From NCBI GenBank assembly GCA_040954595.2, contig CM082578.2:11725166-11789165 (forward strand): a stretch of 64,000 bases of DNA. The letters are read 5' to 3'. Both the position numbers and the translations under genes were made by a program. This document shows positions 1 through 64,000 of the stretch, in pieces. A model generated the notes under the pieces. The model was given only the letters and a program-made list of their open reading frames with translations, searched no databases and was not told where the DNA came from. The DNA comes from Balanoglossus misakiensis (taxonomy: Eukaryota > Animalia > Hemichordata). How positions within the stretch are numbered: the first letter of the stretch is position 1; every line of letters starts with the position of its first letter.

Positions 1-2555
1 GCGCTGCATTCCCCAACAGCTGTGCCATTTCTAATCACGCCAACATATGTCTCCCATGTACAATAATGACAGTCTTCCTATGTACCAGGAACACATATTC
101 CTCACAAATATGTTTGCAGACATAGCATGTAAAATGTAGTTAATGAAAGTATAAATTAAAGTAATTTGTTTTTCAATGTTTTATTAATTTTCCAAAGGGA
201 GATAAATACACAATGATTATGCTACAGATATAACTATGGGCATACAAGCAAATCCGCTAACGATTTATGGCTTAAATCAATTACATCTCAATAAATTTCA
301 AGTTTTAATTTTCTATTTGAAACAACACCCCAAAATTATTGACTACACACGCACAGGGTTAACCAGGGTTCATTCAGCAAGTCATTAGGGGAAATAATTC
401 ATTATGCAGTCTGACAGATAGAACAAATTAATCAACATTACAAAATCAATTTTTTTCCTCCAATTATAACAGACGGTTATAAAGCATTGATGATAAATGG
501 GGCAATGCTTCCAACCGTCCTTTCTGCAGTTTTGACCTTTTCGTCATACATTTCTCTTTTGGTTAAAACATCATTAATACTAACATTTACCATATTATCC
601 ACAACATACAACTATATTGAGTGTATACACGTTAAATGCTGAGACTTCATCTCTTAATCTATTTTGGCAAATGGCATCGGAATGGCTCACAACTGAGACG
701 CTCTCCACCCCTGTTTGACGAGTAGAACGTTCTAATGACTGCGGTTAAACTGGCGTACACCGTACACTCGTCCAGGCAGGACATTATGATCTTTGCTGTA
801 CCTGTGACGAGATGGACTGCAGAGTGAGGAACTCGCAGTACGTGGCTATCGCTATTGTGCCCCTGAGGATCGACACGCCCAAAGAATGTCTATCTCCATC
901 CCTCCACCCACGTTGGATTGATTTAACCTTTTCCATGCTGGCTGCAACAACGCTCATGCAAACGGAGTCTAGCTACCATGCGTCTGCTCGGAGATGTACC
1001 AGTACTCGGGGGCATCGATCCAGAAAACGAACAATGTTTCGCCACCGGCGCAATCCAGATATGACATCATCAGGCAAGTCATCATTTTTACAGGATTTGT
1101 CTCCGCGCCTACAATCGCACCCTCCACGACAAATCTATGCCCTTACACTGATGTAACGGCATAGGTATAAGGGGAGACTTTCTTTGTTTTCCTTTGTTTT
1201 TTGGTGTTTTCTGAAACACAGACACAATCTCGTTAATCTGTAGATTTGCTCTTCCTAGACGGCTTTATCAGCAAACAGCAATCAATTTCACTAAACCCAG
1301 TGACATCCCAATGCCTGCATTATCATGGATACCCAGAGCCTGCATCATTATTAATGAGTTCAGGATTTACCTGCATCCATCACCATAAAAGCTTGCAAGT
1401 CAGTGCCGAGTACACGTCAGCAATTACAACATCATCATCATATGTAGAATAAAGCTTATACAGCAGGAGATGAGGTTTTTTTTTTCAAAATATGTTTTGA
1501 ATCCAAATGATTGATACTCATGTAAAGCGTGGGCTAACACTGCCATTCCACAAAACTCGCATATAAATTTGATTTCCGAATACATTTGTGAATACATTTC
1601 CATGCCAAATGCCTTGTTGCTATACACTGATGCCAATTTCCTATTCTTATCTGCACATCTAAAAAACCATGTATATTAATACTACACACAAGAGCACGTA
1701 GGCCCCAAAGGCCATGCACCTGGGACAGCCTTTTGTCTTCTGTAATCAGGTATCGTAAAATTTTATGCACTTTTTAAACAAAATTGGAATCTGCCATTGA
1801 ATTGATTCGATCAAGTCCGCAAATATTAGTCCATGTTATTTTGAAACCACCATGTACAGATATGATTTGATCTGTTGACGTCAGCTGGCAAAATGCACCA
1901 GCTGCTAGTTATCTTCCTGCAGTAAAATTCACTGGTATCAACTCAAAAAATATGTGCACCTAATATATTTTACATATTTTACCATCAATGCCCATGCAGT
2001 GTCAAACCTCTCAATAATTCATGCTAATGTTAACGATTTCAAATTGTACTGAATTATGTTCTGTTTAATTCCACAATGATGTAATTATATATTTACATGT
2101 ATCTCAAATCCAAAAGTTAGAATTTTATCTGATTTTATATTCTCATTTCAGATCCCTTTCTTTTACAATGTATAGTACGTTTCACTGCATCTCACTACAG
2201 GCACATTGTCAGGCATCTTCAAAAATTATGATCCTAGAATATAAGTCACAACATCTCTACATTACTGAGGAAGAATTCCGATTCAATATTCATACAAAAG
2301 CATCAGTCAGGACTTGCCAAGCACAGACACTTGTTAACGAGGTCAGCGTGAAGCTGCGTAAATCTTTGTGGATAATTGCTCAGCTCAAACTGAAACCAAA
2401 TTCCCTACTTATTAACTCCAGCAAGGTGCCCTGGAGCATGACTTTTTTTCCTCAGCTGACAGATTCCTCCATTGTGTCTTAAAAGAAAGAAAATCATGAT
2501 TAAAATCTTGTAACTAGTGAACATTTCAAGATTTACTGTAATTTCAAGATTCATA

Positions 2556-2695
2556 TATAGTGGAAACTTGTCTAGAGTGGCCACTTCGTCACAGTCCCTG
2601 TGTGTAGTAATGGACATGTCTATGATGGCCACCTGTCTATAAAGGCCAATTAAGGAGAGTCCCTTCTCTGGCTGCTATAGACAGGTTTGACTGTA
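2556..2695. mobile_element. Short Tc1/pogo-type MITE remnant
   Basis: Degenerate terminal inverted repeats tatagtggaaacttgtcta / tagacaggtttgactgta with TA-flanked CAGT/ACTG-like ends, and internal repeated tgtcta..tggcca units. Confidence 0.6.
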
Positions 2696-5112
2696 CAACT
2701 GTATATGCCACTGTATCTGAACTGCAGGCCGCAAAGTTGCAGAGGTCATCAGCTAACACGCAGCTGCAACATCAACTATGCTGTGCTCTGAAGATGACTC
2801 AAAAAACAGTGCAATCAAATGATGCCTTAAATCCAAGTAATCCACTATTGATTTGCTTTTAGTCTGATCAATAGTGCTAATTTGTACAATGTCTGAAACT
2901 GCCTGTCTGCCAAACTCAATGATGCTGACCATCCAGGCGAAATATTGAAATTTCCCTACATAGCAGTAGCTAATATAGGTTGTCTGGGTTTACTGAGTAA
3001 ATTTCATCATTACAGGTAGTTTATAGTATACAAAACAAATGCATTAAAGCCCCATTAGTTGTATTTTTTTGTATTTTTGATGCAGTGGTTTAACATCAAC
3101 AACAACTTGTAAAATGCTCATCTAAAGTGAGACATATTCCAGGTTTTTCAAACACATGGCGACCAACGAAAACTTAGACACTTTATCAAATAAATAATAA
3201 ATGACTTGCAAGTCATATATGGCCGTTGTGAGTAAAGTGCCAGAATCTGATCGACACAATCCAAAACCAAGGATCGAAATAAATAGCATTCTCAAAGGCA
3301 ACATGGGCGTAATGATGGGAATCCAAAAAATACCCCTGAAGATAAGGTGGTATTTTTAGAAAGCACAGAAGACACAGCTGTGGGGGCTTTATAACGCAAC
3401 TGACTAAAGGATTAACAGATTAACATGCTGTGAATCACGATAGACAAATTTCAAATTAAGACAGATTACACTTTACGTACGAGGTTATAGGACAGAATTC
3501 ACTTGGAGATCGACCTGTTCTTTTCCACCTTCAGGAAATGAAACACTTACCCAGAGCTGATCCAGGGAGAGTGAAAACTGATCGCAGAAAGTAGCTCAAA
3601 ATCTCTATCCCCCCCCCCCCCAGGTGGTACAGCAGCATTACAACACTGTCTTGTCAACACTATATGCAATTATCAATACCCACCAGAACACCACAATGGA
3701 CTCGCAAATAACGTTACAATTACATCCTCAAAGCGATCTCACTTCAGAGCTTTTGAAATACCATGATCCGTACATAACTACATTCTCATTCAAAATTCAG
3801 AATTACGTGACATTTTTTTCTCTCGGTAAAAATCGAATCTCCATGAATCAGAATGTGATATCTTTCAACACAGATCATATAATTAGCCGTGTTCATCTTA
3901 TCTGTTTTCAGTGAAAATATAATAGTCTTACCTGAAAAAAGACAATATTTAGATTAATTAAATTTTCCATTACCAGATATTAATGACCACTGATTTCGGT
4001 AAGCTCTGACCCTCAAACCATGTTGACTGTTATCATTATTCTCATTTTCTGACCTCAAATCACAAGATTACTGAAAGATTGCTGTACAGTAACAAAAGAC
4101 ACTTCTTAAACAGAATATTCACATTCAGTAGAACGAAATTTGTTTTGACCATTTTAATCCCAGTCTGACTAAAAGAATTTTACCTTTGAATCGCCGTTAG
4201 ATCAATATTGACATCTCCCAATTGCAATTCTATAAAGACAACCCCAATATTCCCCGAGTAAACTAAAAAAACATTTACATTGTGCATTACAAGGCATGTT
4301 CTAAAATGCAAAGCACTTCTCATGCTCGCTACACTCTGCCATGACAACCTGCAGATGAGGTCAGCTCTCGAATTCACAATGAATTATGATGATGGCATAT
4401 TCTATGGATGGAGTGAAAAGTCCTAGGGTATTCAAGTGACATAATAGACACATAAATAAAACGTCACTTCTTCTAATAATAAAATGTCACAAGATTTGAC
4501 ACTATTAACAGTTATTAGAATGTCCTTAAATGACAATTTTCTGGTCCAGGACATGTACATTTTAAAATTTCCCAAATATTTCTCTCATAGTTCTATATTT
4601 ATCACAACAGGTTGCACACAAGTCATTTATATCAAGTGGGAATTATACTAAATTTATAACAAAAAGAATGACATATTTATACTCCTATACAAATAGTCAG
4701 GGTTTACAGGAGACAGCATATTTAAACCCACAGTGATAATTGAAAAAAATTAATTTGCATTCAGGATTTGTAATTTTTTTTCTCACTATTTTTGGCCTAT
4801 GAGTCACTTCCCGTTTGACTCCCTGAAGATATGACAAAATGTCCAGTATTTTAGCTATCAATTAAATCCATTTATGTGTGGCTAACTCTCTCATTGTTGA
4901 AAACTGAATTTTCATGCCTTAGACTTCAACACATGTGTTTACAATAAAAATAGTGAAAATTTGCAGTGTTTCTTTGATATGAATACCAAATGCCTTTTTT
5001 GAACCTCGAACCTGGAAATCTGAGTTTTGAGCACTTGAATTTTTTTCTTCAAAAACTGTCCCAACAGGATATCAAACACCGTGGCCGTAACGTCCTGTAT
5101 GCCAGCATTCAC

Positions 5113-5793
5113 TTAAAACCAATATGGCTGCAGCATACTCATCTACACCATCAAACCGTACCCGCATGACATATATGCTGCATTACAAATTTCTTTTATC
5201 TTTTTTTTTACAAATCCAATTTATAGTTTTTTTGGCCCCCATGAATAGCTTTTTAAGAGGATTTCTTTCTGAAGTTATGCATCATTCACAAAAGATGAAA
5301 TGAGAGAGATGGGTAACAGTAACACATCTGAAAGATTAATAGCCTTATAACAGAGATCCCATAAAGAGGCCACTTCACCATATTGTTGTCGTGGTGATAT
5401 AAATTTGCAATGGAAATGAGCCGCTTTTTTGCGTTGTTTTCAACTGGTTAGTAATTGCACCTGGAGGGACTGAATTATTCAAGTTAACATGTACAGCTGC
5501 TGACGGACTGCGCATACATAATCAAATCTCGTTCTACCATTTCAGCTATAAAGATTACCATAAAATTACATATTTGAGAGAAAATAGCCTAACTTTGTAA
5601 TTGTGTAATGCGTGTGATTAAGCTCTGTAATGTTCACCCGACCTTTTATTTGAATGATCTCACGTCCATTCCAATATTTTAATCCTCACAATGCACAGCG
5701 AACTTGAAACCTGTTCTGCATTAAAACCAATATGGCTGAAGCATACTCATCGACACCATCAAACTGTACCCACATGACATATATGCTGCATTA
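5113..5793 (+). repeat. 73-bp dispersed direct repeat (5113-5185 and 5721-5793)
   Basis: ttaaaaccaatatggctg...atatatgctgcatta occurs twice with 4 mismatches, 608 bp apart. Confidence 0.9.
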
Positions 5794-8700
5794 TGTACAC
5801 TTGACACACAAAGGCTAATCTTGTTTGAAAATATTTTTAAATAGAACTATTTTTTAATATCCATGCTGATACAACAGACAGCATTTAAGAGTAGATCTCT
5901 GTGTGTAATGTTACCGCGGCACGCCGTAGCTGACAATTTTTGGTCTAAATACGGTTATTGACTTGTGAGTGATGGCATAAAACACTACACTTAACTGATC
6001 TACATCAACTTCGGAAATTACGACATACCACAGGGAATTTACTTCAAAAAGCTTTTAAATTAGAAAGGGGTGGCCATTCAAAGATCTCTCATCGGATTGT
6101 TTCACAATCAATACAATATATTCTCTCTGCACCATTCAGTCTAAAGTCTCTGTTACAATTTCAATGAATTTAATTGTCGAACGTACAGTGAATAGACGCA
6201 CTAACTTATACAGTGTTTAACATGCTGTTTTCTTCCCTCTCTTTTTCCCCCTTCCATTCATGGCGGCACAATTGCTGTTTCAACAAAATAAATATCATAT
6301 ACAGCAAGAAGAACTCTCACATAATGGATATCTAATACCAATGTAATGTACAAGCCATAGATGCAGTGTTTTACATGAAGTGTGTTTTTATTCGAAGTTT
6401 TTTACAAGTCTGTGTTCCAAGCAACAAAAGGACAGTTGTCATACCTGAATGAGATAGTCATTGCAGGCTATACAATGCACCAGGTGCTTCGATATGCACA
6501 GAGCTGTGATATGTTGCCATGGAAACGAGCGTTCCTGCCGTGGCAATCCCGTGAGAGGACACACAGCATGTACACAAATTTAACTCTCAAACTAGTCATT
6601 ATGTCCTCAAAAAGACCCTGAAACATGTTGATGTAAAGATAGAGACTGAGACATGAAAGATTACCAAGATCAACAGATTACCTGATTCAAATCAAACCGA
6701 AAGGCTGTAACAGGGTCGCGGCAGCTGTCTTTGACAGGATTTTTAATCTTAGTGTTCATAATGATGACCCATAGAAATTGGCTAGGGTGTGTAAACTTCC
6801 AATCTGTGGCTCGCAGAAAATTGAACATGTCTGAATGAATTTCATCAAATCCATTTGTAAGTCCAAACTCAAATGCGCATGGCTCACTCTGTCTGTTATC
6901 GCAGTCATTATTCAAAATTTGAACTGATCAAATTCAAGATGTAAATAGAGCATGTCTGGTGAGGGATTTAATAGGATGATAATAAAATGGGATATTACAG
7001 TTTGACAATTTTATTATTACATCACTCACAAATTGGCACACCATTTTCATCGGCTAAAGGTAAAATATGGTCACCTATATGTATGCAAATTTAACCACAG
7101 TTACCAAGGAAAGCAGAGATAGCCAATCACAGATTTTCACCGGATGCCCTATTCATGAATAGAAAGATATAGACTGGATCAGCCAAGACAGCTTCGCTGT
7201 GATATGGTACAAAATTTGCTGCATATCAAATTTCAGAGCAATGGGACCAGTGGTTCCAGATAAGATTTCTAAGGACCAAAAATTTCAAAACTAGGCACAA
7301 ATTCCTAATTTACCCCACTGAATGAGCACAAAAATAAAATACAGATTACAGGTTTTTATACAGTGGCTACTACAATAACATATTAGTACCATTCAAAAGT
7401 CTACATAAGGCCTTTGCGCTATGGGGAGCACTAAATGTTTCAGAGATGGCCAGAGAACCCCCCACTAAACATCACATTACCATGGCAACAGTGTTCCAAA
7501 CTGACCCCACATTCAATTATCTCAGTTCCTTGCAACACAGGAAGCCGATTCATTTTTCAGTTCTGACAACGATGACAGATTGAATAGTATATTGCAACAC
7601 TTCCATTATGCCCATAATGGACTGTCACTTTCAATCTGGGAGTATTTCCTCCCTCGGAATGAATGTCTATCGGGGAATAACACGGCTGACTATTCAACAC
7701 AACTATAAAGCGGAAATTAATAGTTTTGCAATGAAACTGACTTAGCTTCAGAGTAATCTTGTTTTTGGATTGAATTCTTCCTACGTGTGTGTACGCAGTT
7801 TATGTCTCTACATCCCTTCCCAGGATTCAATGGTTCTCACTGCCAGTATAATACAAATACATGTACATGTGTATCAAGGACTGTGACATCTGAAAGCTTT
7901 TTGTTATCAATTTGGTGTATAATACTAGGCTTGATATATGATGATTTATCAATGATGGTGAAACAATGTATACATGCATGCATGGCACTGCATATGTAAA
8001 CGACATATTTTACTGTGATCCATCGAAAGCTGACATTTAACAGATGACAACTATATGTATACTATACATGGGCAATGCATCATTAATTAAACAAACACCA
8101 ATACCCTCATATTAATCACATAATTACAGCGACCGACTGCAACTTTTCATCAGCAGAATCAGTAATTTCCAATTCTCTTTCTCTGTGATTCTTCGATGCT
8201 GTACATGTGTAGTGTGAGTGTGTATGTCTGTACATCTGCATATTTTCATTATTCATAGCACCTCTGCTCATTTTTTTATTTTTTCACAGGATCGAGTGTC
8301 ACGGTACAGTATGCAAGATACTACAACAGTACCTGAACTCAGACTCTCAATCAGACATGGTAAGTGCACCTTTTACTGGACTGTCATATCTGACCTGTAC
8401 CTTTCTCTTTATTGAGTAATTCATTGACCCTACCCATATGAAACTGCGCAATTTTCATGAACATTACAAAACATGGAAATTAAGAGACATAAAATATAGG
8501 GGAACATACTTTAAAAGTCCATGTACTGTGTATAGGAAGCTTGCAGAATACATTATTTGATGACGTCAGAAATATTTCCAGTGTTAATAAAGATACATCT
8601 GTATGATACATATCATTAAACATTTTATCGATCAGCAATCTGGAAAATGAGATGAAAGTATAATCACTCACTGTACTGTCTGACGCGTGTCGACTGAATT

Positions 8701-11610
8701 TTACTTCAGTCACATAATGCACTTTCTTTCCTCTGAAGAGTAATTTCCTGTTTCAACATTAGATAGAGTTAAAACTGAATAGGACTTGCAGACTTTCATA
8801 ATCCTACTCTCAACAGAACATTGAACTATTTCCTTTGAGGTCAACGTTTGAATACAGGGGATGAGATCTTTCATTTCAAGAATGGCACCCAAAATCTGCT
8901 GACATTGTACTCTACATTGCTTTTTTATCATCTCTGTGATAAGACGGTTGATGTTGTCTTTATATAAAGTTCATGTCTGGTCACGATGAAGCTCTACTAA
9001 AACTGCATTCTCTGAGTCTGAATGAGATGAAGAGGTCCATCTCCTACTTTGTTTAGTGGTCAATGCAGTTTGCTTGGCTAGGAATCATTCACAGCAACTC
9101 AAGTCCACCGAAGCTCTGTTCATACAGCACCACATTTTGCAACGTGTGGCAAATGAAATGGAAAGTGATATATTAGAGTTGTTTTAATTATTCAAGTGGT
9201 TTTTCTATTCAAAGAGAAAAAAATAATTTAGTTCTTTCATATTGAATCATTAGACATTTCACTCACAATGATAAAAATTGGTTTTTAGCGCATTTATCAT
9301 TTTGCCATTTAAACAACAAAGTGAACCTTTTCAGCAAAATATCATAGCCCATTATGAAGATTAAAACCGTGAAATATTTTCCCATCACACCTCACAAATT
9401 ACCCATCTCTGCTGCCCACAGCCATTTTCAAATTGCTTTTAAAGTTCAAACTATAAAAGTGTCATAATTCATGCCATTGAAAGTTGATTCATTATTTATA
9501 TGAAGCACTTCAAAAAACTCAGAGATGGTACAATGAGGCTCATTGTCGTTGAAGCCCTGTAGTGAATTCTCAATAACTATTTTTATTCAGATCCATGCCT
9601 ATAGAATAACTTAAATTCAACCTTTTCGTCAACCAATAGGGACATAGACACATTAAAAAATACTTCAACTCCAAAGAGACACCCACTAAACATAAAAATT
9701 AAAAGAATGTTTTGTGAAAGAACAATGAGAAATAGGCCCCTTGCTGGGTGTACACACATAGCATCAAATCGGAAAGTGACTGAAAATGTTCAGTAAATAT
9801 CAAAGTGGAAAATCACCACTACAGCAAACTCTATTATATATTGATCGAGTTTTTCCCTCCAGTTCTAGTGTTATCACGACGAGCTACTGACATATTGCCA
9901 TGAAAGAAACGATATGGTACCTGACAACGCCTATGTTGACAGTTCCCCCCCCCCCCACCCCTTCAAGTTGTGAATTTCAGTGTTTTGGCCAGGAGCCATC
10001 ACAAATATCGACAAATTTCAGTAGTCTGTCCAGGGGCAATCACACACAGGAGTCCCTTACAGCATCTTTCTAATCAATACTACAACAATGAAAACATCAT
10101 GCAGAAGTATAAGCAATCTCATGGAGTCTTCGTTCATTTCAAGACTAACGCTATCATCACCAGTTCTCCCTTTTCAAAACTGTCACGTCTGAGAGTTTGA
10201 CACGCAGAAAGATTTTACATTAGACAACTCTGTTCCACAGAAGAAAGCAATCACTTTTATGAACAGCTGTGCCTTGAAACCCTCTCTTCAATATTACATC
10301 TTTGAAATTTAACGATTTATCGGCTCGCAACACGCCAGTGGCATCAACTTTTCACATTCACAGCTCTTCAAATTGAAAGCCTTTTTAGCCTATGGCTTTA
10401 TTTACTGCTTCTGTCTCTCACAAAGCCATTTCGTAAAATCACTTGCCTAGGTATGCTCAATCTTGCAGTATACCGACACCTATGCAAAATTTAATCAGCA
10501 GTTATCAAGCCCATCACAGATTTTCACTTGGGTGCACCACATAATGGTCATTAATATAAGACGCGTTCCTTTAACCATATACATGTATGGGCAAATGCAA
10601 ATTGGAGGTGACTCTATTCCTTTTATATCAAGACACATTCTGCAGAAAGCGTGTTCAGGCATCTATTCTATGCAGTATTAATAGTGTAGTACCAGATTCT
10701 CTCACAGCCCCGCTTGCCGCCTATGCAGACTCATCCTTTGGTTGAATGTGAGGCTGCCCTCAACGGTTTTGAATTGATTTTCGATTTTTTCTCATTAGGT
10801 AAGATTCCTGCCTAATGTGATAGTTTTCCTATATAAACTCTTAAACGTTCGCTCCACAATGCCCCATGCTGGCTTCATACGGTGATTCTCCTTTGCTAAA
10901 CAGTTGAGGGCACATCAGTGTGCAACACGCAGAGGGCCTCGTAGCAGACCTTGGGCTGTGAGAGTCTAGTGCATGTACAACATTCATGCAGAGTTCCCTC
11001 CATATACCCATGTGCAGAACACCAGTTCTAAAGCAGAATCTACTCTTTATATTTATAAACATCATATATTTCTCAAGCATTCAGTAATGTGAGATTACTC
11101 TAGACTTCTAAATAAGATTAGTGGATGCACATGCAGCTTTGGTTTCATATTATCGCCATGCCATAATTTATGCAACTTTTATTTTCTGTACTGTTGCTAA
11201 CGGCAACATAGGCAGATCAGATACGGACAACCATGCAATTTACCACAAAAGTGCTGTTATATCAGAAATTCTTATTAATATCAGTAGTCAACACATGCAT
11301 GCATTTTAAAGATGTAAAACATCGTAAGGCCGAACGTTATCCTTGGATGGACAGAACACGATCCTAAACGTCTTTTTTTATCAGAAAAACATGCAATATG
11401 AGACCACCAAGCAAATCGTCTGTGTGATGCAGCCACTGCACATATCAATGTGGCTAGTATAAAAGTATAATATAGCAATATCATTTTTGACAGCAGACAC
11501 ATGATTTATCACAGAAACACAAATGTTACTTCCACACCAACACAGCTTTGTGGGAGTTGCCTGAATTTAACGATAATATATGGACCTTGACCACCGACAC
11601 GCAAAGCACA

Positions 11611-12051
11611 TGACAACCACGGCGTGACAAAAACCCGACACATCCAAGTGCTTGTGTGTACTTACCAACCTCTCCTGCGCACATCGTACTGGTCAATGTT
11701 ATTAGGACCTAAACTCCATATGTGTGCTATGGCATTTAAAGAGATTGACACGATATTCTAGTACAGATCACACCCAGGAGTATTAAAATTAAAGTCAAGA
11801 CAAAAAAAAACACGCACACATGGGTATTTCAAGACTGCGCTTTGCAAGCACAACTGACACCTTTATTGTGATTCAGCTTTCCTCTCTCTGTCCTCAGATT
11901 TTGCACAATCCACATGAAACTGACGTGCAAAACCTGAGGTTTGAATAGCGCCCTCAGTGGTCAAATAAACAAAACTGTCAGCCAAATATGAACTTCTAGC
12001 AAGGATTAATAAAATAGTACATGTATTCAATTTGGACACACCGTGTTGTCA
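11611..12051 (-). promoter_or_regulatory. Putative intronic RNA stem (arms 12037-12051 and 11611-11626) enclosing exon 7b
   Basis: In the transcript, UGACAACACGGUGUG pairs with CACGCCGUGGUUGUCA: 15 bp including one G-U wobble, plus a single-G bulge. Confidence 0.6.
11666..11726 (-). CDS. CACNA2D: CACNA2D alternative exon 7b (61 nt, phase 1->2): AHIWSLGPNNIDQYDVRRRGW
   Basis: Acceptor ctctttaaatgccatag, donor TTG|gtaagt. Closely matches alpha2delta-1 ASPW...IDLYDVRRRPW. Confidence 0.93.
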
Positions 12052-14745
12052 GTTGTTTTGGCCTGTGTGTGTCTGTGTTCTTGCCAAGAGCAGCCTGTAT
12101 ACCCGACACATACATGTAGTTAAAAATGATGATGCATCAGTAGTGTGAGGATGCGGTGGACTGAAATACACGATGAAAACACGGAGAAAAGCAAAGCAGA
12201 GTTGCTAAAAGCAAGGTGAAACAGATGCGAGTAAACAGACAGTGTGTAAGAAATTAATCGGGAAGAATTATCAGGCAACTTGTCGAGTAGTAAAAAAAAC
12301 AACACTCTTAGAGACTACAAAACGGTGACCATTTACCAGCTCCGTGTTCGGTGATCGAATGTATCCACTGAGATATCATCCTTCATATAAGCTGTGGAAA
12401 GGAATTGTCAGGGTGACCATTCAACGAGTTAAATATGGTACCATCCAGAGAGGCGTGGTTGGAACCATATACAGCAGGTAGCTTAGCTAGGAATGAAAGG
12501 TCATCCATTGCCACCAAAATTCTCTCGCCTGTAGTCTGCAATTTTTTTTTCTTGAATAGATATCTCAGAATTTGAATATCAAATTCACCGCAAATAGTTT
12601 ACTGTACGAGATCAGCTATTGCAGAGTTATAAATAATTTAGACTGTAAGTAGGAATGCGCAAAAACATTTCAAAATGTAAAGAAGCGTCATGACAATTAA
12701 ATGTTATGCAATAGACAAATATCAGAAATATTGTTATTGTTAATGTAAAATCCCGTCTGATTTTATAACAAAGTGATATTCGACTTCAGTGTGCAAGATT
12801 TAAAACACACATTCGGTGTTATACCCTTACCACCACATTTTGTGTGACCGACACCTTTTGTTAGTGACACGCATCACCATTATCAGAAATAGTGTGTTTT
12901 GGACTGTTTTTCGGTCAAAATAGATCAAACTTCAAGTTAGGCTCTTTTACAGAAGCTCACATTGAAGCTCTTTTAATAGCGAGTATGCCACGTAGAGTTA
13001 AAGGCAGCATAATGTCATTTTTTTTACAAGGCTAGATAGCATAGTGTTATGAGAATAAACTGAAAAAGTTTTTTTAGTAACGCGCTATCATTTGATGCAT
13101 GATAAACTATAATGTACAAACAGTTTTGTCTATCTCTGCAAGTTTTCCTTGTATGTGTGATAAGCATGATTTCAAAAACTGAAATAAATTTGGAGCAAAG
13201 TTGCCTAAAAAGGATTTGGAGATAAAAGGGTGAAAAAAAACTTACACCCTCAACAAGGATGGTCAATAATTATGTCTTCAAATAAGCCCAAGAACTGGAG
13301 TAATTATTCCACTTTTCATCAAACAGGACGCAAGTGAACACAGTGCGTGTCTCATGCATTCCTTGGTAACTCTGACTCTATTTTGGTGACCCCCTTTTCT
13401 CTTGCACATAAACCTGTTTCATTTTTGAAAAGTGACCAACCAATAGACCAGCCTTGCATGAGTGTAAGTGAATTGTGCACATAGAAATATTGTGTGCTGA
13501 TTATCAGAGAAAGAAACCCCAAATGGTGAAAAAACACAGTAAAGATACCACCACCAAAATTTAAACGCTGTTTAATAGGCGTGCAGGTTGAATATAATAT
13601 TACGCAATGAGCCGAGGGATGCTTGCATAGCTATGCAGATAAATCAGCGGGTGCTGCACTTCATGCAGTGATTTTTAGCCATTTTTTTGCATTTTCAGAC
13701 AAGTTGGTTTCTGCCCCGAAACAGGTGATGGTGAAATATCTGACAGACCATCATGTGACACACCTATCATTTCTCTCTTGTGCGAATTTGCATGATAGTG
13801 CTTGATTTCAATAGCATTGGCCAGATCATTTCTTATTTTCACATGTGGTTCTACACACATAATTTTTTTTTTAGAAAATAACATCCAACTCGAATTTTGA
13901 AGTTCAATTTTTGAAGTTCAATTCTTTTCAGCGGTATAATACCAAAAGTGAGGATATAAAGCTTTATGTTTTTTTCAGTTCTGAATAAACTGACCACAGC
14001 AAAGGAAAGTTCCGATACTCAGTTTTACAAACATGTAGTTTCTGGGGTTCCAATCTTGTCTGTGATGCAAAATATGGCATTGAGAAATCATGCAGGTAAC
14101 ATGCAGCACCGTCTTAAATATAATATAAACATGCATTTGGTCAAACTACAACTAATTTAACATCTAGACACTTCACTCACAGATACTATTGACAATGTAA
14201 GTAAAACATTCACTCTAACTTCTATTCTATTTTATTCTATTTTGTTTCTTTTCTATTCTATGCATTCAATTCCATTCTTGATGTTACTGCTTTTCTTCAA
14301 AATGCAAATTTGTTATTTGCGTCTGCCAGAAATCACGCTAAATTTTCTTTTATTCTTTTATCTATCTTCATGAATTTTCAAAGTCATGTCAGTTTTATAA
14401 TACTTTATTCAGCCATGCTTTAGCAAAAAACCTACCTGGATAAGTTCTCATAAAGCCTTCACTGCTGCCAAAGTACTGCCATATAAGCTCTTTATCGTTC
14501 TGATAATTGGAAACATAAACTTCATCTATGCCACTGGTCCATTTTATACCATTGAGGATTCTTGGGTCTGTTGGAAACAGCAGAATTAATTTACATATTT
14601 AAATTGTACGCTCTTTGAACGAATCTCAGTTCAAAAAGTGGAATTTTTTCAGCTACCCCAAAAGTGAAATGCTGAAAGACTGCATGTCAGATTATTGGCC
14701 AATTACTGATCCATGATGTATCAACTGATCACACTCAATTAATCT

Positions 14746-14803
<58 letters not shown>

Positions 14804-17800
14804 CTGTCAATCAAACACACACACACACAGAATCCTATTGAAAGAATGACTTTACCTCCTTTAAAAATGTCTGTTGGTATATGCACCACACTAGCGGACA
14901 TGTTGACAGGCTGCCCGAACTGAGAACTGTCGCTCACGTTCAAATCTAAATTTTTGGCATCGTGGTATTCAACATCTTCACTCTATTTTTGGAGGGAAAG
15001 AGAAATTAACAGTCAATTCTATAAAGCTGCTATGTCCAAGAAAACTTGACTTGAATGCAGTAAATAGTGAAATTAAGGACATATTTTTTTGCTATTAAAA
15101 AGCACAAAGGTGATGTAGATGTTGAGTGTACGAATACTTGATCATCGTATGTGGCAGATACTTTTAAATCAATTAAAGAAAAAAGGAAGTTACCAAAATG
15201 TCTGGGTCATATGTGTGGTTGGTGGCTGCTTCTTCCAGATGGTCCACCAATCTCTGAAAGCAAATCAGAAAAAAACGTATTAAAATGCGCCCTCTTGTGG
15301 ATAAAATTTTGTTCGAAAAAGACGTTCATCCTGCCCAGATGGCGCCACCTATTGATGACGAGCAGCCACCGATATATCTTTTGTTTTCACGTTCCTTTCC
15401 CTCTCACGACTTTGCCCGGAGGCCGACACGAGAAAGCATGAGACTCACAGTCATTGATCCGTCATGTAGCTGTGCTAATTCAAACTTTTGCAAAATGAAA
15501 TGAGACGAATTCACAAACGGAGTGAATAACCTCGGGGCAAAAAGAGTGTTGACGTACATCAATATTCACCTGGGAGTCAAAACTGATGGCTTGGATTTTT
15601 CCTGTCACGCCAAACAAACCGTATCAAGTTTTTCAAACCATTGTCATATTGATGGGAAAAATTACACACAAAAATCCCTGGGAGACACAACACACATCCA
15701 TGTTGTGCGAAAAATCAATAAGCTGTCTGATCATATACCGAACACTGTTCACAAAGTAAAGATTTCTGGCCAAAAAAGACAAATTTTGAGTATTTAGGTT
15801 TTATTGGTTTTTGAGAGGACACAGGAGATAAAGTATTGCTGAAATGCTGGAACAGAATTCACATATTATGGTATTTCATGTTCATAGTTTGTATAAAAGA
15901 AAGACAAAAATTCTCATATTGTAATGTATGATCAAAATCCTAAATCTCTGACATCGTAGATGATGACAAATTCAATGTATTCCAGTGGGAAAAGTAAACT
16001 CAGTATAACACTATATCTCACAAACACTATATATACCATACGCACTGAAAAAAATTTGTATATTCACAGTTATATGGGGTAAAAGTTGGTAGCTTGTGCA
16101 GACACCCACATACTTTCAACAAGTTGCAGAATTTTATCCGTCAATTAGACAAAACCGCATGAAACTGTGCTGTGCTCTTTCCAACTCGCTATCGGGAACC
16201 TTCCAACTAACCTCCACGAATTAGCCACATCGTTGACTTATTGCACTGAAACCCTGTATTTCCCAGGCGAGCATTACTTCCACAGAAAAGAACACAATCT
16301 TTGTGTGCTCAGCACTAATTGGCAGTGAATCCATCAAAGCATATATATTCAAGGCATATTTTCCAACAGAAAATTGATCTTAATGAGAGAGCAATGACCT
16401 TTACACCTCCCTGAATTTGGCTATACCCTTCCAAACACAGTCGACGTCATTCCCAACAAAAAAAATTATCACCAATATGCAAGATTATTACGCGCTGTAA
16501 TTGGTTTCCTCCTTTGTCGGGTAAAAAAAACCACACCATTTCCCAAATTGAGCTTCCCTGCAATACACCAAGACTGAAGAGGTGACCTACTTCAACAAAC
16601 TGCAGCACTGCCTGCAGCATTTGTCAATACCATATGCACGGCAGTTGAACTAATCCGCCCAGTAATTTCCACTCTGTGTTTATTCCTAGATTGTGCAAGT
16701 TTCACAGTAATAACTATAATGACTGCGCATGTGGTTGGGAGTTTGTAGCCGCGAGAGCTGAAATTTTAAAATAGCGCAGCCAGCCGTGAATCTTTTATCT
16801 GTTGCTCTCTTCCTAATTCACTCAATCCATACATGTATGTGTGTATATGTGTGTGTGTATCTCATCAGACTCCACAAAAACGAACTTCTCTGGTTATTTT
16901 GTCACCCCTTGCCAAATTGAGCATGCCACCAACACAATAGGAACTCATCAGAGCCATCTAGTGATCTGCGAAAAATGCATGTTTCTTTAAAAGCAGCTTT
17001 TAACAAACAAAAGCTGTGATCTATTAAAGTGGGTGGTATCTTGTTTCAGTTCATTCCGAACCAGTGTACGTTCTCGCATGAAGAGTACAGTAGGTAGTGT
17101 TTCAACTAGTTCATAAAAGGAGAACGCCTGTGTGTACAGTTCCAATTAAAATCGCCACCTTCTAAGCTCACAATTATTAATACAACATCTACATTTACCA
17201 AATTGTATCTATATGTAGGTACACCACGTGTAATCAGTATTGATCTGTCATGGTGTTTTCTTTAATCTATATAGTACCCAGTGCGAATGTACCTGTTATG
17301 TTTTGAGAAACCACACTGAAGGTCCATTTCTACGACACCTACCCTATCACGTCGAAAAAATATAAACATGCTTGTTTCCAAAAGACCTTGATTCAATAAA
17401 TCAATTCAGATGGTTTCCTCTTGAGGTGGCAAAATCAAATTAAATATTCCAACATCACTCACACACACAACTTAATTTTCAGCCACAAAGGACCATAACT
17501 CAATATATGCAAAAAGACATCATCAAATGAATGCATCTTTTTTCCCCTCACAAAAAGACTGTGATTCAAATGAATGACTGAATACACACAGTCACTGACA
17601 AATGTTGCAGTATTCAATTAAATTGTTGTGCCAATTAAATGCAGCATGCACATGAAACGGGGACCGATGAAACAAATCAAATGATTCACTTGCTTCAGAG
17701 GACCGTGTCAACAGTTCCATTCTTGGACAAAGATTCAGTGTAAATATGCTTTCATCGGCAATCAGTCTAATCAATTTTCACTTTTTTATTAGTTCAGATG

Positions 17801-20800
17801 CATGTATATCGTAGCACATCGCAAAAAAATATGATGTTCAGGTGTCTCCTCGTCACCAGCCCTTCTTCTGTTATTTGAGGTGTGAAACAAATATTTTATT
17901 TTTAATTTTAAGATACCACACCTCATACACTTGAAACAGTACAAATAGGTTCATACATGTATCAACCAATTGTGACCAGAATAACTTCTGGTTGATTCAT
18001 CACGACAGACTGTTTCCATATACATTAAAAGGCCCGTAAACAGAAATACTGTCTGATATCATGGTTTGTGTATTGTGTGAGTAAAATGTTTAAAACTTCA
18101 ATTTAACATACTGTAAAATTCATAATTAAAGCTGTATCCAAATTTATAGCCACAGCCTGACTCCAAGACCTTTTATCAAATTAATTTCTGCAACTGTTAG
18201 GACCCAAATCAGTCTTTGCAACCTTTGGATTCCTCAACAAATCTAGCTTCTACCTCAAGGATATTGGTAAATCTGGATATGCAAAAAATTCTCAATTAAC
18301 GTGCAACTTCTCAGAGGAATTTTCCAGTATTGGCAGTAATAAAAAAATAACCACAAACGTTTCAACCCCAAGAGATTGACATCTGTAGTGGCCAAGACTG
18401 AACAACAGGCAACATGCACAGTCTGAGTATGCCTGAATACAATGCACGTTTTGTGGATAACATATGCTAAAACAGATACGCCATTGCCTCTTACAATCTA
18501 GATTGCAGACAGTTGCAGCTGTGCCTGCCAATAATCACTATTATTTGCAATGTTTTTCTTTAGAAAAATACACCAGCAACTGCAAAGATATCCACCAGAG
18601 TTTGCTGCGTGTTGAGTTACCATGGCAAAAGCAACTGTACATTTTTTGCACATTTGCAGCTGAGTTCATTCAAATCGGGCATGCACTTTATGACATTTGA
18701 GAATAGTTTTACCAAAATCTTGTAATACCGCTTTGAGGGCGTTTCCCAACCTCAAAATGATGACGATTAACATCTTGTCGGATGAGATGGTCCGGAAGTG
18801 TATATATACAAGCGTGGTCGCTGAGTACCAAACTCAAATTCACAGAACAAGACTAATTGCAACTTCACCGGGGAAAAAACTTAACAAATGAAACAAATAC
18901 CCAGAATGCCACTGATTTGTTATACCAATTACCATCATGCCTTGAGCAAGAGCAAGTCAAATAATCACGAGATTTCTCTTGAGACCGACAGTAAATGACA
19001 TAACACAGTTGACCCCACAATGGGGTCTTGTCGGAGCCTGCTCAGCACCATCAGAAATGTGCCCAATTAAGTTTTCCTCTTGACATGGGGTATGCTGTAT
19101 TCCTCCATCTATCATTCATTTCCAGATGATCTCCTATACTAGTAATTTTAACGGCAGAAACAGCTACCATTCACTACGGCTAGCTAACATAAACAGTGTC
19201 TATGATACACGGCCTGAGAAAAGTTTAATTGACCATTTTCTCAAGAAAGTGACAGGCAATAAGTTTGTTCAACCGTAGACGTGTATTAAGGAATTACGCT
19301 AATTAATTGGAGAATGCTTGTCTTCTCCGTAAACTACAACTGCACAGGCTATACAGGTACATACGTCAGATCAAAGTTCCAATCACCATTCTTGGCTTCC
19401 ACAGTGACGCCAGGCTCTTCAGTCAAACAAACAAACCGCAGCCTAAAGGCAGGGTACATAAGAAGCTGATAATTATAAAAAAAATTATCAGTATCGTCCC
19501 ATCAAACATCAATCAACTGTTTTCAGCTGCAGAGAACTTGCAAGTGACCTACTTTTCCCTCCTTTGAGGACTGAAAAAAAACAACACTGATGGATCTGAA
19601 CATCTCACTTCTCTAAGGCAACAGATGTTCAAACAGCTGCAAGTGTCAATCAAATGCAGCACCATACTACTCAGATCTTGGGAGCACACAGCCACCAATT
19701 GCTATAGCTGTATAACGTACATGCCGACTTTGTTAACAAATACTGAAAATGTAGAAATGATACCAATTGCAAAAAGAAATTAATTGGCTCGAAATGAATG
19801 CAGTCAGAAACAGAGTATCTCCACTACCAGATATCCTAACGTTATTATGTTTTACAATTTCATGTCATATTTGCTGCCATATTTGTATTTACCATTTAGA
19901 AATGTAGTTATTTTTAATACACCTTTCTCTTTTACTTTATGCATTCATGAACCACAGTCACGTTTCCATGGTGAAGTGATCGTGTATCGGAAACCAAGAA
20001 CAAAAAACTTTGAGGCTGAGCCTTTGCACACTTACCCAATCTTGTAATTTATTTCAAAAATAAACACAGACCTGTAAATGGTCCATACTCCCCAACAAGA
20101 CTGAAATACTGAGAAAAACCGCTGGTGATTCTTATCATGTATGGCACTTTTTTTCTGAAAGCTCACAATATACAAAGTTTGGTTCACCTCATTTACGTTT
20201 GGTCACTGTAATTTGCCAACAGGAAGCAATGTGGCACAAAATTACTGCAACAATATTTGAGGGTTATTTTGGTCAACTAATTTATGTTTCATGACATTTC
20301 GAGAGAAATTAACAGAAATTGCTTCTAATATAAAAGTCAATTACTCCTGATAAACGGCATTCTACAAAAGGTAAAGGAACAACTACCTCAAATGTTTATG
20401 TATAAATTCATTTGGCTGAGTAGAGAATATATGTCATTCAAATTGAAATTCCCTTTCATGCTTATAGTTTGTTGACAGAATATTTTTCGCACCAAGCTGA
20501 ATGCAGCAAACATTTTTTATTGTTAGTTAGGCACACAAACTCCAAATGCAAATTCCACTACAAGCCAACTCTTTTGGCAGTACATTATACTGCCGGTAAT
20601 GACGTCTGTTCAGCTCCCTGCATTGAAAAAGTTCACATCACAGCCGATAAGACCGGTTTCTCTTTACAGTAAGCTGCATTTATCTGCAATGGAGGCCTGC
20701 AACCTGCACGTGATCAACGTGCCTACGGAGAGTCGTCGCTCTCCGTGACTTTCGCAAAGGAAGCTGCGGCGGTCACACGCTGAGCTCAGCTGTTCAAGTT

Positions 20801-23800
20801 TAAAACCCAGCGGCTATACGCGTATACAAGACCGCACAGCACACACACTTCTCTCACTGTGCCGAAGCAATTCTCTTGTGTAAAAAGCAGCTGTCACGAT
20901 AAACCCACATTCTGCAGTCCGACTTGTTCGTGGTTTCAGTGACAGTGAAACGGAAAAGCTGTGCATGCTCTGCGGGTCAATCGCGCTGCACTATTCAAAG
21001 GTTAGAAATTTGATTCCAATCCAGAGACAGCCTGCGCTTTCACTGATAGCGACTGTAGTGTCTCTTGTCAATATAATCACAGCTGCTTTGTTGACTTGCT
21101 CACCTTCAGAGGGAAACACAGAGATAATTTATTCATAAAAATACATTTTGAATTCTGAAGATGCCGTCCGCTTTGACTTGGTTATTTAAAGTAACACATC
21201 TAATCTACAACAGATGCCCAAGTCTTTCACTTGATGTGCATCTATTCACTGAGTATCTGACATGATTTTCACCTAAAAATTCAGTTCTATTTCTTGTGAA
21301 AAAATATAAACGACAACATTTCTTGTTACTGCTACATGTACATCATAAAACTCATTCCTTTTTTATCTGATGACCAACACCCAAACCTCGGAAAACAACA
21401 TGTGACTTCTAGAAAGAGTCAACTTTCTATCCAGCCACGATCGTTCCCTAACAGGCCTTGATGATTAGAATAAATGGCTACAGAAACACTCTGATTAGTC
21501 TCTTCCTAGTTCCAAGAGTATTCATTCAATTGCGGCACCATAAACTACCTCTCCATGAGTTATTTCTCATGCCCACCAATCGATATCCGATGTTTCCAAA
21601 ACATGCCTACCCTGATCCTACATTGGAAATCGATCTTTGTAGCAAGTTGCATTAAAAGACCAAAGTCTCACAACTGGTAATGTAACCTTTAAAACTGAAA
21701 AACAGAATCCTTTCTGTCATTCATTCCTGTGCGAGGGAAAATTGCTAAATCCATACTGGTCAATTTGTGCACTAATATTACATACTGTGCATTGTTAGTT
21801 TGTCGCACTGCATACAGTGCATAAACATCCGACACTGAATTTTTCCTTCTAGAGCTGTTTACAACATTTGCTCAAAAGTATCCCTTTCCAATAACACGGA
21901 TGAACTCAATGGCCTTTAAGTTTCGGTACATCTGTCGTAAAGATCCGTTTTTAAAATAATTTTCTTCTATCGGCTCTCACTTTGATCTTTCTCACTTTGC
22001 CGCAGATCAATGTTAGCGAATTATTATCCATCAAATTCATTTTATAGCTGACTTTGGTACTTCAGTTAATCTCTGCACAAAACCATCCCAACCAGTTAAG
22101 TGTGGGATACATGGCAGCTGAACGTACTTCTAAATGCATAGATCTGCTTACTTGGCTATGAATTTCTCATTGGAAAGGTTCACTTCATTGTGTTGCTCAA
22201 GCTTGTAAGCAGTTTTACCGAACTTTTATCGAGAAATGATTATTATCCATAAAAAGCTGACAAACAAAACTCTAACCCTTTCACCCCATTTCTCTGCAAG
22301 AAGCATATTACCTGAATGAAAATCGTCAACCATACTAAATGTGTACTCAACTACGTGAGAGAGATAGAAAAAAGCAGATTTCTTAACAGCTTTGCACCAT
22401 CTGGCTTGGATCTACTCATTCTCCACCAATGTCAGCCGGCAAACATCACAGCCAAATTCATCTTAATGTGAATTCACTTGAACTTCTGATTATCAAGCTC
22501 CACTGCATCGGAAGGTGACACTGTGCACTCACTACGGGATACATGCATCTCTCTCACAATAGGCATCATTTGCAACGGTTGTAACATTCAAGACAGAGAC
22601 CAAAATAGACGGGACATCTTAACCGCAAAATTACGGAAACTGGCAAACAATTTGGCATGGACTACAGTGCTAAGTTAATGTTAGGTTAACATCAGTTCTT
22701 TGTAATTGCTAAATTCATTAACAGACTATTCACATATGTGATCTTTTAGTGTATTCCATTATCCATTACAAACACCTCCAATCACTATAGGTGTACATGT
22801 ACAAATGGAGTAATTCACTTGTTTGATGGTTCAGATGAATTGCAAAATCATGAAATACAACTGGCAGTTGTAGGTCATAGTTTTTTCTTGCCATTTTTTT
22901 TCAATATCGAAATTTTAGTCAATTGTCTTGTAGTTTAAAGGTGTGCACACAATACAACACCAAGAAAAGAAAGAAAAGGTACAAACAGGCATTTTCATAC
23001 GTGTATAGCATCAAAAACACGAAAGTTTCGGTAACGTACTGTACCACAGATTTGACTGGGCAGGGTGAAACCATGTATGACAGGCTATTTCAAATGAATC
23101 ATTCATTCCTGGCGACTGACTGTTCAAAAAAACAATCATAAACTATCAAACAGCATGCCTGAACAGGATTTGCTTCATGACTTTTTTCGTTCCAACATAA
23201 AATACTGACCTCAACCGTGACGTGGGATATGAGCCATTAGCTTTGAGATCAAGCTGATCTAAATTGTTTCTTGTCATCACATGTTCAACAAAAAATCATG
23301 TCGCAGCTATTATGCCTAGTCTTGTAAATACATGTATCTGATGCATGTTTGGATGTTTTGATGTTATCCTGAATTAAGGACACTGGTTTCATGTTCAATG
23401 CATTTTTTAATCTAGGCATTTTTGTTACCACAAAAACATCAGGATTTGGGGGTCAAGAAACTGCTTTCAATTTTATCAAGCCTTTCCAATATATATAGCA
23501 AAATTTATGTTTATTGCTCCAATTAATCAACTACACAGAAGTTTTAAATCAAGTCGTCGCATTCCGATTGCTTGATTACATGTGTTTGCAGTGATGTGTA
23601 CACGGCATGTAAGCAATATCAAAGGAAAGTCATAACTGTCTCCTGTGAGAGAAAAATATAGTTTTCGTAGTGTTGACAGTATTTCCTCTCCAGCTGAAGT
23701 CACAAATCAATGTCATTGTCGCTACCACAATCTTTGAGTTGCCGTACATAAGTATGAAACTTCAGTGTTGTAGTAAAAACAGGCCCACCTTGTTCTTCAA

Positions 23801-26800
23801 TTTCACATTAATTGCTCTACAAAGTATGACTGTAGTGGTAAAATCATATTCTGATTATGATCATGATTACTGTATTACAATCTGCATTGGCTGCAGGCTG
23901 TCTGAAATATTGAAATGCAAAATGTTTCCTTGCACGTTCCAATATGATGATCAGGTACATGCATCATAAGCCGGGACTGAGAGCGATTTGACTCCCGGAT
24001 CAGACAATGGCACATTGTTCTACTCCTGCCTCCCACAACCATCAACACACGCACACCCTGCCACCATGGCAACTGAACTGATCCCTGAGCAAATACAGCA
24101 ATTTTATTTATTGGTTTTTACAATTGCCAGTGGCAGTACGGCGAGAATCCCCCGGGCTTTTACCTCAATCAACAAATTTATAAAATGTTTGCGGCAACGC
24201 GTTCAATACTTCTACATACACATTGGTGTAACCGTATATTTGAACTCATGTTTCAGTGGTGATTTATAACAATCAAAGTTAAACTTATGTGGCCCGGGTG
24301 TACATGTATATTGATTAAAAATGGAAACTAAATATGAACAATAAAGTGAAAATGCATCCCTTTCTTCGCATTGAGATTTTGATTATGTTTGTAGTAATAA
24401 TGCATCTGATCATAGTGTGGTTTTAAGGGAACTTTCAGTGCATGTAGTTGGGGGAGGGTGTCAAGAAGAGACATTTTTAAAGGCTGCTGGGCTGAGTTTG
24501 AAGATTAGACTGAACTTACAATATTTTTCAAGATTGATGTAAAGTTGGTAATCACTTGATGGTCTTTGGAAAACACACAATTGACAGTGACCTTTTGAGT
24601 GACATGAAAAATCCTATATATTACATGATGGGGGAAAAAGGTAACAATCTACGAAGCTTATGTTAAACAGGACAATTAACTCTTTCACCTGGATATTTTG
24701 GTATGAACTTACAGTTCCAATGGTGAATTGGAACTACGTGCGGGTTAATGGGGGTGATGGCTCTAGATAAACCAGCACATGAAATCTCATCTGGGCAATA
24801 ATCGGAGCTAATGGACTGTGACTTTCTGCTGGCTGGTACTCGATCGCGTGTAGGTGTAGTGTAGGTCTGTACCTTACGAGTTTAATGAGATAACAACACA
24901 GCTATAGGGCGTAAAAATGACTTTCTGAAATGCTGGGAGTTTATTGCAATATGTCACAAGTTGTAGGAATCATGCTGGTTTCTTGGGACTATACATGTAT
25001 GACACAAAATGTGAAAATGGCGGTTGACGGACTTGATGATGGCTACAGATCTCAAGTGAGCATGCTCGGAGATGATTGAGTTCCGGCTGGTGACAACATT
25101 GTGAATTCTGGAATAAGTTTTCAGGAATTCTCCCACAGGTGATAGCGTTCAATCATAATACTTGGAGCACCAAAGACAAAGTTACAAAAATACACCTAAA
25201 TTGCAAGAAATATTATGTAGTGCTCTGGAATAACATCCATTCAACCATGAAAGTTATAGATATGGCGTATGTCCAACATACACATGATGATAGTAAAAAA
25301 AATCACGAAGAAGTCTTCATCAAGGTACTCTTTGACGTCATTGTAAGGTCAAGGCATTTGTGATGGCAGCATTTTCAAACCACCCCGACTTAAACTCTTT
25401 AAAACACTGATCTTTCCAGAGTAATTGTAGAGTGATTTTTGAATTCCTTGGAGAGGGGGTATGCTTTGAGTGGGCCCTTGCTTGAGCGTTTAGGATAATT
25501 AAATCAGTAGCCTTTATGACTGCAGGGGACGTACAGACCCGAAGAGGATTTTCATGTACACTTTTTTAAGCGAAAGCTACAGAGATTAACCATCAGAGAG
25601 TGAAGATGCATTAGCTTGGCTTTGTTCCAGTATCAGTCATGTGCACACTACAACATTCTTGATTAAATACATTATACACATGTGTGTTTTCTTTCCCTTG
25701 GACACTATAATCACACTGTCCAGATTTTCTCAACTTCTATCGTGTATCTGCAAATGTACCAAAACTTTCAAAATGTTGCACTTATTGTTTTCGTTGTTCA
25801 TGTAGCATTACACTATTATGTATTGTAAATAAGTAATGTTTACACTTGTTCTCTATGAGTAAGAAACTCCAGCATCGAAATCAGATCAAGACTTTGGCAA
25901 ATACATCTACTGGTCCTGATGAGTGACCACATTACAGGTTCAGCATCTGATTCAAGTAGAAGTTTCTACAACTGCAATGATGCACAACGCGATTTGAATG
26001 ATTATTTAATATTTCTGAGGTAGCTACCCCCTGGACATGCACTCCACCCCCTCCTTAAAAACACCTGCTCTTTAAAAACCCTGGACCCAACTGGTGGGTG
26101 GGAAATGTCAGGTTTAATGTCCGGGGGATAATATTAATACTGATCTATTAAATACGTACTTGGATATATATACTGATCTAATACCTACTTGGGTGAGTTT
26201 TATTAAAACATCAGATCTAGTTCCTACAGGTCGTCTCCCAAAATAACCAGATTCTGTTGCTATTAAAGGTTAATACTTCTCATGATTATCGACGGCTGCA
26301 GTTCTTTCCAGGCAGACACAAAAGTACATGCACTTTAAATGCAAAAGTGTTGTCATCATGGATTCCAAAAGAAAATACCTTCTCTGGGCTAAGATAAGCT
26401 TCTTGCATAAACTTCTCAGTCTAGAGGACATCAGCATAAAGTTTACTGGCAATTGCCATGTAACTCTGTTAAATGGCTCCATGTATACTCCTTTGACTTG
26501 CAGTCGAGACTAAGAACAGACGAACAACAATGGACAATTGGCCGATCGGACAAATTCCATGCCACTGACAACAGAGCTAAAGTTATAAACATGATATATA
26601 TTAATCAATTAATAAATGATATCTAATATTTGTTTGGCGGCTAAAAGGATTGGAATTAGGAGGAAAACAGTTGCTCTTAACAGGTTTCAATGATCAAAAA
26701 AATTAATTCTGAGCATTAGTGAGATTAATTTCATTTCCTATAATTAATTCATTTAATTTTAATAACCAATTTCCACAACAGTAATCCTGCATTTCATTTT

Positions 26801-29800
26801 ATTACAACCATACACCTTGTCAAATGAGTAAGACTTCTGGCAAAGATGTGAGGATTAACTTATTTCAGTATTAAAACATCCCTAGGGGGCTAGGGATATA
26901 GCAAAATCATTCATAATATACAGCTTCTGTTCAAATATGTGAATGCTGATGTTTACCAGTAAAATCCGAATAAATCCATGTACATTGTATGTATATATGC
27001 ATTTGGAGAGATACACACAAACCAGGGTACCACCGCATACCAGTACATTTTACTTCAAAGCACAGGCAGTCAAGGCTTGAAACTGAATCAGATGTTTCCA
27101 ACAGCGGTGATAACACACAATGTGCGTTTTGTGACATAATTGTAGAGTGGTCAATATGACAGGGTTATGTGTTGTGTAAACATGAATATACAATTATGTC
27201 AATGCATCACTTTTGTGTATCGGTTCAAGGGCTGCATGGTAACTTTGTCAATGCATTCACTCTTCCTTGTGCCAGCACCATGCTGAACTTACATTGAAAA
27301 GGCGGCTATGATCAGAGTGCCAAAAAAGTGCTGGCACGGTGACAACATTTTGCTAAATGTTTTACTGTATAGCTGTACTGTATCATTCTTTTGGGGCTAT
27401 GATTTACATCTCTCAACAACCAATTGTTTCAGCAGGGCCATACCTTATCACGTGATTGCAAACAACCTTTTCAAAAAAAGGTAAAGGACAACAAGGTGAC
27501 ACTTTTGTCCTTTTAGCAGCCAAGCAATTTATTTTCCAGTACGTCATGAAGCGGATCTTGACACTAATGCAACTCGAATATTGCATTCTTTCACTCAAAA
27601 ATATTCCCTGGCAATAGAAATTACCGGCGAGGAATTCATCCGAGCTCAAGTGCACTTACAAATTAGCACCCTTTCAAACTTTGAACAATCAACGCACGAG
27701 GCTCGCACTCCAGAGTCATCAAATTCAAATGCATGGCGGGCCCAGCTGCATTGATTTAAATTGACTGCCTCTGTGAGTACAATATCGTTTTAACAAGACT
27801 ATGAGGCAAATCAAGCCAATTTAACCAACTTAAATAAATTGCTGGAACTCGGGGTGAATTTGGATCAGGTGAAGGGCTGGTTGTTATAGCCAGCTAATTA
27901 GAATCCAGCCTTCAACTTTTGCCAGTGAGGCTAACAGAAAGACGGGATGGCACACAACTGGAGGTGTACATCCTTGGGTTAGATTTCACTGGAGAGTAAT
28001 TAGGTTGAAAAAAGAGTTACTGTGCAAGATGAGATTCAAGGAACTTTAGAAAAAAAATGTTGTTGCCTAAGCAGAAGTGTATTCTGAGGTCTGAAAAGAC
28101 TGATGAAATTATACCCTCTCTTCCTGCAGGGATCACAACAGTAATTTGCTTTTATAAATGTGTCACAAACCAAAACTGACATTCACCAAAAAGCCTAAAT
28201 AAAAACCTTTAAAACATTTATACAATGTAAACTTTACAAGACAGCCAGGCCTTAAATACAAAATTTATGATACTTTATGCTCAACTGATCGACTTCCACT
28301 TGTGGCAAAAAAATACAGCTAATCATGACATTCTGTTTAATTACCAGCATATCAAAAGATGAAAGTCACAAGGATTCTATAGAAACGTCAGTCCAGTACT
28401 TCGTACGGTACATTTGATAGCATGAATCAATCATTGCCGGGTATTTGTTGAGCTTCTTATAATGGCTTTCCAGTTTATAGACAACTGTTGTAAGAGTAAT
28501 TACCCATCTGACAGACTAGCTGCAACACAGCTGTCTCCAACAAATTGTCGACTGGTAGGTCAGTGTACTTTTCTAATCAAAATTTATTAAATTGCGGATA
28601 CTGTCAAAAGCAAGAAACTTTTTTTTGAATAGCGTTGATGAAAAATGACATCTAGTCTCTTCTGACAAGTTCTCGCTCAAAACAGAAGCTACATTTGATC
28701 ATACCATAGAATGAAATAAATTGATGTACATATGTACGTCGTGGTATATTGTCCAAATCTGAATGAAATTAGTCTGGACATGTCATTTTTTAGAGAATGG
28801 TTCTAGATGAATGCATACATGCACAGGACACATGGAGGCCACTCCACTTCTAACTCCCCTACACTCCATCTGTAGGGACTTCACTGTAATAATGATTTCG
28901 GACAGAACTACAATCAGAATTGTGGTGAAATGGAACAGACATAAACCTGCAATGGCATATCATGATATGCCACTCCAGAGACAATTAAGTTAAGTCGGTC
29001 AGCTGAGAAAAGCTCTTTAATTGGTGTTTCAGACTTCAAAATGTGACCACCATATTAAACACTGCCATGTGCTTGACTTCATGAAGTCCTTTCAGCAGAG
29101 ATTGATGATCATGCGGTCATATCCCCTTTTGCTGCTTAGTTTTCACAGATGACACTTTACCAGTAGAGAACGTGCCATATGCCAATGATTGCAGCTGATC
29201 AATGTATAATATATTAACACATATCCACAGATTCAGGTTTTTTAGGTCAAAAGACATTGACTGGTAGTTTCCAATATCATTATAAGGGAGAAAATACAGT
29301 CTAAGTTTAACACATCACTTTTGACAAACGATTTTAATAACCACACAGCAGTCATCCAAAAAGATTCCAAACATGCAAGGATAGTGTTCTGTTGTTAGTA
29401 ACGCACTCCAACTTGTACCAGTAATCAACAAAACCCCAAAACTCTCACTGGTAAATTATAAAACTTTTTCTTCACATATCTCTCACTCAAGTGTAATAAC
29501 CAGCAGATGTGTACACCTCACAGCAACCAAGTAACATGAAATTATCAGTTGTAAAATATCAACAATCGAGAGAAAAGATATTGCTTTGCAGGTTTGAAAA
29601 AAAAAGTCTGCTGTGTATATTCTTTGATATCTCAGACTACATGTATGGTTTGATACGTGATACGTATATACATTTCATTTTATCAGTTTGCTGCACATTT
29701 GGAACAAAAAAATTGCATGAAACTGGAGGCCTGGCAGCAATTCTATTTTAAAGGGAAAAAGTTAAATTAATTGGCTTAGTTTACAAGAAACGTGGGAGCC

Positions 29801-32800
29801 AACCGATTCACGATGACGGAATGAAGATGAAGATGAATACATTAAGTAGTATAATCGCGAGATCACTTTCTCCAGGCATGCGGCAATGTGCACCTATGGG
29901 AGTCAATGCATTGTTCTGATGCAACGTTATCACTGTGGCATGTATCCAGGGAAAACTACACCACTGTACCCCTTGGAGGGAAACAAGCCTACCCTCGACA
30001 CACGGCCAATGGTATCTTGTCCAAGGCTTGCACCGAGAGAGAGATAAACACACTCCTATCATCTTTTGCAATAATAACAATTTTTGTTCCGATGAAGTAA
30101 CACGAAATACATCAACAATATTGATCAAATGAAGGATTGACTACATAATTGATAGTGTCAGTCCACTTAGACTGGGAGCAGATTACAGTCACATACTTCC
30201 TGTAGAGTTTTAATACAGCAAATTCAGCAATATAGTGTCTCTCATATTTTTTCAAACACTGAAATGATTTATTCTTGGGACAGCGCATGGTTTTCAGCTT
30301 TCAGCTTCGTGCACATGCACGTATACTATCATACAACAAAAAACAACAGATCAGTCAAAAAGACAATCTGGTAATCCTTTGGGAAAGCAAATTGATGATC
30401 CGGGACAACTGTATTATCCGGTATTCTGATCAATAAAACAGAAAAGCAAAATATATCATTTTTCTTACAATTCTTTCCTTATCTTTCGACCAATGCACGA
30501 CCCCCAGACTTTAGATCCAAGTTTATCTCCAAATGTCTAATTAGGCCAATTTCTGCTAGTTAGGAAATCTCACTGGTAATTAACATTTTTCTTCCATGTC
30601 ATTCATCAGAGGGTATGATATAAGTCATCCCTTGCAAGAGGGTCTCAAATATGCTTTCTCTCTCTCTCTCTGTCTTCCCAAAAATTGACCACTTTTTCCT
30701 TATTTATTAACTTTCAGGAATGGAAAACCTGTGTCTTGACAACGGCAATCCGCCGCCTGAATTTCCAGGAATTTATCGAGTAAACAGATTCATCTGGGTA
30801 AGTCCTTCAGATCACTAGCAAAATATCGCAATGACGTCATCAGTAATGATGATTCCGATCACCATGGTAACAGTAACAATGAAAATGTGGATGCTGATGT
30901 CAAAACTGGCCTGGCCATCCCTCAAGGTTTGCACTGCACAGAAGTGCCCTTTTTTCCCCGAAATGCTACATCTGAAGACAAGATCGCACGTTGTCAACAA
31001 GACAAAAAATAAGCATGCCTCAAGGACGACACGGCCCTGTTGATTTCTTTTGTGGCGTTCATTAGAATATTATTCTCAAGGAGACAGACAAGTCGTTCAG
31101 GCTGCCACGGGATATCTACTTGATTCTTTTTTTGTAACAGCGAGATGGTGCATCAAGGGAATCTATTGAAAGCCACTTCATTTTGGGGGACTTTTTCTCT
31201 CATTTTTCGCCATCGTCAAAGACTCAGTGTGACTGGCTGATAGTAACCTTAGGGCACAGGCTTATGCTTGGGCTGAGAACTGTAAAACGGTAAATTTTTA
31301 GCAAACGATAAATTTTCGCGAACTTTGCGAAAGCCAAAAAACGCGATAATATATAGTGGCAAAAGAACAATGTGCACAAGAGAATGTTATTTCAGGATAA
31401 AGAGAACGTGAAAATTAATTGTTGCTGAATAATCGCCTTGTTGATATTGCGAAAATTTCCCGTTTTACAATATATGCCAAAAGCTTCATGGCAGGAGGCT
31501 AGTTCTTACGCGTACCGCTACGCGCAAAGAACGTCGCAGTCTCACACTCAACAGAAATCACCTGAGGCTATCTACTGTCTGACACTGTACATACATGATG
31601 AAAGAGCGATCAAACTTCCTGCTATTTTCCTGGTATAAACGAGAATGTCCTGATAAATATGTAGATTGTAATGATATGCACTTGGCAAGGTTGGTGTACA
31701 TATTTTATAGACACAGTAGTGTACACACTACTCAGACAGACTGTGTGGCAAGGTTTTTGTCAGTGCATATGAAAAATATACGATTAGAGATTATTTTCTT
31801 GAGATATTGAGGTCAAAGTTCAGTGACTTCTTCCCTGTCAATGGTATATGATCCAATATTTTCAGATAAAAGAGATGATTTATGAAAACTTGCATTCATA
31901 TCGTATTTGGATGCACATTCTTGGGTTGTACTATAAAAACGACTGGAACTGAAGCACTATGTGCTGTCCATTGGGAGATCTGCTTTCAAAATTATCAGTC
32001 CACAAGTGTTAAAATATCCTCAATGGTTGTTTTCTGCGCTTTACAGATATTACGCTGACTGAGTTTGCAATGAGAGAAAAACTGATACCAATGTTGTCAA
32101 CAACATTGATCCATGGGTGGGGGGGGGGAAGAATTGATCAATTTATGGTAAACATGTATTTATTTTTGCAAATAGACCACAGAAACCTTGAACAGAATTC
32201 CAAGAAATGCCGGGTGCTTCAGTCCCAAGACATGTTTTCACAGATAACCTTGCAGTCACAGAATGTGCAGCCGCAAATTAAAATGCCTCTGACACAACCC
32301 CGGCTACTACAGTTTATGATGACACCTGTCAATTCTTTGATGAATTGAAATATTAAAATTGCACACATGACTGCCTAAAAATCATATCACCTGGTGCTTC
32401 TATGTTGGCAACACAAACACAAGGCTACATGCTCGCCTACGTAGTACACAAGTCCATGATCCAAGTCGACCACCTCGAAGAAAGTGGGCAACTCCCTTGA
32501 AGTTATAAACAGCTATTCTTACCCGTAATTTAAAATTTGTGAAGGAACTATAACGCATTTGGAGGTACAGCAAAAATACAGACTGTGAACTGAATACCAA
32601 TTTTTTGCTGAAAATGATATGTATTTTCTTTCTATATGGGCAAAACTGAACTGCTCTTATGCATCCACTCAACACAATTTGATTAAATTTCACCACACTC
32701 ATTATTATTGCAGTAAATTGAGCAGGTTTGCAGAGGTGAATTTTCAGATTAAGTGTTTCAACAACGGCGCATGCATACAAATTTACCCTACTGTCATAAT

Positions 32801-35800
32801 TCTTTTTATTTTGTTTTCTTATGATCCATGGCAAAAGTTTTTCTAATGTTTGTTGCAAAACCAGATGTCCGACAAGAATGGAAATATAGGCAGCAAATAT
32901 TGCATTTCACGCCATTTTTACGCTTTTTGATCAAATGGGATCGAATAACACACTGCACTCAGTAAAGGCTGATGTTGAAGTTCAGCTGTACAATGAAGTT
33001 TCCTTTTACAGTGTTCGAAAAATGCCTCGAAGGTTGAGTTCCCAGTTTTTGTCAGACAAGCCTAGCCGCTTATTGGCATATTACCGCAGGCCCGACTGAA
33101 AACGGGACACGGATTTCTCAAACAATTATCAAACGTTGAAACAGGAAACTTCACACAGCCAAACTTCAATATCAAACCGACTGAATGCAGTGTGTTATTC
33201 GATCCCGGACCCATAATATGTAAAAAGATGAATATGTGAAAGGTGAGCCTTCATGTATTTGTCGAGAAAGTGACTTTTCAACCACGCAAGAACATCGATG
33301 AATGACGTCATTGTGGATTTAATTGAAGTAAAGGGAAGGAAGGGATGCGGCTTTTGCAGTCACTTTAACCCTGGTCCATTTGCCTATTTTTTAATATTCT
33401 TTTATAAAGACTAATCAAGTACTTGTATAACTTCACAGTAACTTGAAACTTAGCATTTAATCAAAATATTTCAATTCCTCTCTGTATAGGTCTTCGCAAG
33501 ACTTCTTAAACACCCCCCCCCCTTCCCCCCAACTGACACGTGACATCCGCTTCAAAAGAGGGCTATTCCTCCCTCAAGGAACATCCAAACGAGGGTAACT
33601 AGGAGGTAGAGACCAGAGTTGGCATCGAATGAAAAACATATTCTTTTCTCTCAAAAAAACACATTTTTACTCACCTATGGCACTGAAGTCAATCTCATAG
33701 AAATTGCGAAAATCATTTTTATCAAGAAATGTGCCCCGCAGGAGTGATCTGATATGAAAACAGAACCACCTGCTACATTCTGTAAAAGTGACGTTGGCAT
33801 GATTGAATTATTTAGTGGTTATTATGACAACGCTGGCTGTTGTGGGACAGCGCATTTCATTCAAGACTTCGCTCCGGATTTTTAAAATGTAATTTCACCT
33901 TTCAAGCATTCATGATCTGACAAGTGCCGCCAGCGTTCCTCGTATCCAGCCTTTGTGTATGAAATGTATCAGAGTGCAGATCAGACAAAGGTTCTTCTGC
34001 TGCAGGGCACAGGTAATGCGATTATCATAGCTCCCTTATATTTCAGCCAGGTTTCAATTCAAGAAAGACATCTGGCGAGCTACCGCATGTACCAGATAAT
34101 GGTGAGGGTCAAACGGCAAGTTCTCTAGTCCTTTCCATTGATTGACCGTGAAAGAATACTTGAACCTCTATGGAATGCAATACATTGTACGTGTATGTTG
34201 TTCATTACCTCTGGTAATTAGGAGAAGAATTTGATATTAATCTATTTCACATCAACTAAGCTTTAATATAAAGTTTGTGAAACTAAAACAGTTTGTACGT
34301 CAATTATGAACAATGAGTAAAAAACAGCACTTGTAAAAGTCATTACTGAAAACGTTTCCATTCCTGAAACAAACATACCTTGTCTAGCGAAGATGAACTT
34401 TACCTGGCCATTGTCCTTGCAAGCATTTTATGATCAGCAGCACAGCAACAGGGAATGGTTTGTGGTATTTGGCATTTCAGAATTACTTCCCTGGTCCCAT
34501 CTATCACTTTTAATCACAAGCATGACATACCTTACTGTACTTTAATGGGACAAAGACTGACTCACTTTTGACATTACACATGTACTTGTATGTTGTTCTA
34601 TTCTTCACAATTAAAATGACTATTGCCAAGTTGTCAAAGCTCAAATCATGTCCTGTACATGAAAATAAACACAGAGTTCAGGCAATTCCATATGCACAGC
34701 CGGTGAGATTGGCGTGAAAGAAAACACTCTTAAGAATAGGCAATACAGGGGTTCTGTAAACCCAAAGACGTGCAATATTCAAGGAAAGTAAACTGGAAAC
34801 GGCATTTATTGATTCCGTATTCTGCACGCCCAGGCAAATGGGAAAATTGATGAACCAATACAATCGAGTCAAACGTGCGTCAATCAGTCATGAGGAAGTC
34901 GCTTTGCACCGTGGCACCTGTGAGTGCAACCTTGTCAGGATTCATTTGGGCCGTCGCATGCAACCTCAGATGGATCGTAATGCGATAGTTTACTCATTCA
35001 GTGCCTCGGATTCTGGAGAAAAAAATCATTAGCGACAGGCATTGTTGTAGTTTTCAAAGCTGGTGAATGACTTCGCTTTCCCGCTTTTTTTTTTCAACGC
35101 CATTCACGTCGAGTCGTGGCGCGATTCGAACGACTGTCAGAAATTCATTTGATCCTTATCTGCGCTTCCACTTAATCAATTTTCGCTGATTTTTAGGGGA
35201 GGGCAGTAACAATTGGCGGAGTACGACTGCCTTTTGATGCTAACAGGAAGAACAAAACAGCGGTTCAATCGCACACAACTGCTGTCAAGATTGTCTTGGA
35301 GTTTCTCCTGCTCACGGCTCTTCTGTTCGGTAATTTGATTACGGCGTGAACTCTGTTCTTTTGCTTAGCTTTAAACGTCAAACCCCTGACATCCTGCCGA
35401 AACACTCGGAACAAAACAGCCACAAAAAAGTAGATGTTGAGAGCAAATCTGCATTCTGTCTGAATGGTCCTGCTCATTTCCCCCGCTCTCAGTCTCTCTC
35501 TTCCCTCTCTCTCCCCTGCCCTTCCCCCCCCCCTCTCTCTCTCTCTCTCTGACATTGACCTTGATGACGTATGACCAATGCACCTCCTTGACATTGGACA
35601 GCATGACAAAATAATGCTAATGAGAGTCTCATTAACATTTCACCAGATCGGTAATTTTCTTTCCCTGTCAATGTTTGGGATTTCCACCGGGGACATCGCC
35701 ATGACAAGTTGTCTCTCGGTGTGACAATCAACCTTTAATACACATGTACATATTCACGACTGTGCAAGTTCACTCAATCTTTACACAGAGTCAGTCTACT

Positions 35801-38800
35801 GCGCCAAGGTGAATGTGGAGTTGATCAGCATGATGGCTGATCAACAAGGGCACAGATCGAGCGCACAAAGGCTGATGTGTCACAAAAAAAAACGAACAGA
35901 TGACAGGCAACATAATACACTTTTCCCGGTACTTTTTCTCCATTCAAACGTACAGCTCTCAGTTTAGTAATAAGAGATGTAGGTTAAATATGTATCTTCA
36001 CAAAACGGTGAACTTTCTGTAGGCGGCTTACAAAAGAACAAACTCTTTGAATAAGTTCAGAAAAATACTCCTAAGAAAGAGCATGATACGTTGAACACAA
36101 TCTACAGTATACGACCTACAAACTATATGAATTGAAAACTGCATTCTGAGAATGTGCCTTCAGATACTCTCTTTTAACCACATGCAACAATAAATCACAC
36201 CCTTTCTATTCACTTACCTTTAGTGCACTCATTTTCCAGCCAAGCAGCGTCTCCCAATTATTCGCAATTTCTGCAACGATAGTTTCTCCATCCACTGCTG
36301 CCAAAGGAATATTCGCATCTTGGTATTTCTACAACAAAGAGCGCCAGAAAAAAAAAGACCACAATTACACCACGGTTTAGAAAAAAAGTTCTGTGTACCC
36401 AACACAGACATTTCTCTAATTGGCTAAATTTGGATACTCCTTCCCAAAAAAAAAAGGCCAGGATCAGCTAGAACACAGCTCCATTTCTTGTCTGAAAGAT
36501 CTTCCTTTCATCTCACTCAGTATTCTTCTTTATCATTAACCCATGCATCATTGATGATCGCATGCCTTATTGAACTTTGGTATTTCACACCAATGCAGCA
36601 GTCACTTCTTTTAAATAAATAATTAAAGCGTGCATAAGCCGCATATCCGCTGGCATGAAAAGCAAGAGCATAGTTGCTTTGACACTCGACGGTATAGGTG
36701 AAAGCTGTCTTCTCTTTTGCCCTTTAATCAGGCTGTTTTCATCACCCCGACATTTGCGCATCAAATGAAATCATACACATTTTATACACCATGAAAGAAG
36801 TGCACAGTGTACAAATGTATGTGTAATTTTAGATTATGGCGGTTCATTGAAACCCACATGTCAACATCATAACATTTCATGTTTCCAAAATCTATTATCA
36901 TCACAATAACTTTTTAGCAAATGATCTTCATCTATTATCATCAGTACCTAATGCCCCAACATTACCGGTACATTACATGAAGAAGTTAACGGAAATCATC
37001 TTATTTTAAATTGTCTCTATTGTCACTTTCATCGGTTGAAATAACGTGCTTATAATGGACTCAGGTGCTTTAGTGAGCTCACAAGAAACCAATGGCAGTC
37101 AATGCTTCGTTTCAAAAGCTACTAGTTCATTCCATGACCAGAGGAGTTAATCGACGCCAACTATTGAAATTCTACCTTTATGGACTTCTGAATGATGTAA
37201 AAGCCCGTGGACACATTAACAACAGCACAGATAAACTGCGGCCATCAGAACACATTCTTCGCTGATGGAGGTATATAACCTGTGCTCACTTCTTGTCATT
37301 CAGCAATTACGATAACATCGAAGCAAGATCAGACTTGATGGCCTCCGCCGGCAAAGCTCATATTGCTTTGGCTAATAACATTTTCGGCTGAAATGCCATC
37401 TGAAATGAGGCAAATTGCACAGACACCAGCCTCTAATGTGGTTCATCACTCTTTTGTGCACCCTTACCCCCTTGGAAAAATGGATCATGTTATAATATTA
37501 CCCGGTGAACTACATGTATGCTTTAAATCATTCAGCGACAAACAGGGCTCCACGTGTGACGTGTGTTCTGAGTGTACATCCCTATTATTATGCCTTAAGG
37601 TTCATTTTATGGCAAATTTTTGAGAGCAGCGCACGACATGAAATCAAAGCAGATGAGAACTGCATAAAACTACAACGTATTTATGCAAATAAAGTGGCAT
37701 CCAGCCAAAGAAAGAATGGTTCAGAGCAGACAGTCAGTACACTGGGCTCACATATGAACAAATATCTGCCCAATACTCTGTGGCAGTCGCACAGCTTGTC
37801 AAACATGTAGTCGATGCACTACCCTAAAGCTGAGTAAACACATTTTCGTAAATTACAGGTAACAGATAAAAATCATTATTGATCTGAAAGATTGGAGTGA
37901 TAATCTCCATGAGATAACAGGCTGATTTCCCAGAAATGGTTGCAGCATTGGCCGACGCAACTTTATTTCAATAAATCTATCTCGACAGACACAGAAACGA
38001 GTGTAGACCATTGTGAATATATATACATGTATATATCTGTACTGTATCCATGGCTATTGCTGTAGTTGGGGTCTTACAAGCCATTCATATCTATTATTTA
38101 CTATCAATACATTATGTCAGTTTGTACCCAGACCCATTACCCTGATGGAAACCTCACATCTTGCCAAGCCAGACTCCATTAGCTTTATTTGCACCAGTTT
38201 AGCTGTCCATATCTTTGAATATTTCAGTATTAGTAAAATACCTTATACAATGTATGTCTGCATGTTATCAAGTAAAGTCCCAGTTGAAATATTGAAATTA
38301 TACTATCTAAATGTTCACACAGGACTTGGCTAATATTCATATTATCAACACAGGCACCACAACAGCCTAGATGATAATAACAATCTAACATTGTGTCTGG
38401 GACTTCTATACATAGAAACAGGGTGAACTGGGATTACTGTCCTCTTCAAGATCTCAAGACAAGTGTGTAAATACATGTATCATTATGTAAACTGGGAATC
38501 ACCCGAGGTACACTGTATTGTGTATGTTATTTTGACGTCAATCTATAATTTACTGCTGTATTAAGTCATAAAATGAAATGCAGGGGTACACATTCTTATG
38601 GAGAGCAAATATACCCAAACAAAATTACAAATTTATGTAAATAAAATTATGTGCGACAATTACAGCTTCATTAGTAAATCTATTATTTTTAGCATCACTG
38701 GAATTTTATTTAACATATGTAAATCAATAGAGTAATGAGCCTATGAGCACATTGTTTAGGCTACAATTATATCAAAATAAGTTCAACTTCAGGGTCACCT

Positions 38801-41800
38801 GTCTGAGACAGGTGAACCATACAGCTCTGGTTGTAATAACACACAGGAAGTACGAAAATACCTTGCTCCCCATGTACACTGTTCATTCTACAAGTTGTCA
38901 TGCACTGAATAACAAACATATTCACTCCAGGGGAAAACAATACCTGATTAATAACCAGCTTGCTACAATATTGACATTTCAAGAATCCCTGCAGACATCG
39001 AGACATGGACAGAAACTATTTAATTTCGAAAAAACCTGGGAAACATTCTCCCTCTGCCCTGGAACTTAGGTACAAAAGGTTTTGGAATGACAATTGCTTG
39101 CCCCCCTTAGGGAAATAGGCAGCAAATGAGTCTAGAATTGATAAGTCTATTGAAATCAATCAAAGGACAATGCACAGATGTACAGCAACACATGCCAAAC
39201 AGATGTGACTGTTAAGTACGTCCATCGGATCCTGCCACTGATGAGCTATCGATCCGCTGGAGATGAAAGCTCTGTATTGTCAACGCCACAAACGATCAGA
39301 AACGATCTATCCGATAAATGCATTCATACATAACTAAGAGGAAAATATAACCGATTTTAGCTAAATACAAGTGCAGTTCAGAGGACCCTCTCACTCTTTT
39401 CCATGAGCTGCCACTTGTAACATATTTTATTAGATACAAAACTTACACCTTCTCCTTGTCAGTAGTCAACAATTCCTTCAATTTTCTAGATCCAAATTAC
39501 CAGACAAACAAACATCTCTAACAGGTAAGATACATTTGCAGACCATGGCTGGTCTATGCTGTATTATAATAGGCCATTAGTTAGTGTGAAGATTAAATTA
39601 TGCAGTGTTGTGGAAAGCCTGCACTGCTACTTGGGTGCTAAATATCATGAGCTCTCAGGGAACCACTACGCTGTAACGTGTAAAGACCTTACGATTGTCA
39701 GAGTTCAAATGTGTAATATTTTTGTAAAAATAATTTGTTTATCCTGTTGCATAACGTATATTTCATACATAAATGATACAGAGTCATAAACAAGCAAATA
39801 AATAAATAAATAGGTGTACACAAGTCAATTTAATACAGTACAACATTATTCATCAGTCTTTCCCAGAAGGCAAAATATTTACAATACTGTAGTATCAAAC
39901 CTGTTAACCCTTCCCATAAATCAAAACACTACTAGGTCTGCTATTTCTAGCTATTCTCAATGCAATCCTATGGAGAGAGAAAAACGAACGCGTACACATT
40001 TACGCAGTTTACAAGATAACGTTCTGTGCTCACATCCTTAAGACGATGATTTCTGAGGTACATACTACCTCAAACAAGTTCCATGAAAGCACAACTGTGT
40101 AGTTCAATGTAAAAGTGTAGTTCAATGTGAAACACTTCAATATTTAATGTGTGAAATGGCAAGAACCATTCAAATGTGATCGGTGTAAGCATGAAAATGT
40201 GTCAAGAGGACATCTTTTCACCTTCATCTTTATTGCCGACAATGACACAGGCGACAATGCCAATGATACAACCAGTTTCACTTTTTTATACACCTTGAGT
40301 TTGGAATGTGAAAGACTTCACCACAGTCACTAAGCAAGCTCTCTCAAGATCAACAGACTTCAAGTGGTGAATGTGTGGTGTATACAGAGATACACCAAAG
40401 TTTCTTCTAATGGAAATGATGCCATGATGTACCAGTATAATTCTTTGATAGAAAATTCAATTCAACTGATTAAAATAATGGATGTGATACCAGCAGATCT
40501 ACCAGAGAACCTCAGACAGTGTCTGCCTCTACAACGCACAGAACATTCCACGCAAAATATACATGTCCATTGAACATGTACGACCGACCATGTCGCTGTT
40601 TTCCCTTATTTTTAAGTCCTTAATCTTTGGATTGATTTGTACAGCTGACATAACAGTTCTTATTGCAACTTTTGACTCACATTAAACAAAATGGGCTCTT
40701 AAAACCAATCCCCCTAACAACACACGGTAGGCTTTCTCATGCTAAGCTGTTATTTTCCAAAACATTAGCATGGTTAACATTAATATTTCATTAATATTTC
40801 ATCCAAATTTATTCTGCAGATAACCTGCACTTTTACACAATGGTGCACATTGATACATTAGGGACGAAAATAGACGAATGATGAATATCTTTGCCGGAAG
40901 TAAAACAAAAACACAGACAAGCATAAATTATTCATTCAATTTTTTTACAGTTTGCCCTGCAAAGAATGTAAATCTCATGCATGTTACATGTAGCTAACTA
41001 CAACTGTGGCAAATTCTAATAAAACTTAAAAGGTGTGCTCTCTGTCTAGCTCACTCACCTTAGATGCATTGGTTCTCAACAACAGTTACTATTGGTGAAC
41101 TCATTTCAGCCAGCAACACGCAGCTGGTCTTTGCCGTATGCATACAGTTAAATCAATACAGGTAATAAATAGCAGTACATACAATTTGTACATCCATCGA
41201 CAGAGTCAAAGTACTGGTACACCATTCGATCAATCAGAAAGCATTGGGATCAGGAATGTGTGCAATTTGAATGAAGTTTTAAGATGAAATATTGGTGTCT
41301 CGGGCTTGGACTAGATCTGTCTACTAAACATGCCTCCATGCTTGGACTCAGGGTCATTGCGATTTGTAGAATGAACCAGTACAGTGACTGAACATTCTGG
41401 TTGACATGTTTCAACCAATTTTAGCACATTCTTGCTGACAGCAAAATAATATATCTGTTGCCAGCTCTCATCATATTAAAATTTGTAGGTTGGATTTACA
41501 TCACTGATTGCATGGTACTATACTGACGTTGAAAGAATTGCACTGTAGAAAGTTTTAGCAAATTTGGTCATTCCATTGCTCTCTCTATACTAGTCAACCA
41601 TTTTATTATCATACATAAAGTGAACGTCTGAGGTGGTTTTGTCATTCATGTCTGTGAGATCCATTGCAGGCAAATTATCAGTATATATGTGAAAACACAT
41701 TTCGGAAAGAGGAGACTAAATGACTACTTCTTTTGACAAGAGAAACTCTACGCTTTAATGGCGCCTTCCATCCTGTCGAAATGACTTACTGTTAAGACAT

Positions 41801-44800
41801 AATACGCACATTCTCAGTTTGATGGTACCGTGATTACTTGCAATTGGATGTGCCTCTCAGATAACAATTTTTTCCTAATATGTGCTGAAGTTCCAATAAC
41901 TGAACGCAGTACATGTATAAGGCCTCTGGGCTTGGTGTGCATTTTTTGCGGTTTCCCTTTAATTCCATTGCATCCAATCAGCGCGATCAATGAAGTGAGC
42001 CAGGGCAAATTATTGTCTTCAGATGTCATTACTTCATTCTATCAAAAGAGCGAGGCAGTCAGTGCGGAGAGGGGGGGGATTGGGGCACGATGACGACAAA
42101 CTGACGTCTTATCGAGTCCTACCAGTCAATCTGGTAAAAACTTATCTCGGTCCGAACCCTGAGGAAAGTAAAAAAGCTTTCTTCAAAACATGACTATCTG
42201 GTGACGACTTGACACAGGCGGTTCAGAGATTTGCATTAATGCACATGCACACCAGTAACGCCGTCGCTCTTCAGTTCCACTTGGATGGTGGCATAAAGTA
42301 CACACGGACCTGTTTAATTCAAGCCTCACTCATTCACTTGGAAAATTGTTAAATTCGATCGGACATAAAACCAGGAAATCCCTCTGCTGAGATACGTACG
42401 CTGAATAGAAAATGTCGTACTCTGAGGGGAATCACACCAACTATTAAAGCTAACACTTGGGCAGCAGTCACAATGCCTCAACAATGGCGTTTTCCATTTA
42501 GCGGGAAGCAATTGCATTACGAGTATGGCAGCTGGCGGAGAAATAAATTGGCATAAAAAATCTTCATGGCTCAACAGAATCGTCAACATTTAAGTAAATC
42601 AAAATGCACTGTGAGAAGGTGAATTCACCAGAGTGACACCGCGCTGAAGTTTAACTTTTACTTTTCCTGTCATGTGACACAGATGTATTTACTGGTGTTT
42701 CAAGTGCAATGATTCATAGTTGTGTGCGAAAGCATGTTTTTTATCATCACTTTTGGAGACTGAATGCTTGAATGTTACATTCTGAGGTGCACATGCTTCT
42801 TTTTTCTCCGCCCATCTGCGTAATATGACGTGTCTGTGTCTGCAAATTGGAATCACATCCAGCCTCATACGTTCAAATTGATCGGACAGATCTTGGGGGA
42901 GATAACAGTCCTTGTGGAATGACATTTTGACTATAATTACATTCTTTTCTTACATTAAATTACTAGAGGACTCCATTTATCATTCGCCAGTTAAATTTTA
43001 CTTTTCCTGCCATATGACATATGTGTTATCACAGGTGTTTCAAATACGCTCATTTGGATTTGAAAACTTACCCTATTTCTCTCCTAAAATTCAGGATTCA
43101 AGAATTTATCTCTGATACACAAAACAACAGCAATATATTGACTCATCACACAATGAAACCAACATGATACAAAGGTACATTTAGTATATAAAATTATTAA
43201 TTCAGAACATAACTCAATTTTATTCTTGCTACTCTTTTCTTCCATAAAAAATTACATGATGATGTGGTTTCCAGTTCAGCAAGTAAGACTGCTTCAAAGA
43301 TTTGCATGATGTATAACTCTGCTTGCAACCAACGTACCACAGACACATGTGGCTCTCTCTCTTCATTCCTCATTAAATGATATTCAGACAGACCAGTACC
43401 ATTCCAAAAAAAACTGTACACTCCGTCACCCCTTGCCACATGATTCTCTGCTGGACCAGACCTCTCCCACAATTCCAACCCACCACACACAAAGCCAGAT
43501 AGATGGTGCAACTATCGCCTGCAGATCATGTACGCTAATAACAAGTACGCTGATTGATGATACTAAATCAACCCTTGTATTCGCTATAAATTACCATACC
43601 TGTCTGATAACCAAGAATTTAATGACACATTTCAAGAAGATGTGAGTGCAGATCAAATGCTCCCACTCTGTCCTGAGCGGAATGTGGCAAAACGCCTAAT
43701 TAAGTCACCCGTCTACCATCTACTTTAAATGGCAGTCATCTCATATAACTTAAAGCACCGCGGGCAAACGTCTTTAGCATGGTCCCTGGAAAGAAGAAGT
43801 CTTACAACTGACCACTGAGGAGGAAGAATCATTTGAAACGGAGATGACAAGAATCACAATATCATGTCAAGAGAAAATGTCACACCATTGAAATGGATGC
43901 AAATTACATCCTGTCCAGATTAAAGAGATGCCCTCAAAGCTTTTAAAGATGCTAAAAACAGCATGTTTCCTTGATAGCTGTTACATAAAATGACAAGTAG
44001 TCTATTAAAGCGGAGAATTTTGATCAAGGACTTTCTAGTTCTACTGCAATTTTACTGGTATTGCGGGTGTACAGTACACGCATGTATGGATTACTTTTTT
44101 TTGAGCTACACCGCATCACCCGCGAATGTCATTCGGCATCTGATTACGACCTGGCCTTGCCACTTGTTTGTTTCCATTTTATCGCACTTCCTATCAATCA
44201 CCTGCACATTCCCCCACAAGGATTTCTGGCGGTCACCATCAGACACACGTCCCCAAACTTTATCAATCAAATTAAGTTGAAAGAGGCGACAGATAATCAT
44301 ATATACTGCTGCCTCTTTTGGATGCACCTCTGCGCGCAGACACTGATCTCTCTGTTGCCAATTTTCCAGGGATTTCTCCACAAAATAATCCTCCTTTTAG
44401 TACAAAAACTGACCAGACAACCAGGATAATAAAAGGAAAATAAAATGCTCTTGAATATTTTGCAAAAAATTTTTAAATTATCTGTTCTCCGTGTCATTAG
44501 CAGACGTAAAAGATACTTCCAAGTCCAAATTTGGCAAACGAGATACAATGACTCAATGCACCACCTGTACAGGTGCATACATGGTTGGCAAGCGACACAT
44601 TGACCATCAGATGATATGGTCGCTCGCTTCTCTCTGCACTCTGAGTCTCCAATGATTTACAGAAACAATCACGAGAAGATAGCGGAGAGACAAAAATCTT
44701 CACAGCAGAGCAAGACAGCACTATTCCATCAGAAAGATTCATTGGAGGTCGTTGCGCTGCCCACACACTCAGCTCGTGGTCTCTTCACAATCACGGAATA

Positions 44801-47800
44801 CAAATGACTTGTTGTATAAAACCTGCATGAGACAGCAGCATATACATGTAGCTGACAGCAGGTGAACTTGGGTTTATGGATAATACTCGGCCATATCTCT
44901 TCTCTGCAGGTCAAGTCACCACCCACTCTGTATATCATAGAAATGCACCACAGAGATGCATAAAAGGAAAGACCATCGTTTCATCAGAAACTCCCACACG
45001 GGACACTGGATTCAAAAGTGGACCAGGTCAAATGTTAGCAGTAAATCTAGCCATTGGAACTGGTTGTATATAAGAATTATCAATACACCCATAATAAGAG
45101 ATAATGGTATTAGAGTTTTAGACAGGGTTTTGTAAATTTAGCTCACTATTAGACTGAAGCAAGCTAATTTCATTCTCCTATATTAGACTGAATGTCTGCC
45201 TATTAGTTATAATTTGCCGATAAAGATTGGCCATGAAACATCAAATTATGGTATTATCGCAACACGGGTATTAGCCAAACGTCATCTTCTGAAAACCTTA
45301 ACGAGCAATTAGAGGCAAACTTGACACCATTCTGACCGGGTCGCCAGTTGACAACAATCCACCTTTAAGTACTGCCGCCAAACATCTTGTCTGGGATTCC
45401 TAAGACATGACTGAATGAAATTTAGTGTAAAGCAAGAATTACACAGAAAGAAATGCTATTTGTCACACACGCAGTCAATCACTGACACGAACCACTGCGA
45501 AACTCGCTGGCTCGATAGTATTAAACAGACGCTACTAGTTGGAAAGAGCAATTGACTGATAACCGTACAAAGTAAGCCATCCCAGACACATTGACTTGTA
45601 ATAAGGAATCGCGGGCTGGATTAGTCGATTTGGACCTAAAGCCAGCTAATTTAATTTCCTCTAGCTTATCATCTGCTTCCCAGTGGAATGAAAAGAGGAG
45701 AAATCAGGCACGGGGAACAAGCGAGCCTCTCATTAATTAAGTGCAACAGCTGGGATAATCGGCTCCAATTTGCCCTAACAGCGGGCTGCTTGCTTTTGTG
45801 CTGTCAGCCTCGATTTTTTGAAGCAAGTGTTTTCGAGGAAACGCAAAAATTGATGAGGCAACGGATTCACGCGACGTACAACTGGGAATCTCTGCACAAT
45901 TCATCTTGCGCTCACAACATTCTTCAAGCAAAATATCAGTCTGTGACAGTGACCACAAAGTACAGACAGAAATAAGCAAATCTCTTGCTGCTCTATTTGC
46001 GTTTTCTAGTGTTTCATATAGTAGGGGAAAAATTCTGTTGCTTCTTGCCCTGATTTACATGTATAGAACTCCATCATAATTAGGTGAGACACCATCATAT
46101 TTTCTACCAAAGAAAACATAACAAAGTTACATGCATCTTACAAATTACACAACGCGAAAATAACCTTTTTAAAAGGTGTCCAATTTTCATAACAGCTATG
46201 CCCCTACTTCTGACACCCCGACCGGTCTACCTCTATCAGAAGTCCTGTGGCATGAATTCAATTTTTCTAAAAAATGAGAGCTTGAGGGGAAATGTGTCCA
46301 TACAGCTGAGGGGTTGGGGTATTAGAAGTCAGAATGGATTATGTCATTCTCCTACACTGTTTATAACATTTCAATAGTTGCTCTAGGATTTCTGTAACTG
46401 AATACTGTTAGTTTGTAGTGTGGTGTCATTCTGTACGCACTCTCACACATTAAATTTTTTATTCAGTTTGGAGTTTCTATAAAAGTGAATCATGCCATAC
46501 ACAGTCTCACAAATTAACCAGAGTTTTTTTGTCAAACCTCCTCAACAGTTTCATCTTCATGTTTCGAACAAAACTGTCTACTCACTTTAAAAACACAGCA
46601 TGAAAAAATACAGCAGAAAAAAATACTTCACAAGAGTGTTTCCTTAATAAGATTCATGGTGAGAGTGAACGTCTTCAAGGTATATTGTGTGCAAATGTTC
46701 GTTTTTTCTTGTTGGAAGCCTCTTTTCTCACAAGAATACAGTGCCATCAATCGAAGAGTTAAACTGCATCAGCACATCATGTATGTATGCAAGTGCTTGA
46801 ACTTCAACTAACGATCAAGCACAATACCATCCAAATACATGTACAAAGAAGCATTATGAACATCATGCTTGTCGAGTAAAATATGTGTCCAACAAGGCAA
46901 CATATTTCGATCGCTCGATCTGCCCTGAATACTCTGTTTGCCACAATACCTCCAATCGACACTTTTACAGAAAGATGCGAGTAGAGAATTTTCCCTTACA
47001 ACTAAGCATGATACACATGGAAAACATACTGAGATGTGTGCATATTCCCTCTACAATGATCATTTGATATCTTGTCCGCATAAACAGTCAACACGACACA
47101 TTCTTTTATACAACATGTACACGCACCGATCCTCTTACCAGACTTTGTGCGTGAGAGTCTCACAATAGCATACCCATCTAGTCTTACAACAGTATCAATG
47201 TACAATGTAGCTCCACACAGACGTACACAAACCTGTCACAGAAGGATGGGTGATAAAAGAGGTCACCGTGCCCTCTATAATGTCAATATGATTCAACTCT
47301 TTCACTCGTATCCCTCTTTCACTGGTGCAACTTTACCATATGATGGATTCAGACCAAACCAAAGCGGTGAAAGGGTTAAACCAGAAATTCTCTCTGAGGC
47401 AAACAAATGTCTATTATATTATACCAGTATATCGATGGTGTAAATCACGCTATTTGATTGGTCGAGACACGACACGTGACCGTGATATATTAGCCATATA
47501 CCACAGTCATATACCATAGTCAAAGAAAATGCCTTTTTAAAATGTTTGATGCAAAGTTTCAATATACTGGCATAATATAATAGCAATAAAACACCCCCAG
47601 CCATGGTATACCACTCGATTTTGACCAGTTCAACTCCATATACACACTCGCTATCGCTCGTGCGTATATGTCGTGAACTGGTCAAAATCTCGTGGTATAC
47701 CATGGCTGGGGGTGTTTTATTGCTTAAATATTACATTGTTACATGACGACACGAGTGAGATTTGCCCTTGTCTTGTCATTTGCTATGAAATTTATGGGGG

Positions 47801-50800
47801 GGGGGGGGAGAGATAGTTATCATCTGTTCCGACTTAATCACGCTAAGCCATACTAAAATTATTTCACATCAAAAATACAACAAACACATACACAATCGGT
47901 AGAGAAAATACAGAGTAATCACATTGTATTTTCGTTCTGCACACGTGACTGATGCCAGCTACATGTATGTTTGTTGTTTTATTGAGAATAAAAGGTGCTG
48001 GTAGTTTCCGAGGAAAAATGCCACGATATTTTCTTTCTGTTAAACATGCATGTACCTATTTTTTTTTTAATTTCCTCGAACACAAAGAGCAACATTAAAG
48101 CTGACCATATATGGCAGATGACCTTAAATTCGACCGAAATCGACCCATTTAATTGCTGAGGTCACAACATCACTTTCTAACTCACTTTATCATATCTGGC
48201 GCCAGGCTTAACAAACTGAACGCACGGTCACAGCTTGACGATCATAAAGAATTAATTCAGACAATAGAGCCCTGATTAGCTTTTGAACATGGGAAAGGAT
48301 ATCTGCAAATTATCATAAATACCACTTTTAAAAACTGGTTATTAGGATATCGACACTAAACTTTTGCAATATTGATGAACATCATGACCATGTGGCATCT
48401 ATAATTTCAACTTTTCATTCCAAAATGAATTCTTGTGGAACAGACAATAATAACAGCCAATGCAGACCTTCACACCTGAATGATGGCTGCATATCACTTT
48501 AAAACTACTAGTAGATTCTGGAGAAATCTTAATGGTACGCTTTTAATTATGATTAAAAGTGGTCGACATCGACATCAAATCTCCTACCAACAGAAATATT
48601 TTTAATTTGTTTTGACATTAATAGAAATCCAATAGCCCCGTGTTCTATGAGAAAACATTTAATTATCAGTGATGTTTGTTTGATTTCCTCCTAAACCTGG
48701 ACCGCTAATTTCCCATTCATTACTTAACTGCAAACTATCAATGGGGCACTCATGCAGTTTATAGGTAAAAGAATAACGCATTAAAAACACCAACCTGCAC
48801 ATTTTGTGATCAAATTCAACTATCCTGTACGCATGTATGTGTACTGGAGTTATATACATGTATTGTGTATCACTATCATTGATTTTCTTAAAAGGTTGTA
48901 ATCCCAACTCCGGGAATTTCACTTGTACAAGCAATCTTACTGACCTATGATAAATCATTAAATGGGTTCAAACTACATATCAGGTTGCATTGTGGGTTCT
49001 AAAAAAATTAAACAACGCTGTATGAAATATTGCCAGCATAGTTCTCAACTGACATTCTGCACAAGACCATGGGTCATCAAACAAACAGCTCTGAGCGCGA
49101 TTTCATCGTGGCATACATGTACATGTACAAAGCGTAGGTTGTTGAATTATTGGTGTTCACAGTCCACTGCAAAGACAAACTTTAATATTTGCAAACAAAA
49201 ACATTACTGAAAATGTCAATCCAGGGGTGGAAAAGAAAACTGTACAAAAAAGGCAAGGCTCGAGTTCTATTAATACTCTATAACACCTGTACATAATATT
49301 ATCCTTTACTAATACTGGTCAACAAAATGTTAAACCTTTAAGGGGGGAAATGAGACGCATATGATATGTCATGTATGCATAAATGGACATACAAAACAAC
49401 CTCTATAATTTATTACAAAAGCCAATGATACTGAGCTACACAGTCATGTACAATGTATTATACATAATACAAAACAGAGGTTATATATGAAACTAACTCA
49501 TCTGAACCATCTCTATTTAGTTTAACACTGTGGCTGAACCTCTCAGGTGAAATCAAATATTAAGGTCACCGCCAATTATCCAGCAAAGTTTATTTTCCAC
49601 ACAAGATATCCATTTCAGCCCCAAATTCAATTCCGGTAATAACAGCCCGCACGACGACATGCAGACACTGTTTCAGCGGTGTCAGCCTTGCAAAACAACC
49701 TCCAGTTACTTCAGATTACGAGTTTCAATAAATCAATACTTGGTTAGATTACTTTCCTCCCTGTTCATTCTCTCACAAATTTGATTGAAATTGATGCTGG
49801 TATCGTGGCGAGTGAATTATGATACATATATATTGAAGGGGCTTTGCTTTCCTTTCAGACAAGGCAAAATATACTTCTGAGGCTCTGACAACCCAACTTA
49901 TATATATTTTTTTTTTACATGGACCTACAAACCCTAATGTGAATTAGCATGAAAGTAGAACAAAATCATAAATTCAAGCAAGATCTAGACAGTGGAAGAT
50001 TTTAAATTGATGTCACTGTATTTTGTGACGTTATGAAGGAATTGCTCTCAGCTGTATTCCGGATGCTTTCATAGTACAACACAGGGGGGAAATCTGTACA
50101 AGAAAAATTCCCAACCTACATTCATACAAAGTACCCTATTTTTGAAAAATATGTCATCACTACCAAATAGCTTTTCCCGTTGGCCTTATTTTGGAACACA
50201 AATGTAAAACAGCGTCTGCTGATGGATTTGTGGAAATGAAATTGCATGTGGACATTCCTTAACACTTCTCTGAAAAATTAAATAAAAATCTATGATGATG
50301 TATACATACATCAAATTGTACAGCACGTCTGGAGATTATTACAATATATTATAATGGGGGAGTATTGACCCTACTCTTGCATGTTTGTGATCTCATTCAA
50401 TTTACCAGATTACTTTGAATTATTTATTTATAAATTTCACATAACACCCAGTGAAGGTCTGATAACTTGTCTGAATACTTGAACAAAATTGATGACTGTA
50501 TTAGGATTTTAAATTCCTGTAAAAATGCTTCGGTAGAAATACGATTGATATATACATAATATAATTTAATTACTTCAAGTTAGGTTTTTGCAGAAATATG
50601 TAGAATATTTTTTCCATGCATTCTAGGTTGTTGTTTTTTTGTCTTTTGTCTTTCAGGTTATTTACCTATCTTTGCTTTTCTCCTGACTGTACGTCTGTTC
50701 AGTAGATATTATGAATTCTTTGATAGTTGTTCAGAGAACTAAATTACATGTCAAATAAATTGCTGGATCTCACAAGTAGAACGCTGGTCGCTGGAATGTC

Positions 50801-53800
50801 TGATGATTTCAAGAACAACATTGCAATGTGGAAATCTGAGAATCAAGAAAATTGCATCTCTCCTGCCTTTGTTCCTGGCTCTGTCAAAAAAAGAGCCCAG
50901 CATGCCGCATTGAACTTGCTAGCAAATGGCCGTAAACCCCTGCTGAGAGAGCTGATGTAACCGGCCAATGAGATCTTCTTGTTGATCATATTACTAGTCA
51001 AGATGGAGCTAATTACCTTTACATTACCACCAGTACCTTTTCCTTGACTGTAACCTTGTCCAATCAACAGCAAAACGTATATAATTGACTTCAAGGGGAA
51101 CGCCAGTTACACGTTCTCAGCAGGGGTATACTTGTAAGCTTGCAAGTTCAATAATGCCACACCCAACTCTGCTTGAAGCTTTTCTGACTACCCGGGGTAC
51201 TGCAGAATTGAGCTACACATGGATTTTGGTTAATTATTTGAAGCAAATACAGACCAGTCCTGAATGTGACACTTGACTAGTAGTTTTGTGCCTATATATG
51301 AAGTCGTACATTCTTTCCTCGTCCACTACACAAACTTAAGAGCAAACGTGAAAGAACGTACAGCTATTAAGACAACTATTTGACCAGAAACACATCCCCA
51401 AGAGCAAAGGACATGGTAACCATGTCAAAGTAATCACAACAGAGATTCTGGGCAGTGTTTTCAAATTCAGCCTTTAATGTTGACGGATGAAGTGATTTTA
51501 TTGAAACCATCCAACTACAGGTTGGAACATGCAGAGTTATTGGTTGTAAAGAGTGCCCGCCGTGCAATTCATACACAAAACACGCGTGCATCCAAAGACA
51601 TCAATCAGTATAATGGTCGCGTTAAAATTCATTCACAGCCAAAAATTTCATAAGGTTGTCATGTCAGTGGAAAACAGTTCGACAGACTTTGCTGTTGTTA
51701 TTGCATTTGTGATTTCAAGCAGCGACTCCATAGCATCAGATTGACTCGAACATTATTAAATCACTCACTACATGGCAATATGTGGCCATCTTATATGTCT
51801 AACATGCAGTACTGTGCATGCATGAAGTTCAAAGTCTTTACATAAACGTGAAATTGTTCGTTCTCGACGGTACCTCGCCATCCATAAAACGTTCACATTC
51901 TGGTGATTCTGAGATCGATCACTGTACTCCACGGAGTCATTCTATTGCGAGTAAAAGAACGCGAACTAAATTGCAGTACGCTCAAGATGAAAGGGGACCG
52001 GAAGTCAACAAACTGAAGCCGACTGATGGTAATGTAGCTGGTGTGCAAACGCCATCTTCCACGAGTTTTCTCTGTATTTCTTTTAAGTAGATGCTTGGCT
52101 TCGTCTTCTTGTAATATTCAATAAATCGTAACACGTTTTGAGTTACAACTGGTGCACAGCCGGCAGAAGGTGTAGTGTACGAAAAGTCACCCGTGTTGAC
52201 AAACTTTTGACAAATGGTACATACGGTCGACTTCGAAATGCCGATCGCGCGTGATATCTGTCCATATGACCTGCCCTCGAGGTACATTTCCACAATTTTC
52301 TCACGTACAGCTTGTGGTGTTGGTATACCGCCTTTCCCGCGAATCATGTTTTATTGTCCACTAGCAGTTCGAAGACAGAGAGCAAAAGGGAAGGACTGGA
52401 CACGCACGCGTAGATAAAAGTCTTGCTTTAGCAAGCAATGTGAAGTGTAAGACGATCCTCTTACGACACCCGTAATACCCCACTGTTAGTATTGTAATCA
52501 ATCTCGATATAACCTCTTTGAATTTACCGCAACATCAACAACTGGGCGCCGAAACTGAAGTAAGATAAGGAACAACTTGGCAAACCAAATGTGCAAGTAT
52601 GGTAACATTTAGATCAACATTATCGTTCGAATCCAGATGGGAACGATAGTAATGACACTGATGATAAGACACCTTTGGAACAGACTGTGTCCCTAACCTA
52701 TGCTGATCCTGGCAGTTTTCGCAGTTACATGTACACATTGTGAGAGGAAAACTACGGCTGGTTAACTACGTCACACGCAATTAGTCGACTGGACCTCTTC
52801 ATTCTCCTGTTCTCTGGAGTTCCACTACAGAAACCATGGAAACAAACTCCGCCAATTAACACTCAAGGTCTGAATATTGAAATCCGTCATTGTAAACTTG
52901 CTCAGGATACGCGCTTCCTCTCTCGAGCACACAGCTCCGACTTTTTTTCTGTCAGCCTCATGCATCAACAAGTTCACGCTTTGCACTTAACGCATTAAGC
53001 AAAATGCCCGTTCATTTACACTGTGTTTTTCAGAACGGATTATTCAGACCCAGAAATATACACACATAAAAATTGATCTCTTATGTACTGGTATGTTGAA
53101 ACTGACTTAAAGGTTACACATAATCATATCACCTCTTCAAAATTTTATTTTAACTATCATAGTTCTCGTAAACTCTGTCAGAAGAATGCTGCATTCGTCA
53201 TAACACGTGACTGGGTATTTTAGCAAGCAGGAAGTACATGCACATGTAATGGTAAAACTAATTTCGTGGAGATAATGTTTGCAAGATTCCCTGGATTGTC
53301 CATCAAAACAATGTATAAGCACAGTCAGATAAAAGCAATTACAATTGTAAATCAACACTGGTTGGACAAATGTTCTCTATAATCATATCAGAAGTCGGTA
53401 TCTGGTTGCACTTTTTGAGTGATCACAACGATCGATGTTACCGCAAAACCTCTGATGTGCAAGTATTGCTACAGATAATGCTTCAAAAGCCAACCTTCTT
53501 ACAGAAGGTCCCAGAAGAGAGATGGCCAGATCTCCATTACTCTCATTACAAACCTAATCAGTTGATGAGACAATTAATTAGAGCTTCATTAAGAGGCAGG
53601 CCAGTAGGGAACTCTATGCAATTGTAAAGACAGGTGCAACAGCACGCTAGGGAAGGAGAGAGGGAGGGATACATGGACACCTTGGGCTGGGTGTGGTTTT
53701 GTCCAGTCATTAAATGACAGGTGTGTTGAGATAACTATGGGGACCTATCAATAGAGTGTCGAAAGCAAGGAGTGAATTCAGACGATCATCCACCATCACG

Positions 53801-56800
53801 GCAGCGTTGCCAGCTTATGGGAATATTGTTTGGAGATGGTATAGAACTAGATCACAAGCACCTCTCCAAATGCATCCGAGTTTCTCGGAGAACAAGTTTT
53901 CCTTCCCTTTGGGCACAAACAGTGTGCTTTACAAATTACATACAAATGTGCCACCCCGATCATTCAGCTTTATATACAGCTGAAGGCACGGCCGCTTTTA
54001 TAATTACAGTTTCGATTGCCTACGCTGAAGGCAAGGGAAACGCATCAGAATGGAACGGACAAAGCAATGCTGAACATCTGTATTTGGACTTTCCTTACTT
54101 AACTGCTAAGTCTACGGATGGGGGAGGGGAGAGAAAAGAGGAGGAGGGAAAGGGGGACTAGTAGAGCAATTATTTATTGGTGTAATTGTATGATTTTTCA
54201 AAAAGAGCTACCCTGAAATGTTCAAGAGCTTTAAAAAAATAAACAAAATCAAGATATCTACACTTTTTAAAATTTCAGTTGACTTTTTTGATTATCGGGA
54301 AATGTAAATTTAAATTCAGTCGCTGGTGCCCGTCAATTTTTCACACTTTCCATTCAACAGCCAATATCGCTCTACTTGTAAATTTATGAAAGTGTATTTT
54401 TCACATGGTTGGTCCCAGGAGTTTAGGTATGAGTTACAGTTTTCTGTGTACCTATTGTTTGGAGCTAATGGCTCTTAAATGAAATTACTTCACCACAAAA
54501 GAGCTGTAGAGCGAACATGAAATTCTGAAGGCTGCCATGAATTTTTCATAATGCGTTAACAAGCTGTTGAAAGAAATGCCTGGCTGAACCATTATACGTG
54601 ATTAAGCAATAACTATCTCCAAACTCCATGCATCTTGTATCCATACCGGTACATCTATTTTCATATTGTATTTTGTTTTACAATTACACTTACAGGTAGT
54701 GAGTGACAGGGCCATTGATTTCGAGATAAAATATTAATTAATGGGTAATGGCAAGGACAATTTACATCAATGGCAAGGCGAAAAAAAAATGATCATTTCA
54801 ATTTCTTTCGCTTTTCTCGCCCAAGGCTTTTCGGAAGGTCGAAACAAAATGGTCGCGCCCGTGCGACTGTGGAGACACTTCTGGTTTCGTGCATAGTTCA
54901 TGTGCATGTATACCACTATATGAAGCTGTGCATGCACTACATTGTATAGTCAGTATACATTTTACACGACTTTTATTTTCATGTTTTTTTTGGCTCTTGC
55001 GTATTTCGAGAAAATTTATTTCTCACGAAAATAACCCGTTTTACAGTAGCTTGTGTATAATGACCACTGTTATTGTTGTCAGATGAATTCAAGTCCAGAC
55101 TTAAGTTCAAATTTTAACCCTTTCACCACAATGGTTCAGTCCAAACCCATTGTTTTCTATGGTAAGGTTGGACCTCTAAAGAGGGAACTGGTGGTGAAAA
55201 GAACAGCCAAAATTTACACCTTATGACTTGTGTTGACTACAGCTGTCACATGGACAGTGTCAACACTGAAGGTGTTGTAAAAGTGCAGTGGGACAGATTT
55301 TTGTGTGTTTTCTATACCAGGTGGTTAGCTGGTCAGTCTCATATTTGATGGCTTTGGCAGAGTGGGCCTTTGGAGTGTGTTGGTTTTTGTTTGTTTTTGA
55401 AGGATTGCATAACCAGTGACACTGACACTCAGACAGTGACTGAGATGACATCAACACCACTAGACCTTATGAATATTCAGGTCACTAAACTCAACAGTTG
55501 AGAGTGGAACCCCTAGCCCCTGAGAACAATAGCCATGACATCAACACCCCTGGACCTTATGAATATTCAGGTCACTAAACTCAACAGTAGAGAGTGGAAC
55601 CCCTGAGAACAATAGCCATGGCATGCAGCAGTCAAATCACTGGCTCTCATCACCTGGGAAGTTCTAAAAGGGTCTGTGGACAGGGGGTCACACCAGACAG
55701 AACCAGAGTTGCAACAGTGTGCACAAGGCAGTTCTGCATGGACTGATTTGGATTACACCAGAGAAAGTGATTCCATCTAAAGGAGAGATACATTTGCACA
55801 TATGTGAGAGAGAGGGATAACTCCCAAAGATCAGGTGGAATACCAAGCAATAACAACATTTATCAGCGGTACTACTTGTGTGTGCACGCATCAAACCTGA
55901 TCTACAGGACTGAATTGGCCAACAACTGACTCTGCGCTGCATGGACTTCAAGACTTCAACTGTCAACAAACAAGGTCAGGGCATACATGTTAAACCACGT
56001 GTGGTGTCTATGTAATGTTTCTGTGCCATCATACATGTATCTGATTCTCATTGCATGTAGTTTACTAGTTTAACATCCTTTCCACTTTCTCATAAACGCT
56101 AGTCTACTGTTGAACCAACTGGTGTGTCCTGGTTTTGTGCATCCCTTTGCCAAGGGGGGTCAATCGATTCCCAACCCCAAAAGAACCCAGTCACATGGTT
56201 GGTGGTGGTGGAAAGAGTCAGATGGTACTTTAATGATCCCGCCACACATTGTGACAACTGCCTCTAAAATTTCAAACTCTGAAAAACATTCCCTGGCTCC
56301 CACTGACTGCAGGGAAGGTCGAAAATGATTGGTCAATTAAAAATAAAACGCAAAATGGCTCTCTGCCAACTTTATACCAGATGCTAGGACACTCTGCAAA
56401 GAGGCAAATTGCAAAGCTATAATTTATCACCGTGTGTCAGGATGTATGATTGGCAAAAGTCTCGCATCAGACTTTACAACAGCTTTAGTAGAAACAATTA
56501 CATTCTTGTAGTATTATTTTTTATTTTTACAATATCTCCTTGATTCATTAGAATTGCATTTTAAGGTGTAATATCAGTTGTTCCATCAAAAGCCTTGCAA
56601 TGTGCAAATAATAATTTACAAATAGAATTGCTTGTGTGATATGTGCTGTTCAAATAGCTTCAGTTGTCATTTTCAAATGTCAGAAAGATCTTTTCTTTCA
56701 TTTTGATAATGATATTTGACATGTCCAGAATATCTAGTATGAGTTCAGTTATTCTGGATCAATACAACAAGATGATGCATAAATCTTTAATACCAATATT

Positions 56801-59800
56801 TCATAAATGGCAATAATCACACTTTGCTTCTAGTTTCGATTAATTATGTAACGGGTTTCCAGAGCAAAGTGGGCAATTTGTAAATAGCAAAAAGAGTCAA
56901 TTGGACTTCAATTGATAAAATTCCAACACAAAACTGGCATCTTTCTAGCTACCGACAGATAATGGTTTTGTCCTTGCTACACATGTAGGGGATGGGTCAA
57001 AAGTCTTTGCCTTTTAATTATGCACACTTACATGTAATAGTACTATTATTACAGCAATAGTCAAACTACAATGGATAACAGTTTATAAATTAATATTAAA
57101 ATCCCTAGCAAATTTTTCCATGTGAGGGACTTTGTGATCTGAGGGGTATGTCCATAACAGGTTACTTTGGCCAATATGTGATTCGAGTCTAGGACAAAAC
57201 TAAAACATGCATGAACCTGTACGTATACGTGTATTTGTCAAGATGCACACAAAAGAAGCTTTAATGTACATGTCATGAGCCAGGCTATGTATAGATTGCA
57301 AATTGACGGCGAGATGATTGAAGTGAATGGTGAGAATTGTGGCAAACTGAAGGACGTGTACAGTGATCACAGCCGGTAACACCTTGGGCTATAACGACTT
57401 CCACGCGTCAAGCCTGTGATTTGAAGTGTGGAGCCGGAGATGAGTTTGAAGTTTGTCGTCAGGGTTACGGATCTGACAGCTTCTTTTCACACTATTTTCA
57501 TGGTTTTGGCTTCAGGCTAAAGTTGTATGACATGTCACTCTACTACATGTAAGACCAAACAATATTGTTTCTGTTCAGCACACGCTTCACTTGATAAATC
57601 TCGCTTCAAACTTTTGTTTTCAATCTGTGTCTGGCAAGGCAGAACCCAAATCAACAGAGTGCATATAAGATATATAGATACCAAGCCAACAGTATTGCTG
57701 AGGACGTTTGTCAAGACATTCAATCTGACATTAACTGTTTCACAACCTGTATATAACCAAAATCTCAGAAACCAAAAGTCAGAATCTGACCAAAACAATA
57801 ATAGAAAGGAAGAAAAGAAAGAGACCAAAAACTAATCATGTTCTTCCAGTCCCCCCCCCCCCCCCACAACCCTCCAAGAGTTGGAGTCGCACTGTTGCCA
57901 AGGTAACCGGTACAGTATTTCATCAATAGCCAGGAGGTTCTCTCTTCAAAAGCATAGCAAGAAACCATTCAGAATAAAACTCCTGGCATGTGTTTCATCA
58001 AACTGCTGCGATGGATTTTTACAAAGAGCTGCACTGCTACGTTCACTGTGACTGTGCTGCTACATGTACTACCATACAAGGTCTGTAAATCAGAGACACA
58101 ATTTGCTTCAAGCGTAGAAGTGGTTTTAGATGCAAATCCAGATCACATGGTGTGAATTCGTGCACGTTCCATTTCATTTCAAAGCCAGTCTTTTCTGCTG
58201 ATAATTCTTTTTTGACCAAACGCGTCGACTGACAAGCCCACGAGAAAGACTTGCTCGCATGTCATGGTTATTCCTGTTCTGGTCAAGTACCAGTACATTT
58301 TTTGTTGGTACCAGTACCTAGCAAGATTTCCTCCAACATCCATATATAGATTGTTGTTGAACTCAATGCCAGCATTACAATTGACAATATGAATTAAGCG
58401 ATTCTGCTCGCTCTATCATGGCACTTGCCCCGCAAACCTGCAGCCCCCATGCCGACAGATATCGCATCCGACTCCGTACGCCTGATTGGTCGAGCTGATG
58501 CGCGCAAAAAGGGGCGCCTTAAAAACAAATTATCTGAAGCTGCCACTATTTAAACGTCACAGTGTGCCTCGCTGCATTGACTGGAGGCGATTTTTGATTT
58601 ACGGCGATCCGCTCTGAATCTGGTGATCTGACTTCGGAATTAGACGGAGAACGATAAGTCGGTCGGGCAGATGATGTCACCCATGCAAATTATGACGACA
58701 CGCATATCTTTATACTCGGGGGGAATTCAATTTATATCAGCCAACATATTTAACTAAATACACAATTCGCCCAAGCCTCCAGCGGGTATCCATCTCTGTG
58801 GCAAACACTCTCGCAGACAAACAATTTGCAAGTGGGAGAGTAATTTCCAACCTGCTTTTAAGCTTTCTATTTTTTTTGCTCCTTTTTCCCACTGACAAGT
58901 TTTTTTTTAGCTCCATTCAAGAGTGCTTCCTGTTTAAACCTAAATCAATTTAGCCAGAGTGAGTAGGGACGAATCATGCTTAGTTGAAGATGTCATTGAC
59001 TTGGACAGCTTAATTGTACACTCCCGGGGTAATTTGCCCAGAATGTTTGTGCAACCATCAAGATTGCACCAGATTTTCATACACCCGATGAGAACAAGAA
59101 CTGAACTGCCCGCGGCAGACATTGTTCAATCAAGAGCATTCGGTTTATGAATTAATTGGAAGTGAAACTTATTAGGAATTAGTTCGGTTTTTTTTTTAAT
59201 CTTCCAGAACTTTCATCAGAGCAGAAAGCATTATCAGGGTACATAAAGTTCTGGGTTCACCAAACTCTGATTTTCCTATTGCCAGTCACCAAAAAAAAAT
59301 TCTACATTGCTTGCTTGCTTTCTAACTCCCTTCATTTCACCTTTGAACCTTGACCCTGGTGACCTATGACACCAGGTAGGGAGACAGAAAGTCACAGAAA
59401 TTCACCAGGAGCTATGATCATGTTGTGCCAAAATTGCCCTGTGATTGTTTGTTTTTCACACCGGTAAAATTCAATCATTCATTTCTGCAGATCTTAAACA
59501 GGTTGTCATACCGTGTTTCGACTAATGAACAGTAACGTGTGACAGGCAATCACGCTTGCACTAAAATACAGCAAAACTGCTGGCAAAATTGATCGCCCAA
59601 CCTAACGATGGGTTTAGACTTTCAAATTCATCAAATCAGGGGCCAACAAAACCAACGGTGAATCATCCCTAACAGAAGCACTGCTGCAGTTTTAACATGA
59701 AACAAAACGTGTACTCGTAAAATCTGCAACGCGAATTATGTGTTACCATGGCAGTACAGGCATGTAGTTACTCAGGCGAAATGAATGAAAATTTCCTCAC

Positions 59801-60828
59801 AGAAAACTTCGGCCCATCACTAAATGCAAAGTCATTTTATCATCTGCATGGAAAAATGGAAAACTAGGGCACAATTAGCACTGTGAATGGGGTGAATTCA
59901 GCATTCACAAACCATTTTGAATTTATTTCAGACATTTTTAAAACCTGGGGTAATCAATTCGTTTATCAAAAAAATTTGCATGGAGGTTCTTCCTTGCATT
60001 TTTAAGGAAACATTTCTCAAAGCTATTGGGCATCTCTGTGTGAAAAAAAAAAATTGTCAGGAATTTTCCGTAATGATGATGACGGGATGTAGAAAAAGTG
60101 GGTCAATTAGGAATAAAACAGAGCTGAATACATCTTCCTCACGGACGCCTTTTTCTGCATTGTCTATTCTCTAGTATTCAGCTGTCTGTCAACGCATACA
60201 TGTATATATACCATTCAATGTAAATGCCCCTGTAATGCACAGACCAGTCTGTGCGCCTTCCATGCAAATCATTTTTTTTCCTCGTTGCCATCACCGAGAA
60301 GCCACCGTCGTAGACACAATGGCCACGCGGCACAGTTAACGCATTCCCTCAATATTTGACAGCCTGTCGTATCATAGCTCCGTCCGTGCATCGTATGATG
60401 GATTAAAAATTTTCAACTGACAAGTTTTATTAGAAATAATCAGTGATCGCAGGCATTGGTGGACAGTTAAAAAGTCTTCTGATATGTCGACTCTATTTAA
60501 CTTGTAGCTGAGCTCTCCACAAACACTTTTTTATTATCAAGATACATGTATAACTTACCCACCCAGCCAGTCTGATCCAAGTACATTTCAGTGTCAAGTC
60601 TCCAGTTTCAAGGTACACATGAAACCGATACAACAAGACAGGACTAATGTGCTATCGTTAGCTGCAATGAAACTATTATTGTATTAACAAAGCAGAAACA
60701 CGGCTACTATTCGTAGCCGAGTTTCTGCACACCTAAACATTCTTACCTGCGTCAGATAGTCAATCCCTAATACACTGTCCACGGACACTTTCAGCAGATC
60801 TCCAATCCCTTCAGACCACCCCTTTATT
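11666..60828 (-). CDS. CACNA2D: Voltage-dependent calcium channel alpha2delta subunit (CACNA2D family), partial multi-exon gene (N-terminal helices and start of first dCache domain)
   Basis: Manually spliced GT-AG exons read IKGWSEGIGDLLKVSVDSVLGIDYLTQ/KYQDANIPLAAVDGETIVAEIANNWETLLGWKMSALK/RLVDHLEEAATNHTYDPDIL/SEDVEYHDAKNLDLNVSDSSQFGQPVNMSASVVHIPTDIFKG/DPRILNGIKWTSGIDEVYVSNYQNDKELIWQYFGSSEGFMRTYP/AHIWSLGPNNIDQYDVRRRGW with consistent intron phases. This matches recalled alpha2delta motifs (VHIPTDIY, WQxFGSxxG, YDVRRRPW). N-glycosylation sequons NHT, NVS and NMS are present. The vertebrate paralog cannot be assigned. Confidence 0.96.
12337..12391 (-). CDS. CACNA2D: CACNA2D alternative exon 7a (55 nt, phase 1->2): AYMKDDISVDTFDHRTRSW
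   Basis: Branch-like ctgac and acceptor ttcctttccacag, donor CTG|gtaaat. Open frame continues exon 6 and ends in a split Trp codon. FDxRxRxW motif is homologous to exon 7b. Confidence 0.82.
14436..14567 (-). CDS. CACNA2D: CACNA2D exon 6 (132 nt, phase 1->1): DPRILNGIKWTSGIDEVY...LIWQYFGSSEGFMRTYP
   Basis: Acceptor tgtttccaacag, donor CAG|gtaggt. Contains the LNxxxWTSxxDEV and WQYFGSxxGFxRxYP motifs. Confidence 0.96.
14746..14829. repeat. Compound microsatellite (ATCA)n followed by (CA)n in the short intron between exons 5 and 6
   Basis: About 14 ATCA units at 14746-14801, then a CA run to 14829. Confidence 0.95.
14856..14982 (-). CDS. CACNA2D: CACNA2D exon 5 (127 nt, phase 0->1): SEDVEYHDAK...VVHIPTDIFKG
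   Basis: Acceptor ctttccctccaaaaatag, donor GAG|gtaaag. Contains the diagnostic VHIPTDI motif. Confidence 0.95.
15194..15253 (-). CDS. CACNA2D: CACNA2D exon 4 (60 nt, phase 0->0): RLVDHLEEAATNHTYDPDIL
   Basis: Acceptor tctgatttgctttcag, donor TTG|gtaact. 20 codons, matching alpha2delta-1 [20 protein letters not shown]. Confidence 0.9.
31280..31470. mobile_element. MITE with CTGTAAAACGG-type terminal inverted repeats
   Basis: ctgtaaaacggtaaatttt / aaaatttcccgttttacaa (2 mismatches), with internal ttcgcgaa motifs. A related right end (cccgttttacagta) is at ~55035-55048. Confidence 0.65.
32937..33206. mobile_element. 270-bp MITE with 27-bp terminal inverted repeats
   Basis: gggatcgaataacacactgcactcagt (32937-32963) / actgaatgcagtgtgttattcgatccc (33180-33206), one mismatch. 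No obvious TSD. Confidence 0.8.
35493..35550. repeat. Polypyrimidine/(CT)n low-complexity tract
   Basis: tctctctcttccctctctctcccc...ctctctctctctctctct. It produces the spurious ERERE ORFs in the track. Confidence 0.9.
36218..36328 (-). CDS. CACNA2D: CACNA2D exon 3 (111 nt, phase 0->0): KYQDANIPLAAVDGETIVAEIANNWETLLGWKMSALK
   Basis: Acceptor ctctttgttgtag, donor AAG|gtaagt. Resembles the alpha2delta helix ...[21 protein letters not shown]. Confidence 0.9.
47293..47379 (-). mobile_element. ~85-bp piggyBac-like (TTAA-CCCT end) MITE; related copy at ~55114-55202 (+)
   Basis: Reverse complement begins ttaaccctttcacc...atggtaaagttg, matching 55114 ttaaccctttcaccacaatggtt...atggtaaggttgg. Partial similar ends occur near 22273 and 24676. 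Confidence 0.55.
47411..47724. mobile_element. Double-inverted-repeat non-autonomous element (two abutting stem-loops; Crypton-like architecture)
   Basis: IR1 is 47411-47435 / 47559-47583 (25 bp, 2 mismatches). IR2 is ~47582-47632 / ~47674-47724 (near-perfect, ~50 bp) around a ctcgctatcgctcgtg core. The superfamily call is tentative. Confidence 0.7.
51982..52347 (-). mobile_element. Truncated transposase N-terminus with paired (PAX)-like bipartite HTH domain (Tc1/mariner-IS630 type remnant)
   Basis: ORF GIPTPQAVREKIVEMYLEGRSYGQISRAIGISKSTVCTICQKFVNTG...FIEYYKKTKPSIYLKEIQRKLVEDGVCTPATLPSV follows the paired-domain pattern (GRPLP..IR.KIVEM...ISRQL.VS..CVSKIL.RY.ETG...IEEYKRENP.MF.WEIR.KL..D.VC....PSVS). 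It is intronless and no DDE domain follows. Confidence 0.72.
55445..55620 (+). repeat. Tandem duplication, ~90-bp unit x2
   Basis: atgacatcaacacc...gaatattcaggtcactaaactcaacag...gagaacaatagcc starts at 55445 and 55535. The first copy has a 7-bp insertion. Confidence 0.92.
60692..60728. repeat. 16-bp hairpin immediately downstream (in the transcript) of the exon 2 donor
   Basis: gcagaaacacggctac-tattc-gtagccgagtttctgc, one mismatch. Confidence 0.85.
60747..60828 (-). CDS. CACNA2D: CACNA2D exon equivalent to vertebrate exon 2 (82 nt, phase 2->0): IKGWSEGIGDLLKVSVDSVLGIDYLTQ
   Basis: Acceptor ttttttatccag, donor CAG|gtaaga. Aligns with alpha2delta-1 [27 protein letters not shown], same length. 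Confidence 0.9.
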
Positions 60829-62063
60829 CTGGATAAAAAAACAAAATGGAACAGACCAAAACAAAACTATTAAAACAGCAGCAACTCGTAACTCACTTAT
60901 GACTCGGTTATGACAAGGTCAAAAAATTTAATAAGAAATTAGTTTTTTCTGCCGACCTGTAATTTGTATTGAAAACTTACATAACATCAGTTTGCTTTGT
61001 AGACTTCTGTTGGTATATATATTGCACTGTGTTAAATACTACATGAGGGAATGATTTTTTTATATCAATTGGCGTATATTGAGCTCAGCTCAGCAGAGCT
61101 GTCGTGGCTTTGTTGCAGTTCTGTTCCAAGAACCCATCAATTCTTTTATGCAGGTCATCCAACCCACGATATCATTACTCTTATTGTATATTTATACACA
61201 TCTCAAGCATTCACCTGTGCTTGAATTGACATAAATCATCCACAACCAGCACAAACATTCAGGCTGATAACCTGGTATAAATACAGGTTATAGCTGTACC
61301 CACTTTTCACTTCATTTTTTATCCCCATTGCTCTGGTATTGCAGATATGCCACAACAGTGGGGATAAAAATGGTATTAGTGACAGAATTGATTTTAGTGT
61401 TTATAAAAGTGAGCTACTTGATGGTAGCTTGCTGACTGTGTAGGATAAGGGTCAGACCCCTGAAATAGTCTCCTCTTGGCCAAGTTCAATATTAATCAAA
61501 GAAATGCCTCCAAGATTTTTACCAGCCCAATATATTGCAACTCCACTCTACAACAACACTGGGTAAATACGGCAGACATACAGTGTCCATTTGTACAACA
61601 CATATGCCATCAATTAATTCTAATAAATGTATAATAGGCAATGTGAGCAAATTTGGCCAACTGAATGTCAATTATCACACACACACCTGTCAGTTTTTAA
61701 TAATTATTAATATTTCTACATAATTGTGAACAATATGGTCAACTAACCCCACATATAATTAAGAGAATAAGCTTTATCTTTTTGCTATTTTTAGTACATG
61801 TATTTCGTTCTTGTTATGTTCCTATTAAAAGCAATGCTAAACATTCTCAATGTTCTGCTCATAGCCTTTTTATGTGCAGGGACACACATACATTGTATAC
61901 ACATTTTTCTCTGTCAAAAAAAAAAAAACTTTTCTCACTGATAGTGAGACTTCCACCTAACGAGAGGATCAATGCGTGTACTTCGTTTAATTATCATTAT
62001 AATAGCATTAAAAACAACTGAATGCCACGTTCCGATCTAAACAATGAAGGTTTTTGCTTTGAT

Positions 62064-64000
62064 TTGTTAGGGTTTCGAGACCCTCTGGTCTCGAAACCCT
62101 CTTGAAATCGTGTTGTTTTTTATTATTATTCTTCTTCCCACTCTTAAAAACAGCCGCTATTCGAAGACCGTTGCACCCAATGACTTGAAATTTGGCTCAT
62201 AGGTAAATCTCAAAGCAAGTAATTTTCTGATCATGTAACTATGGCAACAGGTCACATGACCTGGCAGCCATCTTGGATTGAAAGTTTAAAATTGATCTCA
62301 TTTGCATAAAAAATGACGAATCAAAATTCTTTGAACAAACTTTGTGGACCATATGGCCAGGGTCCTATATGCAAAATTTCAATGTTCAAGTCTTTGCCGA
62401 TTTTGAGGAGATGATTTTTAAAGCATTATTTTTCATATTTTTCAAGACCATTGGACCCAGCCTTAGGCCTATACTTTCCATAGTTAAGCTATGGCCACCT
62501 AGGATCTTAGATTTATGCCCAATATCTCAACATCCGCTGGGCTGATCAGCTTCAAATTTATTGTGCAGCTAGCCTACCTTCCAACAATCAGTTCCAACTG
62601 GAAAAAATAATATGAAAAATCGACCGATTTTTTTATATTAATTTCTTTATGAAATCTATACCTATACGTATTCCACTATAGTTAAGCTATGGCCAAGTCG
62701 TTTTGTAGAATTCTGGTTGGTGCAATAGTCCTATCGGCCAGTGTGCAGCATAGGACCACAAAAAGAAGCCAAATTAATTCAAGGGTCACCTGTGACACCT
62801 GCCTAACTCATTAATTATGTGCATACCTAATTCGAGGCAAACCAATAGGGCTACAGGTCTGATTTTTGTTACACATGGACCAGTATGGGGTCAAATTATC
62901 CCCCGAAATTTGGGGTGACCTTGAGTGACCTTTGACCTTCTTCCGCATATCTCGGCATCCAGAGCAGGTACAGCTTAGGTGTTTGGGTGGATGGTACCAA
63001 AATAAGAAGCCAAATTCAAGGGTCACCTGTGACACCTGCCTAACTCATTAATTATGTGCATACCTAATTCCAGGCAAACCAATAGGGCTACAGGTCTGAT
63101 TTTTGTTGGACATGAACCAGTATGGGGTCAAATTATCCCCCAAAATTTGGGGTGACCTTGGGTGACCTTTGACCTACTTCCTCATATCTCGGCATTTACA
63201 GCAGGTACAGCTTAGGTGTTTGGGTGGATGGTATGAAAATAAGAAGCCAAAATTTAGGGTCACCTGTGATTCCTGCCTAACTCATTAATTATGTGCATAC
63301 CTAATTCTAGGCGAACCAAGGGGGCTACAGGTCTGGTGTTTGTTGGATATGTACCACTATGGGGTCAAATGTTTTTGCCCACATTTTGGGTGACCTTGGG
63401 TGACCTTTGACCTACTTCCTCATATCGCGGCATCCAGAGCAGGTACAGCTTAGGTGTTTGGGTGGATGGTACCAAAATAAGAAGCCAAAATTTAGGGTCA
63501 CCTGTGGCACCTGCCTAACTCATTAATTATGTGCATACCTAATTCTAGGCGAACCAAGGGGGCTACAGGTCTGGTGTTTGTTGGATATGTACCACTATGG
63601 GGTCAAATGTTTTTGCCCACATTTTGGGTGACCTTGGGTGACCTTTGACCTACTTCCACATATCTCAGCATCTAGAGCAGGTACAGCTTAGGTGTTTGGG
63701 TGGATGGAACCAAAATAAGAAGCCAAAATTTAGGGTCACCTGTGACACCTGCCTTACTCATTAATTATGTGCATACCTAATTCCAGGCGAACTAACAGGA
63801 CTACAGGTCTGGTGTTTGTTGGACATGGACCAGTATGGGGTCAAATTTTCCCCCCAAATTTCGGGTGACCTTGGGTGACCTTTGACCTACTTCCGCATAT
63901 CTCGGCATCCACAGCAGGTACAGCTTAGGTGTTTGGGAGGATGGTACCAAAATAAGTAGCCAAAATTTAGGACCACCTGTGACACCTGCCTAACTATGTG
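62064..64000 (+). mobile_element. Helentron-associated (HINE/DINE-like) non-autonomous element carrying an internal tandem array; runs off the window
   Basis: The 5' end has a perfect 14-bp hairpin agggtttcgagacc-ctct-ggtctcgaaaccct (62069-62100), then a (TTA)n(TTC)n microsatellite, unique sequence and tandem repeats. This is the layout described for HINE/DINE-1-type elements. Confidence 0.65.
62763..64000 (+). repeat. Tandem array of ~238-bp monomers (5 complete + 1 partial)
   Basis: The aagaagccaaa..agggtcacctgtg anchor occurs at 62763, 63004, 63241, 63479, 63717 and 63954 (periods 241, 237, 238, 238, 237). Confidence 0.97.

What the first reader, a model, noticed from the sequence alone, without database searches (positions are those of the whole stretch)
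11666..12391. Mutually exclusive exon pair swaps the amino-acid/gabapentinoid-binding motif of an alpha2delta subunit
Seen: two homologous exons 610 nt apart, both phase 1->2 with canonical splice sites. 7a (55 nt) reads AYMKDDISVDTFDHRTRSW and 7b (61 nt) reads AHIWSLGPNNIDQYDVRRRGW. Each length is 1 mod 3, so either alone keeps the frame, while both (116 nt) or neither shifts it. Established: this segment carries the YxxxxRxW ligand motif of the first dCache domain. Gabapentin/leucine-binding alpha2delta-1/2 read YDVRRRPW, and gabapentin-insensitive alpha2delta-3/4 read FDCRNRxW. 7b matches the first type (Y, RRR, upstream Trp of ASPW kept). 7a matches the second (F, RxR) and also lacks that upstream Trp. 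Inference: one invertebrate gene may use splicing to produce the two pocket types that vertebrates divide among paralogs, giving a switchable ligand sensor on a calcium-channel subunit. I know of no description of this but cannot search. Caveat: the constitutive exon 6 pocket residues (WQYFG) are alpha2delta-3-like, so 7b alone may not confer gabapentin binding.
Basis: partly seen in the sequence, partly recalled or inferred. Interest (0 to 1): 0.9.

Follow-up and report, generated by a model that had tools for sequence, protein, structure and literature searches.

The report
Swappable exons retune calcium-channel ligand pocket
In acorn worms and echinoderms, the gene for a calcium-channel helper subunit carries two to five alternative versions of the small exon that builds half of its amino-acid binding pocket; they are likely used one at a time, and swapping them likely changes what the pocket binds.

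Summary
The exon pair is real as described. The gene is a hemichordate alpha2delta of the alpha2delta-1/2 lineage. The Ptychodera flava RefSeq model uses a 7a-type segment; Glandiceps and Saccoglossus models use 7b-type. In 7 echinoderm assemblies, RefSeq isoforms of the ortholog differ only in this segment, with 3 versions in S. purpuratus and 5 in Lytechinus variegatus. None of 12 non-ambulacrarian clusters showed the swap (4 listed only in part). All 12 distinct alternative segments lack the pocket tryptophan W225 and keep R243 and W245. Best reading: a mutually exclusive exon cluster that likely weakens or retunes amino-acid binding. Binding is untested and there are no reads for this genome. 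Six literature searches found no description.

The parts
11666..11726 (-). Exon 7b, 61 nt, the ancestral-type exon: supplies W225, Y238, R243, W245 (rabbit alpha2delta-1 numbering) of the first dCache pocket
   Evidence: (20 of 21 to Glandiceps XP_077987159.1)
12337..12391 (-). Exon 7a, 55 nt, the alternative exon: no Trp at the W225 position, Phe at 238, keeps R243 and W245
   Evidence: 13 of 19 to P. flava XP_070557409.1; branch-like motif 20 nt upstream, 88-nt AG-free zone
14436..14567 (-). Constitutive exon 6, 132 nt, phase 1 to 1: pocket residues W207, Tyr at V209, Met at A217, Thr at Y219
11727..12336 (-). 610-nt intron between 7a and 7b; ordinary GT-AG, branch-like motifs 60-72 nt upstream of 7b, pyrimidine-rich first 200 nt; no sign of steric exclusion
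   Evidence: whole-intron folding z 0.72
11892..11939 (-). 15-bp stem with 18-nt loop in the 7a-7b intron; role unknown, may be chance or a repeat remnant
   Evidence: (I22)
14856..14982 (-). Constitutive exon 5, 127 nt
15194..15253 (-). Constitutive exon 4, 60 nt
   Evidence: boundary read from the sequence; one search used a start one base too low
36218..36328 (-). Constitutive exon 3, 111 nt
60747..60828 (-). Constitutive exon 2, 82 nt; exon 1 was not located with confidence

Best explanation
7a and 7b are two versions of the exon that builds the carboxylate-binding half of the amino-acid pocket in an acorn-worm calcium-channel alpha2delta subunit; they are likely spliced one at a time, and choosing 7a likely weakens or retunes amino-acid binding while the fold is predicted to stay intact. 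Shown: the exons, their phases, the stop on co-inclusion, and the same swap in annotated isoforms of echinoderm orthologs. From published structures: this exon encodes the beta2-alpha3 loop with W225 and the Y238-R243-W245 motif that hold the ligand carboxylate. Inferred: 7b is the ancestral exon and gives the full pocket; 7a drops W225 and the Y238 hydroxyl and keeps the R243/W245 clamp, giving a lower-affinity or differently selective pocket; since pocket mutants change alpha2delta-1 trafficking and current in mammals, the choice would tune how channel delivery to the surface depends on ligand. Exclusivity is likely regulated and backed by frameshift and decay of double-inclusion transcripts, not by steric hindrance. 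Odds: real mutually exclusive use about 0.9; a change in ligand binding as the main purpose about 0.65.
For: Hemichordate RefSeq models use one exon or the other: P. flava 7a-type, Glandiceps and Saccoglossus 7b-type. Isoform pairs identical except for this segment in Patiria, Acanthaster, S. purpuratus, Asterias rubens, a second Asterias assembly, Apostichopus and L. variegatus. Holothurian proteins from 4.6-6.0 kb Logan contigs holding unbroken 1083-1103 aa frames carry either version: 1 canonical, 3 alternative, of 7 listed. Of 90 distinct segments from 348 of 385 stored proteins, 78 have Trp at exon position 4 and 12 do not; those 12 are all ambulacrarian alternative forms and all keep R243 and W245; no segment holds two versions in frame. 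Chen 2022: W225 adds to carboxylate coordination and Y238F loses a hydrogen bond. An alanine scan, cited second-hand in PMC11308618, lists W223, Y236, R241, W243 (human numbers) among 12 important residues. R241A lowers current and removes the gabapentin effect. L. variegatus model X11 begins with 7 residues that fit the shifted frame of an alternative exon (7 of 7; 0 of 200000 random 7-mers), so it is a double-inclusion form with the alternative exon upstream, as here. AlphaFold gives the 7a-type and 7b-type proteins the same secondary structure across the exon, loop pLDDT 72 in both; the 7a-type model matches alpha2delta-1 structures at TM 0.78.
Against: No transcript of this species was seen, and no hemichordate has both isoforms annotated in the clusters listed. 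RefSeq X isoforms are predictions; that they need transcript support is recalled, not checked. Canonical forms dominate the echinoderm lists, and Diadema antillarum (0 of 8 models), D. setosum, Amphiura and L. pictus (1 model each) show no alternative. Alternative exons are very unlike each other: 7a scores 5-29 against echinoderm alternatives and 20-36 against canonical segments, so one shared origin is not shown and fast drift is possible. HMMER aligns the Tyr at 7a position 2 to W223 by a two-residue gap, so an aromatic may partly stand in. The Trp is not invariant in the family: 7 of 112 segments from 141 further representatives lack it, 5 of them divergent proteins outside the ambulacrarian clade. 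One unnamed alternative form (P0390) also has Gln for R243.
Confidence: 0.6

Rival explanations
1. The swap is real but acts on a protein-contact surface: the variable beta2-alpha3 loop changes binding to the pore subunit or to extracellular partners, and the pocket changes are a side effect.
For: The N-terminal loop half is what varies most (3 of the first 8 residues shared between 7a and P. flava; four unlike alternatives in L. variegatus). A review says Cache1 contacts the alpha1 extracellular loops (PMC10761187). R243 and W245 are kept in 12 of 12 alternatives.
Against: Canonical exons also vary freely in loop length and sequence while always keeping the Trp (78 of 78); the one feature shared by all alternatives is loss of a ligand-contact residue. 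No source seen places this loop at the alpha1 interface (one search listed one paper).
Confidence: 0.2
2. The alternative exons are weakly used duplicates drifting under relaxed constraint, or serve mainly to make unproductive transcripts that lower alpha2delta output.
For: Minor share among annotated isoforms; low similarity between lineages; a double-inclusion model in L. variegatus and several N-terminally cut models.
Against: Open frames, correct phase and RxW are kept in every alternative; 10 of the last 11 residues are shared with P. flava; sea-star alternatives are identical between Patiria and Acanthaster; the only P. flava model uses 7a; 3 of 4 full-length holothurian contig proteins use the alternative.
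Confidence: 0.1
3. One reading: 7a gives an alpha2delta-3/4-type, gabapentin-insensitive pocket and 7b an alpha2delta-1/2-type, gabapentin-sensitive pocket.
For: 7a has Phe at 238, one of five selectivity sites in Chen 2022; 7b has the full Y-RRR-W motif.
Against: alpha2delta-4 keeps the Trp; 7b is closer to alpha2delta-4 than 7a is; V209 is Tyr and A217 is Met in exon 6 for both isoforms; the middle Arg faces away; unnamed proteins branch beside vertebrate alpha2delta-3/4 as a separate lineage.
Confidence: 0.07
4. 7a or 7b is an assembly artefact or a dead copy in this genome.
For: No reads or genome were available for this species.
Against: Each exon matches a different annotated hemichordate ortholog, both have intact splice sites, and the pair is mirrored in echinoderms.
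Confidence: 0.03

Closest known systems
Vertebrate alpha2delta-1/2 (CACNA2D1/2) amino-acid and gabapentinoid pocket, dCache_1AA motif (PMC8915833; bioRxiv 10.1101/2022.12.05.519047)
   Same: Ortholog lineage, same fold, same motif residues in 7b, with Y452, D454, T463, D493 kept in hemichordate orthologs.
   Different: No alternative segment among the lamprey and sturgeon/paddlefish isoforms listed; the splice sites discussed in the passages read of Page 2023 are regions A, B, C. Exon 6 has Tyr at V209, so gabapentin binding is not expected.
NALCN mutually exclusive exons 15a/15b (Senatore 2013, PMC3557258)
   Same: A duplicated exon swaps a key functional residue of an ion-channel protein; kept in echinoderms and hemichordates, lost in chordates.
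   Different: NALCN swaps a selectivity-filter residue with two versions; here a ligand pocket of an auxiliary subunit is swapped, with up to five versions, and so far only in Ambulacraria.
Ligand-specificity mutually exclusive exons such as FGFR IIIb/IIIc, and exon arrays such as arthropod Dscam (both recalled, no call)
   Same: Either-or exons that change an extracellular binding surface; arrays grown by tandem duplication.
   Different: Here the site binds a small molecule, the array is small, exclusivity has a frameshift backstop, and no docking/selector pairing was found.
Vertebrate alpha2delta-3/4
   Same: Phe at 238, non-Arg at 242, Tyr at 209.
   Different: They keep W225, have Phe at A217 and polar changes at 455/456; a separate, older gene lineage.

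Membership tests
alpha2delta (CACNA2D) family, alpha2delta-1/2 lineage | Homology and fold: double dCache with inserted VWA | tested here: met
   Exon 6 hits alpha2delta-1 in PDB; orthologs carry PF08399, PF00092, PF08473; model of P0001 matches alpha2delta-1 at TM 0.78. Only exons 2-7 are in the window.
alpha2delta (CACNA2D) family, alpha2delta-1/2 lineage | Groups with vertebrate alpha2delta-1/2, apart from alpha2delta-3/4 | tested here: met
   Quick IQ-TREE on 32 chosen proteins, SH-aLRT 100 for the split, midpoint root, careful search unfinished; FastTree on 37 agrees. The window's gene is placed through P0001/P0002 (93% and 82% in exon 6).
Mutually exclusive exon cluster | Homologous exons in tandem, same phases, each frame-keeping alone, frame-breaking together | tested here: met
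Mutually exclusive exon cluster | Transcripts carry one version at a time in orthologs | tested here: met
   Only-difference isoform pairs in 7 echinoderm assemblies; Logan contig proteins. One double-inclusion model shows exclusion is not absolute.
Mutually exclusive exon cluster | Junction reads for both exons in this species | not testable with these tools
Mutually exclusive exon cluster | Steric, U12 or RNA-pairing mechanism of exclusion | tested here: inconclusive
   No close branch point or U12 donor; folds no better than shuffles; no orthologous introns for covariation.
dCache_1AA amino-acid sensor (YxxxxRxW plus Y..D) | N-terminal motif YxxxxRxW | tested here: met
   7b has Y, R, W; 7a has F, R, W, so it departs at the first position.
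dCache_1AA amino-acid sensor (YxxxxRxW plus Y..D) | C-terminal Y452 and D493 | tested here: met
   Present in all three hemichordate orthologs; these exons lie outside the window.
dCache_1AA amino-acid sensor (YxxxxRxW plus Y..D) | Measured amino-acid binding | not testable with these tools
   needs a binding assay
Gabapentin-sensitive pocket (alpha2delta-1/2 type) | Val at 209, small residue at 217, Tyr at 219 | tested here: not met
   Tyr, Met, Thr in constitutive exon 6 (criteria)
alpha2delta-3/4-type pocket (for 7a) | W225 kept, Phe at 217, Ser at 455 | tested here: not met
   7a lacks the Trp; Met at 217; Ala at 455 in orthologs

The most novel reading that the evidence does not exclude
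Ambulacrarians turn one alpha2delta gene into a small splice-selected panel (2 to 5 versions) of amino-acid sensors with different ligand specificities, each cell type choosing which metabolite or transmitter controls its calcium-channel delivery: a splice-made counterpart of bacterial dCache chemoreceptor paralogs, lost or never gained in chordates.
Probability: 0.25. Interest if true: 0.88.

Novelty: new variant of a known kind. Interest (0 to 1): 0.72.

Why it matters
What the endogenous amino-acid site of alpha2delta is for remains open: leucine sits in it, gabapentinoids act through it, yet added Trp or Phe alone did nothing to trafficking. A whole deuterostome branch keeping splice variants that rewrite exactly the ligand-contact exon, and sea urchins expanding them to five, suggests that the state of this pocket is regulated and under selection. 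The isoform pairs differ in 15-22 residues only, so they are natural probes that make the question directly testable, in model animals (Patiria, Lytechinus, S. purpuratus) with transcriptomes and knockdown tools. The isoforms already sit unnamed in RefSeq; six searches listed no paper whose title or abstract describes them. Subscription journals and most supplements were not searched.

Tried and rejected
No whole genome is held. dN/dS was not computed: no orthologous DNA was available. Exon 8 and further versions of exon 7 were sought in the window and not found. RNA pairing as the exclusion mechanism: local folds z 0.33 and -0.52, whole intron z 0.72, inverted repeats mostly chance-like. The L. 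pictus model P0296 is not a double-inclusion form (1 of 13 residues compatible). A single origin of the alternative exon could not be shown by similarity. AlphaFold models gave no coordinates, so they only show a shared fold. The supplement of Burguera 2017 (PMC5703972, 6 files searched) lists one sea-urchin Cacna2d2 exon of 30 nt, not this one. Moran and Zakon 2014 passages did not cover ambulacrarian alpha2delta. Earlier findings of the scan: nothing by sequence or by words. No complex prediction was run.

Full report
Observation. Exon 6 is 14567-14436, 132 nt, phase 1 to 1. Either exon alone keeps the frame; both together run into a stop inside 7b. Among 246 open, phase-compatible AG..GT candidates downstream of exon 6, 18 end in a split Trp codon and 3 end in RxW: 7a, 7b and a nested shorter 7b. 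So there is no third RxW version in the 14.4 kb visible. Exons 2-6 were located by tblastn; exon 8 lies beyond the window edge.

Identity of the gene. Exon 6 is 93% identical to Ptychodera flava XP_070557409.1, 82% to Glandiceps talaboti XP_077987159.1 and 80% to a Saccoglossus protein: an acorn-worm alpha2delta subunit. On a quick tree of 32 chosen proteins the hemichordate and echinoderm proteins form one clade (support 99) inside the alpha2delta-1/2 lineage; vertebrate alpha2delta-4 with crab, krill and oyster alpha2delta-3-like proteins form the other lineage (support 100; midpoint root; careful search unfinished).

Both exons are used in relatives. The single P. flava model carries a 7a-type segment only (13 of 19 residues shared with 7a, 10 of the last 11); the Glandiceps model and two Saccoglossus models carry a 7b-type segment only (20 of 21 and 16 of 21). 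In echinoderms the swap is seen within one gene. Isoforms identical up to and after this segment exist in Patiria miniata (X1/X2), Acanthaster planci (X1/X2), S. purpuratus (X1/X2/X3, three versions), Asterias rubens, a second Asterias assembly, Apostichopus japonicus (X1/X3) and Lytechinus variegatus (X1-X5, five versions). Four echinoderm species showed no alternative: Diadema antillarum (8 models), D. setosum, Amphiura filiformis and L. pictus (one model each); the Holothuria leucospilota model lacks the region. A holothurian cluster holds Logan-derived proteins whose 1083-1103 aa frames lie on contigs of 4.6-6.0 kb, hence probably spliced transcripts; one has the canonical and three the alternative segment. 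Two unnamed proteins, 78% identical and branching as sister to the other echinoderms, again carry one type each (P0397, P0390). That RefSeq X variants rest on transcript alignments is recalled, not checked.

Distribution. Twelve non-ambulacrarian clusters were listed: Mytilus (15 of 36 members), Branchiostoma (15 of 20), Haliotis (6 of 6), Biomphalaria (11 of 11), Pomacea (9 of 9), crab alpha2delta-1-like (14 of 14), two lamprey clusters (12 of 12, 15 of 15), crab alpha2delta-3-like (15 of 18), oyster alpha2delta-3 (15 of 80), Ixodes (6 of 6), sturgeon/paddlefish (15 of 48). None showed a Trp-less alternative. This suggests an ambulacrarian feature; insects, nematodes and cnidarians were not sampled for isoforms.

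What the swap changes. In the gabapentin-bound structure the pocket is lined by 13 residues; W225, Y238, R243 and W245 (rabbit numbers) fall in this exon. [quoted passage not shown] Of 385 stored proteins 348 yielded the segment (37 fragments or cut models did not), 90 distinct: 78 have Trp at exon position 4, 12 do not. All 12 are hemichordate or echinoderm alternatives; all keep R243 and W245; position 238 is Tyr or Phe in 8, and Leu, Glu or Pro in 4. In 141 further unnamed representatives, 112 yielded a segment and 7 lack the Trp: two ambulacrarian-clade alternatives and five divergent long-branch proteins elsewhere, so loss of the Trp also happens outside this system. HMMER aligns the Tyr at 7a position 2 with W223 of human alpha2delta-1 by a two-residue gap, so a partial stand-in is possible. 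AlphaFold models of the 7a-type (P0001) and 7b-type (P0002) proteins have the same secondary structure over the exon, loop pLDDT 72 in both; the 7a-type model matches alpha2delta-1 structures at TM 0.78.

Why it is not an alpha2delta-3/4 mimic. alpha2delta-4 keeps the Trp, and 7b scores higher against its segment than 7a does (41 against 27). Page 2023 (PMC9901441, parts 2-3 of 5 read) finds that the first two Arg of RRR point away from the pocket and blames a Phe at the A217 position. Chen lists V209Y, Y219I/Q, Y238F, A455S and L456Q; only Y238F is in exon 7. In the hemichordate orthologs 209 is Tyr, 217 Met and 219 Thr, all in exon 6, so gabapentin binding is unlikely for either isoform. The Tyr at 209 is the general invertebrate state, not a mark of alpha2delta-3. 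Phe at 238 is found in amphioxus and mussel alpha2delta-1/2 orthologs.

How exclusion works. The 7a-7b intron is GT-AG, with branch-like motifs 60-72 nt from the 7b acceptor, far from the 7a donor, so steric exclusion (recalled limit about 50 nt) is not indicated. Folding is no better than shuffles. L. variegatus model X11 starts with 7 residues that are exactly the shifted-frame reading of the end of either of two alternative exons (7 of 7; 0 of 200000 random 7-mers for each) followed by the canonical exon. So double inclusion occurs and breaks the frame, and at least one alternative exon lies upstream of the canonical one, the order seen here. Regulated choice with decay of frameshifted transcripts is the likely mechanism (decay inferred).

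Origin. 7b is ancestral-type (scores 41-67 against non-hemichordate canonical segments, 35 against oyster alpha2delta-3). A single duplication in the ambulacrarian ancestor is the simplest reading: shared Trp loss, 19-residue length in hemichordates, sea stars and 3 of 4 Lytechinus alternatives, same order. It is not shown: 7a is no closer to echinoderm alternatives (5-29) than to canonical segments (20-36), so repeated duplication remains possible.

Function. In mammals R241A lowers CaV2.2 current through trafficking, and R241A and D491A remove the gabapentin effect (PMC8915833, abstract and parts 2-4 of 5 read). An alanine scan is reported to find W223 and Y236 important for mirogabalin (one passage of PMC11308618, second-hand; one passage of PMC12634952 lists W223 as a hydrophobic contact). 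[quoted passage not shown] I commit to: 7a gives a folded subunit whose pocket binds amino acids more weakly or with other selectivity, tuning ligand dependence of channel delivery (0.6). Rivals: altered protein-contact loop (0.2; Cache1 touches alpha1, passages of PMC10761187), drift or unproductive splicing (0.1), alpha2delta-3/4 mimic (0.07), artefact (0.03).

Novelty. Six searches aimed at this (listings only) returned no paper describing it; four more searches served background. The closest published parallel is NALCN exons 15a/15b (PMC3557258, abstract and passages). PMC12303104 and PMC4202318 were seen as passages, PMC5703972 as listing and supplement search. Supplements of other splicing surveys may list these exons without comment. 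The kind (either-or exons at a binding site) is known; this instance, at the amino-acid pocket of alpha2delta and expanded to five versions, appears undescribed. Interest 0.72.

Noticed in passing
P0013, P0019, P0033 and other gastropod alpha2delta-1/2 orthologs: Gastropod orthologs have Gln in place of the key Arg243 of the amino-acid motif in their only exon version (15 distinct segments with Gln), a natural counterpart of the binding-dead R241A change; bivalves keep Arg.
   Followed up: no
window 11708-11666, minus strand: An in-frame AG 18 nt inside 7b could give a 43-nt form that also drops the Trp; the acceptor context is poor and no ortholog shows it.
   Followed up: no
window 11892-11939: 15-bp stem, fully paired as RNA with one G-U, 165 nt upstream of the 7b acceptor; role unknown.
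   Followed up: partly
window 12320-12332 and 12410-12422: The same 10-mer flanks 7a on both sides, next to its branch-like motif and its donor; possible splicing-factor sites, local fold not better than shuffles.
   Followed up: partly
P0299 (L. variegatus XP_041460753.1): RefSeq isoform X11 is best read as a frameshifted double-inclusion transcript, not a real short protein; Patiria X9 and Apostichopus X8 are cut at the same region.
   Followed up: yes
P0390 and P0397: Unnamed pair at the tree position expected of crinoids; the alternative-type one lacks both the Trp and Arg243.
   Followed up: partly
P0408, P0421, P0422, P0423: Four unnamed proteins branch beside vertebrate alpha2delta-3/4 and may be invertebrate deuterostome alpha2delta-3/4 genes.
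   Followed up: no
window 62782-63995: Tandem array of a 237-nt unit, 5.1 copies, 92% matches.
   Followed up: no
window about 15285-15350 and about 11950: Motifs resembling the CTCF consensus (recalled) just upstream of exon 4 and in the 7a-7b intron.
   Followed up: no
PMC5703972 supplement 3: A different, 30-nt exon of sea-urchin Cacna2d2 is listed as Esrp-dependent, so this gene is under tissue-specific splicing control.
   Followed up: no

What the first reader, a model, noticed from the sequence alone, without database searches (positions are those of the whole stretch)
11611..12051. Predicted selector/docking RNA stem that loops out exon 7b
Seen: 12037-12051 (between 7a and 7b) and 11611-11626 (40 nt past the 7b donor) are complementary. 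In the minus-strand transcript UGACAAC-ACGGUGUG pairs with CACGCCGU-G-GUUGUCA. The only DNA mismatch becomes a G-U wobble in this strand specifically, and weaker outward extension is possible. Established: insect mutually exclusive clusters such as 14-3-3zeta and Mhc use a downstream docking site pairing with inter-exon selectors to exclude the enclosed exon and activate the upstream one. Inference: stem formation selects 7a and melting permits 7b. I found no convincing reciprocal stem around 7a.
Basis: partly seen in the sequence, partly recalled or inferred. Interest (0 to 1): 0.75.

Follow-up and report, generated by a model that had tools for sequence, protein, structure and literature searches.

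The report
Acorn-worm calcium-channel subunit swaps pocket exon
A calcium-channel helper-subunit gene, probably from an acorn worm, carries two copies of the exon whose human counterpart builds part of the gabapentin-binding pocket and likely uses one or the other, as sea-urchin and starfish records also suggest; the RNA pairing proposed to choose between them exists on paper but is only modestly supported.

Summary
The 15-pair complement is real (-21.7 kcal/mol, one G-U, one bulge). It flanks exon 7b of an alpha2delta (CACNA2D) gene, probably enteropneust. Alone it is borderline: 14 of 284 background windows do as well, its pairing probability is 0.09-0.27, and the second allele breaks one pair without compensation. 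It is one of three helices linking the 7a-7b intron to the 110 nt after 7b; together they beat all but 3 of 284 windows (post hoc), with nothing comparable before 7a. Cross-species conservation and RNA reads could not be tested. I put a real splicing role at about 0.45. The exon pair is better supported. 7a matches the Ptychodera protein and 7b the Glandiceps protein, and sea-urchin and starfish isoforms show three and two alternatives here. Its human counterpart carries four of twelve gabapentinoid-pocket residues; 7a lacks the W223 equivalent kept in 93 of 96 family representatives.

The parts
60747..60828 (-). CACNA2D exon 2 (82 nt)
   Evidence: AG/GT ends and peptide; similar to the N-terminal part of P0001/P0002
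36218..36328 (-). CACNA2D exon 3 (111 nt)
   Evidence: peptide similar to P0001/P0002
15194..15253 (-). CACNA2D exon 4 (60 nt)
14856..14982 (-). CACNA2D exon 5 (127 nt)
14436..14567 (-). CACNA2D exon 6 (132 nt), constitutive exon before the cluster
   Evidence: 93% identical to Ptychodera flava P0001, 81% to Glandiceps P0002
12337..12391 (-). Exon 7a (55 nt): divergent pocket exon without the W223-equivalent; donor GUAAAU
   Evidence: 11 of 17 residues identical to P0001, 4 of 17 to P0002
12183..12424 (-). 242-nt block with no allelic difference: exon 7a plus 154 nt of U/C-rich downstream intron; candidate regulatory region
   Evidence: one contig at depth 49 where each allele has about 30 (record 4); about 3.9% differences in five flanking allele contigs
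12271..12280 (-). Helix D, 5' arm (10 Watson-Crick pairs with 11564-11555)
   Evidence: predicted only
12021..12088 (-).
   Evidence: predicted only
11948..11965 (-). Helix C, 5' arm (16 pairs with 11602-11586); inside a 121-nt stretch without allelic difference (11893-12013)
   Evidence: predicted only
11666..11726 (-). Exon 7b (61 nt): canonical pocket exon with W, Y, R and W; donor GUAAGU
   Evidence: 18 of 19 residues identical to P0002, 14 of 19 to Saccoglossus P0004; no allelic difference
11586..11643 (-).
   Evidence: predicted only
11555..11564 (-). Helix D, 3' arm
   Evidence: predicted only

Best explanation
Without pairing, 7b, the exon next to the element and the one with the consensus donor GUAAGU, would be the default; pairing would hide it and help the weaker 7a donor GUAAAU. 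Transcripts with both exons or neither shift the frame and would probably be removed by nonsense-mediated decay, so the pairing would set the ratio rather than be the only safeguard. The switch replaces the loop and strand that carry four pocket residues of the first dCache domain, and 7a-type proteins would have an altered amino-acid pocket. Shown: exon anatomy, frame arithmetic, complementarity, orthologous alternative peptides. Inferred: mutual exclusion in this animal (about 0.9), a splicing role for the pairing (about 0.45), changed ligand binding.
For: Same-phase exons of 55 and 61 nt; both together give 116 nt and a stop inside 7b. 7a-type peptide in P. flava, 7b-type in Glandiceps and Saccoglossus. 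S. purpuratus isoforms carry 3 alternative peptides here (6, 1 and 1 of the 8 members that include exon 6, of 14) and Acanthaster 2 (6 and 1 of 7); isoform pairs differ only here and none carries two copies. Three separate helices (-13.0, -12.5, -10.1 in a length-penalised score): the sum is matched by 3 of 284 genomic windows and 3 of 409 block shuffles, the second-best helix by 2 of 284 and 2 of 409; the mirror region before 7a gives -6.3. 70-nt tile duplex -49.7: 0 of 28 shuffles, 1 of 32 genomic windows. Extended arms against shuffles of their own composition: 0 of 1500 (arms chosen after the fact). 5 of the 7 allelic changes at predicted paired sites keep a pair as G-U (chance 0.024; transitions alone 5 of 5, 0.079). 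Helix C has p 0.80-1.0 in both alleles in 3 of 4 folding frames.
Against: Core alone is at about p 0.05, and the three-helix statistic was devised after seeing the data. An unpenalised version of my duplex score gave 23 of 284 and 51 of 284 genomic windows and 88 of 145 shuffles as good. The whole region folds no better than shuffles (z 0.50; 13 of 20). The second allele breaks the core pair 12038-11625 and the outer pair 12030-11634, shows no double compensatory change, and weakens every helix measured (core -21.7 to -18.1, extended -52.4 to -43.1, C -24.6 to -21.9). Paired sites are not depleted of polymorphism (7 of 128 vs 14 of 507, Fisher p 0.16). The downstream element is promiscuous: 3 better partners elsewhere on the minus strand and 5 better plus 2 equal on the plus strand. 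Other inter-exon tiles reach -50.9 to -53.5 against 2-kb flanks, against -48.9 for this stem. High-probability bridging helices are common by chance (9 of 33 random windows at p 0.8 or more). Exon 8 is not in the remaining 11.6 kb, so the pairing cannot bring 7a close to the next acceptor.
Confidence: 0.45

Rival explanations
1. The exons are mutually exclusive, but the choice is made by proteins and splice-site strength and cleaned up by nonsense-mediated decay. The complementarity is a by-product of an A/C-rich stretch lying near a G/U-rich stretch; such stretches could bind hnRNP L-like and CELF- or ESRP-like proteins (factor names recalled, from no call).
For: Core at about p 0.05, breaking allele, no depletion of polymorphism. 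UGU 6 and UGG 3 in the 90 nt after 7b (background 2.7 and 1.4) and ACA 12 in the 101 nt of 12120-12020 (background 1.9 per 90 nt). The most invariant intron stretch is the U/C-rich 154 nt after 7a, not helix A. The frame rule alone removes double inclusion and double skipping.
Against: The extended register beats 1500 of 1500 shuffles that keep each arm's composition, and block shuffles reach the three-helix sum only 3 times in 409. The pairing potential sits only on the side that the docking model predicts.
Confidence: 0.42
2. 7a is a decayed or rarely used copy and there is no regulated switch in this animal.
For: No RNA evidence from this species was obtained; P. flava and Glandiceps each have only one annotated protein in the collection.
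Against: 7a has an open frame, intact splice sites, no allelic difference, and is the form annotated in P. flava; echinoderm isoform sets show the same kind of switch.
Confidence: 0.07
3. Exclusion is steric: a distant branch point for 7b lies too close to the 7a donor, or the two exons use different spliceosomes.
For: Branch-like CUGAU (12274) and UUAAU (12257) followed by a pyrimidine tract lie within 100 nt of the 7a donor.
Against: The intron is 610 nt with 28 AG dinucleotides, and the AG-free zone before the 7b acceptor is only 29 nt; both donors are ordinary GU donors.
Confidence: 0.04

Closest known systems
Downstream docking site / selector pairing in insect mutually exclusive clusters (14-3-3zeta, Mhc, Dscam exons 4 and 9, srp stem II; PMC4691838 passages and Discussion, PMC6071210 first fifth; Yang et al. 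2011 not read)
   Same: Tandem homologous exons; a site between them complementary to a site after the last one; the enclosed exon is looped out and the upstream exon, which has the weaker donor, would gain; the exon next to the docking site is the default.
   Different: There the arms are conserved across species, show compensatory changes and were proven by mutation. Here none of that is shown, several inter-exon sites point to one G/U-rich element for a single upstream exon, one allele breaks a core pair, and the animal is a deuterostome invertebrate.
Human ATE1 exons 7a/7b (PMC7797038; abstract and outline only)
   Same: Two-exon cluster in a deuterostome controlled by several intronic pairings.
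   Different: ATE1 has R1 and R4 competing for R3 plus a 30-kb R2-R5 pairing, all conserved and tested. No upstream competitor was found within 200 nt of 7a here, and ultra-long partners beyond the window could not be sought.
Vertebrate alpha2delta-1 splice regions A, B, C and the alpha2delta-1/2 versus -3/4 pocket difference (PMC9901441 sections 9 and 14)
   Same: Variation in the first dCache domain that can affect gabapentinoid binding.
   Different: A, B and C are cassette or alternative-acceptor events away from the motif exon, and the paralog difference is put down to a Phe upstream of this exon. Here the exon that carries the YxxxRxW motif itself is exchanged within one gene.

Membership tests
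alpha2delta subunit (CACNA2D) | Sequence similarity to alpha2delta proteins with VWA_N, VWA and VGCC_alpha2 domains | tested here: met
   Exon 6 is 93% identical to P0001 (PF08399, PF00092, PF08473 precomputed); P0002 matches solved alpha2delta-1 at E 1.6e-186; a quick tree puts the enteropneust proteins with echinoderm ones on the alpha2delta-1/2 side, away from herring alpha2delta-4 (careful tree unfinished, midpoint root).
Homologous mutually exclusive exons | Tandem exons, same phase, aligning to the same protein segment | tested here: met
Homologous mutually exclusive exons | Each exon is used, never both, in transcripts | tested here: inconclusive
   No RNA holder listed for this species. 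Indirect only: annotated isoforms of S. purpuratus and Acanthaster carry one alternative each.
Downstream docking-site RNA pairing | Inter-exon selector complementary to an element after the last variable exon | tested here: met
   no third copy found downstream in the window
Downstream docking-site RNA pairing | Pairing stronger than background | tested here: inconclusive
   Core about p 0.05; three helices about p 0.01 post hoc; unpenalised score not significant
Downstream docking-site RNA pairing | Arms conserved across species with compensatory changes | not testable with these tools
   No related genomic DNA except L001, a brittle-star-like contig with only 255 nt before its 7b-type exon and no intron similarity. 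Within the species: no depletion of polymorphism, 5 of 7 changes keep a pair, none compensatory.
Downstream docking-site RNA pairing | Disruptive mutations change exon choice and compensatory mutations restore it | not testable with these tools
   Needs a minigene.
dCache_1 amino-acid motif (YxxxRxWY, PMC9901441, PMC8915833) | Aromatic residue, Arg and Trp of the N-terminal half of the motif | tested here: met
   7b has Y, R, W; 7a has F, R, W. F stands at this place in 31 of 96 family representatives, so it is an ordinary change. The C-terminal half of the motif lies outside the window and was not checked.

The most novel reading that the evidence does not exclude
Hemichordates and echinoderms share an old cluster of mutually exclusive exons that rebuilds the amino-acid/gabapentinoid pocket of alpha2delta, keeping the motif Arg and Trp but dropping the W223-equivalent in the alternative copies, so that one gene makes subunits with different ligand preference; in acorn worms the choice is set by an insect-style multi-helix RNA zipper around exon 7b.
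Probability: 0.25. Interest if true: 0.72.

Novelty: new member of a known kind. Interest (0 to 1): 0.45.

Why it matters
The function of amino-acid binding to alpha2delta is still open (PMC9901441 found no effect of Trp or Phe alone on surface expression). A natural, apparently old, splice switch of the pocket exon gives matched isoform pairs that differ only there, and sea urchin offers RNA data and experiments. If the pairing holds, it would extend docking-site control from arthropods and mammals to hemichordates, which is a modest step. If it fails, the exon switch still stands.

Tried and rejected
No whole genome is held. Sequencing-run search: no RNA holder listed; only DNA contigs of one sample, so exon use was not observed. 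Degenerate exon patterns found nothing in genome contigs and one contig, L001, in metagenome contigs; its introns do not align with the window and show no helix better than -6.3, but only 255 nt upstream are held, short of where arm 1 would lie. Rfam: no match at E up to 1 in 10500-13500. A third variable exon like the sea urchin's, and exon 8: none found in the window. Distant branch point: rejected on AG content. The idea that 7a is an alpha2delta-3/4-type exon: its ending resembles herring alpha2delta-4, but that group keeps the Trp that 7a lacks and the gene falls on the alpha2delta-1/2 side, so I do not claim it. The arms as remains of a high-copy repeat: depth over 11520-12215 is ordinary. 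The Y-to-F change in 7a as a pocket defect: rejected. Pairing probability as proof: rejected. My first duplex score had no length penalty and ran into very long alignments; its negative result is reported beside the penalised one. mis-set two exon ends by one base; one search corrects them. Two differences fixed in run X1 (11730, 11746) were left out of the count of 21 heterozygous sites. A Pfam scan of single exons was not completed; domain names come.

Full report
What the locus is. The window (35-42% G+C per 2 kb) holds part of an alpha2delta (CACNA2D) gene on the minus strand: exons 2-6 at 60828-60747, 36328-36218, 15253-15194, 14982-14856 and 14567-14436, then 7a (12391-12337, 55 nt) and 7b (11726-11666, 61 nt), 610 nt apart. 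Exon 6 is 93% identical to the Ptychodera flava protein P0001 and 81% to Glandiceps talaboti P0002, so the animal is probably an enteropneust close to, but not identical with, the P. flava record. Exon 8 and a third variable exon were not found in the window. No whole genome is held.

The exon pair. Both exons have the same phase; both together (116 nt) or neither shift the frame, and 7a+7b meets a stop inside 7b. 7a matches P0001 at 11 of 17 residues; 7b matches P0002 at 18 of 19 and Saccoglossus P0004 at 14 of 19. Among annotated isoforms, S. purpuratus shows three peptides at this position (6, 1 and 1 of the 8 members that include exon 6; 6 of 14 members lack it) and Acanthaster two (6 and 1 of 7); pairs such as P0130/P0127, P0130/P0128 and P0142/P0141 differ only here. 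The mollusc, lamprey, frog and mammal proteins examined show one type per species or paralog. These are gene models, not reads. L001 holds a 61-nt, same-phase 7b-type exon whose peptide is found in the Amphiura protein P0045, followed after 563 nt by exon 8, so the canonical copy is last in the cluster there too. A quick tree of 22 proteins (careful search unfinished, three alternative isoforms left out) groups hemichordate and echinoderm proteins (support 99) on the alpha2delta-1/2 side. Whether the alternative copies of hemichordates and echinoderms share one origin was not tested.

What the exon encodes. It aligns with the human alpha2delta-1 segment that ends in YDVRRRPW. PMC9901441 (passages, sections 9 and 14) and PMC8915833 (passages) place the first half of the amino-acid motif here, and PMC11308618 (passages) lists W223, Y236, R241 and W243 among 12 residues important for mirogabalin. 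The spacing of these four fits the mammalian sequence. 7b keeps all four. 7a and the echinoderm alternatives keep the Arg and last Trp but lack the W223 equivalent, which is present in 93 of the 96 family representatives that my pattern matched, out of 148 examined. An altered pocket is an inference; nothing was docked or folded.

The stem as observed. The core is as described: 15 pairs, one G-U, one bulge, -21.7 kcal/mol, -18.2 on the other strand. It extends to 50 pairs (12088-12021 x 11643-11586, -52.4). Two more helices join the inter-exon intron to the stretch after 7b: C (11965-11948 x 11602-11586, -24.6) and D (12280-12271 x 11564-11555, 10 Watson-Crick pairs, -17.0). D nests outside A or C; C crosses the core and competes with its extension.

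Controls. Core-sized tiles: 8 of 130 shuffles and 5 of 71 genomic windows do as well. 70-nt tiles: 0 of 28 and 1 of 32. Arms shuffled within themselves: 0 of 1500 (extended), 36 of 3000 (core), 15 of 3000 (core plus 10 nt), with arms picked after the fact. My own duplex score, with approximate loop energies, gave without a length penalty 23 of 284, 51 of 284 and 88 of 145, and with one 15 and 14 of 284. The sum of the three best helices is reached by 3 of 284 windows and 3 of 409 block shuffles, a post hoc statistic; the mirror region before 7a gives -6.3. The background windows overlap and include repeats. The downstream element has 3 better partners elsewhere on this strand, while arm 1 finds it as best or third-best partner in 64 kb depending on the penalty. 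The region as a whole folds like its shuffles and the stem is absent from the centroid. In four folding frames the core has p 0.09-0.27 and costs 0.9-1.5 kcal/mol to enforce; arm 2 prefers a local hairpin, and helix C dominates in three frames while exon 7a itself takes that site in the fourth. Such probabilities prove little, since 9 of 33 random windows hold a bridging helix at p 0.8 or more.

Allelic evidence. The only sequencing data were DNA contigs of one sample, possibly the window's source. They show a second allele with 21 heterozygous substitutions and 4 indels in 11520-12215; phase between contigs is assumed. Seven substitutions fall on 128 predicted paired sites, 14 on 507 other intron sites and none in 7b. 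Five keep a pair as G-U (chance 0.024); two break one, including core pair 12038-11625; none is compensatory. In this allele the core probability ranges from 0 to 0.6 by frame. The least variable stretches are 12183-12424 and 11893-12013, which hold the 5' arms of D and C, not helix A. This is one pair of alleles and weak evidence either way.

Mechanism. I favour, at 0.45, a downstream element that loops 7b out through several alternative helices and so helps the weaker 7a donor, with frame-dependent decay as backstop. This follows the model in PMC4691838 (passages and Discussion read), in which downstream pairing helps a weak splice site and the exon next to the docking site is the default. 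The close rival (0.42) is protein control with incidental complementarity between an A/C-rich and a G/U-rich stretch. Steric exclusion by a distant branch point does not fit 28 AG dinucleotides and a 29-nt AG-free zone.

Literature. Nine searches listed no title or abstract start on alternative copies of this alpha2delta exon or on docking-site pairing in hemichordates or echinoderms; most listed papers were seen only as listings. PMC6071210 was read in its first fifth, PMC7797038 as abstract and outline, PMC4202318 as passages (no mention of splicing). Yang et al. 2011 was not read. No supplements were opened; exon-array surveys may list this cluster in tables. The echinoderm isoforms are already in RefSeq.

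Verdict. Observation confirmed; interpretation partly supported. The single stem does not earn 0.75. The exon switch in the ligand pocket is the stronger finding. Interest 0.45; new member of a known kind.

Noticed in passing
window 11892-11939: Strong local hairpin in the 7a-7b intron (15-nt arms, 93% complementary; -27.2 as a duplex), present in the centroid structure, almost wholly inside a stretch without allelic difference; it would shorten the loop around 7b.
   Followed up: partly
window 12101-12111 and 11633-11643: An 11-nt direct repeat lies after both 7a and 7b and nowhere else on the minus strand; the second allele changes one base of the second copy. Chance or a relic of the duplication.
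   Followed up: partly
window 12183-12424: 242 nt without allelic difference, including a U/C-rich tract with branch-like motifs after the 7a donor and AG at 12206 and 12162; no exon-7-like frame follows. Unexplained regulatory candidate.
   Followed up: partly
window 11730 and 11746: Run X1 differs from the window at full depth at two sites in the 7b acceptor region, so the run may not be the window's source or the window has errors.
   Followed up: no
window about 10520-10950: High-copy dispersed repeat pieces (depth in the thousands, many loose ends).
   Followed up: no
window 51985-52350, minus strand: 122-codon open frame that looks like the helix-turn-helix start of a Tc1/mariner-type transposase (label recalled, not tested).
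   Followed up: no
window about 62770-64000: Tandem repeat with a unit of about 240 nt (seen).
   Followed up: no
window about 14740-14840: Simple repeats just after exon 5.
   Followed up: no
proteins P0127/P0128/P0130 and P0141/P0142: Echinoderm alpha2delta isoforms also differ by small cassette inserts further downstream (8 residues near 543 in sea urchin, 7 near 472 in starfish).
   Followed up: no
L001:256-316 and 880-930: Brittle-star-like orthologue of exon 7b and a 51-nt exon 8 in a metagenome contig.
   Followed up: yes
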